The translations under genes and the position numbers were made by a program. Of a stretch of DNA of 64,000 nt, positions 1-64,000 are shown one piece after another. The stretch's first letter is position 1, and every line of letters begins with the position of its first letter. Location of the stretch: positions 384,001-448,000 of the forward strand of contig CBDHDG010000004.1 of NCBI GenBank assembly GCA_965261595.1, written 5' to 3'. The DNA is from a bacterium. Lineage in GTDB: Bacteria > UBA8248 > JACPRG01 > G963555815. The notes below the pieces were generated by a model. It made no database searches. It saw only the letters and a list, made by a program, of their open reading frames with translations, and was not told where the DNA came from.

Positions 1-690
1 CTCTACGCCCGGGCGCTGGAGAGAGACCCCGCCTTCGCCGACGCCGCCCTCCGGCGCGCGACGGTGTTGAGTGGCCTGGGCCGGTACGGCGAGGCTCTCG
101 ACCTCAACGCCCGCGCCCTGGCCCTCTACCGTGAAAAGGGCGATGAGAAGAACGTCTCCGCCGTCCTCAACAACATCGCTACGATCCAGTACAGAAAAGG
201 CCTATATGACGAGGCATTGCGGCGGTACGAGGAATCACTCGACATCGGGCGTAGGCTGGGAAACCAGGTGGGAATTGCCGCGACGCTCAACAACATCGGT
301 CTGATCCACGATAGACAAGGCCGGTATGACGAGGCATTGCGGCGGTACGAGGAATCACTCGACATCAAGCGCAGGCTGGGAAACCAGGCGGGAATCGCGA
401 CGACACTCAGCAATATCGGCGAGGTCCACCGAAATCAAGGCCGGTATGACGAGGCATTGCGGCGGTACGAGGAATCAATCGGCATCGACCGCAGGCTGGG
501 AAACCAGGCGGGAATCGCAACGACGCTCAACAACATGGCATTCTTGCGTTACAAGCAGAGAAAGTACGTTGAGGCCCTCAGGTTGCTCTGCCAGACTCTT
601 ACCATCCGGCGCCGGATTGGCGTACCTACGAAGAACACGGAAAAAGGAGTCGAGATCGTAAAAGAGCGCGTTCCGGGCGGGGGGTGTTGA
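1..690 (+). CDS. Tetratricopeptide-repeat protein (5' partial)
   Basis: Frame +1 is open from base 1; 40-aa units of the type GRYDEALRRYEESLDIxRRLGNQAGIATTLxNIG, typical TPR_12-like helical repeats. Confidence 0.9.
   Translation, partial: LYARALERDPAFADAALRRATVLSGLGRYGEALDLNARALALYREKGDEKNVSAVLNNIATIQYRKGLYDEALRRYEESLDIGRRLGNQVGIAATLNNIGLIHDRQGRYDEALRRYEESLDIKRRLGNQAGIATTLSNIGEVHRNQGRYDEALRRYEESIGIDRRLGNQAGIATTLNNMAFLRYKQRKYVEALRLLCQTLTIRRRIGVPTKNTEKGVEIVKERVPGGGC
205..564 (+). repeat. Three 120-nt coding tandem repeats in the TPR gene
   Basis: 33-nt block tatgacgaggcattgcggcggtacgaggaatca is identical at 205, 325 and 445. Confidence 0.95.
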
Positions 691-805
691 TGGGGGGACG
701 AGGCATCATGAATCCCTACGGAAGGGCAGGACGGTTTGGCGTTACGGTTTTCGGTGGTCCGCGATGGGCGGGATGATGAACGGCTTCTCTACCGACACGC
801 ACTAG

Positions 806-1306
806 ATGACGAAACCCCTATCTGCGAGATCCAAACCCTTCCCCCGCCGGAAACGCCTCCGTCTGCTGAATTTCGATTATGCCCAACCCGGCTACGCTTA
901 TTTCCTGACACTGTGCGTCAAGGATTCGCTTCCGGTATTCGGCAACCACGAACTCGCCGCGCGGGTTGTCTCCATCCTCCAGGAGGACCGATCCCGTCGG
1001 GGCATCCGGGTTTTCGCCTATTGCCTCATGCCCGATCACCTTCACCTCGTCGTGTCTCTCGATGGGCGGGGCAAGAGCATCCCGGCATGGCTTGGGGACT
1101 TCAAGAAGCTGACGACAAAAGCGGGTTGGGATTGCGGTCTGGAAGGAGGCTTGTGGCAACGCAGTTTCTATAACCACGTTGTACGGCGTGACGAAAACCT
1201 GGAATCGATCTGCCGGTACGTGTTGGAGAATCCGGTGCGAGCCGGAATGGTCACAAAAACCGACGAATACCCGTTTTCAGGAACGCCGGACCTCATTGCC
1301 CGTTGA
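806..1306 (+). CDS. REP-associated tyrosine transposase (RAYT, Y1 HUH family)
   Basis: RKRLRL..FDY, YFLTLC, YCLMPDHLHL (HUH), WQRSFYNHVVR, YVLENPVRAG motifs; GTAG REPs directly downstream. Confidence 0.9.
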   Translation: MTKPLSARSKPFPRRKRLRLLNFDYAQPGYAYFLTLCVKDSLPVFGNHELAARVVSILQEDRSRRGIRVFAYCLMPDHLHLVVSLDGRGKSIPAWLGDFKKLTTKAGWDCGLEGGLWQRSFYNHVVRRDENLESICRYVLENPVRAGMVTKTDEYPFSGTPDLIAR

Positions 1307-1314
1307 GGGTTTTC

Positions 1315-1386
1315 GGGCCGGTACGGGGACCGGCCCCTACGAGAAACAACGTTGTGTGCCGTAGGGGCGGGTCCCCATACCCGCCC
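1315..1386. repeat. Inverted pair of GTAG-type REP palindromes
   Basis: 1315-1340 (reverse complement gtaggggccggtccccgtaccggccc) and 1361-1386 (gtaggggcgggtccccatacccgccc), each GTAG plus an 8-bp stem. Confidence 0.85.
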
Positions 1387-1503
1387 GCAAAAACGGTCGT
1401 TGCGAATATCCGCTACACTCCGCCGAACATGGCGACCGGTGCGATCCCTGCGGGAAGCGGTGCACGAGACCTTCGGTTGGTGAGAAACACGCGCCGGGCG
1501 AGG

Positions 1504-1728
1504 TCACCCCTTGACCAGCACCAGCCTCCACTCGCCGCCCGAGACCTTCTCGGCCGTCACGGCGTGGCCGGCGCGCTTCGCCCAGCGGGAGATGTTGTCC
1601 ACGGCCAGGGGATAGTCCACGAGGGCGATCAGCCGGTCGCCGCCCGCAAGCCCCTCCATCGCCGACTGGACCTGGAAGAGGGGATCGGGGCAGACCTGTC
1701 CGCGCAGGTCCAGGGTTTGCTCTTTCAT
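1504..1728 (-). CDS. TusA/SirA/YeeD-family sulfur carrier
   Basis: 74 aa, LDLRGQVCPDP (CPxP motif); start overlaps the stop of the upstream YeeE gene. Confidence 0.9.
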   Translation of the reverse strand: MKEQTLDLRGQVCPDPLFQVQSAMEGLAGGDRLIALVDYPLAVDNISRWAKRAGHAVTAEKVSGGEWRLVLVKG

Positions 1729-2726
1729 CCGCTCCGAAGCCTCCTTTGAAAGAACCAATACGTTCCCGCCCAGACCCCCAGGATGGTGAAGACGGTCGAG
1801 ACGACGCTGCTCAGCGCCAGGGCCGAGACCCCCGTGAGGCCGTGGCTGATGTTGCACCCTCCGGCCGTCACGGCCCCGAACCCCATGAGCAGTCCGCCGC
1901 CGAATTGTCCGGCCATCCGCTGGGGGGGAGGCGCACGCCACGAGAGCTCCCCCGAAAGGCGCGCCGCGGCGAACGACCCGAACGGCATCGCCAGGACCAT
2001 GAAGACCGCCCAGTTGATCCCCGAGGCGTCCCCCGCCGTCGCGAACCTCGCCATGAGGGCCGTGGGACCGGTGATCGACAGGCCGTAATGCCGGCCGGTG
2101 AGACCGGACAGGAACCACGCCGGCGCCGCCAGCAGGCCGAGGAGGAGGCCGGTCTTCATCCAGCCCCAGCCGAAGAGCGGGACCTCGCGGGGGATCCGAA
2201 TGGCCCAGACAACTACCGCGACCGCGCCCACGCCCACGATGACCCACGGATGGACGCCCAGGAGGTTCGCCAGGGTGGGGACCTGGCCGCCAATCTCGAT
2301 CTCCGACCCCGTCCCCCCCCGGACCCAGAGCCGCACGGGCCGCAGGACCCCCCAGACCGTCGCCGCCGCCGCCAGGCCGAACCCCAGAAGCGCCACGAAC
2401 GAGCCCACCATCCCTTCCCCCACACGGCTCCACGTCCCGCTCGAACACCCGCCCGCCAGGGTCATCCCGATCCCGAAGACGAGCCCGCCCACGACCGCCG
2501 CCCGCCAGTAGAAAGGGACGCGCCACATCTCGAGCAGGCCCAGGGAGGCCCCGAGGTGAATGAGAACGGCCTGGACGGCTACGGCCAGCAGGTACGCCCG
2601 CAAGAGCGTCGCGTCCCCGGCGAACCGGACGGCCCGGAAGGCCGAGTTCATGCAGAACCGGCCGCGCTGGAGGATGATCCCGAAGAGAAACCCGACCGGC
2701 AGGCCGAGGGCGATTTGAAGGGCCAT
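1725..2726 (-). CDS. YeeE/YedE-family sulfur (thiosulfate) transporter
   Basis: QRGRFC, GMTLAGGCSSG and GGCNISH motifs; many hydrophobic segments. Confidence 0.9.
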   Translation of the reverse strand: MALQIALGLPVGFLFGIILQRGRFCMNSAFRAVRFAGDATLLRAYLLAVAVQAVLIHLGASLGLLEMWRVPFYWRAAVVGGLVFGIGMTLAGGCSSGTWSRVGEGMVGSFVALLGFGLAAAATVWGVLRPVRLWVRGGTGSEIEIGGQVPTLANLLGVHPWVIVGVGAVAVVVWAIRIPREVPLFGWGWMKTGLLLGLLAAPAWFLSGLTGRHYGLSITGPTALMARFATAGDASGINWAVFMVLAMPFGSFAAARLSGELSWRAPPPQRMAGQFGGGLLMGFGAVTAGGCNISHGLTGVSALALSSVVSTVFTILGVWAGTYWFFQRRLRSG

Positions 2727-2734
2727 GAAACGGA

Positions 2735-3373
2735 TTACTCGATGACCGGATGCCCGGCCTTGAACCACGCGCCGAAGCCTTCGGCGACGCTGGACGCCCG
2801 GGCGTATCCCCGGCCGGCAAAGAGCGCGGCGGCCGTCGCGCTCCGGAGGCCCTGCTCGCAGATGAAGACCAGATCCCGGTCTTTGGAGAATTCCCCGATC
2901 CGGCCCAAGAGGTCTCCCAGGGAGACGAGGCGCGCGCCTTCGATGACGCCGAGGCCCCACTCGAACGGCTCCCGGACGTCGACCAGCTCGAAGGCGGCCC
3001 GGTTCTCGCTCCAACTCTCGTGAAGCGCCTCGACGGAGATCAGGCCGAGGGGCTCGACCGGCTTCCCGGCGGCCGCCCAGGCGTCCATCCCGCCCGCAAG
3101 GCGGCCAAGGACGTCATACCCCCCGGCAGAGTCGAACCAGCCGCCCGCCTGCCGGACCCGGTCCTCCTCCCCGATGAGGACAACGCGGGAGGGAGCGGGC
3201 GCGACGGCGGGAACGTGCTTCGGGATGCTCCGCGCGCTGAAGGCGATGAAGATCGCCCCGGGAATTCTGGCCTCGCAATATGGGCCGAGGTCCCTGAAAT
3301 CCAGGAGGACGGCCCCCCGCTCGGCGGCCTCTGAAACCTCATCGGGGTCCAGAGGCCGGAGTCCTTCGCTCAT
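2735..3373 (-). CDS. Tandem-domain rhodanese-like sulfurtransferase
   Basis: LLDFR..Y...RIPGA, LAGGMDAW, LVDVREPFEW, active-site loop ICEQGLRS. Confidence 0.85.
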   Translation of the reverse strand: MSEGLRPLDPDEVSEAAERGAVLLDFRDLGPYCEARIPGAIFIAFSARSIPKHVPAVAPAPSRVVLIGEEDRVRQAGGWFDSAGGYDVLGRLAGGMDAWAAAGKPVEPLGLISVEALHESWSENRAAFELVDVREPFEWGLGVIEGARLVSLGDLLGRIGEFSKDRDLVFICEQGLRSATAAALFAGRGYARASSVAEGFGAWFKAGHPVIE

Positions 3374-3406
3374 GTCGTTCCCCTCCCGCCCAGTGGATAA
3401 CACATC

Positions 3407-3597
3407 CTTTTTTTATCCACAGATTACACAGATTACGCAGATTTTAAAGGCTGACCCAAGGAAAAAAATCTCTGTAGTCTATGGATCGATCAAGACGGAT
3501 TGCCATCGACGGATTGACACAAGAAAGGCATCCTTAAGGGTGTAATCATCTTCCCTTTTTCCTCTGTGCAATCTGTGTAATCTGTGGATAAAAAAAG
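3407..3597. repeat. 191-bp element bounded by a perfect 28-bp inverted repeat (MITE-like)
   Basis: ctttttttatccacagattacacagatt at 3407-3434 and its reverse complement at 3570-3597; AT-rich interior. Confidence 0.8.
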
Positions 3598-3612
3598 AAG
3601 TTCGTCCGTCCC

Positions 3613-3888
3613 CTATGCGACATGGGCGATCGACGCCGGGGGGAACGCCCCCAGGGCGTAGATGGTGTAGGTCTCGATGGGGGCCAGGGGGTTTCCGTTC
3701 AGAAGTTTCATGAGCTCTTCATGTGATGCCACCTCGAAGATGGAGGCGTAACCCTTCAGCCCGACGATGGGGTGAATCTTCGCTTTTCCCCTTGCTTCCA
3801 GCAAGGAAAAATACTCCACTCACCCCTGGATGTCGGCGCCCTTGGGCATCAGTGCGGGCGGCTCGTTGATGACGAGAAACTTCGGCAT
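3613..3888 (-). CDS. Small DUF3303/muconolactone-isomerase-like protein with in-frame UGA at codon 23 (putative selenoprotein, or pseudogene)
   Basis: AAGGAG RBS, ATG at 3888; TGA at 3820-3822; frame continues 68 codons and aligns with paralog 3921-4226, which has Cys23. Confidence 0.65.
3784..3810 (-). promoter_or_regulatory. Candidate bacterial SECIS hairpin
   Basis: mRNA reads UGA gug gag uau uuuuCCUUGCU gga AGCAAGG ggaaaa; G-starting apical loop lies 20 nt after UGA. Confidence 0.5.
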
Positions 3889-3920
3889 GGCGGCGTTCTC
3901 CTTTGGATGATTCAAACAGA

Positions 3921-4226
3921 TCAGGGAAGGTTGAACTCGAAGCCGATGGCCTCCATGGCCTTCCGCTCCCCTTCCAGCGTTCCGAGCGCGTACACTTGGT
4001 ACGTTCCCCACCGGCCCAGTGGGTTTTTGAAAAGCTCGGCCATCAAATCGTCGTGGCTCTCTACGTCGATCAGGATGGCGAACCCGTATCCGTCATCCTC
4101 GACGAGGGTGTGGATCTCCGCGTTTCTCTTCTCTTTCAACCCTTCGAGGTGCTCGATACACCCCTGGATGTTGACGCCCTCGGGCAGGGGCTTGGCCGGG
4201 CGGGCGAGGACCAGGAATTTGTTCAT
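3921..4226 (-). CDS. Small DUF3303/muconolactone-isomerase-like protein (Cys paralog)
   Basis: MNKFLV...GFAILIDVESHDDLMAELFKNPL...YQVYAL pattern; paralog of the adjacent gene. Confidence 0.65.
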   Translation of the reverse strand: MNKFLVLARPAKPLPEGVNIQGCIEHLEGLKEKRNAEIHTLVEDDGYGFAILIDVESHDDLMAELFKNPLGRWGTYQVYALGTLEGERKAMEAIGFEFNLP

Positions 4227-4303
4227 GTCCGATGCTCCGTTTCAAGCCGCCAAAAGCGGTCTGTTCAAGTTCCGCGGCCGGATGAGGGATATCTTCCCGG
4301 GGC

Positions 4304-5926
4304 TCAGAAGGTGTAAACACGCTCCCCCGTTTCCCCCGCCTCCGACCGCCGCCTCAGCTCGTTCCGCTTGATCTTACCAGATGTCGTTTTGGGGAGCGCC
4401 TCCAAAAACTCGATGACCTTCGGGGCCTTGTACGGAGCGATGCGCCTGCGGAGCAGGTCCCGGAGCGCGCGGGCCATCGCCGCGTCCGGATCCTGTCCGG
4501 GCTTCAGGACGACACAGGCCTTGACCCGCTGGCCCATCTCGGCATCCGCGACCCCGATGACGCCGGCCTCCAGAACGCCGGGGTGCTCCATACAGGTCTC
4601 CTCGACCTCTTTGGGGGAGATCAGGTAGCCGCGGCTCTTGATCAGGTCGTCGGTCCGGCTCACGTACCAGAAATAGCCCGCTTCGTCGAAGGAACCCAGG
4701 TCCCCCGTGTAATACCAGCCGCCGACGTGGTTCTCGGCCCACTTCTCCGGCATCTTCCGGTACTCGATGAAAAGCCCCGGACCGTCCTCCCGAATGGCGA
4801 CCCGCCCCACTTCGTCCGCCGGAACCGGGCGGCCGTCGTCGCCGTGAATCTCAACGACCCCTCCGGGAAAGACCTTCCCCGCCGAGCCCGGCTTGATGGG
4901 CTCGCCCGCGAGGCTGCCGCAAAACTTCTGCGACTCCGAGACGCCGATCCCATCCAGGATGTCGCAGCCGAACCGCTCCTTCCATTCCCGGTAGGTCTCC
5001 GGCGGCAGGGTCTCACCCGAGCTGTCGCAAAGCCGGAGAGCGCTCAGGTCATGCTCCTTCTCGGCCCCTTCGACGGCCAGCATCATCCGGTAGGCCGTGG
5101 GGACGGCGGCGAGGACGGTGATCCGGTTCTCTGCGACGACCCGGAAGGCCTCGGCGGGTCTGAAGCGCTCGGGGTGGATGAACACAGGCGTTCCGCAAAA
5201 GAGGGGATACAGGAGACCGTGCCCCCAGGCGTAGACGAAGCTGAATTCGGCCGGGTGCCAGCAGAGGTCGTCCGGGCGGAGCTTCAGGACCAGCTTCCCG
5301 ATGGGGTCGCCGGTGCCGATGAGCCAGCGGTGCGTATGGACAATCCCCTTGGGCAGGCCGGTTGTCCCCGAGGTGTACGCCATGAACGCCTCGTCCTCGG
5401 CGGAGGTCTGTATCGCGTCCACATCGAGGGGCTCGGCCGAGGCCAAGGAGGCGAACGGGAGCATCCCCGGTCCATCGCCGCCGAACAGGATGATGTGCTT
5501 CAGCGCCGGGCAGTCGGGCAGGACCTTCTCGACGCCCTCCATCCGGTCCGGGGTGGTCAGGACGGCCTTGGCGTCGGAATTGTCGATGACGTGCCGAAGC
5601 TCCCGCGGACCGAGCAGAGAGCTGCTCAGGACAGGGACGGCCCCGATCCGCAATCCCGCGAGGGCCGCGACGACATAATCCGGGTGGTTGTGGGAGCGGA
5701 GGATGAAGGTGTCCCCGCGCCCGATGCCGAGGTCGCGAAACGATCGGGCGCAACGCCGCATCCGGTCATCGAGCGCTCCGAACGAGATCTTCTCCGAACC
5801 GTAAACGAGGGCCGTCTCACCCCCCCTCCCCTCCGCCACCCACCGGCCGCAGACGGCGTGGGCCATGTTGAATCGGGTCGGAATCTTCAGATAGTCCGGC
5901 GGGAGGGGAACGTCCCAATTACCCAT
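4304..5926 (-). CDS. Acyl-/aryl-CoA ligase (AMP-binding, benzoate-CoA ligase-like)
   Basis: YTSGTTGLPKG, YYTGDLG, RTDDLIK, LPKTTSGKI motifs. Confidence 0.92.
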   Translation of the reverse strand: MGNWDVPLPPDYLKIPTRFNMAHAVCGRWVAEGRGGETALVYGSEKISFGALDDRMRRCARSFRDLGIGRGDTFILRSHNHPDYVVAALAGLRIGAVPVLSSSLLGPRELRHVIDNSDAKAVLTTPDRMEGVEKVLPDCPALKHIILFGGDGPGMLPFASLASAEPLDVDAIQTSAEDEAFMAYTSGTTGLPKGIVHTHRWLIGTGDPIGKLVLKLRPDDLCWHPAEFSFVYAWGHGLLYPLFCGTPVFIHPERFRPAEAFRVVAENRITVLAAVPTAYRMMLAVEGAEKEHDLSALRLCDSSGETLPPETYREWKERFGCDILDGIGVSESQKFCGSLAGEPIKPGSAGKVFPGGVVEIHGDDGRPVPADEVGRVAIREDGPGLFIEYRKMPEKWAENHVGGWYYTGDLGSFDEAGYFWYVSRTDDLIKSRGYLISPKEVEETCMEHPGVLEAGVIGVADAEMGQRVKACVVLKPGQDPDAAMARALRDLLRRRIAPYKAPKVIEFLEALPKTTSGKIKRNELRRRSEAGETGERVYTF

Positions 5927-5995
5927 CCAGGCGCCCTTTCATGGACAAACGCAACGCAAACCGAAACCGCCGGGGGGGGGGGGCAATCGCTTGGG

Positions 5996-6433
5996 TCACT
6001 TCGCCCGTTCCCAAATCAGGACGCTGGTGGTCTCTCCCCCTCCATAAACGAGCGATGGCGTGCTCAGCTTCAATCGGCCGTCCGAGAACTCGAAAAACCG
6101 GACCTGTTCTCCGCCGATCCAGTTGGGGAAGAGGCTGGTCTCGACGCGATGGAGGACGCAGGCGTCGTCTTCCCGAACCTCATAGGTTCCGGAATAAGCG
6201 ATGTAGCCTTCGAACGCGGCGCGAACCTCTTCGGATTCGCCTTTCAGCATATCGCCCGAAGCGAAAGCCGGACGGTCCCGGCGCATGATCTGCACGGACA
6301 TCCGGCCGTCGGCGTCATAGATCACCCGGCCCACGGCATCCTCGCCCAAGGGGGTGATGACTCGGCCGTCCGACAGGCGCGCCTCAAAGGAAACAAGGTC
6401 CCACACACCCACGAAAGATTGCTTGGCGCCCAT
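5996..6433 (-). CDS. Lipocalin-like domain protein
   Basis: FVGVWDLVS, GRVIYDADGRMS, YIAYSGTY, PNWIGGEQVR, LIWER pattern. Confidence 0.8.
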   Translation of the reverse strand: MGAKQSFVGVWDLVSFEARLSDGRVITPLGEDAVGRVIYDADGRMSVQIMRRDRPAFASGDMLKGESEEVRAAFEGYIAYSGTYEVREDDACVLHRVETSLFPNWIGGEQVRFFEFSDGRLKLSTPSLVYGGGETTSVLIWERAK

Positions 6434-6603
6434 TCCGGCTTCCCCCTCCTCCCCTCCCCCCCCCCTCTTTCAGAGCGCGCGACGCGGCGATTCATTCGGG
6501 ATCGCCCGACCGTCGACCTCAATCACCGCGTCGTCACACGCGTCCTCCAGCGAGGGATGTGGAATTGTAAAGAATGACAGCGGACCCTGTAAAGGATGCG
6601 GCG

Positions 6604-7560
6604 TCAGCCCCGATTTTCGGAAAGGCACCGGACGAGCGAGTCGGTCAGCCTCCGCATCAAAGCAAAATATTGCCCCGGCCCGGCTTGGAGGTCCGCGCCC
6701 AAAGGGTCGAGGACGGCCGCCCTCACGCCCGCGCCGGCCACAACCGTCCGGACAAGCGACAACCTGAATTGCGGCTCGGCGAACACGCAGACGACGCCCA
6801 GCCGCCGGACCCTGGCCCGGATCTCGAAAATTCGCCTCGCCCCGGGTCTTCGCTCGGGAGAAACCGTGAGCGAGCCCGCCACGTTCAATCCGTACCGATC
6901 CTCGAAATACCGGTAGGCGTCGTGGAACACAATATACGGGACGGCCGCCACCGGGCCGAGCCGAGACCGGATCTCTTCGTCCAGGGCGTGGAGCCGCCGA
7001 ATCATCGTCCGGCCGTTTTCCTGGTATCGGCGCCCGCGACGGGGATCGGCGCGGCCCAACACTTCCACAATCTCCCGGACCATGGCCCGCGCGTTCACCG
7101 GGTCGAGCCAAACATGGGGGTCGAATGGCCCCGCTCGGCGCTTCCCTCCCTCCCCCTTCTCTCCCCCCCCCCAGGCCCCGCCCTTCCGGACGGCCAGCCG
7201 GACCAGACGTCCGGTCTTCGCAAACTCGATGATGCGCGCCCTCGTGGACAGGACCTTCAGGGGTTTACGCAGAAAAGTCTCGAACGTCTCTCCCACCCAG
7301 ATCACCACATCCGCCCGCAGCAGCGCGCGCGCGTCGGAGGGGCGGAGGGAATAAGTGTGCGGCGAGGCCGCCCCCCGGACCAGGAGGCGCGGGACGCCGA
7401 CGCCCTCCATCACGCCCGCGGCCAGCGCGTGAAGCGGCCTGACGCTTACGACCACCCTGGGCGCGCCTTCACCGGCCCACGCGGGACTTCCCGGGAATTG
7501 GACCAACCCACACACAACCCCAATCAACGCGGCAACCCACTTCCCCGAGTCTATCGCCAT
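6604..7560 (-). CDS. znuA: Zinc ABC transporter substrate-binding protein
   Basis: ASPHTYSLRPSD, DPHVWLDP, FHDAYRYFE, CVFAEPQF; divergent from zur-znuCB. Confidence 0.92.
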   Translation of the reverse strand: MAIDSGKWVAALIGVVCGLVQFPGSPAWAGEGAPRVVVSVRPLHALAAGVMEGVGVPRLLVRGAASPHTYSLRPSDARALLRADVVIWVGETFETFLRKPLKVLSTRARIIEFAKTGRLVRLAVRKGGAWGGGEKGEGGKRRAGPFDPHVWLDPVNARAMVREIVEVLGRADPRRGRRYQENGRTMIRRLHALDEEIRSRLGPVAAVPYIVFHDAYRYFEDRYGLNVAGSLTVSPERRPGARRIFEIRARVRRLGVVCVFAEPQFRLSLVRTVVAGAGVRAAVLDPLGADLQAGPGQYFALMRRLTDSLVRCLSENRG

Positions 7561-7608
7561 CGCCGGACGGGTCTCCCTATCGGGATGAAATTCGACTTAT
7601 CTCCGATC

Positions 7609-7625
7609 ATGCAATATTATAACAT
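7609..7625. promoter_or_regulatory. Zur box
   Basis: atgcaatattataacat matches the ATGTTATAnTATAACAT palindrome, between znuA and zur. Confidence 0.75.
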
Positions 7626-7671
7626 TAAATAACCGGCTTGTTTTTCGCAAGTCTTATAAGGTCTGAACGCC

Positions 7672-8163
7672 ATGAACGACCCGCAAAAAGAAGACGCGTT
7701 CCTCTCCCGAAACCACGATCACAGGCTTTGCGTGAGCGGCGCCCTCCAGAGCGCCGAGGAGGTCTGCACCCGCCGGGGCGCCCGGCTGACGGCCCTGCGG
7801 CGGCGGGTCCTGGAGCTGGTGTGGGACAGCCACGCCCCCGTCGGGGCGTACGACATCCTGGAGCGGCTCTTTTCCCTGGGCCGCAGGGCCGCGCCGATCA
7901 CCGTCTATCGCGCCCTGGATTTCCTCATGGATCACGGACTGGTCCACCGCCTCGCCAGCCTGAACGCCTACGTCGGGTGCGGGTCCTCGGGCGCGCCGCA
8001 CAACGCCCAGTTCCTCATCTGCAAGGCGTGCGGGACGGCGGCCGAGCTGAACGACGCGCGGATCGACCGGGCCATCGCCCGGGGCGCCGCCCGGACGGGC
8101 TTCACGGTGGGCGGGTCGGTCGTGGAGATCCGGGGCCTGTGCCCGGACTGCGGCGGAAACTGA
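7672..8163 (+). CDS. zur: Fur-family zinc uptake regulator
   Basis: RLTALRRRVLEL, TVYRALDFL, two CxxC motifs; znu context. Confidence 0.92.
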   Translation: MNDPQKEDAFLSRNHDHRLCVSGALQSAEEVCTRRGARLTALRRRVLELVWDSHAPVGAYDILERLFSLGRRAAPITVYRALDFLMDHGLVHRLASLNAYVGCGSSGAPHNAQFLICKACGTAAELNDARIDRAIARGAARTGFTVGGSVVEIRGLCPDCGGN

Positions 8164-8170
8164 GGCCGGA

Positions 8171-8959
8171 ATGACCCCTGATCAAAATTCAGATCCTCTC
8201 ATCGAAGCCCGGGGGCTCGACCTCCATTTCGGACGCCAGTCCGTCCTGAGCCACGTGGACGTCTCGGTGAGCCCGGGCGAGATTGTGACGCTCATCGGGC
8301 CCAACGGGGCCGGGAAAACGACGCTCGTCCGCATCCTGCTCGGCCTCATCAAGCCGGACGCCGGCACCGTCCGGCGGCGTCCGGGCCTCGTCGTGGGCTA
8401 CCTGCCCCAGCGCTTCGCCATCGACCCGGTCGTCCCCCTGACGGTCAGGCGGCTCCTCGGGTTAACGCGCCGCGCGACCCCGGAGGCCATGGCCCGGGTC
8501 CTCGACGAAGTGGGCGCGGAGCGTCTGATCGACCAGTCGGCGCCCGACCTCTCGGGCGGCGAGCTGCGGCGCGTCCTCCTGGCGCGCGCGCTCCTGCGCG
8601 AGCCCGACCTGCTCGTCCTCGACGAGCCGGTCCAAGGAGTGGACGTAACGGGGCAGCTCGAGTTGTACGAGCTCATCTCCCGCATCCGGGCGCGCCGTGG
8701 ATGCGGGGCCTTCATGGTCTCCCACGACCTGCACGTCGTGATGGCCGCGACCGACCGGGTGATCTGCCTCAACCGTCACATCTGCTGCTCGGGACGGCCG
8801 GAAACCGTGAGCCGGCACCCGGAGTACGAGGCCCTGTTCGGCGCGGCGGCGCGCAACCTGGCCGTCTATATCCACGCGCACGACCATCACCACGACCTGG
8901 CCGGCGAGGTGGTCCATGAAGGGTCCGAGGCCGGGGCGTCCGGAGGCCCGGAAGAATGA
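8171..8959 (+). CDS. znuC: Zinc ABC transporter ATPase
   Basis: GPNGAGKT, LSGGE, LVLDEP, His-rich tail. Confidence 0.92.
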   Translation: MTPDQNSDPLIEARGLDLHFGRQSVLSHVDVSVSPGEIVTLIGPNGAGKTTLVRILLGLIKPDAGTVRRRPGLVVGYLPQRFAIDPVVPLTVRRLLGLTRRATPEAMARVLDEVGAERLIDQSAPDLSGGELRRVLLARALLREPDLLVLDEPVQGVDVTGQLELYELISRIRARRGCGAFMVSHDLHVVMAATDRVICLNRHICCSGRPETVSRHPEYEALFGAAARNLAVYIHAHDHHHDLAGEVVHEGSEAGASGGPEE

Positions 8960-9759
8960 CCGAGGATTTTTTCTTGCGCGGGCTGATCGGGGGGCTCGGC
9001 GTGGCCGTCGTGGCCGGTCCCTTGGGGTGCTTCGTCGTTTGGCGGCGGATGGCCTATTTCAGCGAATCGCTGGCGCACACCTCCCTCCTGGGCGTGGCCC
9101 TCGGCTTCCTCCTGGGCGTCAACCTGACCGCCGGGATCATTACAGCGTGCGTGGCGCTGGCCCTTCTCCTCGCAACCCTTCAGGGGCGGGGACGGCTCGC
9201 GACCGACACCCTCCTGGGCATCATGGCCCACGCGGCGCTTTCGGTGGGACTGGTGGTCATGAGTCTGATGGAGGGCCTGCGGGTCGATCTGCTCGGCTAC
9301 CTGTTCGGGGACATCCTCTCCATCACCCGGTCCGACCTGTATTGGGTGTACGGCGGGGGCGCCGGGGCGCTGGGGGCGCTGGCGTGGATATGGCGGCCGC
9401 TTCTCGCCCTCACCGTTCAGGAGGAGCTGGCCCGCGCGGAAGGGGTTCCCGTAGCGGCGGTGCGCCTGGGGTTCATGCTCATCATCGCCCTGGTCGTCGC
9501 GATCACGATGAAGATCATCGGCATCCTGCTGATCACGTCCCTTCTGATCATCCCGGCCGCGACGGCCCGGCGCTTCGCCCGGACGCCCGAGCAGATGGCC
9601 GTCCTCGCGAGCGGAATCGGCGCGCTGGCCGTGGTCGGGGGTCTCTTCGCCTCGCTGCGGTGGGACACGCCCACGGGCCCTTCCATCGTCGTCGCTGCGA
9701 CGATCCTGTTCGTTCTGGCCTTCGCCTCGGGCGGGTTCCCGTCACGGTCCGGGGTTTGA
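8956..9759 (+). CDS. znuB: Zinc ABC transporter permease
   Basis: GPLGCFVVWRRMAYF, YLFGDIL, LLIIPAATAR, DTPTGPSIV. Confidence 0.92.
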   Translation: MTEDFFLRGLIGGLGVAVVAGPLGCFVVWRRMAYFSESLAHTSLLGVALGFLLGVNLTAGIITACVALALLLATLQGRGRLATDTLLGIMAHAALSVGLVVMSLMEGLRVDLLGYLFGDILSITRSDLYWVYGGGAGALGALAWIWRPLLALTVQEELARAEGVPVAAVRLGFMLIIALVVAITMKIIGILLITSLLIIPAATARRFARTPEQMAVLASGIGALAVVGGLFASLRWDTPTGPSIVVAATILFVLAFASGGFPSRSGV

Positions 9760-10010
9760 GGCGGCGTCGCTTTGGGTCCTCGCGGGCGTGTAAACGAAAA
9801 GGCGACACTGGATGGAACGACAAAGCGGCATGAAGTGGAAGGTCAAGCGATGGCCGCACAATTCTCGCTTAACCCGCATTTCTCATCAAGAGATTCGGCA
9901 AGCCATCTTTCAACCTGTCAACTCGTCGTGGGCAATCATTTACCCAAGAGAACGGAGAGACTCGGTCTGCACACCCTGTGGTTCACGGAAGGACCAGATT
10001 CAATGGCGGT

Positions 10011-10087
10011 GTAGTGCGGAGACTTCAGCCTCCGCCCAAGCGCCACGCCGGATCGAAAAGCAGCGGAGGCTAAAGCCTCCGCGCTAC
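10011..10087. repeat. GTAG-type REP doublet (REPIN-like)
   Basis: gtagtgcggagacttcagcctccgc (10011-10035) and inverted gcggaggctaaagcctccgcgctac (10063-10087). Confidence 0.75.
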
Positions 10088-10186
10088 ATCGTATTCGCGA
10101 ACGGGTGGACCCGCTATTGATCATTGACCGCTCACCGCCCTTTGGGTCGGATGGTTGGTGAGATATCCAGGTTAACCAGGGCTTGT

Positions 10187-10480
10187 TGTCATTCCGAGCG
10201 TAGCGAGGAATCTCGCCCCGATTCAAAACAAAGCGCTTCCGCCACCCTCCAGATGAAGGGCCGTGCGGACGTACTGCATCTACTTCATGACCAACCCGTC
10301 GGGGACCGCGTAACGAATAACCTGAAGCGGCGGGTCTGGGACCATCATTCAATGCGCGGTCTTGGTCGTATACATCCAATCGCTCAACCGGGGTCGGCGT
10401 GACTTGCGCGAGGATAAGCTTAAAGAAGAAGAACCTTTCCTTCTATCGAAGCGCGATTCCTCATTTCATTCGGAATGACA
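10187..10480 (+). pseudogene. GIY-YIG endonuclease remnant between inverted repeats
   Basis: RTYCIYFMTNPSGT, then frameshifted VTNNLKRRVWDH; bounded by tgtcattccga..gaggaatc (10187-10216) and its inverse (10451-10480). Confidence 0.6.
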
Positions 10481-10614
10481 TCGTTCTGCCGGAAACGGGG
10501 GTTGGGACGGCCGGGGGAATCAACCCTTGTTATTATCAGAACCCGAATTTTCTCTTGAAATGATCAAAGCGCTCACCGAGCAAAACGACTGTTCGATACG
10601 CACCCAATCGCTTC

Positions 10615-11616
10615 TCACTCGACACCCAGCTCCAGCAAGAATCTGCGGTACGCCAGGGCCAGGATGTCCGGGACCTTCAGGTGAAGCTCCTCGGCCAGGT
10701 CCAGGGGGATTTCCTCAGGCCGCTGGTTTTCGACAATCACCCGGTCCTGCTCGGCGATGATTTCGTCAATTTGCTGACCTTCAATCAGTCTATCCTCCAT
10801 AAAGGCCGCCTGGTTCGACTCGGAGTCCGCCGGAGAACCAGGTTCAACGCGAGTGGCGGTCATCAAGAATCGTGTGCAGATCTTCTCGGTCTGGGGCCCA
10901 TGGGGAGAGACCACGGCTATTGTTTTACCGTTCGGGAACTCGGACAATTGATAAATCGAAAAAGGGCGGTAAAGGATGTAGTTGCGATAGTGGGGAAACG
11001 GTTCATCCGGCGCCGGGGGATCCGTGTACCGGAAGCGCAGCGATTCCCCGGCCCTTTCCACCCTCATCTTCGGCGTGATCGGTCGGGAGCGGTCGCCCAG
11101 GATGCCTTCGTGCACCCAGGAAAAATGACCCAGGTCGAAGAAGTTTTCCATCGCCCGTGCGGCGCTGCACCGCCAGACCCGCTGATCTCTGAATGTGATC
11201 TGAAACTCGGGGTCCTCGAGGGCCGGAAAGTCGGGAATGGGCGCCCGCGGGTTCCTGGACAGGCAGACCCAGACGATGCCGTAGCGCTCTTCGGCAAGAT
11301 AAGCTGTCAGGCAAGCCTTTTTCGGAATGGAATGATCCGGCGGCAGGGAGGGAATCCGCACGCATCGGCCGTCCGGGTCGTAGGCCCACCCGTGATACGC
11401 GCAAACGACCCGCTCGCCCTCGATCCAACCCAACGAGATGGGCGTGCCCCGGTGAACGCAGAGGTCCGCAAAAGCGGCCCACCGCTCTCCCAGCCGGCAG
11501 ACAGCGATATCCTCCCCCAGCAGCCGGGCGGCCACCGGCCGGTCGCCGACGTTTTCCGCAAACGTGACGGGGTGCCAATACTCCCTGACAGCGGGCCAAA
11601 GGGCGCGCTCTCTCAT
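10615..11616 (-). CDS. Rieske non-heme iron oxygenase alpha subunit (VanA/NdmA-like demethylase group), copy 1
   Basis: CVH...CAYH Rieske motif; ENFFDLGHFSWVH mononuclear Fe motif. Confidence 0.9.
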   Translation of the reverse strand: MRERALWPAVREYWHPVTFAENVGDRPVAARLLGEDIAVCRLGERWAAFADLCVHRGTPISLGWIEGERVVCAYHGWAYDPDGRCVRIPSLPPDHSIPKKACLTAYLAEERYGIVWVCLSRNPRAPIPDFPALEDPEFQITFRDQRVWRCSAARAMENFFDLGHFSWVHEGILGDRSRPITPKMRVERAGESLRFRYTDPPAPDEPFPHYRNYILYRPFSIYQLSEFPNGKTIAVVSPHGPQTEKICTRFLMTATRVEPGSPADSESNQAAFMEDRLIEGQQIDEIIAEQDRVIVENQRPEEIPLDLAEELHLKVPDILALAYRRFLLELGVE

Positions 11617-12047
11617 GTGCAAATTCCCCCGGGACGCAAGATTCGGTGAAGGCAGATTATCAGCGCTCCCCGGGTTGTCAAGCATCTTCGAGGAGAGGAT
11701 GGGGAGGGTGGTGAAAGAATGGCTTCAGGTTTCAATCCAGGTCCGCGAAAGCCGGACCCCAAAATCAACGACCTGTAGGATCCTCAATCACGCCCCCTTG
11801 GTTCCTGATCATTCAAAACCCACCTCCAATTCTTCATGGAACGGTTTGAGGAAGAAGAACCTTTTTCTAAATCGAAGCGAGATTCCTCATTTCATTCGGA
11901 ATGACATCGTTCTGCCGGAAACGGCGGTTGGGACATCCGGGGGAATCAACCCATTTTATTATCAGAACCTGAACTCTCTCTTGAAATGATCAAATCTCTT
12001 GCTGCCCGTCGAGAAAAACGAATGCTCAATACGCATCCAATCGCTTC

Positions 12048-13050
12048 TCACTCGACACCCAGCTCCTGCATGAATCTGCGATACGCCAGGGCCAGGGTGT
12101 CCGGGACCTTCAGGTGAAGCTCCTCGGCCAGGTCCAGAGGGATTTCCTCCGGCCGCTGGTTTTCGACAATCACCCGGTCCTGCTCGGCAATAACGTCTTC
12201 AATCTTCCGGCCCTCGATCTTTCTGTCCCCCATGTACCCTGTTTGGGTGGATTCGATTTCCGCCGGTGAACCCGCTTCAACACGCTCGGTCGCCAACACA
12301 AAGCGCGTGCACACCTTCTCGGTTTCCGGGCAGTGGGGCGAAGCCATGGCCACCGTCCTGCCGTTCGGGTGCTCGGACCATTGATAGATGGAAAAAGGCC
12401 GGTGAAGCGTGTAATTCCGCCGATGATGGAACGGTTCATCCGAATCCGGGGGGTGCGTATACCAGAAGTGGAGCCGTTCTCCATCCTTATCCACCCGCAT
12501 GTTCGGCGTGATCGGTCGGGAACGATCGCCGAGGATACCCTCGTGCACCCAAGGGAAATGGGCCAAATCGAAAAAGTTCTCCATGGCGCGCGCGGCGCTG
12601 CATTTCCAAACCCGTTGGTCGCGGTAGGTGACCTGATACTCGGATTCCTCGAAGGCCGGAAAGTCGGGAATGGGCGCCCGCGGGTTCCTGGACAGGCAGA
12701 CCCAGACGATGCCGTAGCGCTCTTCGGCAAGATACGATGTCAGGCACGCCTTTTTCGGAATGGGATGATCGGCCGGCAGGGAGAGAATCCCCACGCATCG
12801 GCCGTCCGGGTCATAGGTCCATCCGTGATAAGCGCAAACGACCCGCTCGCCCTCCACTCCAACCCAACGAGATGGGCGTGCCCCGGTGAATGCACAGGTC
12901 CGCAAAAGCGGCCCACCGCTCCCCGAGCCGGCAGACAGCGATATCCTCCCCCAGCAGACGCGCCGCCATCGGCCGGTCGCCGACGTTTTCCGCAAACGTG
13001 ACGGGGTGCCAATACTCCCTGACGGCGGGCCAAAGGGCGCTCTCTCGCAT
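12048..13050 (-). pseudogene. Rieske oxygenase alpha subunit copy 2, +1 frameshift near 12858
   Basis: Tandem duplicate of copy 1; ttgggttggAgtggag has one extra base versus ttgggttggatcgag. Confidence 0.85.
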
Positions 13051-13399
13051 GTTCGCATTTCCCCGGGACAACAAGATTCAGTGAAGGCAGATTATCAGCG
13101 TCCCCCGCGTTGTCAAGGATCTTCCAACTGGGGGGCGGGCGTCGGAGGATATGCCTTCAGGATTGAATCGAACTCCGCGAGGGCTGGACCTTTTGCGCAC
13201 CGATTATCACGCCATCTTCAACCTGTGTCATTGATGGCCCGACTTCAACTCTTCCTTCAGGTTAGAATTCCTTGACTTTCCGCGGCATTCAGGGAATTGT
13301 AACGCTTCATCTTCGACAGACTGCTTCTCGCTTCCACCGCGGGGTGGGAATCCTGATTCTGACGGAATCACAATGAGGTTTTCAGATAGGAGAAAGGTA

Positions 13400-14398
13400 T
13401 TAAATCCTTATCAAAGTGTTTAGTGATTGGAGCAATTTTGACCTTTCTGCTTTCAGCCGCTCCACCGCGGACTTAAGCGGGGGATAAGGCTCTCTGGACT
13501 CTTGACTGGGCTCCTTACGCCGCCCACACAGGGTTTTGGCACGCCTTCGAGGAAGGATTTTTCAAAAGAGCCGGGATTGACGTCAAGATCATCCGGGGTT
13601 ATGGCTCTGGGGACACCATCAAGCGGATCGCGGCGAAGAAAGGCGACTTCGGATTCGCCGATACCGGCACGCTGGTGGTCGCGCGCAGCAAGGGTGCAAA
13701 GGTGAAGAGTTTGGGCGTCCTCCACAACAACGAGGCCCATTCCGTCTATGCCCTGAAGAGCTCGGGCATCATGTCCATCAAAGATTTGCGGGGGAAGCAC
13801 TACGGCGATTCCAAGGGCGGTTCCACCGCAGCCCTGTTCCCCGCACTAGCGGCCGTTCACGGCGTGAAGAACTGGAAGTTCACGCACCTTGCCCCGACCG
13901 CTAAAGAATCCCGCCCTTCTAGGCAAGACGGTGGATTTCATCTCCACCTATTCAGACGTCTCTGAAGGCATGAGACGCGCGGCCAGGAAGATGGGCGATG
14001 AGCTCATCGAGCTGCGCTGGTCCGACTACGGCCTGACGTTTCACGGCAACGGCATCGTCGCCCATGACGATACCATCGCCAACCGGGCGGATCTCACCGG
14101 CCGGTTCGTGAATGCGGTCTTCGCAGGCGTCGCCGATGCCATCAAAAACCCCGGCAAGGCGGTGGATAATTTCATCAAGCACGCCCCAACGATGAACCGC
14201 GACATTCTGGTTGCATCGTGGGACATGACCATCTCCCGCGCCCTTACCCCTGAGACCAAAAAGATCGGGGTTGGCGGCCTGAGCCGCAAGAAGATGCAAT
14301 CCAACATCGACATCATCACCAAGTGGATGAAGGTCCCGACAAAGGCGAAGATCTCGGACATCTACGCCCCCGGGGTTCTGAAAAAGCATTTGCCGTAA
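13400..14398 (+). pseudogene. NMT1/THI5-like ABC substrate-binding protein, frameshifted (start approximate)
   Basis: GFFKRAGIDVKIIRGYGSGDT, DFGFAD, IKDLRGK, HGNGIVAH; frame change near 13905 and degraded 5' end. Confidence 0.75.
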
Positions 14399-14414
14399 CA
14401 CGGCCTTTGAGCCT

Positions 14415-14453
14415 GCGGGGTTGAGGATTCAGCCTAGCCCCGCCGGTTTTTTT
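14415..14453 (+). terminator. Intrinsic terminator
   Basis: gcgggg...ccccgc stem followed by T7 just after the binding-protein stop. Confidence 0.6.
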
Positions 14454-14564
14454 GTGGATAATCCGAGTCATGGACCCTGCGGCAGACCCGTGGGATTGGA
14501 GTTCTGAGTCTCCATCTAAGAGTCGGCTTGAATCTCCCGGCTGGAAGGAACGAGGAGAGAGAAC

Positions 14565-15563
14565 ATGAATGAAAGCGCGGTAAAGGAAGCCCCGATTCTA
14601 GAGGGCGCGCTTTGGCCGGCCTTGAGAGAGTACTGGCACGTCGTTGCTTATTCCGAAGACGTTCCGGAAGACAAAATCTTTCCCTTTACGCTCTTGGATG
14701 AAGAGATCGTGATTTGCAGACTCGGGGGGAAGCTGGTTGCTTTTTCCGATCTTTGCGTCCACCGGGGAACGCCCATCTCCCTGGGTACCATCGAGCGTGA
14801 CCGGGTCGTGTGCTACTATCACGGCTGGGAATACAACGCCGAGGGGAAATGCACCCGGATTCCCTCGATTCCGGACGAGCACCCCATTCCCAAACGGGCT
14901 TGTCTAAAGGCATTCTCTGTCCAGGAGCGGTACGGGATGATCTGGGTTTGCCTGTCCGCCACGCCCCGTGCTCCGATTCCCGAATGCCCGCTGGCCGAAG
15001 ACCCGGCGTATAAACTGGTGTTCCAGAACAAGTGGATTTGGAAAGCCGGCGCGGCCCGCGCGACCGAAAACTTTTTCGACCAGGCGCATTTCGCGTTTGT
15101 GCATCGGGGGATTCTGGGGAGTCCGGATAGGCCGAGGGTGGCGGCCCCCACCATCGAACGCGACGGAGACGTCCTCGATTTCTGGGTGGATGTCCCCGCC
15201 GATTCCACCCACGAGATCCCCTATGTACGCCGATACACCGTCTTCCGCCCTTTCACGATTTATCAGCGCAAGGAAGTGCCGGATGGGGGAAAAGAGGTTT
15301 ACCTGAATTACTCCTGCCCCAATTCAGAAAAGCACACCACCCGGTTTTTAAAAATCTTCCGGAATTATGAGCCCGAACCGGGTAAAGCGACGGGGTTTGA
15401 AGAATTCACCGATCTGGTTGTGGAACAGGACCGGATCATCGTCGAGCGGCAGAAGCCGGAGGAGCTGCCCCTGGACCTCTCCGAGGAGCTACACGTCAAG
15501 GCGCCCGACGCCATCGCGGTCCAATACCGAAGATTCATGAAAGAGCTGGGCGTCGATTGCTGA
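14565..15563 (+). CDS. Rieske oxygenase alpha subunit, copy 3
   Basis: CVH...CYYH; ENFFDQAHFAFVH; EELPLDLSEELH tail. Confidence 0.9.
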   Translation: MNESAVKEAPILEGALWPALREYWHVVAYSEDVPEDKIFPFTLLDEEIVICRLGGKLVAFSDLCVHRGTPISLGTIERDRVVCYYHGWEYNAEGKCTRIPSIPDEHPIPKRACLKAFSVQERYGMIWVCLSATPRAPIPECPLAEDPAYKLVFQNKWIWKAGAARATENFFDQAHFAFVHRGILGSPDRPRVAAPTIERDGDVLDFWVDVPADSTHEIPYVRRYTVFRPFTIYQRKEVPDGGKEVYLNYSCPNSEKHTTRFLKIFRNYEPEPGKATGFEEFTDLVVEQDRIIVERQKPEELPLDLSEELHVKAPDAIAVQYRRFMKELGVDC

Positions 15564-16106
15564 AATCGTGAGTGGCCGCTCTCTTTTACGAGACTGGTTC
15601 TCCCCATCCGATTGAGGGACAGAGCGCGATGCCACGTCCCCCGGGGATTGCGGTGTCGGAGACATGGGCATTCATCCGTCTCCAGAGCCCCAACCATGTG
15701 GCTTCGATAAGGATGGTCTGCCCCCCATTTTTGTATCAGGTTCTACGCGACCCTTCTGCATCGTATAGGCGCCGGACCGGTAAGCCATCGCCATCGCTTC
15801 ATGGCTGACCTCCCTCTCGGTCAGCCCCAATTCTCCCTTATTTCAAACCCTCTCCAATGGGAGCACTATACCGGGACAGGGAGCGTCTGGGGTCAGGTCT
15901 CACATTCTATCATTTCGCGGGTTGGGCGCAATTTTTGGAAGGCAAGGAGGAGCCAACACCCCGATTCAGGAACGGAAGGCGGGCTGGAAGCCCGCCTCGC
16001 CAGGGGATCGGGAAAGGCTGTTTGCAAGGATTCTCTTGGGGACGTGAAAGGAGGCCCCCCAAGGTCTTCGCCGCCGAAAAAAGGGCGGCCCGACTTCACA
16101 AACGGC

Positions 16107-17285
16107 CTAACTCATCAGCTTCGCCTCGTGCGGAAACCTGCTGATGATCTCGTAACCCGTCTCCGTGACGATGAGGTTCTCCTCCAGGCGGACGCCCTGC
16201 CCCCCTTCCCCCGCGTACGTCTCGATCGCCAGGACCATATTGGGCTCGATGGGAACGGGGTGCTCCTTGGAGGAGGCGGTGATGAAGGGCGGCTCGTGCG
16301 TGCTCATTCCGACGCTGTGGGCGAAGTCGAGCGTCGTCTCCGAGTAGTCGTCGGGCTCGTTCCACCGGCCCGCGATGTCGGCGCTGGTGGCCCCCGGCTT
16401 CACGGCCTCGATCCCCGCCCACATCGAGTCGTAGCAGCGCTTGTAGAGCACCTTCTGCTCGTCGGTCGCCCGGTCGCCGACCAGGAATGTCCGGACGTAG
16501 TCGCAGCCGTAGCCGTTGTGGTTGTGCACCCGGTCGATGATGACCAGGTCCCCGTCGTGGAGGATCCGGTCGGTGAAGAGAAGCCGCCAGTAAGGGTGGG
16601 TGTGATCGCCCGAGGCGAAGTTCCCGCCGCCCGCGTAGAGCCAGCAGCAGTTCCGCGTGAGCTCGCGCAGGACGTCCCCCTGGATGTCGCACTCCCGCAC
16701 ACCGGGCCGGATGCTGCTTCGGACGACCTCGAACGCCGCGTCGGCCAGGGCGACCGAGAGGCGGATGCACTCGATCTCATCGGGCAGCTTGATCCGCCGG
16801 GCCTCCATCATCGCCCCGCCGTCGTCGGTGATTTCGAGTCCCGCCAGCCGGGCCTCCTCCTGAACGCGGAAGTCGAGCCGGTCCAGGGCGATGCGGTCGG
16901 TCCGGACGCCGAGCTCTTTCAGGACGCCCCGGATCAGCCCCCCCCATTCGCCCGTCAGCGTCCGGGGGAGAAACGTCAGGGGAACCGAGGGCCGGATGTG
17001 GTCCCCAAGCCAGGGGGCGCACACCTTCTGGCGCTCGAGGTCCCCGCCCAGCTCGAAGAGGATGGGCTCATGCCCCTTCGCCAGGACGCAGTACCGGGCG
17101 GCGGCCAGCGTCGGGGAAGGGTTCCCGAAAGTCCCCGTGATGTAGCGGACGTTATTGGCGTCGAAGGCCACCAGGACCTCGACCCCGAAGTCGTCCATGG
17201 CCTTCCGGGCTTTATCGAGACGCGCGCGTCTCAGCCGGCCGAAGTCCACCCGATCTTCATAGTCCACCATGTATTGGCCGGGCAT
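16107..17285 (-). CDS. M24 (Xaa-Pro peptidase/creatinase-fold) protein
   Basis: RRIKLPDEIE, D/D/H/E/E metal ligands (LVIID, GCDYVRT, AHSVG, AIETY, RLEEN). Confidence 0.85.
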   Translation of the reverse strand: MPGQYMVDYEDRVDFGRLRRARLDKARKAMDDFGVEVLVAFDANNVRYITGTFGNPSPTLAAARYCVLAKGHEPILFELGGDLERQKVCAPWLGDHIRPSVPLTFLPRTLTGEWGGLIRGVLKELGVRTDRIALDRLDFRVQEEARLAGLEITDDGGAMMEARRIKLPDEIECIRLSVALADAAFEVVRSSIRPGVRECDIQGDVLRELTRNCCWLYAGGGNFASGDHTHPYWRLLFTDRILHDGDLVIIDRVHNHNGYGCDYVRTFLVGDRATDEQKVLYKRCYDSMWAGIEAVKPGATSADIAGRWNEPDDYSETTLDFAHSVGMSTHEPPFITASSKEHPVPIEPNMVLAIETYAGEGGQGVRLEENLIVTETGYEIISRFPHEAKLMS

Positions 17286-17345
17286 CGTCTTCTCCTCGCC
17301 TTCCGGACGGAACCTCCGCCGGAACTCGTCACGTCCGCCGCCTGA

Positions 17346-18116
17346 TCAATCGTGAATGTAGCTGAACCGGTCCGCGGTTCCCCGCTCCTTGTGCCAATCC
17401 TCGGAAATCACGACATTCCCGGTCCCCTCCAACTCGGTGAGGACGTGCAGGAGGGGATCCACGGTGTGGTCGGGCTTCCAGCACGTCCGGCCCTTGAGGT
17501 AGCCGGGCGGGGTTTTCTCCTGGAAATGCGTGTCGGCGAGGCCCGGGCAGAGCGTGTTCACGCGGATGCCGTACTTCTCCACCTGCATGGACAGGAAATG
17601 GGAGACGCCGTTGACGCAGACCTTGGAGGTCGTGTACGGAAAACTCCGGAGGAAATCGATCTTGAACCCGGCCGACGTCGTGGAAGAGGAGACGTTGACG
17701 ATGTGACCCGATCCACGGTCGATCATGTGCGGAATGATCGACTTGCAGCAGATGAAGAGCCCCCTCACGTTGACGCTGTAGACCCGGTCCCATTCCTCGA
17801 CGCTCAGGGTGTGCAGCTCCCCCATCGGCCCGGCGATGCCCGCGTTGTTGACCAGGATATCCACCTGCCCGAAATGAGAGAGGGCCTCATCCACCATGCG
17901 CTTCGCCCGGGACTCCTCGGACACGTCCACCTCCAGGGCCAGCGCCGTGGACTCGTCCCGCTGGATGGCCTCGACCACCCGCTCCGCCTGGTCCAGGTCG
18001 ATATCCGCGACGACGACGTTGGCGCCCTCGCGCGCGACCGCCCTGCTCATGTTCTCGCCGAATCCCCGGCCTCCGCCCGTGACGATGACCGTCTGACCCG
18101 TCAGTTTTCCCGCCAT
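17346..18116 (-). CDS. Short-chain dehydrogenase/reductase
   Basis: TGGGRGFG, LVNNAG, YTTSK, IRVNTLCPG. Confidence 0.92.
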   Translation of the reverse strand: MAGKLTGQTVIVTGGGRGFGENMSRAVAREGANVVVADIDLDQAERVVEAIQRDESTALALEVDVSEESRAKRMVDEALSHFGQVDILVNNAGIAGPMGELHTLSVEEWDRVYSVNVRGLFICCKSIIPHMIDRGSGHIVNVSSSTTSAGFKIDFLRSFPYTTSKVCVNGVSHFLSMQVEKYGIRVNTLCPGLADTHFQEKTPPGYLKGRTCWKPDHTVDPLLHVLTELEGTGNVVISEDWHKERGTADRFSYIHD

Positions 18117-18198
18117 GCCCTTGTCTCTCCTTTTCCCCTCCCCGGCCCGAACGGCGCTTCACGCCCGTCCGGGTCCATCTCCTTTTCAATCAAAAACT

Positions 18199-19164
18199 TC
18201 ACTCTACGCCCAGCTCGGCCAGAAACCTCCGGTATTCCAGAGCGATGGCGTCCGGACCCTTGACGTGCAGCTCCTCGCTCAAATCCAGGGGCAGCTCCTC
18301 GGGCCGCTGGTTCTCGATGATCACCAGGTCCTGCGCCATGACCGTGTCCGTGAGCTGTTCGCGCTTGGCCCCTTCCGGACGGTCGGACTGATAGTTGCGC
18401 GCGATGATCATGAACCGGGTGCACTCCCCGGCCGTATTCGGCGTGGAGACGTTCAGGTAGACCTCGGTCTTGCCGTCCGCCTCTTCTTTCCACTGGTAGA
18501 TGGTGAAGGGCCGGGTGAGGCGGTAGTTACGGCGGTGGGGGACGGGATGAAGCGTGTCGGCGTAGGTGTCGAGCCAGAAGCGGAGGTCTTCGCCGTCTCG
18601 CTCGATCTCGGCGTCCGGCACGCGCGCGTTCTCCCGGCTGCCCAGGATGCCTTCGTGGACCCACGGGAAGTGGCCCTGATCGATGAAGTTCTCCGTCGCC
18701 CGGGCGGCGCTGCACCTCTGGACGAGTTTCTTCCGGTAAAGCTCCTCGAAGCCGGGGTCCTCGAAGACCGGGTAATCGGGGATGGGGGTCCGCTCCTCCC
18801 CCAGGAGGACCCAGACCAGACCGTACTTCTCCCGCGCCCGACAAGTCTCAAGACACGCCTTTTTCGGGATGGGATGCTCGGGGGGAATCGAAGGAATGCG
18901 TGTGCATTTCCCTTCCGCGTTGTACGACCAGCCGTGGTAGGCGCAGACAATCTCCTCCCCTTCCACCCAGCCGAGGGAGAGGGGCGTTCCCCGGTGGATG
19001 CAGAGGTCCTTGAACGCCGCCGGACGGCCGCCCAGCCGGCACACGACGATGCGCTCGTCCAGGAGGATGAAGGGGACGGGCCTGTCGGTCACCTCGTGGT
19101 CATAGGCGACCGGATGCCAATACCCCCTCAGATCCGGCCAAAGCGCGCTTTCGAGCCTTGCCAT
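18199..19164 (-). CDS. Rieske oxygenase alpha subunit, copy 4
   Basis: CIH...CAYH; ENFIDQGHFPWVH; heads an operon with the SDR and M24 genes. Confidence 0.9.
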   Translation of the reverse strand: MARLESALWPDLRGYWHPVAYDHEVTDRPVPFILLDERIVVCRLGGRPAAFKDLCIHRGTPLSLGWVEGEEIVCAYHGWSYNAEGKCTRIPSIPPEHPIPKKACLETCRAREKYGLVWVLLGEERTPIPDYPVFEDPGFEELYRKKLVQRCSAARATENFIDQGHFPWVHEGILGSRENARVPDAEIERDGEDLRFWLDTYADTLHPVPHRRNYRLTRPFTIYQWKEEADGKTEVYLNVSTPNTAGECTRFMIIARNYQSDRPEGAKREQLTDTVMAQDLVIIENQRPEELPLDLSEELHVKGPDAIALEYRRFLAELGVE

Positions 19165-19515
19165 TCTTTTCGTCCTCCGGAGCGACGCCGGCGGGCTTCG
19201 GGAATTCCGTTGCCTTGGGATCGGCGCGTAGCGGCATTCGCCGCGCCTACCCATATCCTACTGTCATTTCGGTGCGGATTTCCAGACCGGCCGCGGTTTC
19301 GCGTCGGAATCGGGTTGACCCGCCGGTCAATGTCCCGGGTGTGCAATCCGTGACGGCGATGATGTGGAGTCCGGGTCGCGGGGGGGGGGAAGGGGGGAGG
19401 AGGATGAGGACAGCGATCTTCGTAACTCAATGCTTCGGGGATTATTCTCCGGAGGGAGGCGACGGAGAGGGCGGGAACATCGCCGTTCGTCCTCTCCGCC
19501 GGGAGTGATTCACCT

Positions 19516-20103
19516 CTAGGCTTTACGGTCTCCCTTCTTGAGGAAAATCCCGCCTCCTTTCCAAGGCGTCCCCAAGGCGGGTAGAAGCCACCGGTCCAGG
19601 CCAATGTAGCCCGCGGTTTTCCACGCCAGGATGAGGAGCACAGACAGAGCGAAGAGCGCCGGGTTGAGCGACGCGGTTCCGGCCATCAGGAACGAGAAGT
19701 TCATGAGCATCCCGAACAACGCCGCGATGGCCGTCAGGGCGCCGAGGATCAGGGCGATCCCGATCAGCAGCTCGCCGTAGGCGATGACCTTGCCGAAAAG
19801 CCCCCACCACTCGTTGTCCAGCAGGTACTGGAGAAAATCCCGGTACCACCCGAACGCCATCTCGGGATGAGCCCCCTGGGTTTTGGCCTTGAGGACAAAC
19901 GTCCAATACCCCTTGACGGCGACGCCGGTCTTCACCCAGGCGGGATTCCCTCGCTTGCCGAGGGCGGCGTGAATCCACTCGTACCACACGTACAGGCGGA
20001 CGATCATCCAGATCCACGCCGCGTGCGAATCGTTGAACAGGAATTTCGCGAACGGCGGGTCCTCGAAATTCCACCTTCCTCTTGCCACGGATTCGGCAGC
20101 CAT
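19516..20103 (-). CDS. DoxX/DoxD-family membrane protein
   Basis: IVRLYVWYEWIHAA, WYRDFL, GELLIGIALILG, NFSFLMAGTASLNP, AGYIGLD. Confidence 0.8.
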   Translation of the reverse strand: MAAESVARGRWNFEDPPFAKFLFNDSHAAWIWMIVRLYVWYEWIHAALGKRGNPAWVKTGVAVKGYWTFVLKAKTQGAHPEMAFGWYRDFLQYLLDNEWWGLFGKVIAYGELLIGIALILGALTAIAALFGMLMNFSFLMAGTASLNPALFALSVLLILAWKTAGYIGLDRWLLPALGTPWKGGGIFLKKGDRKA

Positions 20104-20145
20104 CGTTTGGTCCTCCTTATGTTATGGCGCCGGCCTCGGGCCCGC

Positions 20146-20576
20146 TCAGTTTTGACTGGCCCGAACGACCAGGACCGGGATGGGGCTGTTCCGGACGACC
20201 TTCTCCGCCACGCTGCCCAGCAGCCAGCGTCCGACGCCGGAGCGGCCGTGGGTGGTCATGGCGATGAGGTCGAACTTCCGATGCTCGGTGTGATCGAGGA
20301 TCTCCTCCGCCGGATGTCCGTAACGGACGTGGGATTCGACCTTCAATCCCTTCTCGCGCAGACTGGCTTCCAGTTTTCTCAGGTATTCCTCGCCTCCTTG
20401 ACGACTTCGACCTGGCCCTCGACCGGATCCATGCCGGGAAGGGTGTGGGCCATCGCCACCCGAAGGAGGTGGACTTCACTTCCGCCGCCGTTGTTGATGT
20501 TCCGAACGTGAGGGATGATCTGCTCGGCCAGCTCCGATCCGTCCAGCGTGACCAGAATCTTCTTGTACATTTTCAT
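20146..20576 (-). pseudogene. Universal stress protein, frameshift near 20388
   Basis: MYKKILVTLDGS in one frame; GHPAEEI...MTTHGRSG...GSVAEKV in another. Confidence 0.8.
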
Positions 20577-20623
20577 GTCCTCCTTGCCAAAAACCGTCAC
20601 CGATGAGCGCCGCCGCGAACCGC

Positions 20624-21085
20624 TCACGGGCTCTCGAACGCGAACGCCTCCTTCCTCACCGTCCAAACGGGTTTGCGCGCGATCCGGACGACGGTTTCCG
20701 CCACGCTGCCCATGAATGCGTGCGCCACGCCGGTCCTCCCATGCGTGGCCATGACAATGATGTCCGCCCGCTCTTCGTCGGCCGTCCGGGCGATCTGAAC
20801 CGAAGCGACGCCGGCCGCCACGCGCCTGCGGATCCGGATGTCGCGGATCAGGGCCGCGGGGACGTTGTCCCGGACGAATTCCTCCAACTGCCGGTCCACG
20901 TCCCCCCCCACCCGCTCCCATGGGTTGCCGGGAAAGAAGACCATGGCCTCGGCCTGGTTCGTCGCAACCACGTTCAGAACGATCAGCTCGGCGCCGAAGT
21001 GATCGGCGAGCTCGGCGGCCTGAAGGAGCCCCGTTGCGCTGTACAGCGAAAAATCGACGGGCGCGAGTATCCGTTCGATCTTCAT
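20624..21085 (-). CDS. Universal stress protein
   Basis: ILAPVDFS, IVMATHGRTG, GSVAETV. Confidence 0.9.
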   Translation of the reverse strand: MKIERILAPVDFSLYSATGLLQAAELADHFGAELIVLNVVATNQAEAMVFFPGNPWERVGGDVDRQLEEFVRDNVPAALIRDIRIRRRVAAGVASVQIARTADEERADIIVMATHGRTGVAHAFMGSVAETVVRIARKPVWTVRKEAFAFESP

Positions 21086-21594
21086 GCGTCCTCTCCTTCG
21101 CGGTCCGATTCAACCTCCAAGCGTCCGAGACCTCCCTGGGGATCGAGCCCTTCGGGATGGAGGGTGAGCACCGGGCAGTCCGCCATCCGCACCACCTTCT
21201 CGGCCACGCTGCCGACGAGCATGTGATTGAACCCGGTGCGGCCGTGGGTGGATATGACGATCAGGTCGCAACCCTCCTCTCTCGCCTTTTGGATGATCTC
21301 CACGAAGGGGACGCCGCTCGCCGCGGCCGTCTCGGCCTTCGAAGCGCTTGGTCCCGGGCCCGCGGCCTTCTCGTAGCGCTCGGCGGCCGCAAGCTCCGCC
21401 TCCTTGAAAATCTCGTCCACGTAGCTGGAAGGGGGCGGCAGGGTCAGTTTCCGCTCCATCTCCTGAAGCGTCAGGACGTGAAACACCAGGACCTCCGATC
21501 CGAACGCCTTGGCCAGAGAATCCGCGCAGCGGAGACCCGCGTCCGAGTGGGCGGAAAAATCGGTCGGGGCCAGGATCTTCTTGAACCGTTTCAT
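21082..21594 (-). CDS. Universal stress protein
   Basis: ILAPTDFS, LIVISTHGRTG, GSVAEKVVR. Confidence 0.9.
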   Translation of the reverse strand: MKRFKKILAPTDFSAHSDAGLRCADSLAKAFGSEVLVFHVLTLQEMERKLTLPPPSSYVDEIFKEAELAAAERYEKAAGPGPSASKAETAAASGVPFVEIIQKAREEGCDLIVISTHGRTGFNHMLVGSVAEKVVRMADCPVLTLHPEGLDPQGGLGRLEVESDREGEDA

Positions 21595-21611
21595 CGTTCG
21601 GACCTCCCCTT

Positions 21612-22346
21612 TCATTCCGGGACGCTTTCCTCATCATCCCCCGCCAACCCCAAGGACTCCCGCTCGGTGAGGGCGCTCAGGGCCTCCCGATCGGACACGG
21701 CGATGAGCCGGCGTCCCAATTGAAGGTGCCCTTCCCGCTGAAGCTGTCCGAGCGTCCGGATGGCCGTCTCCGGCGTCGTCCCCAGCATCTCGGCGATCTC
21801 GGCCCGGGCCAGCGGAATGCCCAGCTCCCAATGGCCGTTGACCGGCCGGCCGTAGCGCTCGAAGAGTCTCGACAGCAGGTGGAGCGCACGGAGGCGGACC
21901 GGCTGATAAGCGAGGTGCGCGTTCCGCGCCCTGGCTTCCCCGAGGGAGGCGTTGAGGCTCTCCACCATCTTCACCAGGAGATCGGGCTCCCGGCGCGCCA
22001 GCTCGGCCATCTTCCGCCGGCTCACGTGATTCACAACGGCCGGCGTCACCGCCTCGGCGGACACGGAGTGAACGGCGCCTTCGGAAAATGAGAAGTCGCC
22101 GAACCAGCCGCACGGACCGAGGATGTCTACAATGCTCTGCTTGCCTTCGGGGGATTCGCGGATCAGCTTCACGGCCCCGCCGCAAAGGAAGTGAAAATCA
22201 TCGACCGGCTCGTCCTGAAAATAGACCAGCTCCCCGCTTTGATATTGACGGGTCTTGAAGGAACGGCTCAGCGGATCCAGGATTTCCCCGGGCAGCGATT
22301 CCAAAGGCCCATTCATTCGCTTCGGGCAGTTCGTGCAGTCGAACAT
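21612..22346 (-). CDS. Crp/Fnr-family transcriptional regulator
   Basis: cNMP-binding fold plus HTH (EIAEMLGTTPETAIR); N-terminal CTNC. Confidence 0.9.
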   Translation of the reverse strand: MFDCTNCPKRMNGPLESLPGEILDPLSRSFKTRQYQSGELVYFQDEPVDDFHFLCGGAVKLIRESPEGKQSIVDILGPCGWFGDFSFSEGAVHSVSAEAVTPAVVNHVSRRKMAELARREPDLLVKMVESLNASLGEARARNAHLAYQPVRLRALHLLSRLFERYGRPVNGHWELGIPLARAEIAEMLGTTPETAIRTLGQLQREGHLQLGRRLIAVSDREALSALTERESLGLAGDDEESVPE

Positions 22347-22580
22347 CCGTTCATCCCCCCTTCTCATTCGGGTTTCATCAACGTCACGCCCCTATAACAA
22401 GGCAACATGGGCGCCGCTTTTCGTATGGGATTGAATCGGTGACCGACGGAGGGATCATGATTTGTGGAAAATAAATAAGTAATTAAACATCAATTGGTTA
22501 TAAGGATAATCCCAGAAACTGCCGATTGCGCTTCCGAAAAATTCGGGGCGGTGATGTCTGGATGGCTGCGGGGATTGGTG

Positions 22581-22969
22581 TGGAGTTGACCCGGTTTGGT
22601 GGACACCTGATGATTTGGGGGTAAAGGAGGTGTTCACGATGCCACAGACTCACCCACGCTATCCAATGGAGTTCCGCTGCCAGATGGTAGAGTTGGTCCG
22701 GGCGGGACGCACGCCCGAGGCGCTGGCGCACGAGTTCGAGCCCTCGGCGCAGACGATCCGCACCTGGGCCCATCAAGCCGACGTTGACGAGGGGCGTCGC
22801 AAAGACGGGCTCACGAGCGATGAGCGGGAGGAGTTGCGCCGACTTCGCCGCGAGAACCGACAGCTCCGCCAGGAGCGGGAGATCTTAGCAAAAGCCGCGG
22901 CCTGGTTTGCTCGGGAGACCGATTCGATCCCGTCCGGATCTACGGGTTCGTGAGGGCGAACCAAGCCAT
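22581..22969 (+). mobile_element. IS3-family element A, truncated (left IR, orfA 22639-22953, start of orfB)
   Basis: TGGAGTTGACCCGGTTTGGTGGACA IR; orfA HTH; cut by element B. Confidence 0.85.
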
Positions 22970-24379
22970 TGGAGTTACCCCGTTTCAGTGGACAGTTTAG
23001 GGCTGTCGTCCCCAGCCCTGAGGTGGGCAACAGCCGGTGGACGTACAGTCTTCTCCCGATCCGATAGATAGGGTGCCCCCGGGGGGTATGTCTTGACCTT
23101 TGGCTCGCTGCTCCGGGAAGCACCGGGGACGGCTCGAGCCGGACGATGAGCGTTGCGCACTGCACGTGGCGTTTCCTTCGCCACGGCGCGTTCGAAGTCG
23201 TTGGGGCTGAGGTAACCCAGGGCCGAATGACGACGGCGTGGGTTGTACCAGCCTTCGATGAATTGGAAGATCGCCAGGCGCGCTTCGGCCTGGGTACGGA
23301 ACGAGCGCCGGTCGATGAGCTCGCACTCCAGCGTGGCGAAGAAGCTCTCGGCCATGGCGTTGTCGAAGCAATCCCCGGCCGACCCGGTCGAGGGAACCAC
23401 CCCCATCTCCCGGCACCGCTTCCCAAAGGCAAGCGAGGTGTACTGCGAGCCCTGGTCGGAGTGATGTACGACCCCTTGGGGCGGCGCTGTCCCAACGCCA
23501 TGTTCAGCGCCCCGAGCACCAGTTCGGTGCGAAGATGGTGGGTCATGGACCATCCCACCACCCGGCGGCTGAACACGTCGAGCACGATGGCCAGGTACAC
23601 GAACCCCGTCCAGGTCGGCACGTAGGTCACGTCGGCCACCCAAAGCCGATCCGGCGCATCGGCCTGGAACTGGCGTTCGACCCGGTCCGGGACCACACAA
23701 TGGCTCTGGTCCACGCGCGTAGTGCGCATGCCTCGGCGTCGGCTCACCCCGGCCAACCCTGCCTCGCGCATCAGACGAGCCACCCGTTTGCGGCTCACCC
23801 GGCAGCCGCCGGCCATCAGCTCGGCATGGACCCGAGGCGCCCCGTAGGTGCCACCAGATACCTCGTGGATGGCCCGGATCGTGCCACGCAACGCCTCCTC
23901 GCGCTTCGCACGATTCGAACGCCCACGGCTTCGCCACGCGTAGTATCCGCTGGGGGAGACACCCAGCCGACGGCACATCGTGGCCACCCGATGGCAGGCC
24001 TGATTCGCCTTCACGAGCTCGAAGACTTCGCCCGGACCGAGCCGGTCTCCCGAGCGAACCAGGCCGTAGCTTTTGCCAGTATCTCGCGTTCTTCGCGAAG
24101 CTGACGATTCTCCCGACGAAGCCGCCGTAGCTCCTCGAGCTCTGAGCTTGTCAGACCGTCCTCACGACGGCCCTCGTCGCGGTCGGCCTGGCGCACCCAG
24201 TTGCGAATCGCCGAAGCGGAACACTCGAACTCCCGGGCCAGCTCCCCGGGCGTACGGCCCGAGCGAACCAGCTCAACCATCTGGTGCCGGTACTCCGGCG
24301 CGTAGGGTGAATGTGTTTTCGCCATCTGAACACCTCCTCCGCACAGTCTGAAGGTGTCCACAAAAACGGGGCAACTCCA
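22970..24379 (-). mobile_element. IS3-family element B (orfA 24011-24325; orfB with extra frameshift near 23480)
   Basis: IRs TGGAGTTACCCCGTTT / AAACGGGGCAACTCCA; WVADVTY, HHSDQGSQY, AESFFATLE; no target duplication seen. Confidence 0.9.
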
Positions 24380-24543
24380 TTCCATTCATTTTATAGATCC
24401 CTTTCGTGAAGGTTCCAGTCCATCCCGGTCCCGAAACGACCGAATCAGCCCTGCTTCTTTACACCCGACGCAGGCGCAAGGGTTCCCCGTCAATCCCTAT
24501 GTAATGGCGAATACGTCTTCACGGCCTTAAGGCCGTTAATTGG

Positions 24544-24663
24544 TCACACCTTCCTGACCACCCATAACACCTTGCCGAGGATGTGTACGTCCTGGACAAG
24601 GCACGTGTACGGGGCGTAGTCCGGGTTGGCGGAGAGTAGCGTGATCCGGACCGGGTCGCGCCT
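24544..24663 (-). pseudogene. S24 peptidase (CI/LexA C-terminal) remnant
   Basis: ITLLSANPDYAPY...VHILGKVLWVVRKV. Confidence 0.6.
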
Positions 24664-24909
24664 GATCGCCTCTCTCTCGTTCCTGTTCCTCTCTGAACTC
24701 ATCCTTCCCCTTCCACCTGCCGTCTCCCCGGTTTTTGCCATATCCCCGCGCATTCCACCGCGACCGTGCGCAGGAATGTCAACAAACTGTAGGCCATACA
24801 CTATCGATACCTGTGGGCGAACTCGCACCTTCCCCTTAAGTTCCTTCCCATGACAACGCTCGACACCCACTCCGACCTGCCCCTGGACGAGCGCCCGCGC
24901 CGGTCCCTT

Positions 24910-25305
24910 CTACGGGGACGGGGTGCTGGGACCATGACCGCGAAGGGGATCGTGGTCGTGGAGATCCCGGTCCTCGACATCGCGTAGCCATGCGTAGCGG
25001 CCGGTCTTGGTCGACCAGTCGAACCGGTCGCCGCCGTCTTCCGGGAGCCCGTAGCGGCCGAAGGCCGACCAGTCGCGATAGCGGAACCCCCGCCACAGGG
25101 CGCACGCGAGGGCGGCAAGGGCGGTCCAGATCATTGCCCAGAACCAAATCCCCCCGAGCAAGCGGACATTGGTCCCGGTGGCCACGGAAAAGACGGTGAC
25201 GGCGAGGGCGAGGGCGCCGAGGACGAAGGCGCGGGCGCGGCAGCTGGGCCTGACGGGGACATGGGGCACATGGGGGATGCTACTGGATGGATTGGGATCG
25301 GTCAT
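24910..25305 (-). CDS. Hypothetical membrane protein
   Basis: Two hydrophobic segments; GGAGG RBS; divergent from the coupling-protein gene. Confidence 0.5.
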   Translation of the reverse strand: MTDPNPSSSIPHVPHVPVRPSCRARAFVLGALALAVTVFSVATGTNVRLLGGIWFWAMIWTALAALACALWRGFRYRDWSAFGRYGLPEDGGDRFDWSTKTGRYAWLRDVEDRDLHDHDPLRGHGPSTPSP

Positions 25306-25471
25306 GGATGGTTCCTCCGGGGTTGGGGTTCAAGGCGTCTCGGGCGCCAGCCTCTCCGGTCCCGGCGTCCCGCGCCCAGGCTCCGGCCCGCCTCGACCTC
25401 CCGCCCGGCGCATTGCAACGGAATGGCGCCAAGACCGCCGCTATCCACACCACCTTGAACGGGAGGACCCG

Positions 25472-27590
25472 ATGATGTTCGGCAACGCAACGCTCAGGGG
25501 CGGCCAGACCCTGGCCCACGACGTCCACATGTGGGGCCAGCTGGTCCGCTGGGGGCTTTTGGGCATCGCCCTGACGGTCGTCCTGGTCCCCGCCGTGGCC
25601 CTGTTCCGCACCACGACCGCCCATGAATGGCGCCTCGTCGGAACGGGCACCCTCGCCCAGGTCAAGCTCGCGCTCGGGTATCCACGTCATTCCCTCCAGG
25701 CGTACGAGTGGCGAGAGGGCCAAAAAACGGCCCTGAGAATCGTGGATATCGCCCAGGACCCCAGGATCGAAAGGATCCGGAAACGCATGCTCCATACCGT
25801 CTACGCCAGGGCGTGGCTCGGCCTCTGGATCGGAGTGGGGGGCGCGGTCCTCTGTACGGTCCTGTTCTCGGTCCTGGGAAGGCGCCTGGACCGTGCCCAA
25901 CGGGGTCCGCGGCGCGGAAATGACGACGGCCCGGGAGCTGAGAAGGCGCGTGCAGCCCGTGTCCGCGCGCCTGGCCGAGGCCCTGTTCCCCGCCGCGCGC
26001 CGAGCCTCCTGCCGCATCGCCGGGATCCCCTGGCCCAGGCGCGCCGAGACCCAGCACACCATCGTCTCCGGCACCACCGGCTCGGGCAAGACCGTCCTGA
26101 TCTCCGACCTCGTTGCCCGGCTCCGCGCCCGGGGCGAGCGCTGCATCCTCTACGACAAGATGGGGAGCTATACCCGCTCCTTCTTCGATCCCTCTTGTGA
26201 TGTGCTGATGAACCCCCTGGACGCCCGGGCGCCCCGCTGGTCCCCCTTCTTCGAGGCGAGGACGCCCCGGGACTTCGACATGATGGCCGCCGCCCTCATC
26301 CCCCAGCAGAAGGACACGGTGGACCCCTTCTGGGTCACGGCCGCGAGGCAACTGTTTTCCAACGGTGCGGGCGTGCTCTGGAAGAAGGGCGTGACCGAGA
26401 ACCGGGTGCTCGTCGACCACCTGCTCAAGACCGACCTGACGGCCCTGGCCCGGGCCATGGAGGGCACGGTGGCCCAGTCCATCGTGGACCCCGAAAACCC
26501 CAAGACCGCGCTCTCCGTCCGGGCCATGCTGACCGCGCACCTGGGAGCGCTCGAGTTCCTGCCCGATACGGGAGAGCCCTTCTCGATCCGGGACTGGGTG
26601 GGAAGGGAGGACGGGACCGGGTTCCTGTTCCTGACCTCCCGGGGCGACCAGCACGCGAGCCTGAGAGGGCTCATCTCCACCTGGCTCGAGATCGCGGTGA
26701 ACGCGCTCCTTTCCCTCCATCAGGACGACGCGCGCCGGGTCTGGGTAGTCCTGGACGAGCTGCCCACCCTCCACCAGGTGCCGAGCCTCCAGCCGGGGCT
26801 GGCCGAGTCCCGCCAGTTCGGCGGGTGCTTCGTGCTCGGGATCCAGGTGATCTCGGCCCTGCGCGACCTCTACGGAAAAAACGGGGCGGAGACGATATCC
26901 GGGCTTTGCGGCACCCGGGTGGTGCTGGCCGCGCCCGACCAGGAGACGGCCCGGTGGTCGGCCGAGAGCCTGGGGCGGGGCGAGGTCGAGGAATACGCCC
27001 ACGGCATGAGCTACGGGGCCAGCGTGCTGCGCGACGGGGTCTCGCTCACCCAGCGCCGGGAGATGCGCTCCCTGGCCCTGCCGTCGGAGATCATGCGGCT
27101 TGAGAACCTCCAGGGGTATCTGAAGTTCCCCGGGCCCTGGCCCGTGGCCCGGATCAAGCTCGACTACGTCACGAGGCCCAAGGCGGCCGAGCGCTTCGTG
27201 CCCAGGGAGGAGGAGGCGGCGCAGGTAACGGACGCCGTGGAGTCCGGGCCGCCGGAGGATGACGGAGGCATTGCGGCCTCGCCGTCGGAACCTGCAATCG
27301 AATCCCGGCAAGAGGAACTCGCACTCAAGCACCCCCAGGGTTCCAGATCGGGGACGCGGGAACGGGTCGAGGCGAGGGAATCCGGGCAGGCCTCAGCGAC
27401 ACCCCGTGGAGAATCCACGAGGCAGCCTCACAAGAAATCCGAAAAGGACGAAACGGGTGCGGCCGATGATCATGGGACCGACACCGAAGGCGTCCCGGCC
27501 CTTTCGCTTCCGGGCAAGAGCGGGAACAGCACGCCCGGGTGCGGGGAGCCACGACCAAAGCCGCCTCAGGGCCGTTTGAGGCGCCTCTGA
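25472..27590 (+). pseudogene. traD: Type IV coupling protein (TraD/TrwB), +1 frameshift in a G run near 25902
   Basis: N-terminal RGGQ plus two TM segments in one frame; GTTGSGKT, DARAPRWSPF, DPFW, VVLDELP in the next. Confidence 0.88.
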
Positions 27591-27591
27591 C

Positions 27592-30507
27592 ATGGTCGCC
27601 TCGATCGGCGTTGTCTCGGCCCCGTCCCAGGGCGCGGGCTACTACGAGCGGGACGGCTACTACGCGAAGGACGACCCGGCCCACAGGGAAGCGAGCGCCT
27701 GGGCCGGCAAGGGCGCGGAGGATCACGGCCTCTCCGGCCCGGTCGATCCGGACCTCTTCCGGGCGGTGCTGGAGGGCAAGGCGCCCGACGGCTCCGGACA
27801 ACAGCTCGGACGCAGGGGGCCCGATGGGGCCCTGGAGCACCGGCCCGGGCGGGATCTCACCTTCTCCGCCCCCAAGTCCGTCTCCCTCGCCGCGCTCGTC
27901 GGCGGCGACAAGCGCATCGTCGAGGCCCATGACCGGGCCGTGAAGCGCGCCCTCGACTGGGTCGAGAGGAACGTCGCCGAGACCCGCATGAAGGACCCGG
28001 AGACCGGACGTATGGTAAAGAAGGGCGATCAGAAGATGATCGCCGCCACCTTTCGCCACGACGCCTCGCGCAATCTCGATCCCCTGCTTCATACCCATTC
28101 GGTGATCGCCAACATGGTGCAGGGCGCGGACGGCAAGTGGCGGACCATGTCCAACGAGAAGCTCTATGCCTCGAAGATGCTGATCGGCGCCATGTACCGA
28201 AGCGAACTGGCGCGCAATCTGGGCAGGCTCGGCTACGGGATCGAGAAGACCCATGCTGACGGGCGATTCGAGATCGCGGGCGTTCCCCGCGAGGTGATCG
28301 AGACGTTCTCGACACGGCGGGCGGAGATCGAGGCGGCCATGGCCGAACGGGGCGTGGACACACCGGCAAAGAACCAGCGCCTCGCCCAGCGGGCGGCGCT
28401 CATGACCCGGGCCCGCAAGCGGGACGTGGACAAGGCCGAGTTGCGGGGGATCTGGGAGAAGCAGGCCGCCCATCTCGGGTTCGACGCAAAGGCCCTTGCG
28501 GCCGAAGCGATCTCGAAGGGCGCCGTATCGCGGGACGCCGGCCGGGAAGGCGCCGGTGCGGCTCGCGAGACGTCTCGGGACCGGCGGCTGGCCGGGGAAG
28601 CCGTGGAATGGGCCGTGGCGCATCTCGCCGAGCGCGAGGCGGTGTTCTCACGCGCCGATCTGCTCGCCGGCGCGCTCGCCTGGGACCCCGGCGCGGTGGC
28701 CATGCCGGAGGCGGAACGGGAAGTGGGCAGGCTGGAGAAGGCCGGAACGCTGCACGCGGCGAGCCTGCCAGGGGCAAAGGACATGCTCACCACGAGCAGG
28801 GCCGTGGCCGACGAGCGGGAAACGATCGCCCTGGTGGAGGCCGGCCAGGGACGGGAAGCGGTCCCGATGCGCGCCCGGGCCGTGGACAAGGCCCTCAGAA
28901 AGGGTCCGCTGACACAAGGCCAGCGGGACGCCGTCAAACTCATCCTGTCGGACAGGGACCGCGTTATCGGCGTGCAGGGCTATGCCGGGACCGGCAAGAC
29001 CACCATGCTGAGCCGCGCCCGCGCGCTCCTCAAGAAGCGGGGCTACGAGGTCAAGGGCCTCGCGCCCTCGGCCTCGGCCGCGCGGACCCTGGAAACGGAG
29101 GCCGGGATCAAGAGCGAGACCCTGCAACGCTTCCTTGCCAGCAACGCCGGGGTGGGCGAGGGACGGCTGACGAAGAAGGGCGAGAGGGAGATGCGAGCCG
29201 CTTATCGGAAGACCGTGCTGGTGGTGGACGAGGGATCCCTCGCCTCCACGGTCCAAGCCCGCAACCTCCTGAGGATCGCCAACACCTTGCGCCTTCCCCG
29301 GGTCGTGCTGGTGGGCGATGCGAAGCAGCTCGACGCGGTGGATGCAGGCAAGCCGTTCGCGCAATTGCAGCAAGCCGGCATGAAGACGGCGACCATGGAG
29401 GAGATCATGCGCCAGCGCGACCCCGACCTGAAAGCCGCGGTCGAGGCGAGCCTCGCGGGCAACGTTAGGAAAGCCTTCGAGAAGCTCGGCTCCAACGTGG
29501 CGGAGGTGAAGCCCGACAATCTCGCCGGCGCGGCCGCCGCACGGTGGCTCAGGATCTCGCCGGAAGCGCGCGCCAGGGCCGGACTGATGGCGCCGAGCCA
29601 TACGCTTCGGGAGGAGATCAACGCCATCGTCCGCGATCGCCTGGTCCGCGACGGCATGGTCCATGGCCCGGCCATGAAGTCCGGGCGACTGGTCTCCCAC
29701 GGCTTCACTCATGCCGAGAAGTCGCTCGCGGCCAACTACGGCCCGGGCGACGTGGTGGCGTTCCACCGCCCCTACAAGCGTCTCGGCGTCGAGAAGGGCG
29801 ACGAGTTGCGCGTGGCCGGGGTCGATCACGAGGCACGCGCGGTTAGGCTTGAAGGCAAGGACGGGCAATCCGTCCTCTGGGAGCCCGGCCGTCTCGCGGC
29901 GCGGAGCGGCGGGGTCGAGGTCTACAAGGTCGAGCAGTTGGAGTTGCGCCAGGGCGACCGCATCCGCTGGACCCGCAACGACGCGGGGCTCGGTCTGGTC
30001 AACAGCCAGACCGCCGAGGTCGCGAGCGTGAAGGACGGCCGCGTGACCTTCCGTCTGGAGGACGGGCGCATGCTCGACATGAAGGCGGGCGATCCGCAAC
30101 TGCGCCATATCGATCGCGCCTGGGCCTCGACCGTGCATGCGTTCCAGGGCCGGACGGTGGACACGGTCATCGCCGCGATGGAGGCGAACCACCCCAATCT
30201 CACCAATCAGAAGACGCTTTACGTGGAGATCAGCCGGGCCCGGGACCGGGCGGAACTGGTGACCGACGATGCCAAAGCGTTGCGGGAAAGGCTGGAGGCC
30301 GCGACGGGTGAGCGCATCGCGGCGCTCGAAGCGGTCGCGCCGGAGAAAGCGAAGACGCCGGAAGCCCGACTGGAGGTGACCCACAGTCTCGACAGGGAGG
30401 GTGCCGCGCGGGAGTCCAAGGGGCCGAACACGCCGGAGCGGGTGTCCGGACCGGAGGCGGAAAAGGCCCGCGCACCGAAGAGCGTCGATCGCGATCTCGG
30501 GCTGTAA
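27592..30507 (+). CDS. MOBF relaxase-helicase (TrwC/TraI-like)
   Basis: GYYERDGYY tyrosines, DLTFSAPKSVS, HDASRNLDPLLHTH, GYAGTGKT, VVDE, TVHAFQGRT. Confidence 0.95.
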   Translation: MVASIGVVSAPSQGAGYYERDGYYAKDDPAHREASAWAGKGAEDHGLSGPVDPDLFRAVLEGKAPDGSGQQLGRRGPDGALEHRPGRDLTFSAPKSVSLAALVGGDKRIVEAHDRAVKRALDWVERNVAETRMKDPETGRMVKKGDQKMIAATFRHDASRNLDPLLHTHSVIANMVQGADGKWRTMSNEKLYASKMLIGAMYRSELARNLGRLGYGIEKTHADGRFEIAGVPREVIETFSTRRAEIEAAMAERGVDTPAKNQRLAQRAALMTRARKRDVDKAELRGIWEKQAAHLGFDAKALAAEAISKGAVSRDAGREGAGAARETSRDRRLAGEAVEWAVAHLAEREAVFSRADLLAGALAWDPGAVAMPEAEREVGRLEKAGTLHAASLPGAKDMLTTSRAVADERETIALVEAGQGREAVPMRARAVDKALRKGPLTQGQRDAVKLILSDRDRVIGVQGYAGTGKTTMLSRARALLKKRGYEVKGLAPSASAARTLETEAGIKSETLQRFLASNAGVGEGRLTKKGEREMRAAYRKTVLVVDEGSLASTVQARNLLRIANTLRLPRVVLVGDAKQLDAVDAGKPFAQLQQAGMKTATMEEIMRQRDPDLKAAVEASLAGNVRKAFEKLGSNVAEVKPDNLAGAAAARWLRISPEARARAGLMAPSHTLREEINAIVRDRLVRDGMVHGPAMKSGRLVSHGFTHAEKSLAANYGPGDVVAFHRPYKRLGVEKGDELRVAGVDHEARAVRLEGKDGQSVLWEPGRLAARSGGVEVYKVEQLELRQGDRIRWTRNDAGLGLVNSQTAEVASVKDGRVTFRLEDGRMLDMKAGDPQLRHIDRAWASTVHAFQGRTVDTVIAAMEANHPNLTNQKTLYVEISRARDRAELVTDDAKALRERLEAATGERIAALEAVAPEKAKTPEARLEVTHSLDREGAARESKGPNTPERVSGPEAEKARAPKSVDRDLGL

Positions 30508-30590
30508 TGCATGACCGCCGGATCGGGCGGCGGCGACTTCCCGGTCCCGCGGATGAACGTCGGACGCCGCCTGCCGGGAAAAGCCGACTC

Positions 30591-30619
30591 TTGACCTTCA
30601 TCGCCACCGGAGCTAGATT
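30591..30619 (+). promoter_or_regulatory. Sigma70-type promoter upstream of the NYN gene
   Basis: TTGACC, 17-nt spacer, TAGATT. Confidence 0.65.
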
Positions 30620-30625
30620 GTCAGG

Positions 30626-30685
30626 AATACCCCCTGCGGTTTCGAGCGCAGGGCGCGGGGCCTCTTCGGAGGCCCTTGCTTTTTT
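30626..30685 (+). ncRNA. Putative ~60-nt structured leader/small RNA ending in a terminator
   Basis: Hairpin ccctgcg/cgcaggg (30632-30653), then cUUCGg hairpin gggcctc/gaggccc (30658-30675) and T6. Confidence 0.45.
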
Positions 30686-30696
30686 GGCGGGAATCG

Positions 30697-31320
30697 ATGC
30701 GCACTTTCGTCTATGTCGACGGGTTCAATCTCTATTACGGGGCGCTCAAGGAATCTTCCTGGAAATGGCTGGACCTGCTCGCCCTGTTCGAGAAGGTGCT
30801 GCAGCCCCATCACGATATTCTGGCGATCAAGTACTTCACGGCAAGGGTGTCGGGCACGTCCGGCGATCCGTCCAAACCCCAGAGGCAGGACGTGTATCTC
30901 CGCGCCCTGCGGCATTATCGGCCCCGGGTGGAAATCTACTTCGGCCACTTCCTCAGCCACAAGGTCTGGGCGCCGCTTGCGCAACCGCTTGGGAGCCAGC
31001 GCATGGCGGAGGTGATCAGGACCGAAGAGAAAGGCTCGGACGTCAATCTCGCCGTGCATCTGCTGAATGACGGGTGGATGAACGCCTACGATTGCGCTGT
31101 GGTCGTCTCCAACGACAGCGACATCGCCGAAGCGATGCGCCTGGTGAGACAGCATCATGCTAAGCGGATCGGCCTGATAACGCCGGGAACCGGCCGTCCA
31201 TCCCGCCAGCTGATGGCGCATGCGGACTTTTCAAGGCATATCAGGGACAACGCCCTGCGGCGTTCGCAACTCCCGAATCCGATCCCCGGTGCCAATATAC
31301 GGAAACCTTCGCACTGGTAG
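30697..31320 (+). CDS. NYN (LabA/DUF88, PIN-fold) ribonuclease
   Basis: VYVDGFNLYY, IKYFTA, EEKGSDVNLA, VVSNDSD; acidic catalytic residues present. Confidence 0.9.
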   Translation: MRTFVYVDGFNLYYGALKESSWKWLDLLALFEKVLQPHHDILAIKYFTARVSGTSGDPSKPQRQDVYLRALRHYRPRVEIYFGHFLSHKVWAPLAQPLGSQRMAEVIRTEEKGSDVNLAVHLLNDGWMNAYDCAVVVSNDSDIAEAMRLVRQHHAKRIGLITPGTGRPSRQLMAHADFSRHIRDNALRRSQLPNPIPGANIRKPSHW

Positions 31321-31560
31321 CATGACTTCCGAAGCGTGGCCGTGGACGCCGGCGCCGGAAACGGAGATAGCGAGCGCTCTGTAACACATCAGGCACAATC
31401 CGGGACTGTAGGCGCGCGACTCCGGGGACTCGTAAGGCTCGTTCCCGGAGTCGCCGTTACAGTCCGGCCGCTCCGCGAAGACCCGCTCGGCAAACGCCGT
31501 CCACCCCTTCCGGTCGAACCCGAGCCGGGCATTCATGCCGTCGCAGAAATCCGCCGCGCT

Positions 31561-31995
31561 CGAAGCCGTGGGTGTTCGCGTCGTGCCGAGCGCGACGGGG
31601 AGCTGTGGGGCACGATCCGGGCCATCCACGAGGGCTCTCGTGGCACCTACGCGAGGCGCCTCGGGTGCATGCCGAGCTGGTGGCCCAGGGATGTCGGGTG
31701 AGTCGCAAACGGGTGGCTCGTCTGATGCGTGAGGCGGGCTTGGCCCGGGTGAGCCGACGCCGAGGCACGGGCACCACGCGGGTGGACCCGAGTCATCGTG
31801 CGGTCCCGGACCAGGTCGAACGCCAGTTCCAGGCCGATGCGCCGGATCGCATCTGGGTGGCCGACATCACCTACGTGCCGACTTGGGCCGGGTTCGTGTA
31901 CCTAGCCATGGTGCTCGACGTGTTCAGCCGCCGGGTGGTGGGATGGTCGATGGCCCACCCTCTTCGTACCCAACTGGTGCTCGGGGCGCTCAACA
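31561..31995 (+). pseudogene. IS3 orfB internal fragment
   Basis: Close match to element B orfB (SRKRVARLMRE, WVADITY). Confidence 0.85.
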
Positions 31996-32302
31996 GGTCA
32001 CCGAGACCCCCTTCAGCTTCAGTTGCTGGCTCAGGCGCACTCCCCCCACATGGGATGCTCCAGGGATAAGGCCAGGATCTGCTCCATCACCTCGGGGGGC
32101 ATGGTGAAGGGATGGGAGAAATGAATCGGGGGCAGGTCTTTGAGGCCCTCCCCCCCGTGGGTCTGAAAGCGGCGCTTGTACTCGTAGAACTGGCTGCGGC
32201 TCATGCCCCGTCGCGGTAGGCCTCCGATACGTTGCCCAGGGCCTCGGCCAGTTGCAGGGCGCTGAGTCGATGCTTCACAACCTTCTTCTCTGCCGTTGTT
32301 AT
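31996..32302 (-). pseudogene. IS481-family transposase N-terminal fragment
   Basis: LQLAEALGNVSEA, GMSRSQFYEYKRRFQTHG, EQILALSLEHP; start codon degraded to ATA. Confidence 0.7.
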
Positions 32303-32532
32303 GGCTCCTCCCGCTCTGTCATTCGGGGGTTCTCCTTCCCCCTTTGAAAGATATCATCTGTTCGGGTAGATGCATCGAGCTATTTTACGTGACTGTGAAA
32401 CCCTTATATAATATTGATATATTGGATAATACACATTATTTCGGTTCTTTCTCGGAACTCGCCTTCTGTAGTCCGTAATCAAAATGAAAGCGGATTCGTT
32501 AAAACGCCTGCGCATCCCGGCGAGTCCCTGTC

Positions 32533-33580
32533 GGTAATCGTTCGACCGGGCCGTGATGGGCTGCTGATTCTACCGATTGAGAGTTGGCTTCCAATCTCTT
32601 CTGAGGGGGCGGAGCCAGATGTCCTTCTTGGGTTTGTCATATTGTTTGAACCTGTCCTAGCGCCCGCGTCCCTTGGTGGTTTCGACGTGGATCCAGGCGG
32701 AGGCCATGTAGACGCCGCCGGTGAAGCGCGGGGTCTCGACGGCGGCATATTCGCTCACCAGCCGCCCCCACCTTCACTCTCCGGCAAGTGGCACACCCTC
32801 CACGATGTGTCGCTGAATAGCCTCCGCCCAATGGGCCATGAAATCTTCGAAGGCCTCTCCGAACGATCGAACGAAGTCGTCCGCATCGGATGACAGGGAC
32901 GTCATGCGATACCTTACGGACGCCCGGCTTCCGCCCTCACCGTCCGGGGGTCACACCAACGTCCACCATGGCAGCGGGGTGGTCCGGAACTATGTACACG
33001 AACGACGCGACACCTGTGGCGGGCTCATGTCGCGTCTGGACCCACGTCGCGGTTCCAACACCCTTCTTGGTGGTCTGAAAGACGACGCCCTCTCCCGCAC
33101 CGAGCTCGACCGGATGCACGAAGCACGGGTCCCACCCTTCCACCCACCGTCGCTCACCCTATGCATTGAACAGCGGGAACGCCTCCGCATCCGACAAGAC
33201 CATGCCCACCATGCCCGCCCTCTCTACGTGGACTCGCTCGCCAGTGTCAGTCGCCATGGTCGCTCCCGGCCCGTATGCTGTAGAGTCATGAAATTGCCAG
33301 CGTAACATGAGGGTCAGAACGGACAACCGCGCTACCGTGGAAGGACAAGCTGGACATGCTCCTCGTCGAGGGTAGGTGTTCGAGCAAACCGCCCTTGCGA
33401 CGAGATCGCCTGCCGTCGAAGGCTCGAAGGTTATCGAGAGCGAGTAGGCGTCCATCAACGAATAGTGGACGCCGTCAAGGTGCCCAGCTCACGACCCCTC
33501 ACCCTGCCCCAATCTCATCCGAACAGAACAGGCGGGCTGCGCCGGAGGGTTACCCATCACGGCCTGGCCGAACGGTTACC
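32533..33580. mobile_element. ~1.05-kb segment bounded by 28-bp imperfect IRs, with a DUF4338-like remnant
   Basis: ggtaatcgttcgaccgggccgtgatggg vs cccatcacggcctggccgaacggttacc (25/28); minus strand VETPRFTGGVY...KPKKDIWLRPLRRDW. Confidence 0.5.
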
Positions 33581-33699
33581 CCTGTCGCCCTGGCGAACCG
33601 TTGCACCTTCACCGTAATATAAAAAAGTCCGACCCTGCAACAAATCGCTTATGGTTACGCTCTGGCACCCGGTAACGCCTATCCACGAACCACCGGTCT

Positions 33700-33805
33700 T
33701 GTCTCTTACGCGCCGGAATACAAGCGCGTTTGACGGATGAGTTTTTGCCATGGGAACACCTCCTGCGCACAGTCTGAAGGTGTCCACTGAAACAGGTCAA
33801 CTCCA
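33700..33805 (-). mobile_element. Isolated IS3 left end with orfA stub
   Basis: TGGAGTTGACCTGTTTCAGTGGACACC followed by MAKTH, like element B. Confidence 0.75.
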
Positions 33806-33950
33806 TAACGGTGATCGCGGCGGTCCGCGAAACTCCACGCCGGGGAAGGCGGGCGCGGCCGCGCGATGAAAAAATCTCCGGACATCGGCCTCAGCCTTTC
33901 CCAAGCGCGTCGGAAAGTACGCCGGAACCGGAGAAAGGAGGCAGAACGCC

Positions 33951-34300
33951 ATGGCGAAGACCCTGAACAAGCACATCCGCGTCGATGAAGATCACTGGCA
34001 ACGGATCGAGGACGCCCCCAACGCGCGCGGAATTTCACTGAACCGCTTGATCATCGAAGCCGCGTTGCAGGACGTCAAGAGCCGGGAATGACCGCGAACC
34101 GAGTTTGAACTCTGCGTCGCACGGTCGTGCCTGTTCACCGCGCAAGTCCTCGCGCGCGACCCGATCGCCGCCGGGCGCGAGAAAGAGCTCGAACAGATCC
34201 GCCACGACGTCTCGCAATTGGCTCCGGAACTGCCGGAGAAGACGGTGGAACCGGTGCCGCCCGGCGTCCAGTCTCCAGACATTCCCGAGGGCGATGCCTG
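33951..34300 (+). pseudogene. Ribbon-helix-helix/MobC-like gene, degraded
   Basis: AAGGAGG RBS; MAKTLNKHIRVDEDHWQRIEDA; frameshift and internal TGA; tail AAGREKELEQI resembles 45678-46061. Confidence 0.5.
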
Positions 34301-34603
34301 ATGTTGCCATCGGAATCCCGGCGTCGCACGGACGTGCCCGCAGCCGGCGCAGCGCGTGATCTCATTCTATCCATTGCGTCGCACCCTCGATGATCTCGGC
34401 GATAAGCCAGCCTCTTCTCTTTAGCGCAGCGATGGTTTGATCGGCGGACTGATCACCGCCCAACGCCGAGCGCGGAACAGCAAGGCAAAGCAAATGGCTG
34501 GGGCGGGTCATCGCCACATAGGTATGCAGAAGACGCTGCATATCCCGCTTTCCCGCCCCTTTTCCGTTAGACTTATCCCCAACTAGTTATCTGTTACAGT
34601 CCA

Positions 34604-34850
34604 CTAGAACCGCATTCCGAGATGGAGGAGGCCGGAGTATTCCCGATCATCCGAACCCAGGCCGCCCGCCGAGACCTCGCCGCCGAGCGAGAAGCGGCCC
34701 CAGCGGTAAACCCCGCTCAGACCCGGCAGAACCCGGTTTTTCGCGGACTCCGACCTGAGATCCTCTCCCCATACCTCCAAGGCCGTTTCCGCGCTCTCGA
34801 ACGTCCGCTCCGCATCCAGCGAGCCGCGCAAGGAGAACGTCCACTCCCCC
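34604..34850 (-). pseudogene. Autotransporter beta-barrel C-terminal fragment
   Basis: Amphipathic beta strands ending YSGLLHLGMRF. Confidence 0.55.
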
Positions 34851-35280
34851 CGACGGGCGCGGGTGCGGACGGTGCATCGACGTTTCCGGAATTCCATCCT
34901 CCGCTGGAGGGCGAGGTGCTCGCTTGGTCGCGATTGCCCCCCCACCGCATCAGCCTTCGCCCGGAGGCTCGGCTTCTGCGACTCCCCCTCAAGGGGGGAG
35001 TGATTCCGGAGCAGCGAGGGCATGCCATCAGCTTGTGATTCCCACCCTTGCCGGATACACGCGGGGACAGGAACCAGCGGGAATCCGTCCATCGGGGCTG
35101 AAACGGGGGTTCAATGGGCCTGAAACGGGCCTGCAAGGGTGTTGAAAAGGGGAGGGATTCTCATCGACATTTCCAGTTGATATGATATTCTTGGTAAAAG
35201 AATATGCAATATCTCGTGTATATATACGTTCATCGGTTAGTTCAGCCTCTACATGTTGCGTCTTTTTCGTCAAACATCTA

Positions 35281-38200
35281 ATGCCGAAAACACGGGCCAA
35301 TGAAGACGACCATCGAGCCTCCGGACTCCACGGCCGGGTCCGGCCTTCTCCGCCTCACGTAGCTCGGGCTCCCGCGGGGAGACACCGTTGTCAGGGTCTC
35401 GTGGTCTTCGCCATCGTGCTGTCGGCGCTTCTGTCCGGCGCCGCGGCGGCACAGGAGGACGTCGAGGTATGGGACGGTACAGTGGAGGTGTCGCCGGGCA
35501 CGTTGACGATCGAAAAGGGAAAGAGCCTCTCCTACCGCTTGAGACTTTCCAAGGCGCCGACCTCCGACGGATGGTTTGTCAGGGTGCGCGTCGACGGCGT
35601 GGTGTACAACGACGGCCTCTACAAGGGCATCCGTTGGGTGCCGTCGGTCGGCTGGGAGTTCAATCAGGACAACTGGGACCAATGGCGAGACATTCACATA
35701 ACGGCGCGGGATGACGCTGAACTCGATACGCCGGTGAAATTCACTCATGAAGTGTGGGAGGACGACTCCTTCTGCCCGGTGCACAATGTGGGCCCGGTGA
35801 CGGTAACCGTCACCGACGAAGACGGGACCGGAACGACCACCCCGCCCTCGCTGAGCATCGACGACGCGACCGTGGCGGAGGTCTCGGGAGCGACGGCCGT
35901 GTTCACGGTGACGCTGAGCGAGACGAGCAACCAGGACGTGACCGTGAACTACGCGACCTCGAACGGCACGGCGGCCGCGGGGTCGGACTACACAGCCTCG
36001 AACGGGACGTTGACGATACAAGCGGGTTCCACGACCGGGACGATCACGGTTCCGATTCTGGACGATTCGGTGGACGAGGCGAACGAGACGTTCACGGTGA
36101 CGCTGAATTCCCCGACCAACGCCACGATCTCGGGTGGTTCGGGGAGGGGGACGATCACGGACAACGACGATCCGCCCTCGCTGAGAATCAACGACGTGAC
36201 GGTGATGGAGGCTTCGGGGGCGAGGGCCGAGTTCACGGTGACGCTGAGCGCGGTGAGCGGCCAGGACGTGACGGTGAACTACGCGACCTCGAACGGGGAG
36301 GCGGTTGCGGGGTCGGACTATACGGCCACCGGCTCGACGCTGACGATACAGGCGGGGTCCGAGACCGGAACGATCACGGTTCCGATACTCGACGATTCGG
36401 TGAACGAGCCGAACGAGACGTTCACGGTGACGCTGAGTTCACCGACCAACGCCACGTTGGAGGACGCGGTAGGCGTGGGAACGATCACCGAAGACGACCT
36501 TCCTCCATCTCTACGCATCGATGACGTGAGGACGGCGGAGGCTTCGGGAGCGACGGCCGTGTTCACGGTCAGGTTGAGCAGGGTGAGCGGCCAGGACGTG
36601 ACCGTGGCCTACGCGACCTCGAACGGCACGGCGGTTGCGGGGTCGGACTATACGTCCACCGGCTCGACGTTGACGATACAGGCGGGCTCCGAGACCGGGA
36701 CGATCACGGTTCCGATACTTGACGACGCGCTGGACGAGCCGACCGAGACGTTCACGGTGCGGCTGAGCAATCCGACCAACGCGACGATATCGGACGACGA
36801 AGGGGTCGGAACGATCACGGACAACAACGCTCCGCCCTCACTGAGCATCGACGACGTGACCGTAACCGAGGCTTCGGGGGCGACGGCCGTGTTCACGGTG
36901 ACGTTGAGCGGGGTGAGCGGCCGGGACGTGACCGTGGCCTACGCGACCTCGAACGGGACGGCGGTTGCGGGATCGGACTACACGGCCACCGGCTCGACGC
37001 TGACGATACAGGCGGGGTCCGAGACCGGGACGATTACGGTCCCGATTCTGAACGACGCGGTGAGCGAGCCGGCCGAGACGTTCACGGTGACGCTGAATTC
37101 CCCGACCAACGCGACGATATCGGACGACGAAGGGGTCGGAACGATCACGGACAACGATGCTTTGCCCTCGCTGAGAATCAACGACGTGATCGTGATGGAG
37201 GCTTCGGGGGCGAGGGCGGTGTTCACGGTGACGCTGAGCGCGGTGAGCGGCCAGGTGGTGACGGTGGACTACGCGACCTCGGACGTGACGGCGGTTGCGG
37301 GGTCGGACTACACGGCCACCAGTTCGACGTTGACGATACAGGCGGGTTCCCCGACCGGGACGATACGGGTTCCGATTCTGAACGACGCGCTGGACGAACC
37401 GGACGAGACGTTCACGGTGCGGCTGAGCAATCCGGGCAACGCCACGTTGGAGAACCAGGAAGGTGTGGGAACGATTACCGAAGACGACCTTCGGACCTCT
37501 CGTCCTACGATTCGCGACAGCCGTGCCGATAGCCTCCGACCCACGCTGCGCATCGATGATGCGGCTCCCGTAGCCGAGGCTTCGGGGGCCGCGGCGGTGT
37601 TCACGGTGACGCTGAGCGGGGCGAACAGCCAGGACGTGACGGCGGCCTACGCGACCTCGAACGGGACGGCGGTTGCGGGATCGGACACACGGCCACCAGC
37701 TCGACGTTGACGATACAGGCGGGCGCCAGGACCGGGACGATCCAGGTTCCGATACTCGACGATTCGGTGGACGAGCCGAACGAGACGTTCACGGTGCGGC
37801 TGAGCAATCCGACCAACGCGACGATATTGGACGATGAAGGGGTCGGGACGATCGCGGACAACGACGGTCCGCCCTCGCTGAGCATCGACGACGCGACGGT
37901 AACCGAGGCTTCGGGGGCTGTGGCCGAGTTCACGGTGCGGCTGAGCGAGGCGAGCGGCCAGGACGTGACGGTGAACTACACGACCTCGAACGGGACGGCG
38001 GTTGCGGGATCGGACTACACGCGCACGAGCGGGAAGCTGACCTTCGCTGCGAGCGAGACGGAACAGACGATCACGGTTCCGATTCTGGACGACGCGGTGA
38101 GCGAGCCGGCCGAGACGTTCACGGTGACGCTGAGCAATCCGGTGAACGCTACGGTGGCGGACGACGAAGGGACCGGGACGATCATCGATGCGGTTACGGT

Positions 38201-40019
38201 GTCCTACGGGGCGGCGTCGTACACGGTGACGGAGGGCGAATTCATCGAGGTGACCGTGGTTCTCAGCGCGCCTCCCGGTCGATCGGTCGCGGTTCCGATG
38301 ACGCACATGCCCGACGGCGGCGCGGTCGAGACGGACTATTCGGGGGTTCCCGAGAACGTGCTGTTCGGTCCTTCGGAGACGCAAAAGGCCTTTGCCGTCA
38401 GGGCCGTGCAGGACGCAGAGGACGACGACGGGGAGAAGGTCGTGCTCGGATTCGGAGGCCTTCCCCCGGGCGTGACGGCGGCCGATCCCAAAACCGCCAT
38501 TGTGACCATCGAAGAGGACGATCATGCGCCGGATGCAACGCCGAGGCCGTGGCTGGCGCGGTTCGGACGGACGGCGGCGGCTCATGTGGTGGATGCCCTC
38601 GACGAACGGATGCGGTGGCTGGCGGAGCCGCCGCGCTGCCCGCCGGAGCACGGTCCCCGGTGGCGGTGCAGACCGCCGAGCAAGGAACCGCGGTCCGTGG
38701 TGATCAGCGGTCACCGTCTGGAAAGCGGCACGGCGATGACAGAGGCATTCGGACAAATCCGGGCGGAGGATGGGTCAGACGGCAAATGGACGCGGGATGA
38801 CGGAACGCTTGGGGATCGGGGCGTGGACGCATTCCGGAGCCTGACCGCAAGCGAGATCCTGGCCGGGAGCTCTTTCCATGTATCGTCGGAGGAGGAGGGA
38901 GACGGGCGGAGGTTCAGCTTCTGGGGCCGGGGCGCGTTCTCCCGCTTCGATGGCCGCGATGACGGTCTCAGACTGGGCGGGGACGTCACGACCGCTACGC
39001 TTGGGGCCGATGTTGCGGTCGAACGCTGGCTGGCCGGGATCGTGTTGTCGCACAGCCGGGGCGAGGGGACGTTCCCGCTGGACGGTTTCGAGGGTGAGGC
39101 CGCGTCTTCCCTGACCGGTTTCTATCCGTACCTGCGTTACGAGGTGAGCGAGCGCCTGTCGATCTGGGGCATGGCGGGCTACGGCGCGGGAACGCTGACG
39201 TTTACGGCGGACGACGCTGAGCCGATCGATACCGGCATCGCGATGATGATGGGAGCGGCCGGCGCGCGCGGAGAGCTTCCGTCTCCGGCTGACGGGGAAG
39301 ACCTCTCGCTGACGCTCAAGGCGGACGTACTGGTTCTGCGGACCGTCTCCGATGGGGTTTCCGGCCTGAGCGCGGCAAAGGCCGGTGTCAGCCGGCTGCG
39401 TCTGGGGCTCGAGGGATCATACGAGCTCGTCTCCGAGGGCGGCGAGTGGCTTTCGCCGTTCATCGAGGCGGGCCTGCGCCATGACGGGGGTGATGCGGAG
39501 ACGGGCTTCGGCATGGAGATCGGCGGCGGGCTTCGCTATGCGCACCCGGAACTGGGCCTGACGGCGGAACTCAATGCGCGCGGGCTGCTGACGCACGCCA
39601 CGGACGGCTTTGCGGTATGGGGCATGTCGGGGTCGCTGCGCTACGATCCGCACCCGTCCTCGGAGCTTGGCTTGTCTTTCACGCTCTCCCCGTCCTGGGG
39701 GGCGACGGCTTCGGACGGCGTGGACGCGTTGTGGAAGCGCGGCGCCATGGCCGACCTTGCCGCGAACGACGACGCCGGGCCCGGCGGGCGGATTGTTGCC
39801 GAACTCGGCTACGGATTGCCGGTCCTGGGCGGCTCGGGTACGGGAACGCCCCTGGCCGGGGTCGCGCTGTCGGAGACCGGGAGGGACTTCCGCCTCGGCT
39901 ACCGTCTTGGATTCGGTTCCGCCCTGGACATGGGCATCGAGGGCGCGCTCCGGGAGATCGCGAACGGCAGCGATCCCCCGGAATACGGAATCATGCTGCG
40001 GGGCGCGCTGCGATGGTAG
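35281..40019 (+). pseudogene. Calx-beta repeat autotransporter adhesin, frameshift near 37687 (start uncertain)
   Basis: Signal peptide; seven VTVNYATSNGTAVAGSDY...EPNETFTVTLS units; C-terminal barrel (FWGRG, LRHDGGDAETGFG, ends LRW); tcggac-acacg lacks one T. Confidence 0.85.
35841..38190 (+). repeat. ~330-nt Calx-beta tandem repeats (7 units)
   Basis: Units start near 35841, 36171, 36501, 36831, 37161, 37537 and 37869. Confidence 0.9.
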
Positions 40020-40128
40020 AGGCGGCGGCCGTCGGCAGATGGCCGGGCCGTTGGGGTTTCAGCACCCACTCAACCCGTCTGCCTTGCCCAGCCGCTCAAC
40101 CCCATATCGATGAGGCGATAAGACGATC

Positions 40129-40920
40129 ATGAAAGAAAAATCCAGGTTCGGCTCTACATGGGGCCCGGCGGTTCTTGCGCTGACGGTCCTTTTCATGCTC
40201 GCGAACGGCGGTCCCGCGAGCGCGGGAAGCGGCGATGCCGCTCTCAATTCCGTCCGGGCGGGGACGTACGCCGGCGTCTTCGCCGGCTTCGGTCGAATGA
40301 GCAACCGGATCGTCGATGTCGACGGCTTCGCGAACTGGGGTCATCCCGGTTCGGTTGTCGACTACGACGATGCCGGGTTCGTCGGCGGCGTGCTGGCGGG
40401 GAAGAGGTTCGAGATGGGCGGCGTGCCGTTCCGGATCGAGATCGACGCCACGTTCGGCGACATGTCGGCGAAAACGAACCAGCTCGATCCCGAAGGTCTG
40501 GACGAGACGGCGGAATCGGAGTTTCGATGGATTGTCACGACGCGCGCCGGCGTCGAACACGCCGTGGGGGGCGCGACCGTATTCGCCGGCGGCGGGTTGG
40601 CGGTCGCCCGGATCGCCCGTTCGGTCATTGACATCGATTCCGGCCCGACGCGGGTGGACCCCGACGATTCCTTCCGCGACACGTCAACGGACATCGGCTG
40701 GGTGATCGGGGCCGGGGTCGAGGTTCCGCTGGCCGATGCCTGGTTCCTGCGGCTCGACGGCTCGTACCTGGATTTCGGGTCGAGCACCTATCATGTGAAC
40801 CGCTCCGGCAACAACTCTTGCGGGCCGGGAAACCCTCGAAGGCCTTGCCCTTACAATATTGAAAACAGGCTTGGCGTCGTGCGCCTGGCGATCATGTACC
40901 GGTTCCGCTGGCAGCGTTGA
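40129..40920 (+). CDS. Outer-membrane beta-barrel protein (Omp25/RopB-like)
   Basis: Signal peptide; GTYAGVFAGFG, GWVIGAGVE, WFLRLDGSYLDFG; C-terminal YRF. Confidence 0.75.
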   Translation: MKEKSRFGSTWGPAVLALTVLFMLANGGPASAGSGDAALNSVRAGTYAGVFAGFGRMSNRIVDVDGFANWGHPGSVVDYDDAGFVGGVLAGKRFEMGGVPFRIEIDATFGDMSAKTNQLDPEGLDETAESEFRWIVTTRAGVEHAVGGATVFAGGGLAVARIARSVIDIDSGPTRVDPDDSFRDTSTDIGWVIGAGVEVPLADAWFLRLDGSYLDFGSSTYHVNRSGNNSCGPGNPRRPCPYNIENRLGVVRLAIMYRFRWQR

Positions 40921-41051
40921 TTCAGCGCGCCGGCTCGCGGAACACGGACAGCGACCGTGGGCTCTGTGGAGTTGACACACATAATTGATCCGAACAAAAA
41001 TCAGGCTTATACAAGTCAAGCTATCGAACCTGAGGAGCGGAGGGAGAAGAC

Positions 41052-41423
41052 ATGCCACTGAACAAGCACGGCTGGACCGTAGCTGGATGTATCTTTGTCT
41101 GTCTCGCCGCCGCCCTGTCGTCGAATGGTCCTGCATACGCCGGCTGCATATCGCAGACGTTCGGTCATACCACCTACTACAATTGCGGCGGCAAGTCCGG
41201 CACGTCGCACAAGGTCGGCAACACCACCATCCACAACTTCGGCGGCAAGTCCGGTATGTCGCACAAGGTCGGCAACACCACCATCCACAACTTCGGCGGC
41301 AAGTCCGGTATGTCGCACAAGGTCGGCAACACCACCATCCACAACTTCGACGGCAAGTCCGGCATGTCGCACAAGGTCGGCGGTATCATCGTCCATAGCG
41401 GTTCACTGTTTAATCACCGCTAA
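41052..41423 (+). CDS. Small secreted protein with 18-aa repeats
   Basis: GGAG RBS, signal peptide, Cys pair, about 3.6 copies of GGKSGMSHKVGNTTIHNF (54 nt). Confidence 0.7.
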   Translation: MPLNKHGWTVAGCIFVCLAAALSSNGPAYAGCISQTFGHTTYYNCGGKSGTSHKVGNTTIHNFGGKSGMSHKVGNTTIHNFGGKSGMSHKVGNTTIHNFDGKSGMSHKVGGIIVHSGSLFNHR

Positions 41424-41547
41424 ACATGTCGGCGACGAGCCGTAGATCCATAAGGGGCGGCGCGTTCTCCGTCCCCGCTATCTCATTCAGATCGGGTTCT
41501 TCAGGAGTTGCTTCGGTTCGCGGGCGGGTTGTCCCGGCAAGCAACAC

Positions 41548-42951
41548 TCCCCCGCTCTAGGGTTTTGTTGGACACTCGATTGATCCATGATTCATGGAGA
41601 AAGGGGTGTCGCGATGAACGAACAAAAGCAAGAGGGGGCTTTGGCGGAGGGCGCCCGCAGGGCGAACGGAGCCAAGGCCCCAGGGCATCGCAGTGAGCGG
41701 GGTCGGTTCTCCTGCCAGCGCAAGCGGGAGGCGGTCCTGCGTCTTTTGCGGGGCGAGAGCCTGGAGACGCTCTGCCGCGAGTTGGGCACGACAGCGGCTC
41801 GGCTTTCCGCCTGGCGCGAGGCGTTCCTTCGCGGGGGCGAGGCGGCGCTCAAAGCCCGCCCGGCGGATGAGCGGGCCGAGGAGAACGCCCGGCTCAAGGC
41901 CAAGGTGGGCGAACTCACGATGGAGGGCGAGGTCCTGCGGGAGAAGATCGACCGCCTGGAGGCCGGCCGCCCTTTAGCCGGCAGGAGGTGGAGGCGATGA
42001 GTCAGGCCCGCTTCACCTCCACGGGCAGAGCCTACGGCCTGAAGCGGGTGTGCGCCCTTTGGGGCTTGGCGCTCTCCACGGTCTACGCGCAACGGCGGCG
42101 AGAGGCGGTCCCCGTTCATGAACGCCCCACGCCCAATAAGCGCGGCCCTGTGGGCCCGTGCACCGATGCGGAACTCCTCGGCCACATCCGGCAGGTCCTG
42201 GAGGACTCTCCCTTCCATGGCGAGGGCTACCGCAAGGTGTGGGCGAGGCTGCGCTTCGCGGGCATCCGCACCAGCAAGGAGCGGGTGCGTCGCCTGATGC
42301 GGGAGGCGGGGCTTCAGGCCCCCCACCGGGTGGGCAAACCCCGAGGTCCCAAGGCCCACAACGGGACCATCCGCACCGAGCGGCCCGACCGAATGTGGGG
42401 CACGGACATGACGACGACGGTGACCACCGAGGAGGGGGTGGCCTCGGTGTTCGTGGCGGTGGATCACTGCTCGGTGGACTGCGTGGGGATCCATGCGGCC
42501 AAGAGCGGCAACCGCTTCGAGGCCCTGGAGCCGATCCGGCAGGGGGTCGCCGAGCGCTTCGCCGGCTTGGAGGCGGACGTCGCCGAGGGGCTTAAAGTTC
42601 GTCACGACCACGGCCCCGCCTATCTGTCCGATGACTTTCAGCGGGAGATCGCCTACCTGGGCATGACCAGTTCGCCCAGCTTCGTGCGGGCGCCCGAGGG
42701 AAATGGCTACTGTGAGTGGTTTATCCGCATCTTGAAGGAGAATCTCCTGTGGGTGCGCTCTTTCGCCACCGTAGAGGAACTGCGGTGGGCGCTGCTTGAG
42801 TTCAAGAACCTGTACAACCATCATTGGATTCTCGAGGGCTACGGCTACCGAACGCCGGCCCAGGCAAGGCAGGAAAAACTCGCTCAAGTTGCGGAGGCCG
42901 CATGAGGTCGAATACCCTCACCCGAGTGTCCAATAACCCAGGGGCGGTCCA
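41548..42951 (+). mobile_element. IS3-like element C, copy 1 (1404 bp; orfA 41614-42000, orfB to 42905)
   Basis: Ends defined by comparing four copies; MWGTD, RHDHG, LKE DDE motifs; no target duplication. Confidence 0.92.
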
Positions 42952-43561
42952 CGTCCTTGCTCAGGGTGGTGATGCTTGCCGGCGTTGGAAAGCGTTCCAG
43001 AAGGGCAAAGAACCAGTCGCTTCTGCTGTTGTTGCGAAAGCGCTCGATCTCCGGAAAGTAGAGCGGTAGGTAGTGGCCCTGAATCCGATGCAGGATCTCC
43101 GTCTTGGCTTTGGAAACCACATCATGAGTCTTTGACAGCTCCTGGATGTCGTTGATTCCGTTGGCCAGTGGATCGTAGTAGCGCTGGCTCGCTCCGATCT
43201 TCAGCATGTGAAGGATGACCTGGGCATCCTTCGGGTCGTTCTTGTCCCAGCCATTGTGCAAGGCCTCGCGGGTCCGGGCTAAAGCTACCGAAGAGATCAG
43301 GCGGACGTTGAAACCGGCTTCCAGGAGCCGCCAGGCCAATGGTCGATGATGGTTGCCCGTCGCCTCAAAGCCGGCAACGATCGGATGGCCCAGACCGCTC
43401 AGGGTCTGGATGAAGAGGTCGTGCGCCTCGCGCGTGTTCAATACCGTCAGTCGGCGACGTCGGCCGCGACCGGGAAGCTCTATCAGGACTTCATTCCGGC
43501 GCTTGGCGACATCGATGGCTACAAGTGCCGTATCGCTCGGCGTAGGGTGGTATCGGGTCAT
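42952..43561 (-). pseudogene. IS110-family recombinase N-terminal (DEDD) part, truncated by element C
   Basis: VAIDVAK, GFEATG, KNDPKDAQVI. Confidence 0.88.
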
Positions 43562-43706
43562 GGTCGGTCTGCCTCCAAAGTGGCGAATGAGCGCGCTTAC
43601 TCTAGAGACCTGCGGTCCGGCCATGACCGCCCGCTTGAGCGCTCAATGGGCTCCACGGGCGGTCATGGCCACCACCTGCGCTTCCTTCCCAATGTGCTAC
43701 GGATCG

Positions 43707-44059
43707 GATTCACGGCCAGGGTGGTCAGGGACTGGCTCAAGGCGGTTGGCGTGAGGACGTTGTCCATCGAGCCAGGGAGTCCCTGGGAGAACGGATATGT
43801 GGAGCGTTTCAACGGGAAGCTGAGGGATGAGCTCCTGAACGTGGAGGTGTTTGAGACGCTGAAGGAAGCCCAGGTGCTGGTGGAGAGGTGGAGGGGGGCG
43901 TACAACCAGCGACGGCCTCACAGCGCCTTGGCCCTACCGGCCGCCGGTGCCGGAGGCCAGATTCCCAAGCTCCCAAGCCCTGGCGCCGGTCCCCCGGAGT
44001 GGACTTCAAAGGGTCCCGTGTCTAACGTAGCAGGTGGTCTCGTTGGTGGGGGCAGGTCA
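43707..44059 (+). mobile_element. IS3-family orfB 3' fragment with right end
   Basis: IEPGSPWENGYVERFNGKLRDELLN, YNQRRPHSAL; ends GGGGCAGGTCA. Confidence 0.85.
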
Positions 44060-45622
44060 ATCCGGGTGGGCATTGGTCACGATCCGGCTCCGGGAGGCCT
44101 GACGGAACACCTCCGTCAGGCGCACGACAGGAACGGCCCCCGAGGCGATGATGTCGGAGAGCACCTGGCCCAGACCCACGGAAGGCAACTGGTCGATGTC
44201 GCCGACGAGCAGCAGGGCGGCATGGTCGGGCGCCGCCTTCACCAGAGACTGCATGAGCATCACATCCACCATCGAGCTTTCGTCCACCACGAGGAGGTCG
44301 CAGTCGAGCGGACTGTCCTCGTTGCGCCGGAACCCGAAGGCCCCGGGGTCGAACTCCAGCAGCCGGTGGATGGTCTTCGCCTCCATGCCGGTGGCCTCGG
44401 ACATGCGCTTGGCCGCACGGCCCGTGGGCGCGCAAAGCAGGAGCTTCGCGTCCTTGGCCAAGAGGATCCGCAGGATCGCATTGACGATGGTGGTCTTGCC
44501 GACGCCGGGACCGCCGGTGATGACGGTTGCTTTCGAGCGCAGAGCGAGGCGCACCGCATCGGCCTGGCTCCCGGCGAGCGTAAGTCCGGTACAGGCCTCG
44601 ACCCAGGGTAGCGCCTCGTCCGTGTCGATCCCGGCCCAGGGCAGCGACCCGGTGGCTATCCGCCGCAGGCGCACCGCGACGGCCCGTTCGGCATGGTACA
44701 GTCCGCTCAGGAAGATGCACGGGGTCTCTCCCACGCTGTCCGCGGTCACGGTTTGCTCGGACAGTTCCATCTCCACCGCGGTTGTGATCAGCTCCTCGGG
44801 CGCCTCGAGCAGCTTCTCCGAGAGCTTCTTCAGTTCCGTCGCGGGCAGCCCGCAATGGCCGTCGCTCATGGCTTCGGACAGCGCGAACGAGATCCCGGCG
44901 CGCACCCGGATCATCGCGGTCTTCCCGATGCCGAGCTGTTCCGCGATCAGATCGGCGGTGCGGAACCCGATCCCCCGGATGTCGCGGGACAGACGGTAGG
45001 GGTTCCCGCTCATGACCTCGACCGCATCCGCGCCATAGGTCTTGAAGATGCGCACGGCCCGGGCTGCGCCCACACCGTGCTGGTGCAGGAACACCATGAT
45101 CTCGCGGATCATCTTCTGGTCGGCCCAGGCCGAGGTGATCCGCTCCGCCCGCTTCGGCCCGATCCCATCGACCTCGCGCAAGCGCTCGGGGCTGGCCTCG
45201 ATGATGTCGAACACGTCCTTGCCGAATAGCCGCGCCATGCGTTTCGCATAGACCGGTCCGATGCCCCGGATCATGCCGGAACCGAGATACTTCTCGATGC
45301 CATCCAGGGACGAGGGAGCGGAGGTCTTCAGCAACCGTGTGCGGAATTGCAGGCCGTGGGTGCGGTCGTTGGCCCATTCCCCGGAGGCGGTGACCCATTC
45401 GCCGGCGGAGATCGTCGCGGCATGGCCGACCGCGGTAACGAGATCGCCCTGGCCCCGCGCCTTGATCCGCAGTACGCAGAACCCGTTCTCCGGGTTGTGG
45501 AAGGTCACCCGCTCGACAAGACCGGCCAGGACTTCGCGGCCGGGTACGGGGTTCGGCGCTCCTTCCCAGGCATGCCGAGCCGAATCACCGTCATGGCCGG
45601 AAGGGTCGGGGCCGCCCGTCAT
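44060..45622 (-). pseudogene. RecD2-like ATP-dependent helicase, C-terminally truncated
   Basis: GLVERVTFHNPENGF, GIGFRTAD, TGGPGVGKT, APTGRAAKR, VDESSM, GDIDQLPSVG; cut by IS after NAH. Confidence 0.9.
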
Positions 45623-45677
45623 TATGAAAGGGCGTCGGGGCAGGCGCCGAATACGCAAGGTGGGCACGCGAAACAGC

Positions 45678-46061
45678 TCATTCGGAGGTCTCCTTCAGCG
45701 TGTCTGCATGCGCGTTGCGTGCGGCCTGAACGATCTCGTCCAGCTCTTCGCCGCGGCCCTCGCGGATCATCTCTTCACGTTTCAGGGTCGTAAGGATGTA
45801 AACGCCGCGATAGGTGCTCTCGATGAGTGCGGCGAGTCCGGGCGGAAGCGCTGCGGATGTGGCACTGGTTCTACCACGGGCGAGGTCCAAAACCGTGTCC
45901 CGGACGAACTCCGCGGCCGGAACGCCATGCTTTTCGGCCGCAGTCTTGACCTCTTCCCATTCCGAATCAGAGAACCGGATGCCCCGCGTCCGGCGCACAT
46001 CGCTCTGTCTTGGGTCCCGACTGTCGTTGGTTTCGGGTTCGATCGGACCGTTTTCGGCCAC
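45678..46061 (-). CDS. Ribbon-helix-helix/MobC-like DNA-binding protein
   Basis: RGIRFSDSEWEEVKTAAEKHGVPAAEFVR; close to the oriT candidate. Confidence 0.65.
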   Translation of the reverse strand: MAENGPIEPETNDSRDPRQSDVRRTRGIRFSDSEWEEVKTAAEKHGVPAAEFVRDTVLDLARGRTSATSAALPPGLAALIESTYRGVYILTTLKREEMIREGRGEELDEIVQAARNAHADTLKETSE

Positions 46062-46499
46062 GGTTTTGCTCCTTCCTGCTGCGAAATTGGTGATGCTACA
46101 GTGCCGCTCTCGGTGAAAAACAGCGCGATCCTGAACCCTTTGGCTACCGAATCACCCATGTCATGGCGATCCTGCAAGGCAGGAAACGGCAGCTTGGCAG
46201 CGATACCGGGCATCACGTTTGATCCCGGTGCACATGATTGCCCGGCGGGAACATCGTGAATTTGCCGCGGACACCGGAAATCCTGGCGTGTATCGCTATT
46301 GACCCGGCGCATTCCCGCGCACACCCGGATTGGTGGCGGCCGTGTATCGATCGCATACCGGTCCGGGCAAATGTCATTATATATCAATGAGTTAAGGACG
46401 TATATCGGTGCGGCATACGCTCGATCCAACAACAACCGGGCGGCCCCTGACGTTGTTTGCGCAAGACACTGCATGACAAGCGCGCGCGGGCATGCGAGA

Positions 46500-46525
46500 G
46501 CATCAGCGATGCGTGGGGTGTGAGC
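46500..46525 (+). other. Candidate MOBF oriT nic site
   Basis: GCATC-agc-GATGC hairpin followed by GTGGGGTGT^G, the same core as F-plasmid nic TGCGTGGGGTGT^G. Confidence 0.6.
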
Positions 46526-46784
46526 AAATCAGCGCCTCCCACGGCGTCGGACAGGTGGTATTCAACAAAAGGAACGAAGAGGGAATCTCCGCGGGCGCGG
46601 GACGCGCGGGGGAGCCGCCGCGGCGATTGAGCGGGTGGCCGTGCGGAGCATGGTGCATGGAGCAGTGCGGGACGGATTGAGCAGTGGGGTTCGCACCGGT
46701 GCGGTGCACAGTGCAGCGGGACGTGAAGGAAGGAGGAACGGGCCGCGCCGTCGGGTGGCGACGCGACCCGCGAGGTCGTTCGAC

Positions 46785-47708
46785 TCAGGCGGCGACGCAC
46801 TGGACCGGGATACCGAGCTTGCGCGCCTTGTCGACCAGATTGTCCGTGATGCCCGAGCCCGGGAACGCGATGACGCCCTTGGGGAGGAGATCGAGCAGTT
46901 CGTCATTGCGCCGGAAGGGCGCCGCGCGTCCGTGTGCGTCCCAGTTGGGCTTGCAGACGATCTGATGGACGCCGTTGCGGTCCGCCCACTTGGCCGCGAT
47001 CTTCTCGACGCCGGGGCCGCCGCCGTGGACCAGGACCACATCGTCGTACTTGGCCTTGAGCTTCTCGAGGGTGCGGATGATGGCGCCTGCGTCGCCGGCC
47101 TGCTTGCCGCCTGCCACCGCCACGAGGGTTCCCTGGGGCAGGAGGGCCTTGTTCTCGCGGTCCCTGCGGGCACGCTGGAAGTCTCGGGCGTCGATCATGG
47201 CCGAAGTGAGCTTGCCGGTCTGGGAGGTGTGGGACCCGCGCCGGGGCCGCCAGAGGTCTCCGGTCTCGACCCGGTAGGCCTCGGCCGCTGTATCGCGGAG
47301 TTGCTCGAAGGCGTCTCGCCGGTCCGTGAGGTTCTTGGTTCGGTCGGTGACGAGTTCGAGCTCTCGGGACCGGATCTCGGAGCCGTCCTGCTCTCGCTGG
47401 AGGTCGCGCATGTCGGGGAGGAGCCTGTCGGCCGCGCGGTCGAGGCGTTGGGTCTGGGCGTCGAGCATGTTGACGAATCCCCAGAGCAGGCTCTCGCGCT
47501 CGTCGGCGAGTTGCGTTCCGTCGGGGGCGACGCCGTGTGCCATGATGCGGAAGGCTTCCGTGACGGCGGAGAGGGCGTTCTCCGGGTCCCAGACCTCCCG
47601 GTTGTCGAATTCGTCGCGCTCTGGAGTCGCGCCGAAGAGAGCCGCCTGCTCGCAGACGGTGGCGGTGACGGACTGGTTCTGTTCTGAGATGTTGTCGATA
47701 TCGTGCAT
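46785..47708 (-). CDS. DUF2493 (SLOG/YspA-like) protein
   Basis: LLWGFVN, TGDLWRPRRGS, VLVHGG, AAPFRRND, FPGSGITDNL; plasmid/ICE-type gene. Confidence 0.8.
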   Translation of the reverse strand: MHDIDNISEQNQSVTATVCEQAALFGATPERDEFDNREVWDPENALSAVTEAFRIMAHGVAPDGTQLADERESLLWGFVNMLDAQTQRLDRAADRLLPDMRDLQREQDGSEIRSRELELVTDRTKNLTDRRDAFEQLRDTAAEAYRVETGDLWRPRRGSHTSQTGKLTSAMIDARDFQRARRDRENKALLPQGTLVAVAGGKQAGDAGAIIRTLEKLKAKYDDVVLVHGGGPGVEKIAAKWADRNGVHQIVCKPNWDAHGRAAPFRRNDELLDLLPKGVIAFPGSGITDNLVDKARKLGIPVQCVAA

Positions 47709-47929
47709 GATGCTCTCCTTATGGATTGAGTGTAGAGAACCGTTATGGTTCGTTGTGCGGAGAGAGTCTCCGAACGTGATGGTTGAGTGGCCCACGCGCG
47801 CGCTGCAAAGCCACCGTGGCCGCAAGGCCTGGCGCGGCGAGAAGCGCGAGTGGTGCGGGCGCACAAGCGACCGCAGGGAGCGCGGAGCCTCGGTCGCGGT
47901 TCTTGCCGCGCCTAGGCGCGAAGCGCCGT

Positions 47930-49219
47930 TGGACCGCCCCTGGGTTATTGGACACTCGGGTGAGGGTATTCGACCTCATGCGGCCTCCGCAACTTGAGCG
48001 AGTTTTTCCTGCCTTGCCTGGGCCGGCGTTCGGTAGCCGTAGCCCTCGAGAATCCAATGATGGTTGTACAGGTTCTTGAACTCAAGCAGCGCCCACCGCA
48101 GTTCCTCTACGGTGGCGAAAGAGCGCACCCACAGGAGATTCTCCTTCAAGATGCGGATGAACCACTCACAGTAGCCATTTCCCTCGGGCGCCCGCACGAA
48201 GCTGGGCGAACTGGTCATGCCCAGGTAGGCGATCTCCCGCTGAAAGTCATCGGACAGATAGGCGGGGCCGTGGTCGTGACGAACTTTAAGCCCCTCGGCG
48301 ACGTCCGCCTCCAAGCCGGCGAAGCGCTCGGCGACCCCCTGCCGGATCGGCTCCAGGGCCTCGAAGCGGTTGCCGCTCTTGGCCGCATGGATCCCCACGC
48401 AGTCCACCGAGCAGTGATCCACCGCCACGAACACCGAGGCCATCCCCTCCTCGGTGGTCACCGTCGTCGTCATGTGCGTGCCCCACACTCGGTCGGGCCG
48501 CTCGGTGCGGATGGTCCCGTTGTGGGCCTTGGGACCTCGGGGTTTGCCCACCCGGTGGGGGGCCTGAAGCCCCGCCTCCCGCATCAGGCGACGCACCCGC
48601 TCCTTGCTGGTGCGGATGCCCGCGAAGCGCAGCCTCGCCCACACCTTGCGGTAGCCCTCGCCATGGAAGGGAGAGTCCTCCAGGACCTGCCGGATGTGGC
48701 CGAGGAGTTCCGCATCGGTGCACGGGCCCACAGGGCCGCGCTTATTGGGCGTGGGGCGTTCATGAACGGGGACCGCCTCTCGCCGCCGTTGCGCGTAGAC
48801 CGTGGAGCGCGCCAAGCCCCAAAGGGCGCACACCCGCTTCAGGCCGTAGGCTCTGCCCGTGGAGGTGAAGCGGGCCTGACTCATCGCCTCCACCTCCTGC
48901 CGGCTAAAGGGCGGCCGGCCTCCAGGCGGTCGATCTTCTCCCGCAGGACCTCGCCCTCCATCGTGAGTTCGCCCACCTTGGCCTTGAGCCGGGCGTTCTC
49001 CTCGTCCCGCTCATCCGCCGGGCGGGCTTTGAGCGCCGCCCGCTTGCGCTGGCAGGAGAACCGACCCCGCTCACTGCGATGCCCTGGGGCCTTGGCTCCG
49101 TTCGCCCTGCGGGCGCCCTCCGCCAAAGCCCCCTCTTGCTTTTGTTCGTTCATCGCGACACCCCTTTCTCCATGAATCATGGATCAATCGAGTGTCCAAC
49201 AAAACCCTAGAGCGGGGGA
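47930..49219 (-). mobile_element. IS3-like element C, copy 2 (114-bp in-frame deletion in orfA; WGTD changed to WGTH)
   Basis: Reverse complement of copy 1; 1290 bp. Confidence 0.92.
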
Positions 49220-49494
49220 GTAATAACCAAAAGGACTCGAAGATCGAAACGTCGATCAAGACGGGCCTCAACGTCGGAGTTCCGATTGGGGACAATTATG
49301 TTGCCAACGTATACACCAGCTATAACAACCAGCTGGAACCGGATTCGCTCGATAGCGACTACTACATCCTGGGCGGGGAATTTAGCGTGTACTTCACCAA
49401 GCTCATTTCCGCGACCGCGGGCATCAAAACCGTTCTGGGGCTCGATGACTTCACGTCCTACGAAGGCCACCTCGGAGCCATCTTGAAGTTCTAG
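49220..49494 (+). pseudogene. Outer-membrane beta-barrel 3' fragment
   Basis: Beta-strand pattern ending HLGAILKF; 5' part removed at the IS end. Confidence 0.55.
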
Positions 49495-49812
49495 CGGTTC
49501 GTTGTGGACGCCCCCGGGCCCCCGCCGGGCTTTGGGGCGTTACTGTTTGGTCTAACTGGTTAGTGTCCAATTCGTTTCATGGAAGGAGAAATTAACTCTG
49601 TGAGGGGCGTCATCCCCTCTTTATTTTCCATAAGGCCGTTTGAAATCCATTTACAGAGGTTCCCGAGGTGTGATCGAAGCGATTCATCCATAACACCTTG
49701 ATTTTCAGTATGATTTTCTGAGCCTAGTTTCTGGTAATAAGGAAAATTTCGCGTAGGCGCAAAGGAAGAGGGTAGCGGTCCTCGGTGCCATTTCGCCGAT
49801 AAAGGACAAAGT

Positions 49813-51724
49813 TTGGCGGGGTCATCGAATCGGATTCGGGATTGCCAACCTGATTTCCCAAGCGCTTTTCAATTCCGGACGTTTCATCGTCATCGAGGGA
49901 AGGCGGAAGCCCGGAAGCAAACGGATGAGTTCACCCGTCGGAATTGGACCGCGCCGGAAAATGACCGCACGGGCGAACAGGCCATATCTCTCGCGAAAAA
50001 ATTGGGCATCGACCTTCTCGCGGTCGGTCGAGGGACGTCCTATTTCCCCCGCTCTAGGGTTTTGTTGGACACTCGATTGATCCATGATTCATGGAGAAAG
50101 GGGTGTCGCGATGAACGAACAAAAGCAAGAGGGGGCTTTGGCGGAGGGCGCCCGTAGGGCGAACGGAGCCAAGGCCCCAGGGCATCGCAGTGAGCGGGGT
50201 CGGTTCTCCTGCCAGCGCAAGCGGGAGGCGGTCCTGCGTCTTTTGCGGGGCGAGAGCCTGGAGACGCTCTGCCGCGAGTTGGGCACGACAGCGGCTCGGC
50301 TTTCCGCCTGGCGCGAGGCGTTCCTTCGCGGGGGCGAGGCGGCGCTCAAAGCTCGCCCGGCGGATGAGCGGGCCGAGGAGAACGCCCGGCTCAAGGCCAA
50401 GGTGGGCGAACTCACGATGGAGGGCGAGGTCCTGCGGGAGAAGATCGACCGCCTGGAGGCCGGCCGCCCTTTAGCCGGCAGGAGGTGGAGGCGATGAGTC
50501 AGGCCCGCTTCACCTCCACGGGCAGAGCCTACGGCCTGAAGCGGGTGTGCGCCCTTTGGGGCTTGGCGCGCTCCACGGTCTACGCGCAACGGCGGCGAGA
50601 GGCGGTCCCCGTTCATGAACGCCCCACGCCCAATAAGCGCGGCCCTGTGGGCCCGTGCACCGATGCGGAACTCCTCGGTCACATCCGGCAGGTCCTGGAG
50701 GACTCTCCCTTCCATGGCGAGGGCTACCGCAAGGTGTGGGCGAGGCTGCGCTTCGCGGGCATCCGCACCAGCAAGGAGCGGGTGCGTCGCCTGATGCGGG
50801 AGGCGGGGCTTCAGGCCCCCCACCGGGTGGGCAAACCCCGAGGTCCCAAGGCCCACAACGGGACCATCCGCACCGAGCGGCCCGACCGAATGTGGGGCAC
50901 GGACATGACGACGACGGTGACCACCGAGGAGGGGATGGCCTCGGTGTTCGTGGCGGTGGATCACTGTTCGGTGGACTGCGTGGGGATCCATGCGGCCAAG
51001 AGCGGCAACCGCTTCGAGGCCCTGGAGCCGATCCGGCAGGGGGTCGCCGAGCGCTTCGCCGGCTTGGAGGCGGACGTCGCCGAGGGGCTTAAAGTTCGTC
51101 ACGACCACGGCCCCGCCTATCTGTCCGATGACTTTCAGCGGGAGATCGCCTACCTGGGCATGACCAGTTCGCCCAGCTTCGTGCGGGCGCCCGAGGGAAA
51201 TGGCTACTGTGAGTGGTTCATCCGCATCTTGAAGGAGAATCTCCTGTGGGTGCGCTCTTTCGCCACCGTAGAGGAACTGCGGTGGGCGCTGCTTGAGTTC
51301 AAGAACCTGTACAACCATCATTGGATTCTCGAGGGCTACGGCTACCGAACGCCGGCCCAGGCAAGGCAGGAAAAACTCGCTCAAGTTGCGGAGGCCGCAT
51401 GAGGTCGAATACCCTCACCCGAGTGTCCAATAACCCAGGGGCGGTCCATATTCCCGCAAACGCTCTCGGCTAGCCCTTGGGCCCCTTGTAAGGGGACAAC
51501 AAACGATTGTCGTGAAAGTGAAGGTCGAGCTATGGGGGAGAGCGCTTCCACAACAGTTGGTCGCCGGGGGGGAGGGAAGCTCGAGGTTTTCCTCGATGGG
51601 CCTGGTGTTCGAACCCCGGAAAGACATTGTTTTGTTCGATGAGACAACCATTGGCCGGATCACCAAAGCCGAGATAAAAAGGGCCGTCACACGGTTCTTC
51701 GAGCTGCCGCCCTCTTCATTTTGA
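49813..51724 (+). pseudogene. Hypothetical gene interrupted by element C copy 3
   Basis: Removing the IS and one TATT gives continuous GTSYSRKRSRLALGPLVRGQQTIVVKVKVELWG. Confidence 0.55.
50045..51448 (+). mobile_element. IS3-like element C, copy 3
   Basis: 1404 bp; 4-bp target duplication TATT (50041-50044 and 51449-51452). Confidence 0.93.
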
Positions 51725-51921
51725 TGGAAGCGGAAAGAAGAGGGAGTTTTTCTGAGCGCCGCCGGCCTCGCGAAAAACCTATCCCGAGCGCGAGAGACGT
51801 GTCGCCGTTGGGTGGCGACTGACCGATGTGAGGAGCATATTGAATATGGAAATAGATGGGGGATTTTGAATAACCGGTTTTCACTGAGGGTGTCGGGAGT
51901 AGACAAGGAGGTGGGTTGCAC

Positions 51922-52107
51922 ATGAAGACAACAACAGCGATCCTGCTGGCACTTTTGCTGGCGGGTTGTGCAACCCAAACCGCCGATAAGAAAAAGCCCA
52001 AAGGGACCCGGTTGACCCCTGATGTGACGCGGGGAACGATGGCGGAGCCGAATGGGCGGATACGGCAGCGAATCCAGATCTTTCTACGGGTGCCCGGGTC
52101 ACGGTGA
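51922..52107 (+). CDS. Small putative lipoprotein (possibly truncated)
   Basis: AAGGAGG RBS; MKTTTAILLALLLAGC lipobox. Confidence 0.5.
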   Translation: MKTTTAILLALLLAGCATQTADKKKPKGTRLTPDVTRGTMAEPNGRIRQRIQIFLRVPGSR

Positions 52108-52601
52108 GACGGTGAGGAGAGTGGCTCTCGCGTACGTCCTCGGGCGGATGTGGTGCGAAGAAAAACCCCTTCCGGGTTGAAGATTACGGCGCTTAGGCAT
52201 GCGGACTGCGGTGCTTAGTATAATCGGGCTGAATTCAGTGGCCTACGCGACGACTTCGATTGAGGAATCCCCATAAGAGCGGATGGAGCGGATTCGGCAT
52301 CGGGCCTCTGCCGTGATTTTGGAATCCCGCGAGCCGAATGCCCGGGTCTCGCCTTCCCACCACCTGAAAAAGCAAGTTTTCCTGAAAACAACAGGCGGCG
52401 GAACAGCCGAATAGGCTCTGTATAAACCCTCCAGATTCCCTCCGGGAGGATGCGGTGACTCGGCGACTTCTATCTGAAAGTATCTGGGTTCGAAGAACGA
52501 AAAAAACTCAGAAACCATTTCCCGGAACCCATTCCTGATCGTGATTTGGCGAGTACCGCCCGTAGGGTTTCATCTCGCCCTTTTCCAAATGGACGGCAAA
52601 A

Positions 52602-54113
52602 TTGGACCTGATCCTGAACAACGCCCGCATCGTCACGCCGGGCGGAATTGTTTCTGGGAGCCTCTTAATTGAAGGGGAGCGGATCGCGGGGATCCTTTCC
52701 CGGCCGGCGGATTTTCCGGCCGACCGCGTCGTCGACCTGGACGGCCGCTATGTGATTCCCGGCGTCATCGATCCCCACACCCATCCGGGCGCGAGAAACC
52801 CCCTGGAAGACGATTTCCGGACGGAGTCCCGGAGCGCCGCCGCCGGGGGCGTCACGACCTTCGGGATCATGGTCGGCTCCGGCCGGGCCGCCTGGACGTT
52901 CAAGAAATTCCTCACCGAGGACGACACCCGTCCCTGGAGCGAGGCCTTTCCCGTTCTCCGGGAGATGGGGGAGGAGAACGCCGTCGTTGATTTCTTCCAC
53001 TCGCCCACGATCAACACCGAAGAGCAGGCGGCGGACATCCCCGAGGCGGCCCGCCGCTTCGGACTGACTTCCTTCAAGTTCTATCCCAATCTGAAGAGTC
53101 CGGGGACCACCAACGTCGTCCCCAAGTGGAAGTCCCGGATCGCTGTCCCAGCTTCCTTCGATGACGGACTCATCTGGCTGGGTTTCGAGCAGGTCGGCCG
53201 GCTCGGTCCCGCCGGCATGGTCCTCGTCCACAACGAAAACACCGAGGTGGGCACGGCCCTCATGAAGCGGCTGCTCCGGGAGGGCCGTCAGGACATCGCC
53301 GCGTGGACGGACCGCTGCCCCCCCTGGACCGAGGCCGAGCACGTTCACCGTTACGGGCTGTTCGCCATGAAGGCCGGGTGCCGGGTCTATGCCCTGCACA
53401 TCTCGACGGCCGACGGTCTCGCGGCCTGCGCCGAGATGAAGGCCAAGGGCTGTCCGCTGGTCGTCGAGACCTGCCCCCAATACCTGCTCATGACCACGGA
53501 CGACCCGGCCGGGCTGCTCCTCAAGGTGAATCCCCCGATTCGGGACGCGGCGCACAACCGGGCCCTTTGGGCGGGCGTCGCCGACGGGCGGGTCGAGTGC
53601 ATGGGCTCCGACCACGTCGTGACCAATTTCGAGGAGAAGATGGTTCGGGGGGACACCGGAGACCGGGAGGGCGACCCCGTCACCGATGTCTGGGCCGCGG
53701 GCTCGGGTTTCATCGGCATGGGCCTCCTCCTTCCCCTGCTTCTGAGCGAAGGGGTCCACGGAGGCCGGATCTCCATCGAGCGGGTCGTCGAGATCAGCTG
53801 CCGAAACCCCGCGGTTCATTTCGGCCTGTATCCCAAGAAGGGGATCATCCAGGTCGGCTCGGACGCCGACCTTGTCGTCCTCGACATGGACAAGACCGTC
53901 ACCCTCGCCCCCGAACACCTGAACTCCTTCGCCGACTTCTCGATCTACGAAGGGCGCGCGATCAAGGGTTGGCCGTGGATGACGATTTCACGCGGAACAG
54001 TGGTTTTCGAGGGTGATACAATTACGGGGAAGCGAGGCCATGGGCGGTACCTGCCCAGAAAACCGGGCAGCCTGAGGTATCCGCCGGAGGAAAGCTGGGA
54101 CCTTCCCGAATGA
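52602..54113 (+). CDS. Cyclic amidohydrolase (dihydropyrimidinase/allantoinase/dihydroorotase family)
   Basis: PGVIDPHTH, AAAGGVTT, SFKFY, VHNEN, LHIST, ETCPQYL, GSDH, GSDADLV. Confidence 0.9.
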   Translation: MDLILNNARIVTPGGIVSGSLLIEGERIAGILSRPADFPADRVVDLDGRYVIPGVIDPHTHPGARNPLEDDFRTESRSAAAGGVTTFGIMVGSGRAAWTFKKFLTEDDTRPWSEAFPVLREMGEENAVVDFFHSPTINTEEQAADIPEAARRFGLTSFKFYPNLKSPGTTNVVPKWKSRIAVPASFDDGLIWLGFEQVGRLGPAGMVLVHNENTEVGTALMKRLLREGRQDIAAWTDRCPPWTEAEHVHRYGLFAMKAGCRVYALHISTADGLAACAEMKAKGCPLVVETCPQYLLMTTDDPAGLLLKVNPPIRDAAHNRALWAGVADGRVECMGSDHVVTNFEEKMVRGDTGDREGDPVTDVWAAGSGFIGMGLLLPLLLSEGVHGGRISIERVVEISCRNPAVHFGLYPKKGIIQVGSDADLVVLDMDKTVTLAPEHLNSFADFSIYEGRAIKGWPWMTISRGTVVFEGDTITGKRGHGRYLPRKPGSLRYPPEESWDLPE

Positions 54114-54196
54114 TTTGCGAATCGGGATAGCCCGCCCGGCCGCGTCTACGCATCTCCCGGACCCCAAATACCGAATACTCAACAAGGAGATCGCAC

Positions 54197-54880
54197 ATGC
54201 CCCCCGAGCCCCTGATGACGCTGGAAGAAAAGCTCAACCCCGAGTGGACGGCCCTGGTGTGCATCGACTACCAGAACGACTTTTGCGCCAAGAAGGGCGC
54301 GCTGGATCAGTGCGGGTTCGATGTCGCGCCCATGGCCGCCGTCGCCCCCAAGCTGGGCCGCCTGATCGACGAGGCGCGCGACTCGGGCGTCCCCATCATC
54401 TTCGTCCGCAACATCTACGCCACCAACCAGGGTTGGTACTTGTCGGAGGTGACCCGCTCCCAGACCAAGCGGACGCTTCGGGGCCTGAACCACGGGGTCC
54501 GGCTTTGCGAGAAGGACACCTGGGGGTGGGATTACTTCGGCGAGGTCAGGACCCGAGACGGAGATTGCGAAGTTTTCAAGCATCGTTACAACGCGTTTAT
54601 CGACACCGACCTGCCCCTCATCCTGCGCAGCAAGGGGATTCGCACGTTGATCATCTGCGGGGTGACGACCAACGTCTGCGTCGAATCAACAACGCGCCAC
54701 GCCTACTTCCTGGACTATTATTGTGTGGTTCCCGATGACGCCGTTGCGGCCTACGGGGACGACCTGCACGAGATGGCGCTGAAGAACATCGACTTTCTCT
54801 TCGGCGAAGTGACCGGGAGCGACAAGATCATCGAAACCCTCGCGGCCAACGCAAAGGCGCGGACGGCGGGTCAGGCGTAA
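54197..54880 (+). CDS. Isochorismatase-family cysteine hydrolase (RutB-like)
   Basis: IDYQNDF, KHRYNAF, GVTTNVCVEST. Confidence 0.88.
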   Translation: MPPEPLMTLEEKLNPEWTALVCIDYQNDFCAKKGALDQCGFDVAPMAAVAPKLGRLIDEARDSGVPIIFVRNIYATNQGWYLSEVTRSQTKRTLRGLNHGVRLCEKDTWGWDYFGEVRTRDGDCEVFKHRYNAFIDTDLPLILRSKGIRTLIICGVTTNVCVESTTRHAYFLDYYCVVPDDAVAAYGDDLHEMALKNIDFLFGEVTGSDKIIETLAANAKARTAGQA

Positions 54881-54945
54881 GCGTCATTCACTCCGACCCG
54901 AAGCGGGAGGGGAGGAGTCGGTTAAACCTCCAGCCACCTACCGAA

Positions 54946-54968
54946 GGCGGCCAAGATGGCCGCCCTAC
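54946..54968 (-). repeat. Single GTAG-type REP
   Basis: Reverse complement gtagggcggccatcttggccgcc. Confidence 0.55.
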
Positions 54969-55015
54969 CCTCGTTTCGTGCTATCACAAGAAAATTGGCC
55001 CATTGTCCGAATGCC

Positions 55016-56458
55016 GAGCCTGTCCCATTCATAGTTGAAGGTTGAGAAAAAGAGGTGGCGGTTCACTCCTGCCGACTCGGTTAGAATCGGGTTGGCAAAC
55101 ATTCAAAGAGGAGGAACCGCCATGAGTGAAGCTTACCAGATCATCGAGAAGAAAGAGACCCAAAGGTTGGCCGCCTTTGTGGCGGAGCATGGGCAGGCGT
55201 TTTTTCCTCTGGTGTCGCTGGTGGAGCAGTCCCAACTGGCGGTGGAGGACCTGATGGACGTCATGGGCCGGGCGGGCCTGGAGGCCGTGCTTTTGCTGTC
55301 GGCCAAGGGCTTGACGGGCGCGCCGCATCCAGGCAAGCGGGGTGGCGAGGTCCGCCGGCACGGCAGCCAGGGGGGCCGGGTGACCCTGAAGGGGTGCAAG
55401 CTGAAGGTGAGAAAGCCGCGGCTTCGCCGCCGGGGCCAGGGTCGGGGCGGGGAGGTGGAGATGCCGGCGTATGCGGCCATGCAGGCCGACCCCGGGCTGG
55501 GGGAGCGGATGCTGGATTTGCTGATGCGAGGGGTCTCGACGCGGAACTACGCGGCCGTTCTTCCCGAGCTGGCCGAGACGGTGGGGGTGTCGAAGTCGGC
55601 CGTGAGCCGGGAGAGCATCGAGGCGGCCGAGGCGAAGCTGCGGCGTCTTTGTGAGCGGCGTTTTGACGACATCGACCTCCTCATCCTCTACCTGGACGGT
55701 CTGCGCTTCGGCGCGCATCACGTCATCGTGGCCGTTGGGGTGGACACACGGGGCCAAAAGCACGTTCTGGGCCTGAGGTCGGGCGCCACCGAGAACGCCA
55801 CGGTCGTGACGGCGCTTCTTGAGGAGTTGGTGGAGCGCGGCGTGCGGCCCGGGCGGCGTCGGCTTTTCGTCATCGACGGCTCGAGGGCGCTTCGTGCGGC
55901 GATTGACCGGGTGTACGGGGACGACAATCCGGTGCAGCGGTGCCGCAACCACAAGGTGAAGAACGTGATGGACCACCTGCCCGAGGAGTTGAAGGACCCG
56001 GTGAAGGCGACGATGAAGGCGGCCTGGCGGCTGGCGCCGAAGGAGGGGATTGCCCGTCTGCGCAAGCAGGCCCGGTGGCTTCAGATCGAGCATCCGGACG
56101 CGGCCGCCAGCCTTTTGGAGGGTCTGGAGGAGATCTTCACCGTCAACCGCTTGGCTCTTCCGCCCGGCCTTCGGCGCTGCCTGGTGAGCACGAACCTGAT
56201 CGAGAGTCCCTGTTCGGGGGTGCGGATGCGCACCCGGCGCGTCGGCCGCTGGCGGGACGGGGCGATGGTGAAAAGGTGGGCCGCTTCCGCCTTCCTCGCC
56301 ACCGAGAAGAACTTCCGTCGCCTGGACGGCTACCGGGACCTGTGGATCCTGAAGGCCGTTCTGGACGAGCCCCGCTTTGACACCCGAGAGGAGGTCGCAT
56401 AAGGTGAACCACACACGGACCGCCGCCTCAAACCTTCAACTGAATTCGGGACACCCTC
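55016..56458 (+). mobile_element. IS256-family element, intact (transposase 55122-56402)
   Basis: IRs GAGcctGTCCC..AGTTGAAGGTT; 8-bp target duplication CGAATGCC; LYLDG, VIDGS, QRCRNHK, STNLIES. Confidence 0.93.
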
Positions 56459-56705
56459 CGAATGCCGGAGCCTTCCAACGGAAGGCGGGCATTCGGACAA
56501 GTGTAGAAGCCACGGTCGGCCACAGACGGACGATTCAATCACTCCGCACCCAACCCGGTAAGGCCAAGCCAACGGCTTGGCCGCAAAAAGTTTTTCGGGG
56601 GGTTCCCAACCCCTGGGAGGGGTCCAGGGGGGCGGTTTTTCAAAAAAGCCCCCCGTGGCGGGTTTTCTTGCCTGAAAGTCGGGTTCGAGATCGAAAGCGC
56701 GACAA

Positions 56706-57206
56706 TCAGGACGCCTCGGCCCGCATCTTCTCCGCCGCCCGGTGGACGGCCCGGAGGATGTCGGCGTGGGCGCCGCAGCGGCAGTAGTTGCCCAGGAGAT
56801 ACTCCCGGATCTCCGCGTCGCTCGGCGAATGGTTCTCCGACAGCAGCCCCTTCACGGCCATGATCATCCCCGGCGTGCAGTACGCGCACTGGAAAGCCGA
56901 CTCCTCGATGAAGGCCGTCTGGACCGGGTCCGGTTCGCCGTTGCGCGAGAGGCCCTCGATGGTCAGGATCTCCCGCTCCGGGCCGATCTGCGCGACGAGC
57001 GTCAGGCAGGCGCTGATCGGCTCGCCGTCAAGCAACACTGTGCAGGTCCCGCAAGCGGAGACGCCGCACCCCTCCTTCGGGCCGGTCAGATCGAGGCCGT
57101 CTCTCAAGACATCCAAAAGCAGGGCGTTGTCCCGCACGAAGACGGTCCGGCGCTCTCCATTTACGTTGAGCTCGACGGGACGCGAGGCCCGGTCTTCCGA
57201 AGTCAT
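56706..57206 (-). CDS. [2Fe-2S] small subunit of a xanthine-dehydrogenase-family enzyme (CoxS-like)
   Basis: GCGVSACGTC, QCAYCTPG, GNYCRC. Confidence 0.92.
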   Translation of the reverse strand: MTSEDRASRPVELNVNGERRTVFVRDNALLLDVLRDGLDLTGPKEGCGVSACGTCTVLLDGEPISACLTLVAQIGPEREILTIEGLSRNGEPDPVQTAFIEESAFQCAYCTPGMIMAVKGLLSENHSPSDAEIREYLLGNYCRCGAHADILRAVHRAAEKMRAEAS

Positions 57207-57238
57207 CCCCCTCCCCTCCCCTGATGCGGCTCTTAACG

Positions 57239-59599
57239 TCAAACGGACGCGCCGCCCTTTTTTACTTTCCGGATTGCGCGGAGGACCTTTTCCGGCGTCA
57301 CCGGCAGGTCGCGGACCCGAACGCCCACGGCGTCGTGAATCGCGTTGAGGATGGCCGGGGTCGTCGCGATGCACCCGGTCTCTCCCACCCCCTTGGCCCC
57401 GAACGGCCCATTGGGGTGCGCCTCCTCCAGGACAACCGGGACGAAATCGCCCGGAATATCGTCGAACGTGGGCATCATGTATTCCAGGAAGCTGCCGTTT
57501 GTGAGCTGGCCGTCCCGGTAGTCCATGTGCTCGAAGAGCGTCAGGCCGACGTTCAGCGTTGCGGCCCCCACGAGCTGCTGCTCGCATTGCCTCATGTTGA
57601 TGGCCTTGCCCACGTTGCCGGCCAGGTGCAGACGCGTCACACGAACGGTCCCCGTCTCTGGGTCCACCTCCACTTCGGCGAAGGCCGCGCTGGAGGTCCA
57701 GTTGACGCTCAGATTGTCGGTGTGGCCTGTCTCGGGGTCCTCGGGCGTCGACTAGGTCTGGAAGGCCCCCCGGCCGATGAGATAACCCGCCGGGGGCTTG
57801 GACATCGCTTTCAGAAAAACCTCGGGGAGGGATAGCCCCCTGTCCGGGAACCCTTGCACGAACACCTTCCCCTCGGCCAGGTCGAGCTGATCCGGCGGGG
57901 CTTCGAGAAGCTCCGACGCGGCGGCGAACAATTCTCCGCGAATCTCCGCCGTGGCCCGCTGGATGGCGTTGCCCATATGGAAAGTCGAGCGGCTGCTCGC
58001 CGTCCCCATGTCGAATGGCGTGGCATCGGTGTCGGGCCGAACCAGCCGGACCTGCTCCACGGTAATCCCCAGGCACTCGGCCGTCATCTGGGACAGGACC
58101 GTGTCGCATCCCTGCCCCATCTCGACCGTGCTGACGAAGACCTCCGCGCTGCCGTCGGGGTTGAGGATCACCGTGGCTTCGGAGCCCGAGGGCGTGGCGG
58201 TGGTCTTGATCGCCAGGCCGACGCCCCTTCCCCGGGCGAGCCCGCCCTCCGAAGCGGGGGAGGGGGAGGGGGAGGGGGAGAAGGCCTTTCCGTCCGCTTT
58301 CCAGCCAAAGGCGTCCGCCGCGCCATGGAGGGACTCCTTGATCGAGACGCAATCAAGGATCTCTCCGGTCGGGTATCGGTCACCCTCCTGAAGGGCGTAC
58401 TCCATTCTCAGACCCACGGGGTCGCGTCCCAGATATTCGGCGACCTGATCCATGTGGGTTTCCTGGGCGAAGGTGATCTGCGGGACCCTAAAGCCCCGGA
58501 ACGCCCCGGCCGGCGTTTTGTTCGTGTACACCAAGTGGGAATCAATCCGGCAATTGGGGATCCTGTACGGTCCGTTCGCCGTGGAGGCCGCCTTCCAGGC
58601 CACGCGGGGACCGCTCTCGGCGTAGGCCCCGCAGTCGTAGTAGATCTCGAATTGCTGGGCGGAAATACCACCATCCGGACTCACGGCGGTCTTGAGCTTT
58701 ACGACCGCGCCATGCTTGGAGCACAGGTAAAAGACTTCTTCCCGCCGAATGACGGCCCGCACGGGACGCCCAGTCACCTTGGAGAGGAGAACGGGGAAGG
58801 GCTCCATTTTCAGGTAGAGCTTGCCCCCGTACCCGCCGCCCAGGTAGGGGGAGATCACCCGGACCTGATTCTGGGGCGCGCCGAACATCGCGGCCAGCCA
58901 CAACCGGCTGGAGGAGGGGCTCTGCGTCGAGGTCCAGACCGTGACATGTCCGCTCCGGTCCACCCGCGCCAAGGCGGCGTGGGGCTCGAGGTGCGCGTGC
59001 TGGGCGGGGGGCGACGTGAAGGTGTCCTCGAACACCCGTTGCGCCTCGGCGAACGCGCGGTCGACATCCCCCACCCGCTGCCGGTAGTGGGTGCAAATGT
59101 TGCTGTCCGGGCCGTGATGGCTGGCCTGGATCAGGGGGAACAGGGGGCCGTTGCGGACGACATCGTGCAAAACGGGCGAGCCCGGCCGCGCCGCGGCCAG
59201 GACGTCATCGACGATGGGAAGCGGATCGTAATCGACGCGGACAAGGGCGGCGGCGGCTTCGGCCTGTTCCTGTGTGTCGGCGGCCAGGGCGACAACGGCC
59301 TCGCCGATGAAGCGGACTTTTCCGATGGCGAGGAGGGGTTGGTCCGGGAAGATCATCCCGAAATAAGGGTCAACCCCCGGCATCTCCGCAAACGCCTGTC
59401 CGGTGACGACGGCCCGGACGCCCGGAGCGTCTTTCGCGCCGGAGACATCGATCCCGAGGATTCGCGCGTGGGGGTGGGCGCTGCGATGAATGGCGCAATG
59501 GAGCATCCCGGGGAGTTTCATGTCGCCGGTGTAGATCGGCTCTCCCAGGACCTTCGGCCAGCCATCGACCCGACGGACGTTCTTTCCGACGTTGCTCAT
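57239..59599 (-). pseudogene. Xanthine-dehydrogenase-family molybdopterin subunit (CoxL-like), in-frame TAG at 57752-57754
   Basis: GGGYGGK, EMGQG, TASSRST, EVEVDPETG, GAKGVGE; same frame on both sides of the TAG. Confidence 0.88.
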
Positions 59600-59626
59600 C
59601 CACGGACTCCCGTTCGGCCCGGCCGG

Positions 59627-60484
59627 CTACCTGATCGGCGGCCCCGCCAGATGCCGGTTCGTGTAAATCTCATCCACAGGGATATCCATTTTGATGTTCC
59701 ACGCGTCGATGGTGAAATCGCGCGTCCTTTTCATCTTCGCCCGGTCGATCCAGCCATAGCCCTTTGTGGCAAAGGACGGGCCCTTCATCAGCTTGTCGGT
59801 GGCCCGCGCCTGGTCCAGGACGATGGAACGCTTGAGTGTCGGAAACCGCTTAACGACCAGGCCCGCCGCCGCGTCCAGGTTCTTGGACACCCAGGCGTAT
59901 CCCTGATAGGAGGCCCGAACGAACCTGTCGATGACCCGAGGCTTGGCGTCTATCAGTTCCTTGCTCGTGATGATCCCGTCACCGTAAACATCCAGGCCGA
60001 AGAGGTCGCTCAACTTGCGGACGCCGATGTCGACGCCCTTCTTCACCGCCGCCATCTTGACGATGGAGGCGTAGCTTCCCAGCGGGCAGTCCAAAAAATC
60101 CGTCTTGCCCGAAAAGAGCGCCGGGAGGGTCAGCGCGGGTTTCATCTTGATGAAAGCAATCCTGTCCCGGCCGACTTTCGCGTTGTCCATCATGATCGGC
60201 AGGACGGCCCGGACGGGAGAAAATCCGGTGACGCCGACCCGCTTTCCGGCCAGATCCCGGGGCGTGGCGAGGGTCATCTTGGCCCGGTCATAGCAAAGCG
60301 CCGTCGCAAAGGTGTCGTTGATCGCCCCGACCATCAGGGTTCTGCCGCCTTTGGTCCGGTTCAGGACAATCCCCTCGGGGGTTCCCCACCCGAAATGGGA
60401 CAACCCGTCGGCAACATCGTCGACGGTGCGAAGTGCGCCGTATCCCCGCATCAGGGCAACGTCGAGGCCCTCTTTCTTATAAAA
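59627..60484 (-). pseudogene. NMT1/THI5-like substrate-binding protein, 5' end removed by IS1380
   Basis: FYKKEGLDVALMRGYG, DLAGKRVG, YGDGIIT; no signal peptide remains. Confidence 0.8.
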
Positions 60485-63400
60485 CCCGCATTTCCCATAT
60501 GGATGATAATTTTTAACGCCCCGAAGGCCGTTTTCTCGTGTAAAATCAAGGTGTTGGCCTCTCCCTGCCATCATCTTGCGAGGGGACCCGATGGGTGAAG
60601 CGAAAAAGAGGCCGTTGAGGCTCCAATTCGACGGTCGGCTCAGGCTGGAGTTTCACGGAGCAAAGGTTACGAGTGACGCCGGTTTGCTTGCCTATCGTGA
60701 ACTGGATGAGGTGTTGGGGCTGACGAAGGCGGCCGAGGGGTTTCTGTCCGATTCACGGACGGGCGGGAACACCCGGCACAGCCTCACCGCTTTGGTGCGC
60801 CAGTCGGTCTACAGCCGCCTGGCAGGATATAAAGACACCAATGATGCCGAGCGGCTCTGTGTCGATCCCGCCATGCGTCAGGTGGTTGGGGGGCGAGCGA
60901 AGTATCACACCGCTGCCTCCACCAGCCAGATGAGCCGATTCGAGACGCAGACCCTCACCCGGCCCCTTAACCCCTCAAGGCGCTGAGCGGTCTGCCCGGT
61001 GTGTTGGTGGATCGTGTCCGCAAACGCAAGCCGATTCGCAAGCTGATCCTGGACATGGACAGTTCGGTCAGCCCGACCCACGGTGAGCAGGAAGGCTCTT
61101 CCTACAACGGCCACTTCGGCTGCACCTGCTATCACCCACTGTTTTGCTTCAACCAGTTTGGCGATCTGGAGCGGGCGCTGTTGCGCAACGGCAAGGTCCA
61201 CAGCGCTGATGACTGGTGGTCTGTATTGGAGCCGGTGGTAGCTCGCTACCGGGATGCGAAGGTCTGTCGGTTTTTTCGAGGCGACGCGGCATTTGCCAAG
61301 CCGGAGGTGTACCGATACCTTGAGGCGGAGGGCTACTCCTATGCGATTCGGCTTCCGGCCAACGCCATCTTGTACAGGGACATCGAATGCCTTCTGACCC
61401 GGCCGGTTGGCCGACCGCCCAAAAGGCCCATTATCTTCTACCACAGCGTCTCCTATCAGGCGGCTAGTTGGGAGAAGCCTCTCCCCCGCTCTAGGGTTTT
61501 GTTGGACACTCGATTGATCCATGATTCATGGAGAAAGGGGTGTCGCGATGAACGAACAAAAGCAAGAGGGGGCTTTGGCGGAGGGCGCCCGCAGGGCGAA
61601 CGGAGCCAAGGCCCCAGGGCATCGCAGTGAGCGGGGTCGGTTCTCCTGCCAGCGCAAGCGGGAGGCGGTCCTGCGTCTTTTGCGGGGCGAGAGCCTGGAG
61701 ACGCTCTGCCGCGAGTTGGGCACGACAGCGGCTCGGCTTTCCGCCTGGCGCGAGGCGTTCCTTCGCGGGGGCGAGGCGGCGCTCAAAGCCCGCCCGGCGG
61801 ATGAGCGGGACGAGGAGAACGCCCGGCTCAAGGCCAAGGTGGGCGAACTCACGATGGAGGGCGAGGTCCTGCGGGAGAAGATCGACCGCCTGGAGGCCGG
61901 CCGCCCTTTAGCCGGCAGGAGGTGGAGGCGATGAGTCAGGCCCGCTTCACCTCCACGGGCAGAGCCTACGGCCTGAAGCGGGTGTGCGCCCTTTGGGGCT
62001 TGGCGCGCTCCACGGTCTACGCGCAACGGCGGCGAGAGGCGGTCCCCGTTCATGAACGCCCCACGCCCAATAAGCGCGGCCCTGTGGGCCCGTGCACCGA
62101 TGCGGAACTCCTCGGCCACATCCGGCAGGTCCTGGAGGACTCTCCCTTCCATGGCGAGGGCTACCGCAAGGTGTGGGCGAGGCTGCGCTTCGCGGGCATC
62201 CGCACCAGCAAGGAGCGGGTGCGTCGCCTGATGCGGGAGGCGGGGCTTCAGGCCCCCCACCGGGTGGGCAAACCCCGAGGTCCCAAGGCCCACAACGGGA
62301 CCATCCGCACCGAGCGGCCCGACCGAATGTGGGGCACGGACATGACGACGACGGTGACCACCGAGGAGGGGATGGCCTCGGTGTTCGTGGCGGTGGATCA
62401 CTGCTCGGTGGACTGCGTGGGGATCCATGCGGCCAAGAGCGGCAACCGCTTCGAGGCCCTGGAGCCGATCCGGCAGGGGGTCGCCGAGCGCTTCGCCGGC
62501 TTGGAGGCGGACGTCGCCGAGGGGCTTAAAGTTCGTCACGACCACGGCCCCGCCTATCTGTCCGATGACTTTCAGCGGGAGATCGCCTACCTGGGCATGA
62601 CCAGTTCGCCCAGCTTCGTGCGGGCGCCCGAGGGAAATGGCTACTGTGAGTGGTTCATCCGCATCTTGAAGGAGAATCTCCTGTGGGTGCGCTCTTTCGC
62701 CACCGTAGAGGAACTGCGGTGGGCGCTGCTTGAGTTCAAGAACCTGTATAACCATCATTGGATTCTCGAGGGCTACGGCTACCGAACGCTGGCCCAGGCA
62801 AGGCAGGAAAAACTCGCTCAAGTTGCGGAGGCCGCATGAGGTCGAATACCCTCACCCGAGTGTCCAATAACCCAGGGGCGGTCCACTCGCCGGGTGGTGG
62901 TGGCGGTCGAGTGGCACCAGGGCGAGTTGTTTCCAAGAGTCAGCTTCATCGTGACCAACCTGCACTGGCGGGAAGAGAACGTCGTGAGGTTCTACAACCA
63001 GCGTGGGACGGCGGAGCAGTGGATCAAGGAGGGCAAGTACGCCCTGAACTGGACGCGCCTGTCCTGCCACGGCTTTGAAGAGAACCAGGTCCGCTTGCAA
63101 CTATTTGCCTTGGCGTACAACCTGGCAAACTTCCTGCGGCGGCTGGCGTTGCCCAGAGCGGTGAAGCACTGGTCGCTGACGACGTTACGCGAGAAGCTGA
63201 TTAAGATTGGGGCCAAGGTGGTCACCCACGCCCGGCACACCACCTTCCAGATGGCCGAGGTGGCCGTGCCGCGTCAACTGTTCAGGGCAATCCTTGAACG
63301 AATTCGACGGTTGTGGTTACCGCCTCCCGTACCAGATACCGGATGACGGAGCAGATGGCCCGGAAGCTTAGTGACGTGGTGGAGACGGGGGATCAGTCTG

Positions 63401-63586
63401 TGCCGAACTCCCCTGAGTGTGCCGGTAGAGCTGGGTTTTCAAGGGATTGCGGCTTTAGGACGGCCGTTGCCCCTCGATTGAGCAGAGGGTTCTGCAAAGA
63501 GACCCTGAATCTGTAGTAAAATGGGGTACTTTGATGACACAGGAGGACCGCAGGATGGCTAAGAGTGGTCATCTGGGAAATCCCGG
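60485..63586 (+). mobile_element. IS1380-family element (transposase 60591-63346, frameshift near 60972, interrupted by element C)
   Basis: IRs CCCGCATTTCCCATATG / [52 protein letters not shown]. Confidence 0.88.
61482..62885 (+). mobile_element. IS3-like element C, copy 4
   Basis: 1404 bp; 3-bp target duplication CTC; excision restores WEKPRRVV of the IS1380 transposase. Confidence 0.93.
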
Positions 63587-63823
63587 TTTAAATCAAGACA
63601 ACTCTTGTATTGACCACCCGTTGCTCTTTAACTCAATTAGAGCCCTCTTTACCGGGGCTGTCAACACCATTTCGGGCGCCTGAAACCCTGATCGGAGCGG
63701 TATCCGCCATTGGAAAACCATGTCAGCGCCGGCGTGTAAACGGGCTTGACCACCAGGTTTGGAGTCTTCGTCATTTTGCCCTTGTGTGGACTCCGCTTAG
63801 GGTCGCTAGACAGGCACCGGGCA

Positions 63824-64000
63824 TCATCGCTTGATTCTCTCCAAGATAAGGGCAAATGTCTTCCTGGATACACCGACCTCGGCCAACTGGAAGGTGATGT
63901 GGCGGGCGTACCGCACGAGCCGGCCGCCCATTTTGAGGAGCTTAAGCTGAAGGCCGCGTAACGACCAGTGCTTGATCCCTCTCGGCAGGCCAGCAATCCC
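63824..64000 (-). CDS. Second IS1380-family transposase, 3' end (runs off the window)
   Basis: LPRGIKHWSLRGLQLKLLKMGGRLVRYARHITFQLAEV, homologous to the tail of 62894-63346. Confidence 0.8.
   Translation of the reverse strand, partial: GIAGLPRGIKHWSLRGLQLKLLKMGGRLVRYARHITFQLAEVGVSRKTFALILERIKR

Follow-up and report, generated by a model that had tools for sequence, protein, structure and literature searches.

A small protein of muconolactone isomerase-like fold as a very probable, apparently undescribed bacterial selenoprotein

We analyzed a 64,000-nucleotide stretch of a bacterial contig (here called the window), in which a short minus-strand gene, gene A, has an in-frame UGA at codon 23. 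This UGA is very probably recoded to selenocysteine (Sec), which would make gene A a genuine selenoprotein gene; the reading comes from comparative sequence analysis. SelB and tRNA-Sec, recruited by a SECIS hairpin within the coding sequence, would recode the codon. The preliminary description of this DNA had put gene A forward as a candidate new selenoprotein, and at both points where it was open to refutation, namely, the Sec machinery and the orthologs with their hairpin, the results came out in its favor.

Gene A and its adjacent paralog

The gene, its paralog, and their signals are as follows.

3613..3888 (-): gene A, a predicted 91-codon selenoprotein CDS for a small MIase-fold protein, with stop TAG at 3613-3615; translated with TGA as U, the same TGA being present in orthologs
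3820..3822 (-): in-frame UGA, codon 23, putatively read as selenocysteine; Cys or TGA in homologs and purifying selection on flanking codons
3898..3904 (-): Shine-Dalgarno-like AAAGGAG, 9 nt before the gene A ATG, read directly from the sequence
3921..4226 (-): gene B, a 101-aa paralog with Cys23, presumed partner subunit of A from adjacency and natural A-B fusions

When TGA is translated as U, the gene A product is MPKFLVINEPPALMPKGADIQGUVEYF..., 91 residues in all, and the GGAG upstream of the gene is invariant in a four-genome alignment. The gene B product (the translation of 3921-4226, minus strand) begins MNKFLVLARPAKPLPEGVNIQGCIEHL. The two proteins are identical at 36 of 84 residues (43%; E = 2e-22 by BLASTP), and as the alignment has no gap before residue 46, U23 lies opposite C23, just as had been proposed from the bare sequence. 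Two RNA-library contigs (3836-4000 and 3855-4088) bridge the stop of B and the start of A; none covers the UGA or the remainder of gene A, and they count neither way on decoding. The neighboring open reading frames that were scanned (n = 11) have clean Pfam matches.

Conservation of codon 23

Gene A was found in 3 of the 60 relatives searched, each time with one TGA, at codon 23, and at 79 to 97% identity. Among 29 metagenome homologs, codon 23 is TGA in 10 (58 to 97% identity) and Cys in the other 19. Overall, 14 loci, the most divergent at 58% protein identity, have TGA at this codon, and 19 have Cys. The orthologs thus keep the codon (3/3 from genomes and 10/29 from metagenomes), and the hairpin described below is present in all of those with TGA, which was one of the two outcomes on which the proposal had been staked.

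Cys or Sec at position 23 is invariant in A-type sequences (27/27), and most B-type sequences are without Cys23 (present in 3/21). The Sec/Cys pairing that had first been read from the adjacent paralog therefore stands when it is drawn with orthologous A-type proteins, but the adjacent gene B is not the informative partner. A contig scan with two narrow N-terminal patterns re-found only the three known genomes and is uninformative on wider distribution.

Upstream of the UGA, close pairs of sequences differ mostly at synonymous positions. Over codons 1 to 22, loci L036 and L039 show seven synonymous and no nonsynonymous differences, and loci L035 and L036 show five and one, respectively. Downstream, 22 to 27 of the 45 codons from 40 to 84 differ synonymously within the clade of gene A itself. 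Judged from such comparisons, codons 1 to 22 and 40 to 84 are under purifying selection.

A putative bSECIS hairpin follows the UGA

The coding sequence downstream of the UGA contains the following element.

3785..3811 (-): predicted bSECIS hairpin, 12-bp stem, apical loop GGA at 3797-3799; loop 20 nt after the UGA, RNAfold z -4.11

The 66-nt hairpin region folds at -28.4 kcal/mol (z = -4.11), and none of 200 shuffled sequences folds as well (RNAfold). The stem first described was correct in its 7-bp core (CCUUGCU/AGCAAGG), its GGA loop, and the 20-nt distance from the UGA; its extension by four U-A pairs was not, as these positions form two U.G and two to three U-A pairs. The Cys paralog, as had been claimed, contains no comparable hairpin: the equivalent region of gene B folds at -2.3 kcal/mol, versus -13.4 kcal/mol for nt +10 to +42 of gene A.

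The hairpin is kept in all nine distinct Sec sequences (-12.1 to -16.1 kcal/mol), with a loop starting with GGA at nt +21 after the UGA, and the letters of the stem differ among them (CCUUGCU/AGCAAGG versus CCCUCUU/AAGAGGG). The second Sec clade has a GGAC(A) loop on a 7-bp upper stem (-12.1 to -16.1 kcal/mol). Cys forms and B paralogs are without the hairpin, the mean fold energies of the same region being -5.0 kcal/mol in 16 distinct Cys forms and -3.2 kcal/mol in three B paralogs. Orthologs of the same clade as gene A have no substitution at nt +13 to +38, and synonymous change over the hairpin is, on this comparison, suppressed. The conserved peptide VEYFxLLxxRGKA could be the source of part of the hairpin conservation.

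The bSECIS model allows a loop of 3 to 9 nt, an upper stem of 4 to 16 bp, and a spacing of 16 to 37 nt, with G in the first two loop positions and a minimum free energy of ≤-7.5 kcal/mol (PMC13188914). The gene A hairpin lies inside these limits (GGA loop of 3 nt, stem of 11 to 12 bp, spacing of 20 nt, and -13.4 kcal/mol), and so do all nine distinct Sec-form sequences.

Alignment-based models were less telling. RNAalifold on an ungapped 10-sequence alignment gave a weak consensus (eight pairs, -6.38 kcal/mol, one pair with a double change), which we set aside as evidence of covariation because the loops of the two clades differ in register by 1 nt. A covariance model (R1) scored 14 of 14 Sec loci at 66 to 74 bits and Cys loci at ≤19 bits, although it was aligned by sequence and the needed gap is missing from it. 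A search of Rfam returned chance-level rows only (E = 1.7 to 7.7). A candidate basal helix, GGGUGAGU / AUUCACCC, was dropped because the pairing is not kept in two of the relatives (G004 and G006).

The genome encodes the selenocysteine machinery

The other point staked beforehand, the presence of Sec machinery, was likewise borne out, with selA, selB, selD, and tRNA-Sec all found. The genes selA, selB, selC, and selD occur in the same genome as gene A, above curated cutoffs; selA adjoins selB, and ARAGORN found a tRNA-Sec with anticodon tca. The selD gene has one in-frame TGA and is itself of the Sec type (UGSK), with a hairpin 17 nt after its UGA. Both selA and selB are present in 5/5 family relatives searched, G001, G004, and G006 among them; G006 is a single-contig genome with a TGA ortholog of gene A.

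Predicted fold and family

Gene A is predicted to encode a beta-alpha-beta-beta-alpha-beta protein of the muconolactone isomerase (MIase)/ClcF fold, with Sec23 in the first turn of helix 1. Its AF2 model (pLDDT, 89.5) matches ClcF with TM scores of 0.76 to 0.79 (E = 4.5e-6 by Foldseek) at 22 to 25% identity, and VIA gave a Z of 13.0 over 85 residues (rmsd, 3.4), with the next unrelated match at a Z of 9.3. The profile alignment starts at residue 30 of A, which corresponds to ClcF residue 34; extending that register places U23 at ClcF residue 27. The Sec or Cys at position 23 would thus replace ClcF Glu27. Roth et al. in 2013 reportedly described a catalytic role of this residue, and a PDB entry titled "ClcF E27A with substrate" is among the structure matches.

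Family profiles place A near MIase. PF02426 (MIase) scores 26.2 bits in A, just below the cutoff of 26.7, and 13.8 bits in B, and it reaches 26.7 to 29.7 bits in some B-type and Cys-form relatives; TIGR03221 scores 23.2 bits in A (cutoff, 130.6). Neither A nor B gave a Pfam row for DUF3303 (PF11746) at an E value of ≤1. In the ESM Atlas, the Cys homolog P0014 lies beside DUF3303/MIase clusters (score, 0.90), so that of the earlier label "DUF3303-like" only this neighborhood survives, as a lead.

ClcF and muconolactone delta-isomerase (PF02426; PDB 3znj, 3zo7, 4fpi, and 1mli) resemble A in their ferredoxin-like fold and length (about 90 residues) and in an SH[DE]EL motif before helix 2, and genes of aromatic or acyl-CoA catabolism are among the neighbors of A. 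They differ from A in other respects: the gene A family has Sec or Cys where the inferred register puts Glu27, it forms a diverged paralog pair (A with Cys/Sec and B without) in place of one subunit type, and A/B is linked or fused to rhodanese.

Sulfur-transfer and CoA ligase genes surround gene A

The window encodes the following features around A and B.

1504..1740 (-): TusA-like sulfur carrier (Pfam TusA, 3.4e-20)
1725..2780 (-): YeeE/TsuA-like thiosulfate transporter, start approximate (Pfam Sulf_transp, 2.5e-76; NCBIfam TsuA 242 bits, below the cutoff of 400)
2735..3373 (-): rhodanese-domain protein downstream of A, 212 aa, active-site loop CEQGLRS (PF00581, E = 2.3e-20)
3407..3597 (no strand): inverted-repeat element (arms of 44 nt) lying between the rhodanese gene and gene A, one of a dispersed kind
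4304..5926 (-): AMP-forming acid-CoA ligase upstream of B, benzoate-CoA ligase family (Pfam AMP-binding; TIGR02262 368.5 versus 375.25 bits, just below)

The inverted-repeat element is a dispersed repeat and no part of the selenoprotein: a 21-mer from it has 23 copies in the genome and none in a reversed control.

Gene B is near A in 4/4 genomes and at most metagenome loci. Three natural proteins fuse A to B (P0011, P0016, and P0017), and three independent cluster representatives (P0012, P0018, and P0019) fuse A, B, and rhodanese. When the natural fusions were aligned with single-domain relatives, all single-domain sequences fell on the B domain. The rhodanese catalytic loops, read from the sequences, are intact in the window and in the fusions. 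As separate genes, rhodanese adjoins A or B in G004, G006, L036/37, L041, and L046, and, with L035 as the one exception, it accompanies each Sec-form locus whose flanking DNA is long enough to tell. The link is not universal, because for many Cys-form loci the available DNA includes no rhodanese and has RidA, B, A, and a PaaY/gamma-carbonic-anhydrase-like protein instead. The CoA ligase is also upstream in G004 and G006. The rhodanese, YeeE, and TusA proteins of the window have Cys, not Sec.

Possible function of the A/B pair

We consider it probable that Sec23 sits in the catalytic site of an MIase fold with B as the partner. A would act as a heteromer with B, a paralog of the Cys-less type whose gene immediately precedes A and which other organisms have as a fusion with A. 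The A/B complex may in turn be coupled functionally to the rhodanese sulfurtransferase encoded just downstream and fused to A-B elsewhere. The Sec23 selenolate would be the catalytic nucleophile and would exchange one atom of sulfane sulfur with the persulfide of the rhodanese; an organic acid, processed in CoA-thioester form by the neighboring ligase-type pathway, would receive or donate this sulfur. Sulfur transfer coupled to rhodanese is a tentative proposal that may well prove wrong. The complete scheme, with Sec in the catalytic-glutamate position, a heteromeric A/B barrel with a selenopersulfide (Se-S) intermediate, and sulfur moving via a dedicated, sometimes fused, rhodanese into or out of a CoA-activated acid, is speculative and, as a whole, rather unlikely. 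If true, the selenopersulfide reading would add a chemistry new to the MIase fold and, away from thioredoxin-type and metal-ligand sites, a novel way for Sec to take part in catalysis.

A real selenoprotein with another activity is possible, if on the unlikely side: A/B would be an isomerase or eliminase of CoA-dependent (aromatic) acid catabolism, in which Sec/Cys, acting as base or nucleophile, replaces the catalytic Glu and rhodanese either protects or repairs the chalcogen or is unrelated. The benzoate-CoA ligase family neighbor and the PaaY-like protein fit such a role, as do the other neighbors of A/B across loci (LigA/LigB, a VOC/methylmalonyl-CoA-epimerase-like protein, RidA, enoyl-CoA hydratase, thiolase, and aldehyde:ferredoxin oxidoreductase), and the nearest structural matches are enzymes of the lactone isomerase and dehalogenase kinds. 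However, it does not readily accommodate three independent A-B-rhodanese fusions with an intact catalytic loop, a rhodanese beside every adequately covered Sec-form locus but L035, or the TsuA-like thiosulfate transporter and TusA that come after the rhodanese in the window.

Other readings of the UGA

It is very improbable that the UGA is a true stop and that the product is a 68-residue protein from the next GTG, perhaps with a separate 22-residue leader peptide. A GTG does directly follow the TGA, and database calls start there (P0003-P0005 and P0021). However, the predicted fold needs strand 1 (residues 3 to 9) and the start of helix 1, both missing from the 68-residue form; Cys homologs run continuously through codon 23; residues 1 to 22 are conserved as protein; and it is the ATG at 3888, rather than the GTG, that has the Shine-Dalgarno-like sequence in front of it.

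Stop-codon read-through can be stimulated by downstream structure, and the UGA might accordingly be read by near-cognate decoding as a standard amino acid (Trp or Cys), with a hairpin that only slows termination. This, too, is highly improbable given the complete Sec machinery of the genome, the position of the codon opposite an invariant Cys, and a hairpin geometry that fits the SelB-type model and resembles the hairpin of the genome's own selD.

A pseudogene, in which a single TGT/TGC-to-TGA substitution killed a Cys-containing paralog and the hairpin arose by chance, would agree with public gene callers, which take the TGA as a stop and report 54- to 68-aa fragments, but is scarcely credible against the same TGA in 14 loci whose identity range (58 to 97%) excludes one recent clone, purifying selection on both sides of it, a hairpin in 9/9 distinct Sec sequences that is missing from Cys forms, and suppressed synonymous change over that hairpin.

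Relation to known selenoproteins

Sec decoding of codon 23 would give gene A the same features as established bSECIS selenoproteins such as the genome's own SelD and FdhA: an in-frame UGA, Cys homologs, and a hairpin 16 to 37 nt downstream with G early in a small loop. They also share a dependence on selA/selB/selC/selD, predicted for A from gene presence. What sets A apart is that its fold and family are absent from Table 1 of a 2026 inventory, whose 119 prokaryotic selenoprotein families or subfamilies include no PF02426/PF11746 family (PMC13188914). NCBIfam release 20 has no selenoprotein model matching A at an E value of ≤1, and a search of the main texts of papers found no description of the family. 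Gene A very probably represents a real selenoprotein family, one apparently undescribed so far. It would add to the bacterial selenoproteome a well-supported family on an MIase/dimeric alpha+beta barrel type of fold that Table 1 of the inventory lacks (PMC13188914).

The same table lists sulfur-trafficking selenoproteins, namely, rhodanese-like forms 1 to 5, DsrE-like, HesB-like, and YeeE/YedE (PMC13188914). A resembles these in that its one Sec would belong to a protein linked with sulfur-transfer partners and that genes for rhodanese, TusA, and YeeE lie nearby; the difference is that an MIase-fold subunit of its own, and none of these three proteins, would contain the Sec.

A protein homology search returned five matches only, all fragments beginning after the TGA. 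Public gene calls shorten every Sec member found to 54 to 68 residues, so that annotation hides the family; a profile that allows U or C at position 23 would remedy this. Three features, namely, the fusions with rhodanese, the Cys-less paralog, and the invariant Cys/Sec, make an uncharacterized DUF3303/MIase-like protein pair concretely testable, and since the pair occurs naturally in both Sec and Cys versions, it could help show what advantage selenium brings to an active site that is not of the thioredoxin type. The DUF3303/MIase-like pair is widespread in metagenomes.

The in-frame TGA of gene A

On the comparative evidence below, gene A is very probably a real selenoprotein gene, in which UGA23 would be decoded as selenocysteine (Sec) via an in-frame bSECIS element. 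The gene lies next to a paralog, gene B:

3613-3888, minus strand: gene A, 91 codons, open except for a single TGA, with an ATG start and AAAGGAG upstream
3820-3822, minus strand: the in-frame TGA of gene A, codon 23
3921-4226, minus strand: gene B, paralog of A, 101 codons, ending 32 bases upstream of A

The two products are 43% identical (36/84; E = 2e-22 by BLASTP). As their alignment is gapless through residue 45, Cys23 of B stands opposite the TGA of A, just as the preliminary description had it. Gene B terminates with TGA, and this codon is therefore an ordinary stop elsewhere in the locus.

Metatranscriptome contigs from two libraries labelled seawater (X15 and X16) match window positions 3836-4088 without differences. 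These contigs bridge the stop of B and the start of A, which is compatible with co-transcription of the two genes, DNA carry-over being another possible source.

Conservation of the TGA

When the window's genome and 60 relatives were searched in six frames, gene A turned up in three relatives, a congener at 97% identity and a pair from a second genus at 79 to 81%; the remaining 57 gave no gene A match in this search. All three orthologs keep a single TGA, at codon 23, and gene B adjoins in each case. Among 29 homologous loci from a metagenome scan, codon 23 is TGA in 10 (58 to 97% identity; Sec forms) and Cys in 19 (42 to 56%; Cys forms). The Cys/Sec column is invariant among 27 aligned A-type proteins, as are P10, G46, Y47, A48, H56, L59, N66, and E72.

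Over the 22 codons before the TGA, pairs of loci differ by seven synonymous and no nonsynonymous changes (L036 versus L039), by five and one (L035 versus L036), and by six and three (L026 versus L027). Judging from these counts, the codons upstream of the TGA evolve as coding sequence. A separate 68-residue gene starting from the GTG after the TGA, which is how the public gene call renders A, does not fit this selection on codons 1 to 22 and the conservation of the TGA in orthologs and homologs. A decaying pseudogene does not fit them either. Public calls of Sec members (proteins P0003 to P0007 and P0021) are 54 to 68 aa long and start at or after the GTG following the TGA; Sec forms are therefore systematically misannotated as short proteins resembling muconolactone isomerase (MIase; PF02426). 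The fusion protein P0018 starts exactly one residue past the Cys/Sec column, its first 23 residues missing, and is probably a miscalled Sec form.

Selenocysteine machinery

The Sec machinery, proposed at the outset as a check, is present: selA, selB, selD, and tRNA-Sec were all found in the window's genome. The adjacent selA and selB score 550 and 390 bits, both above their cut-offs, and the tRNA-Sec scores 72 bits (ARAGORN: tRNA-SeC, anticodon tca). One in-frame TGA interrupts selD:

G000:C5:89297-90265 (locus L010 of the window's genome): selD, itself a selenoprotein gene, ...AGGUGSK..., motif GGUGSK

The selD hairpin has a CGA loop 17 nt after the UGA, so other UGA-Sec genes with a comparable geometry are kept by this organism. 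Both selA and selB occur in five of five family relatives searched. A single-contig relative carries selA, selB, and a TGA ortholog on one chromosome, so that the 5.6% contamination estimated for the window's assembly is no longer a concern.

The probable SECIS hairpin

3785-3811, minus strand: bSECIS hairpin of gene A, 12 bp, loop GGA at 3797-3799, 20 nt from UGA to loop

A 66-nt stretch folds at −28.4 kcal/mol (z = −4.11; RNAfold), and none of 200 shuffles reaches this stability, which bears out the hairpin, GGA loop, and 20-nt spacing first described. The hairpin region reaches −13.4 kcal/mol versus −2.3 for the corresponding part of gene B, in agreement with the earlier remark that the Cys paralog has no comparable hairpin. 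The stem extension, described at first as four U-A pairs, actually consists of two G·U and two or three A-U pairs. The element lies within all limits listed in the Fig. 2 legend of PMC13188914 for the bacterial model (loop, 3 to 9 nt; stem, 4 to 16 bp; G in the first two loop positions; spacing, 16 to 37 nt; minimum free energy, ≤−7.5 kcal/mol). Rfam holds no family matching this hairpin.

All nine distinct Sec-form sequences have a centred hairpin (−12.1 to −16.1 kcal/mol) whose loop starts with GGA at a constant distance from the UGA. The 16 distinct Cys forms average −5.0 kcal/mol (the best, −11.3, is located elsewhere), and three B paralogs average −3.2 over the hairpin region. The stem reads UUUUCCUUGCU-GGA-AGCAAGGGGAA in the window's clade and CCCUCUU-GGAC-AAGAGGG, with a short lower stem, in a more distant Sec clade. 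The predicted helix is kept despite changes on both strands, its register shifted by one base. Because of this shift, neither ungapped RNAalifold nor a covariance model yielded a usable column-wise covariation count; of the covarying hairpin anticipated in orthologs, the conserved structure holds, and no statistical covariation is claimed. Within the window's clade there are zero substitutions from nucleotide +13 to +38 after the UGA, and 22 to 27 of 45 downstream codons differ synonymously in the same pairs. Such an unchanged stretch amid many synonymous changes points to RNA-level constraint on the putative hairpin region in addition to peptide constraint.

Protein family and fold

The Pfam MIase match of A is near threshold (26.2 versus a cut-off of 26.7 bits; B, 13.8), and NCBIfam returns only a weak TIGR03221 row for A. 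The initial guess of a DUF3303-like family was reasonable as a lead; in the ESM Atlas, a Cys homolog falls in with clusters of the DUF3303/MIase kind that come from several phyla. An AlphaFold2 model of A, based on a 27-sequence alignment (pLDDT, 89.5; pTM, 0.77), consists, in sequence order, of a strand (3-9), a helix (20-32), two strands (36-40 and 47-52), a helix (56-64), and a last strand (73-79). Its top structural matches are 5-chloromuconolactone dehalogenase (ClcF; TM, 0.76 to 0.79) and muconolactone isomerase 1mli. The ClcF match has a VIA-align Z of 13.0 across 85 residues, the next unrelated fold having a Z of 9.3.

In the model, Sec23 sits in the first turn of helix 1. Profile alignment equates position 30 of A with ClcF residue 34, within helix 1, and extending the register from there would place Sec23 at ClcF residue 27. 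Glu27 of ClcF is reportedly the catalytic base, a finding attributed to Roth et al. 2013. One PDB entry bears the title 'ClcF E27A with substrate'. As it is invariant, at a helix N terminus, and likely equivalent to the catalytic Glu, Sec23 is fairly likely to be the active-site residue of an MIase-fold enzyme.

Gene B, rhodanese, and possible function

Searching 1.84 billion representative proteins with a profile gave 52 relatives at E ≤ 0.001, and the 25 inspected split into an A type, with the motif G-C-[VIL]-x-[YH]-[FW], and a B type. In 21 aligned B-type proteins the Cys/Sec position is occupied by Ala (14), Cys (3), Ser (2), Val (1), or Arg (1). Gene B of one relative (G006; locus L027, 1164-1466) has Ala at position 23 and Cys at position 47; Cys23 of the window's B is therefore not a conserved feature. 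Gene B adjoins A in four genomes and most metagenome loci, and the proteins P0011, P0016, and P0017 are single A-linker-B chains. This adjacency and the A-B fusions make it reasonably probable that A and B act as a heteromer. Chains of the form A-B-rhodanese also exist (P0012, P0018, and P0019), with rhodanese loops CRTGNRS or CERGNRS. Downstream of the window's rhodanese come a transporter and TusA:

2735-3373, minus strand: rhodanese beside gene A, loop CEQGLRS
1504-3373, minus strand: compact cluster of rhodanese, thiosulfate transporter (TsuA/YeeE-like), and TusA genes, all on one strand, immediately downstream of gene A

Each of the three products has Cys rather than Sec; Sec-containing forms of YeeE and rhodanese exist elsewhere (PMC13188914, Table 1). 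A rhodanese gene also stands beside A or B in the relatives G004 and G006 and at loci L036/L037, L041, and L046. The Sec locus L035 spans 1.5 kb, over which B, A, LigA, and LigB are present and a rhodanese is absent. The ligase upstream of the window's B belongs to the benzoate-CoA ligase family (368.5 versus a cut-off of 375.25 bits).

Given the A-B-rhodanese fusions and the gene neighbourhood, we tentatively suggest that the A/B complex might swap sulfane sulfur with the rhodanese persulfide, the substrate perhaps being the CoA thioester of an acid. The main functional rival, in which A/B is simply an isomerase or eliminase in acyl-CoA catabolism and the rhodanese is an accessory, seems only slightly less probable.

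Relation to known selenoproteins

Gene A belongs to the known kind of bacterial bSECIS selenoproteins, new families of which still turn up regularly, so its discovery is less of a surprise. What lifts it above a routine addition is its fold, together with the rhodanese fusions and a likely exchange of the active-site Glu for Sec. In Table 1 of a 2026 review that describes itself as the most comprehensive inventory (PMC13188914; 119 families and subfamilies), no entry contains DUF3303 or the MIase domain (PF02426). NCBIfam models exist for most of its 'hypothetical' entries, and none of these models matches gene A at E ≤ 1. The accessible portions of the main texts of PMC13188914, PMC12013277, PMC13326102, PMC2398784, and PMC9312934 hold nothing relevant on muconolactone, isomerase, or DUF3303, and searches of the open-access literature returned no paper on an MIase or DUF3303 selenoprotein. 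The family is undescribed in the sense of being absent from this inventory, these models, and this literature; to that extent, no Sec member of an MIase/DUF3303-like two-paralog system had been recognised before gene A.

Wider gene neighbourhood

Most Cys-form loci run RidA (duplicate or triplicate), B, A, then a PaaY/gamma-carbonic-anhydrase-like protein; in fewer loci, A is flanked by aldehyde:ferredoxin oxidoreductase on one side and by an unknown gene followed by thiolase on the other. Two further features lie near the window's locus:

3407-3450 and 3554-3597, between A and rhodanese: inverted repeat, 44-nt arms, 86% complementary, 103 nt apart
806-1306, plus strand: ORF matching the Y1 (IS200-like) transposase domain PF01797 (E = 3.5e-9)

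The core 21-mer of the repeat has 23 copies in the genome (7 forward and 16 reverse; 0 in a reversed control), and the repeat resembles dispersed elements of the REP/MITE kind. Between A and rhodanese there are about 90 nt in G004 and >200 nt in the window. The IS200-like ORF may be of the transposase type that mobilises REP-like repeats such as the 3407-3597 element. An ordinary zinc/manganese uptake cluster borders the locus, with genes for a lipocalin-like protein and a ZnuA-type metal-binding protein at 5996-7560 (minus strand) and Fur-family, ABC ATPase, and ABC-3 permease genes at 7672-9759 (plus strand).

Follow-up and report, generated by a model that had tools for sequence, protein, structure and literature searches.

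The RNA-antitoxin systems named in the available text of a 2025 article (PMC12283969) are toxIN, cptIN and tenpIN, joined by AvcID and AbiF, and a 2026 abstract still names three type III families. The accessible part of PMC12283969 quotes the criteria that Blower et al. (2012) set for type III: a Rho-independent terminator before the toxin, a shared promoter, tandem RNA repeats and homology to ToxN, CptN or TenpN. ToxIN—arranged as promoter, RNA, terminator and toxin—relies on its terminator to set the stoichiometry, with the RNA in excess (PMC5772629, in the sections available). In AvcID, classed as type III, the antitoxin AvcI is a non-repetitive small RNA and AvcD is a deaminase (PMC12283969, same partial text). 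For AbiF (Abi_2), the RNA RCd22 of C. difficile neutralises the toxin in cis as well as in trans, by binding the protein, according to the excerpted preprint (bioRxiv 10.1101/2025.04.15.648962). On the protein side, Payne et al. presented HEC-09, a NYN-domain candidate embedded in Hma systems; in the available portion of that preprint it figures as a single protein, and an RNA goes unmentioned (bioRxiv 10.1101/2024.01.29.577857).

The locus studied here lies in a 64,000-nt stretch of bacterial DNA (contig CBDHDG010000004.1, positions 384,001 to 448,000; hereafter, the window), of which positions 30591–31320 are a self-contained two-component RNA–protein module. The pair of a small RNA and a NYN enzyme looks like an undescribed type III-like toxin–antitoxin or defence family. 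The features of the module, in 5' to 3' order, are the following:

30591..30596, + strand: -35 hexamer TTGACC (promoter scan), with an N17 spacer to the -10 hexamer
30614..30619, + strand: -10 hexamer TAGATT, ending 12 nt 5' of hairpin 1
30627..30685, + strand: predicted 59-nt small RNA, with a putative +1 A, a 5-nt 5' tail, hairpin 1, the terminator hairpin and a U tail
30632..30653, + strand: hairpin 1, a 9-pair stem with a UUCG loop (comparative structure)
30655..30685, + strand: intrinsic terminator, a 10-pair G+C-rich stem (30655–30679) with a bulged U and a UUCG loop, followed by U6 (30680–30685)
30686..30696, + strand: 11-nt gap with a weak Shine–Dalgarno-like GGGA (sequence)
30697..31320, + strand: intact NYN-domain ribonuclease gene, 207 aa (Pfam NYN, PADLOC HEC-09)

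The layout described in the original prediction was recovered in all its parts. The TTGACC-N17-TAGATT element (30591–30619) is present as described and constitutes a sigma-70-like promoter with a 9/12 match to the consensus; between positions 25000 and 36000, seven promoter-like sites were observed versus 0.9 ± 0.9 in shuffled sequences. The putative +1 (A 30627) was placed from the promoter spacing and from an A at the expected position that is kept in 70 of 81 copies, so that the RNA would be about 59 nt long. The predicted hairpin exists, but its stem, given as 7 bp, has nine pairs and a UUCG loop when relatives are compared, with one G·G mismatch (30639/30646) in the window copy. A single pyrimidine separates this hairpin from that of the terminator in the putative RNA. 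Equally borne out were the UUCG terminator hairpin with T6 at 30680–30685, ending 11 nt before the ATG, the weak GGGA ribosome-binding sequence in that gap, the TrwC relaxase gene directly upstream and the lack of tandem repeats (Tandem Repeats Finder returned 0 rows for 30400–31400). The gap leaves no room for a second promoter, so the NYN mRNA probably arises by read-through of the terminator.

Several measures confined to this copy are modest. The terminator scan reports positions 30657–30676 (8 pairs, 6 of the 8 being G-C), and terminator-like sites show no enrichment as a class in the region (7 found versus 7.2 expected), so that the scan alone proves nothing. The folding energy of the 81-nt stretch has a z of -2.2, with 3 of 200 shuffles equally stable. 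A search of the whole window against Rfam 15 at the gathering score gave 0 matches, and at E ≤ 10 the segment 30400–31500 returned only sX7 (E 5.8, chance-level and inside coding sequence); abiF was among the families searched and gave none. A blastn comparison of 30300–31500 with plasmids yielded a single irrelevant 86-bp match. Upstream of the module lie genes for a TrwB-type coupling protein (25893–27590) and the TrwC relaxase (27592–30507), the element starting 148 nt past the relaxase stop codon, and an IS3-family fragment follows the NYN gene. The weight of the case, as argued from sequence, lies in the comparison with relatives and not in the single window copy.

The protein encoded by the module starts at ATG 30697, not at TTG 30676, an assignment with which the homolog N-termini (MRTxVYVDGFN) agree. 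Pfam NYN (PF01936) matched above its cut-off (E 3.8e-8) and was the sole Pfam family at E ≤ 0.01, while the PADLOC HEC-09 profile was matched over positions 3–202 of 203 (E 2.7e-45). NCBIfam gave no meaningful match, and a PDB profile search with the family found 0 sequence-level relatives. The acidic motifs that had been noted in this enzyme proved to be a family trait, as seven catalytic-type residues (D8, N11, E111, K112, D115, D140 and D142) are invariant across 116 diverse relatives. AlphaFold2 modeling with an alignment of these 116 sequences reached a pLDDT of 97.3; it was used in place of a run with 33 close sequences, the model from which was unusable (pLDDT 47). The closest solved structural neighbours of the model are 2qip, a LabA-like NYN protein, and the NYN domains of MARF1. 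The model features an extra, long β-hairpin inserted at residues 84–112, and the family has a conserved C-terminal tail ending in W. Drawing from the invariant catalytic-type residues and the confidently predicted NYN fold, the enzyme looks catalytically active. The family is very large and horizontally mobile: among 8000 scored candidates, 7971 were significant, the best 120 of these being 77–100% identical, and a library of 50%-identity representatives contains 6267 relatives at E ≤ 1e-3, of which 569 reach E ≤ 1e-30.

To compare the upstream regions, one genome per species was scanned; at least 526 encoding loci were confirmed and 80 loci were kept. These come from Alpha- and Gammaproteobacteria, Acidobacteriota, Nitrospinota, Bacteroidota, Planctomycetota, Verrucomicrobiota, Chloroflexota, Gemmatimonadota and others. 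For the first 40 loci, inspection by eye of a 130-nt upstream stretch brought out two recurring hairpins and a U tract; RNAalifold predicted both hairpins from 22 aligned upstream regions, which were the source of a covariance model. Applied to the window and the 80 loci, this model gave 81 matches at E ≤ 1e-3, all on the NYN strand, with one copy only in the window (30612–30696, 82.1 bits, E 3.8e-26). Among the 79 loci with an N-terminal NYN match, 72 have an RNA whose end falls in the range from 41 nt ahead of the NYN start to 9 nt within the gene. The absence of such a structure from homologs was one of the outcomes that would have refuted the original prediction; it is conserved, with strong covariation. 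The seven misses comprise two weak model matches in the right place, two variants picked out by eye, a locus whose upstream sequence is just 48 nt long, an additional gene copy with an N-terminal fusion and an actinobacterial contig that ends 23 nt past the NYN gene.

Covariation extends over both hairpins. Of the 1503 cells in the 81-row alignment, 95.2% pair, and double changes occur at 18 of the 19 pairs (295 cells), as counted from an alignment fitted to the covariance model, which favours structure; compensatory changes are also plain in the raw upstream sequences. None of 500 shuffled controls reached any of the pairing measures, and slid partners were 39–55% paired. Hairpin 1 has compensatory changes at all nine pairs (90.5% of cells paired) and the terminator at nine of ten (99.4%). 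The sequence itself, beyond the structure, is conserved in the 5' tail, in the stem bases and loop of hairpin 1, and in the junction: the loop letters U, U, C and G are each kept in 72–76 of the 81 copies, and the five U-tract columns in 66–78. We also considered the hairpin-1 loop as a mimic of a tRNA T-loop; this idea was ruled out, with covariation favouring a UUCG tetraloop closed by a C-G or U-A pair. Moreover, a promoter with at least 9/12 matches occurs within 60 nt 5' of hairpin 1 in 46 of the 81 copies, versus 3.0% of 1620 60-mers drawn at random from these loci, and in 30 of these 46 strong promoters the -10 hexamer lies 11–14 nt from hairpin 1.

The surroundings of the cassette, which is about 0.8 kb in size, vary widely. 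A Pfam survey of 149 flanking ORFs, chosen from 28 loci after neighbour lists had been drawn up for 30, revealed no conserved neighbour, and no conserved protein partner for NYN was seen among the loci compared. Some copies sit in housekeeping contexts (arginase/citrate synthase genes, FtsZ-region genes and queG, rpoD or pdxA), and others among transposases or integrases, on small plasmids, in restriction-modification/Hma islands or in a prophage integrase–immunity region. At three loci the cassette lies between methylase and helicase genes, fitting the Hma embedding of HEC-09. The NYN family is found on 443 plasmid records and 3 phage records, and natural module copies occur on E. coli plasmids of 3.5–4.6 kb. 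The presence of relatives with 65–83% identity in different phyla indicates recent horizontal transfer. Taken as a whole, the context is that of a selfish or defence cassette. In hundreds of plasmid records, the gene bears no more than the label "NYN domain-containing protein" or has been misannotated as a nicotine-pathway hydroxylase; the RNA was annotated in none of the records opened.

The position of the RNA invites a different interpretation, namely that its hairpin and terminator make up a cis-acting autoregulatory leader in the 5' UTR that holds NYN expression down and is bound or cleaved by NYN or by a host factor to tune the NYN level, with no antitoxin role and with NYN as a housekeeping-type or accessory RNase. 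Although we consider this reading unlikely, it accommodates several observations. The RNA is adjacent to and co-oriented with NYN in those 72 of the 79 loci, with the gene starting 0–41 nt past the end of the model and leaving no space in which NYN could have a promoter of its own. Conservation of the terminator U-tract is strong, and the lack of a defence phenotype for HEC-09, as given in the accessible part of the preprint, would also suit a leader. Against it stands the spread of a 0.8-kb cassette across unrelated contexts and across phyla at 65–83% identity, which is not expected of a housekeeping RNase, together with three departures from the common layout.

The first of these is a tandem arrangement, for which attenuation has no need. 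In E. coli plasmid pRHB40-C03_3 and in a Klebsiella plasmid, NYN follows a promoter, a run of about four tandem hairpin units and a terminator—a textbook type III arrangement. The carriers are ColE1-type plasmids of 4.5–4.6 kb from E. coli, Salmonella and Klebsiella, whose NYN proteins are about 39% identical. On the enterobacterial plasmid units, Tandem Repeats Finder reported a period of 33 × 2.6, with diverged copies running on. There are about four units at loci L082 and L084, those of L082 being near-identical, linkers included, and two to three, by eye, at two loci of a distant subfamily. The tandem-unit module was counted in 17 PLSDB records, 10 of 5426 complete E. coli genomes carry it, and the only Rfam match on the plasmid relatives was RNAI, at a position other than that of the module RNA. 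The single-unit description in the original prediction is accordingly right for the window copy and for most relatives, but not for the family as a whole. Tandem copies at one further locus (L014) were evaluated as ToxI-like repeats and rejected, as they represent a duplication of promoter, RNA and NYN 5' end with a 275-nt period.

Second, two elements, Mycobacterium phage prophiGD43A-1 and Paenarthrobacter plasmid pYJN5-4, encode the RNA on the strand opposite to NYN, downstream of that gene and under a TTGACA promoter of its own, so that it cannot be a 5' leader there. These convergent RNAs score 41.5 and 47.3 bits, and their terminator abuts the NYN stop codon; in prophiGD43A-1, NYN is located between the integrase and the immunity repressor, and the pYJN5-4 layout is similar. 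The convergent layout comprises these two elements only, both of them actinobacterial. Third, orphan RNA copies exist without NYN. One such copy precedes an operon of a small ORF and a Fic gene in two loci, a hint that the RNA cassette may also serve other genes. Additionally, six NYN pseudogenes (with internal stops, frameshifts or truncations) keep a high-scoring RNA, and no clearly intact NYN gene lacking the RNA was found among the loci examined.

Folding predictions bear on whether such a leader could work by switching. In minimum-energy folds, both hairpins coexist in 67 of the 81 copies, and in nascent folds hairpin 1 persists in 59; thermodynamic folding, the only approach used here, revealed no conserved antiterminator pairing across the 81 copies. 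The 5' arm of the terminator does pair upstream in 23 of the 81 nascent folds, so some switching is possible, and this alternative pairing counts in favour of a leader. The tandem, convergent and orphan variants weaken the plain attenuator that had been put forward as the alternative to a toxin–antitoxin module, as does the lack of any conserved antiterminator pairing in these folds. What these comparisons have shown is that the RNA is real, structured, under selection and coupled to the NYN family, whether placed next to it in cis, in tandem units or convergently.

The same co-occurrence and the same trans layouts would equally agree with a positive cofactor, i.e., an RNA that NYN requires as a structural or specificity subunit, be it a scaffold, a guide-like molecule or a sensor. 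The sequence conservation of the 5' tail, stem bases, junction and UUCG loop is as expected of a specific protein–RNA interface, and an RNA kept beside six broken NYN genes fits this role and an antitoxin alike. Yet the RNA has no variable spacer-like segment (even the tandem units of L082 hardly differ, in their linkers too), and no target-recognition feature is visible. Moreover, an RNA excess imposed by a strong terminator follows known antitoxin logic (PMC5772629, in the sections available) and is less obvious for a stoichiometric cofactor. We hold this role to be highly doubtful. Finally, we give practically no credence to an ordinary trwB–trwC operon terminator combined with a chance promoter match and a chance hairpin, with NYN as unrelated cargo: the location 148 nt behind the relaxase gene, the chance frequency of terminator-like sites and a folding z of only -2.2 would suit it, but it is refuted by the covariance matches, by the covariation and by the RNA and promoter preceding NYN homologs that lie behind unrelated genes (arginase, FtsZ-region, rpoD, methylases and transposases) in either orientation.

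On balance, we lean, with some reserve, towards the module being a new NYN-based type III-like toxin–antitoxin or abortive-infection family. The most economical mechanism, by analogy, would copy that of ToxIN, in which an excess of RNA silences the RNase and loss of the RNA frees it. A strong constitutive promoter would fire about 5 nt before the stable UUCG-capped hairpin; most transcripts would end at the intrinsic terminator and yield a small RNA, about 59 nt long and abundant, and a minority would read through into the NYN gene, 11 nt later. The RNA would bind the NYN protein and keep it inactive. Upon loss of the element, or when a phage shuts off host transcription, the short RNA would fall and the RNase would be freed. 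The type III-like reading of the original prediction is strengthened by the conserved structure, by relatives with tandem units and by the convergent, separately promoted RNA, whereas its functional core—the transcript ends, direct RNA–protein binding, NYN toxicity and the trigger—is what we infer. Among the observations that speak against it are these: according to the available part of the preprint, a HEC-09 representative cloned together with its presumed native promoter region gave E. coli no protection from any tested phage (bioRxiv 10.1101/2024.01.29.577857), and the single cis-adjacent unit in the window and in most relatives also fits a leader acted on by NYN. The negative phage screen and the mainly cis-adjacent layout thus keep both the leader and the cofactor alive as alternatives to the antitoxin.

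Our literature searches found neither the module RNA nor a NYN-based RNA-antitoxin system, and the RNA is likewise absent from Rfam 15. The structured-RNA discovery papers among the matches listed have no NYN in their main text; searches on NYN domain-containing proteins and plasmids returned nothing relevant by title or abstract, and those on NYN and type III antitoxins nothing relevant among the matches. Should the NYN-based family prove true, it would bring in a toxin fold so far without a known link to any RNA antitoxin, and the family would be large, with 569 clusters (50% identity, E ≤ 1e-30), at least 526 genomic loci and 443 plasmid records. The orphan candidate HEC-09 would gain a second component, and the single-protein view, as it appears in the portion of the preprint available, may have missed its logic. 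The copies on small natural E. coli plasmids make the module easy to test. A bolder possibility, which we judge distinctly unlikely, is that the RNA of about 59 nt, with its conserved 5' tail and junction, is an integral subunit of a minimal RNA–protein nuclease, licensing, targeting or arming NYN; such a particle would sense, for example, a phage product or the shut-off of host transcription. In that event, the 0.8-kb cassette would represent a class of RNA-dependent defence or addiction element that is both new and very widespread, with both parts distinct from all described type III families.

Measured against individual described systems, the NYN protein shares its fold and acidic active-site pattern with NYN/LabA-like RNases (the MARF1 NYN domain, VPA0982 (2qip) and Rae1/YacP) and departs from them in the inserted long β-hairpin and the conserved C-terminal tail ending in W. 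We know of no solved NYN/LabA-like relative with a dedicated RNA partner. With HEC-09 the kinship is direct, as the module NYN belongs to the same protein family and some relatives likewise sit between methylase and helicase genes; unlike HEC-09 as described in the accessible text of the preprint, the module pairs NYN with an RNA.

The likeness to ToxIN, CptIN and TenpIN is one of organisation: a promoter, an RNA, a Rho-independent terminator and an endoribonuclease gene follow one another (PMC5772629 and PMC12283969, in the parts available), both are self-contained units that move horizontally and occur on plasmids and in phages, and tandem RNA units occur in the enterobacterial plasmid relatives. 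Considering the type III criteria, a terminator and a shared upstream promoter precede the gene in the window, the terminator recurring in 81 copies and the promoter in 46 of 81; tandem RNA repeats are absent from the window and present in some relatives; and homology to ToxN, CptN or TenpN is lacking, Pfam NYN being the only family matched and NYN domains the structural neighbours. For the functional definition of type III, a toxic protein neutralised by direct RNA binding, the convergent layouts and the six pseudogenes that retain their RNA offer indirect support. Since the window copy has neither the tandem repeats nor the ToxN homology, we file the module as working like the classical type III families and not as a member of them. 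Unlike these systems, the module, known here from sequence alone, has a toxin candidate with a NYN/PIN-like fold, unrelated to ToxN, CptN and TenpN; its RNA unit is a simple UUCG-capped hairpin and not a pseudoknot repeat, is mostly single here (the window included), so that no processing into units is needed, and is convergent in some relatives. AvcID resembles the module in pairing a small non-repetitive RNA with a protein, and differs in having a cytidine deaminase, AvcD, as its toxin instead of an RNase and in that the RNAs are unrelated.

By analogy of function, AbiF with its abiF-motif RNA is the nearest analogue. The protein family is another (no Abi_2 Pfam match), as is the RNA (no abiF Rfam match). 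Both systems, as far as the available text on AbiF goes, place a structured RNA beside an RNase-type gene, with one or two units and no long array in AbiF, and the module RNA, like the abiF motif, could be mistaken for a cis-regulatory motif.

Among the loci listed, the NYN proteins of L001-L015, L033 and L039 are 59-84% identical to that of the window, and the metagenome-assembled genomes (MAGs) in which they lie are labelled as Paracoccaceae, Gammaproteobacteria, Bryobacterales, Nitrospinota, Arenicellales, Binatia and Rhodothermales. Since proteins this similar occur in MAGs of differing phyla, their sequences point to a recent cross-phylum transfer of the NYN-RNA cassette, possibly within one kind of habitat.

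The surroundings of the module in the window bear the marks of insertion sequences. The pair of genes encoding a TrwB-type coupling protein and a TrwC relaxase (25893-30507) lies between an IS3-family element (22773-24385) and an IS3-family fragment (31572-32069, rve + HTH_21), with IS200- and IS110-type transposase genes farther away (806-1306 and 42884-43624). No other type IV secretion genes were recognisable by Pfam within the annotated part of the window (1-49175)—an arrangement that fits the decaying island described in the original prediction. Sequence inspection further revealed a long imperfect inverted repeat at 31400-31469, ca. 80 nt 3' of the NYN stop codon and shortly before the IS3 fragment, which could be either an IS end or a terminator. 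Two adjoining large ORFs rich in Calx-beta repeats (35182-40019) would, judging by these repeats, encode an adhesin-like surface protein, and they may represent a single gene split in two.

A second, more distant NYN subfamily (28-38% identity) was observed in L085, L091, L092, L093, L094 and L097, carried by pK245-type plasmids of Klebsiella, small plasmids of Klebsiella and E. coli, and plasmids of Pseudomonas, Xanthomonas and Thiothrix. By eye, the upstream RNA differs in this subfamily: the hairpin is longer, contains a conserved GCGAUUAAGUU-like core, and is followed by a terminator and then by the NYN gene, with 2-3 tandem RNA units apparent in L092 and L093. An Rfam search of the plasmid relatives gave no match for this RNA, which was located by eye as follows:

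L092, 470-700: RNA region
L094, ~560-700: RNA region
L097, ~560-700: RNA region
L085, ~2330-2480: RNA region

In three plasmid records with NYN relatives (H86, H103 and H117), the NYN-family gene is labelled '6-hydroxy-3-succinoylpyridine hydroxylase / HspA', a label that does not agree with the NYN fold; it is probably a misannotation that has been propagated.

In L014 (3366-4000), a unit made up of the promoter, the RNA and the first ~30 NYN codons occurs three times in tandem, once every ~275 nt, and a stop interrupts the full-length NYN copy at codon 23. In L006 (2149-4621), an RNA copy is followed by a tyrosine integrase gene (2476-3699), a second RNA copy and the NYN gene; the RNA region may have been a target or boundary of an integrase-borne insertion.

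Only two genes are annotated on the E. coli plasmid NZ_CP063347.1 (3461 bp). One encodes the NYN protein and is accompanied by a weak match to the covariance model of the two-hairpin RNA at 832-915 (E 6.6e-4); the other encodes a VbhA-family antitoxin, with no Fic gene downstream. Two genomic loci carry an orphan RNA copy next to a Fic gene, identified with the RNA model and Pfam:

L008, 6505-7497: orphan RNA copy with its own promoter, and small ORF/Fic pair
L011, 2174-3277: orphan RNA copy with its own promoter, and small ORF/Fic pair

In both, this second RNA copy and its promoter lie ~80-215 nt 5' of the small ORF, which overlaps the gene for the Fic-domain protein (Pfam Fic, E 9.6e-17). 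Toxin genes other than NYN may also make use of the RNA cassette, or the orphan copy may supply extra antitoxin dosage; the small ORF and the Fic gene themselves look like a type II toxin-antitoxin pair.
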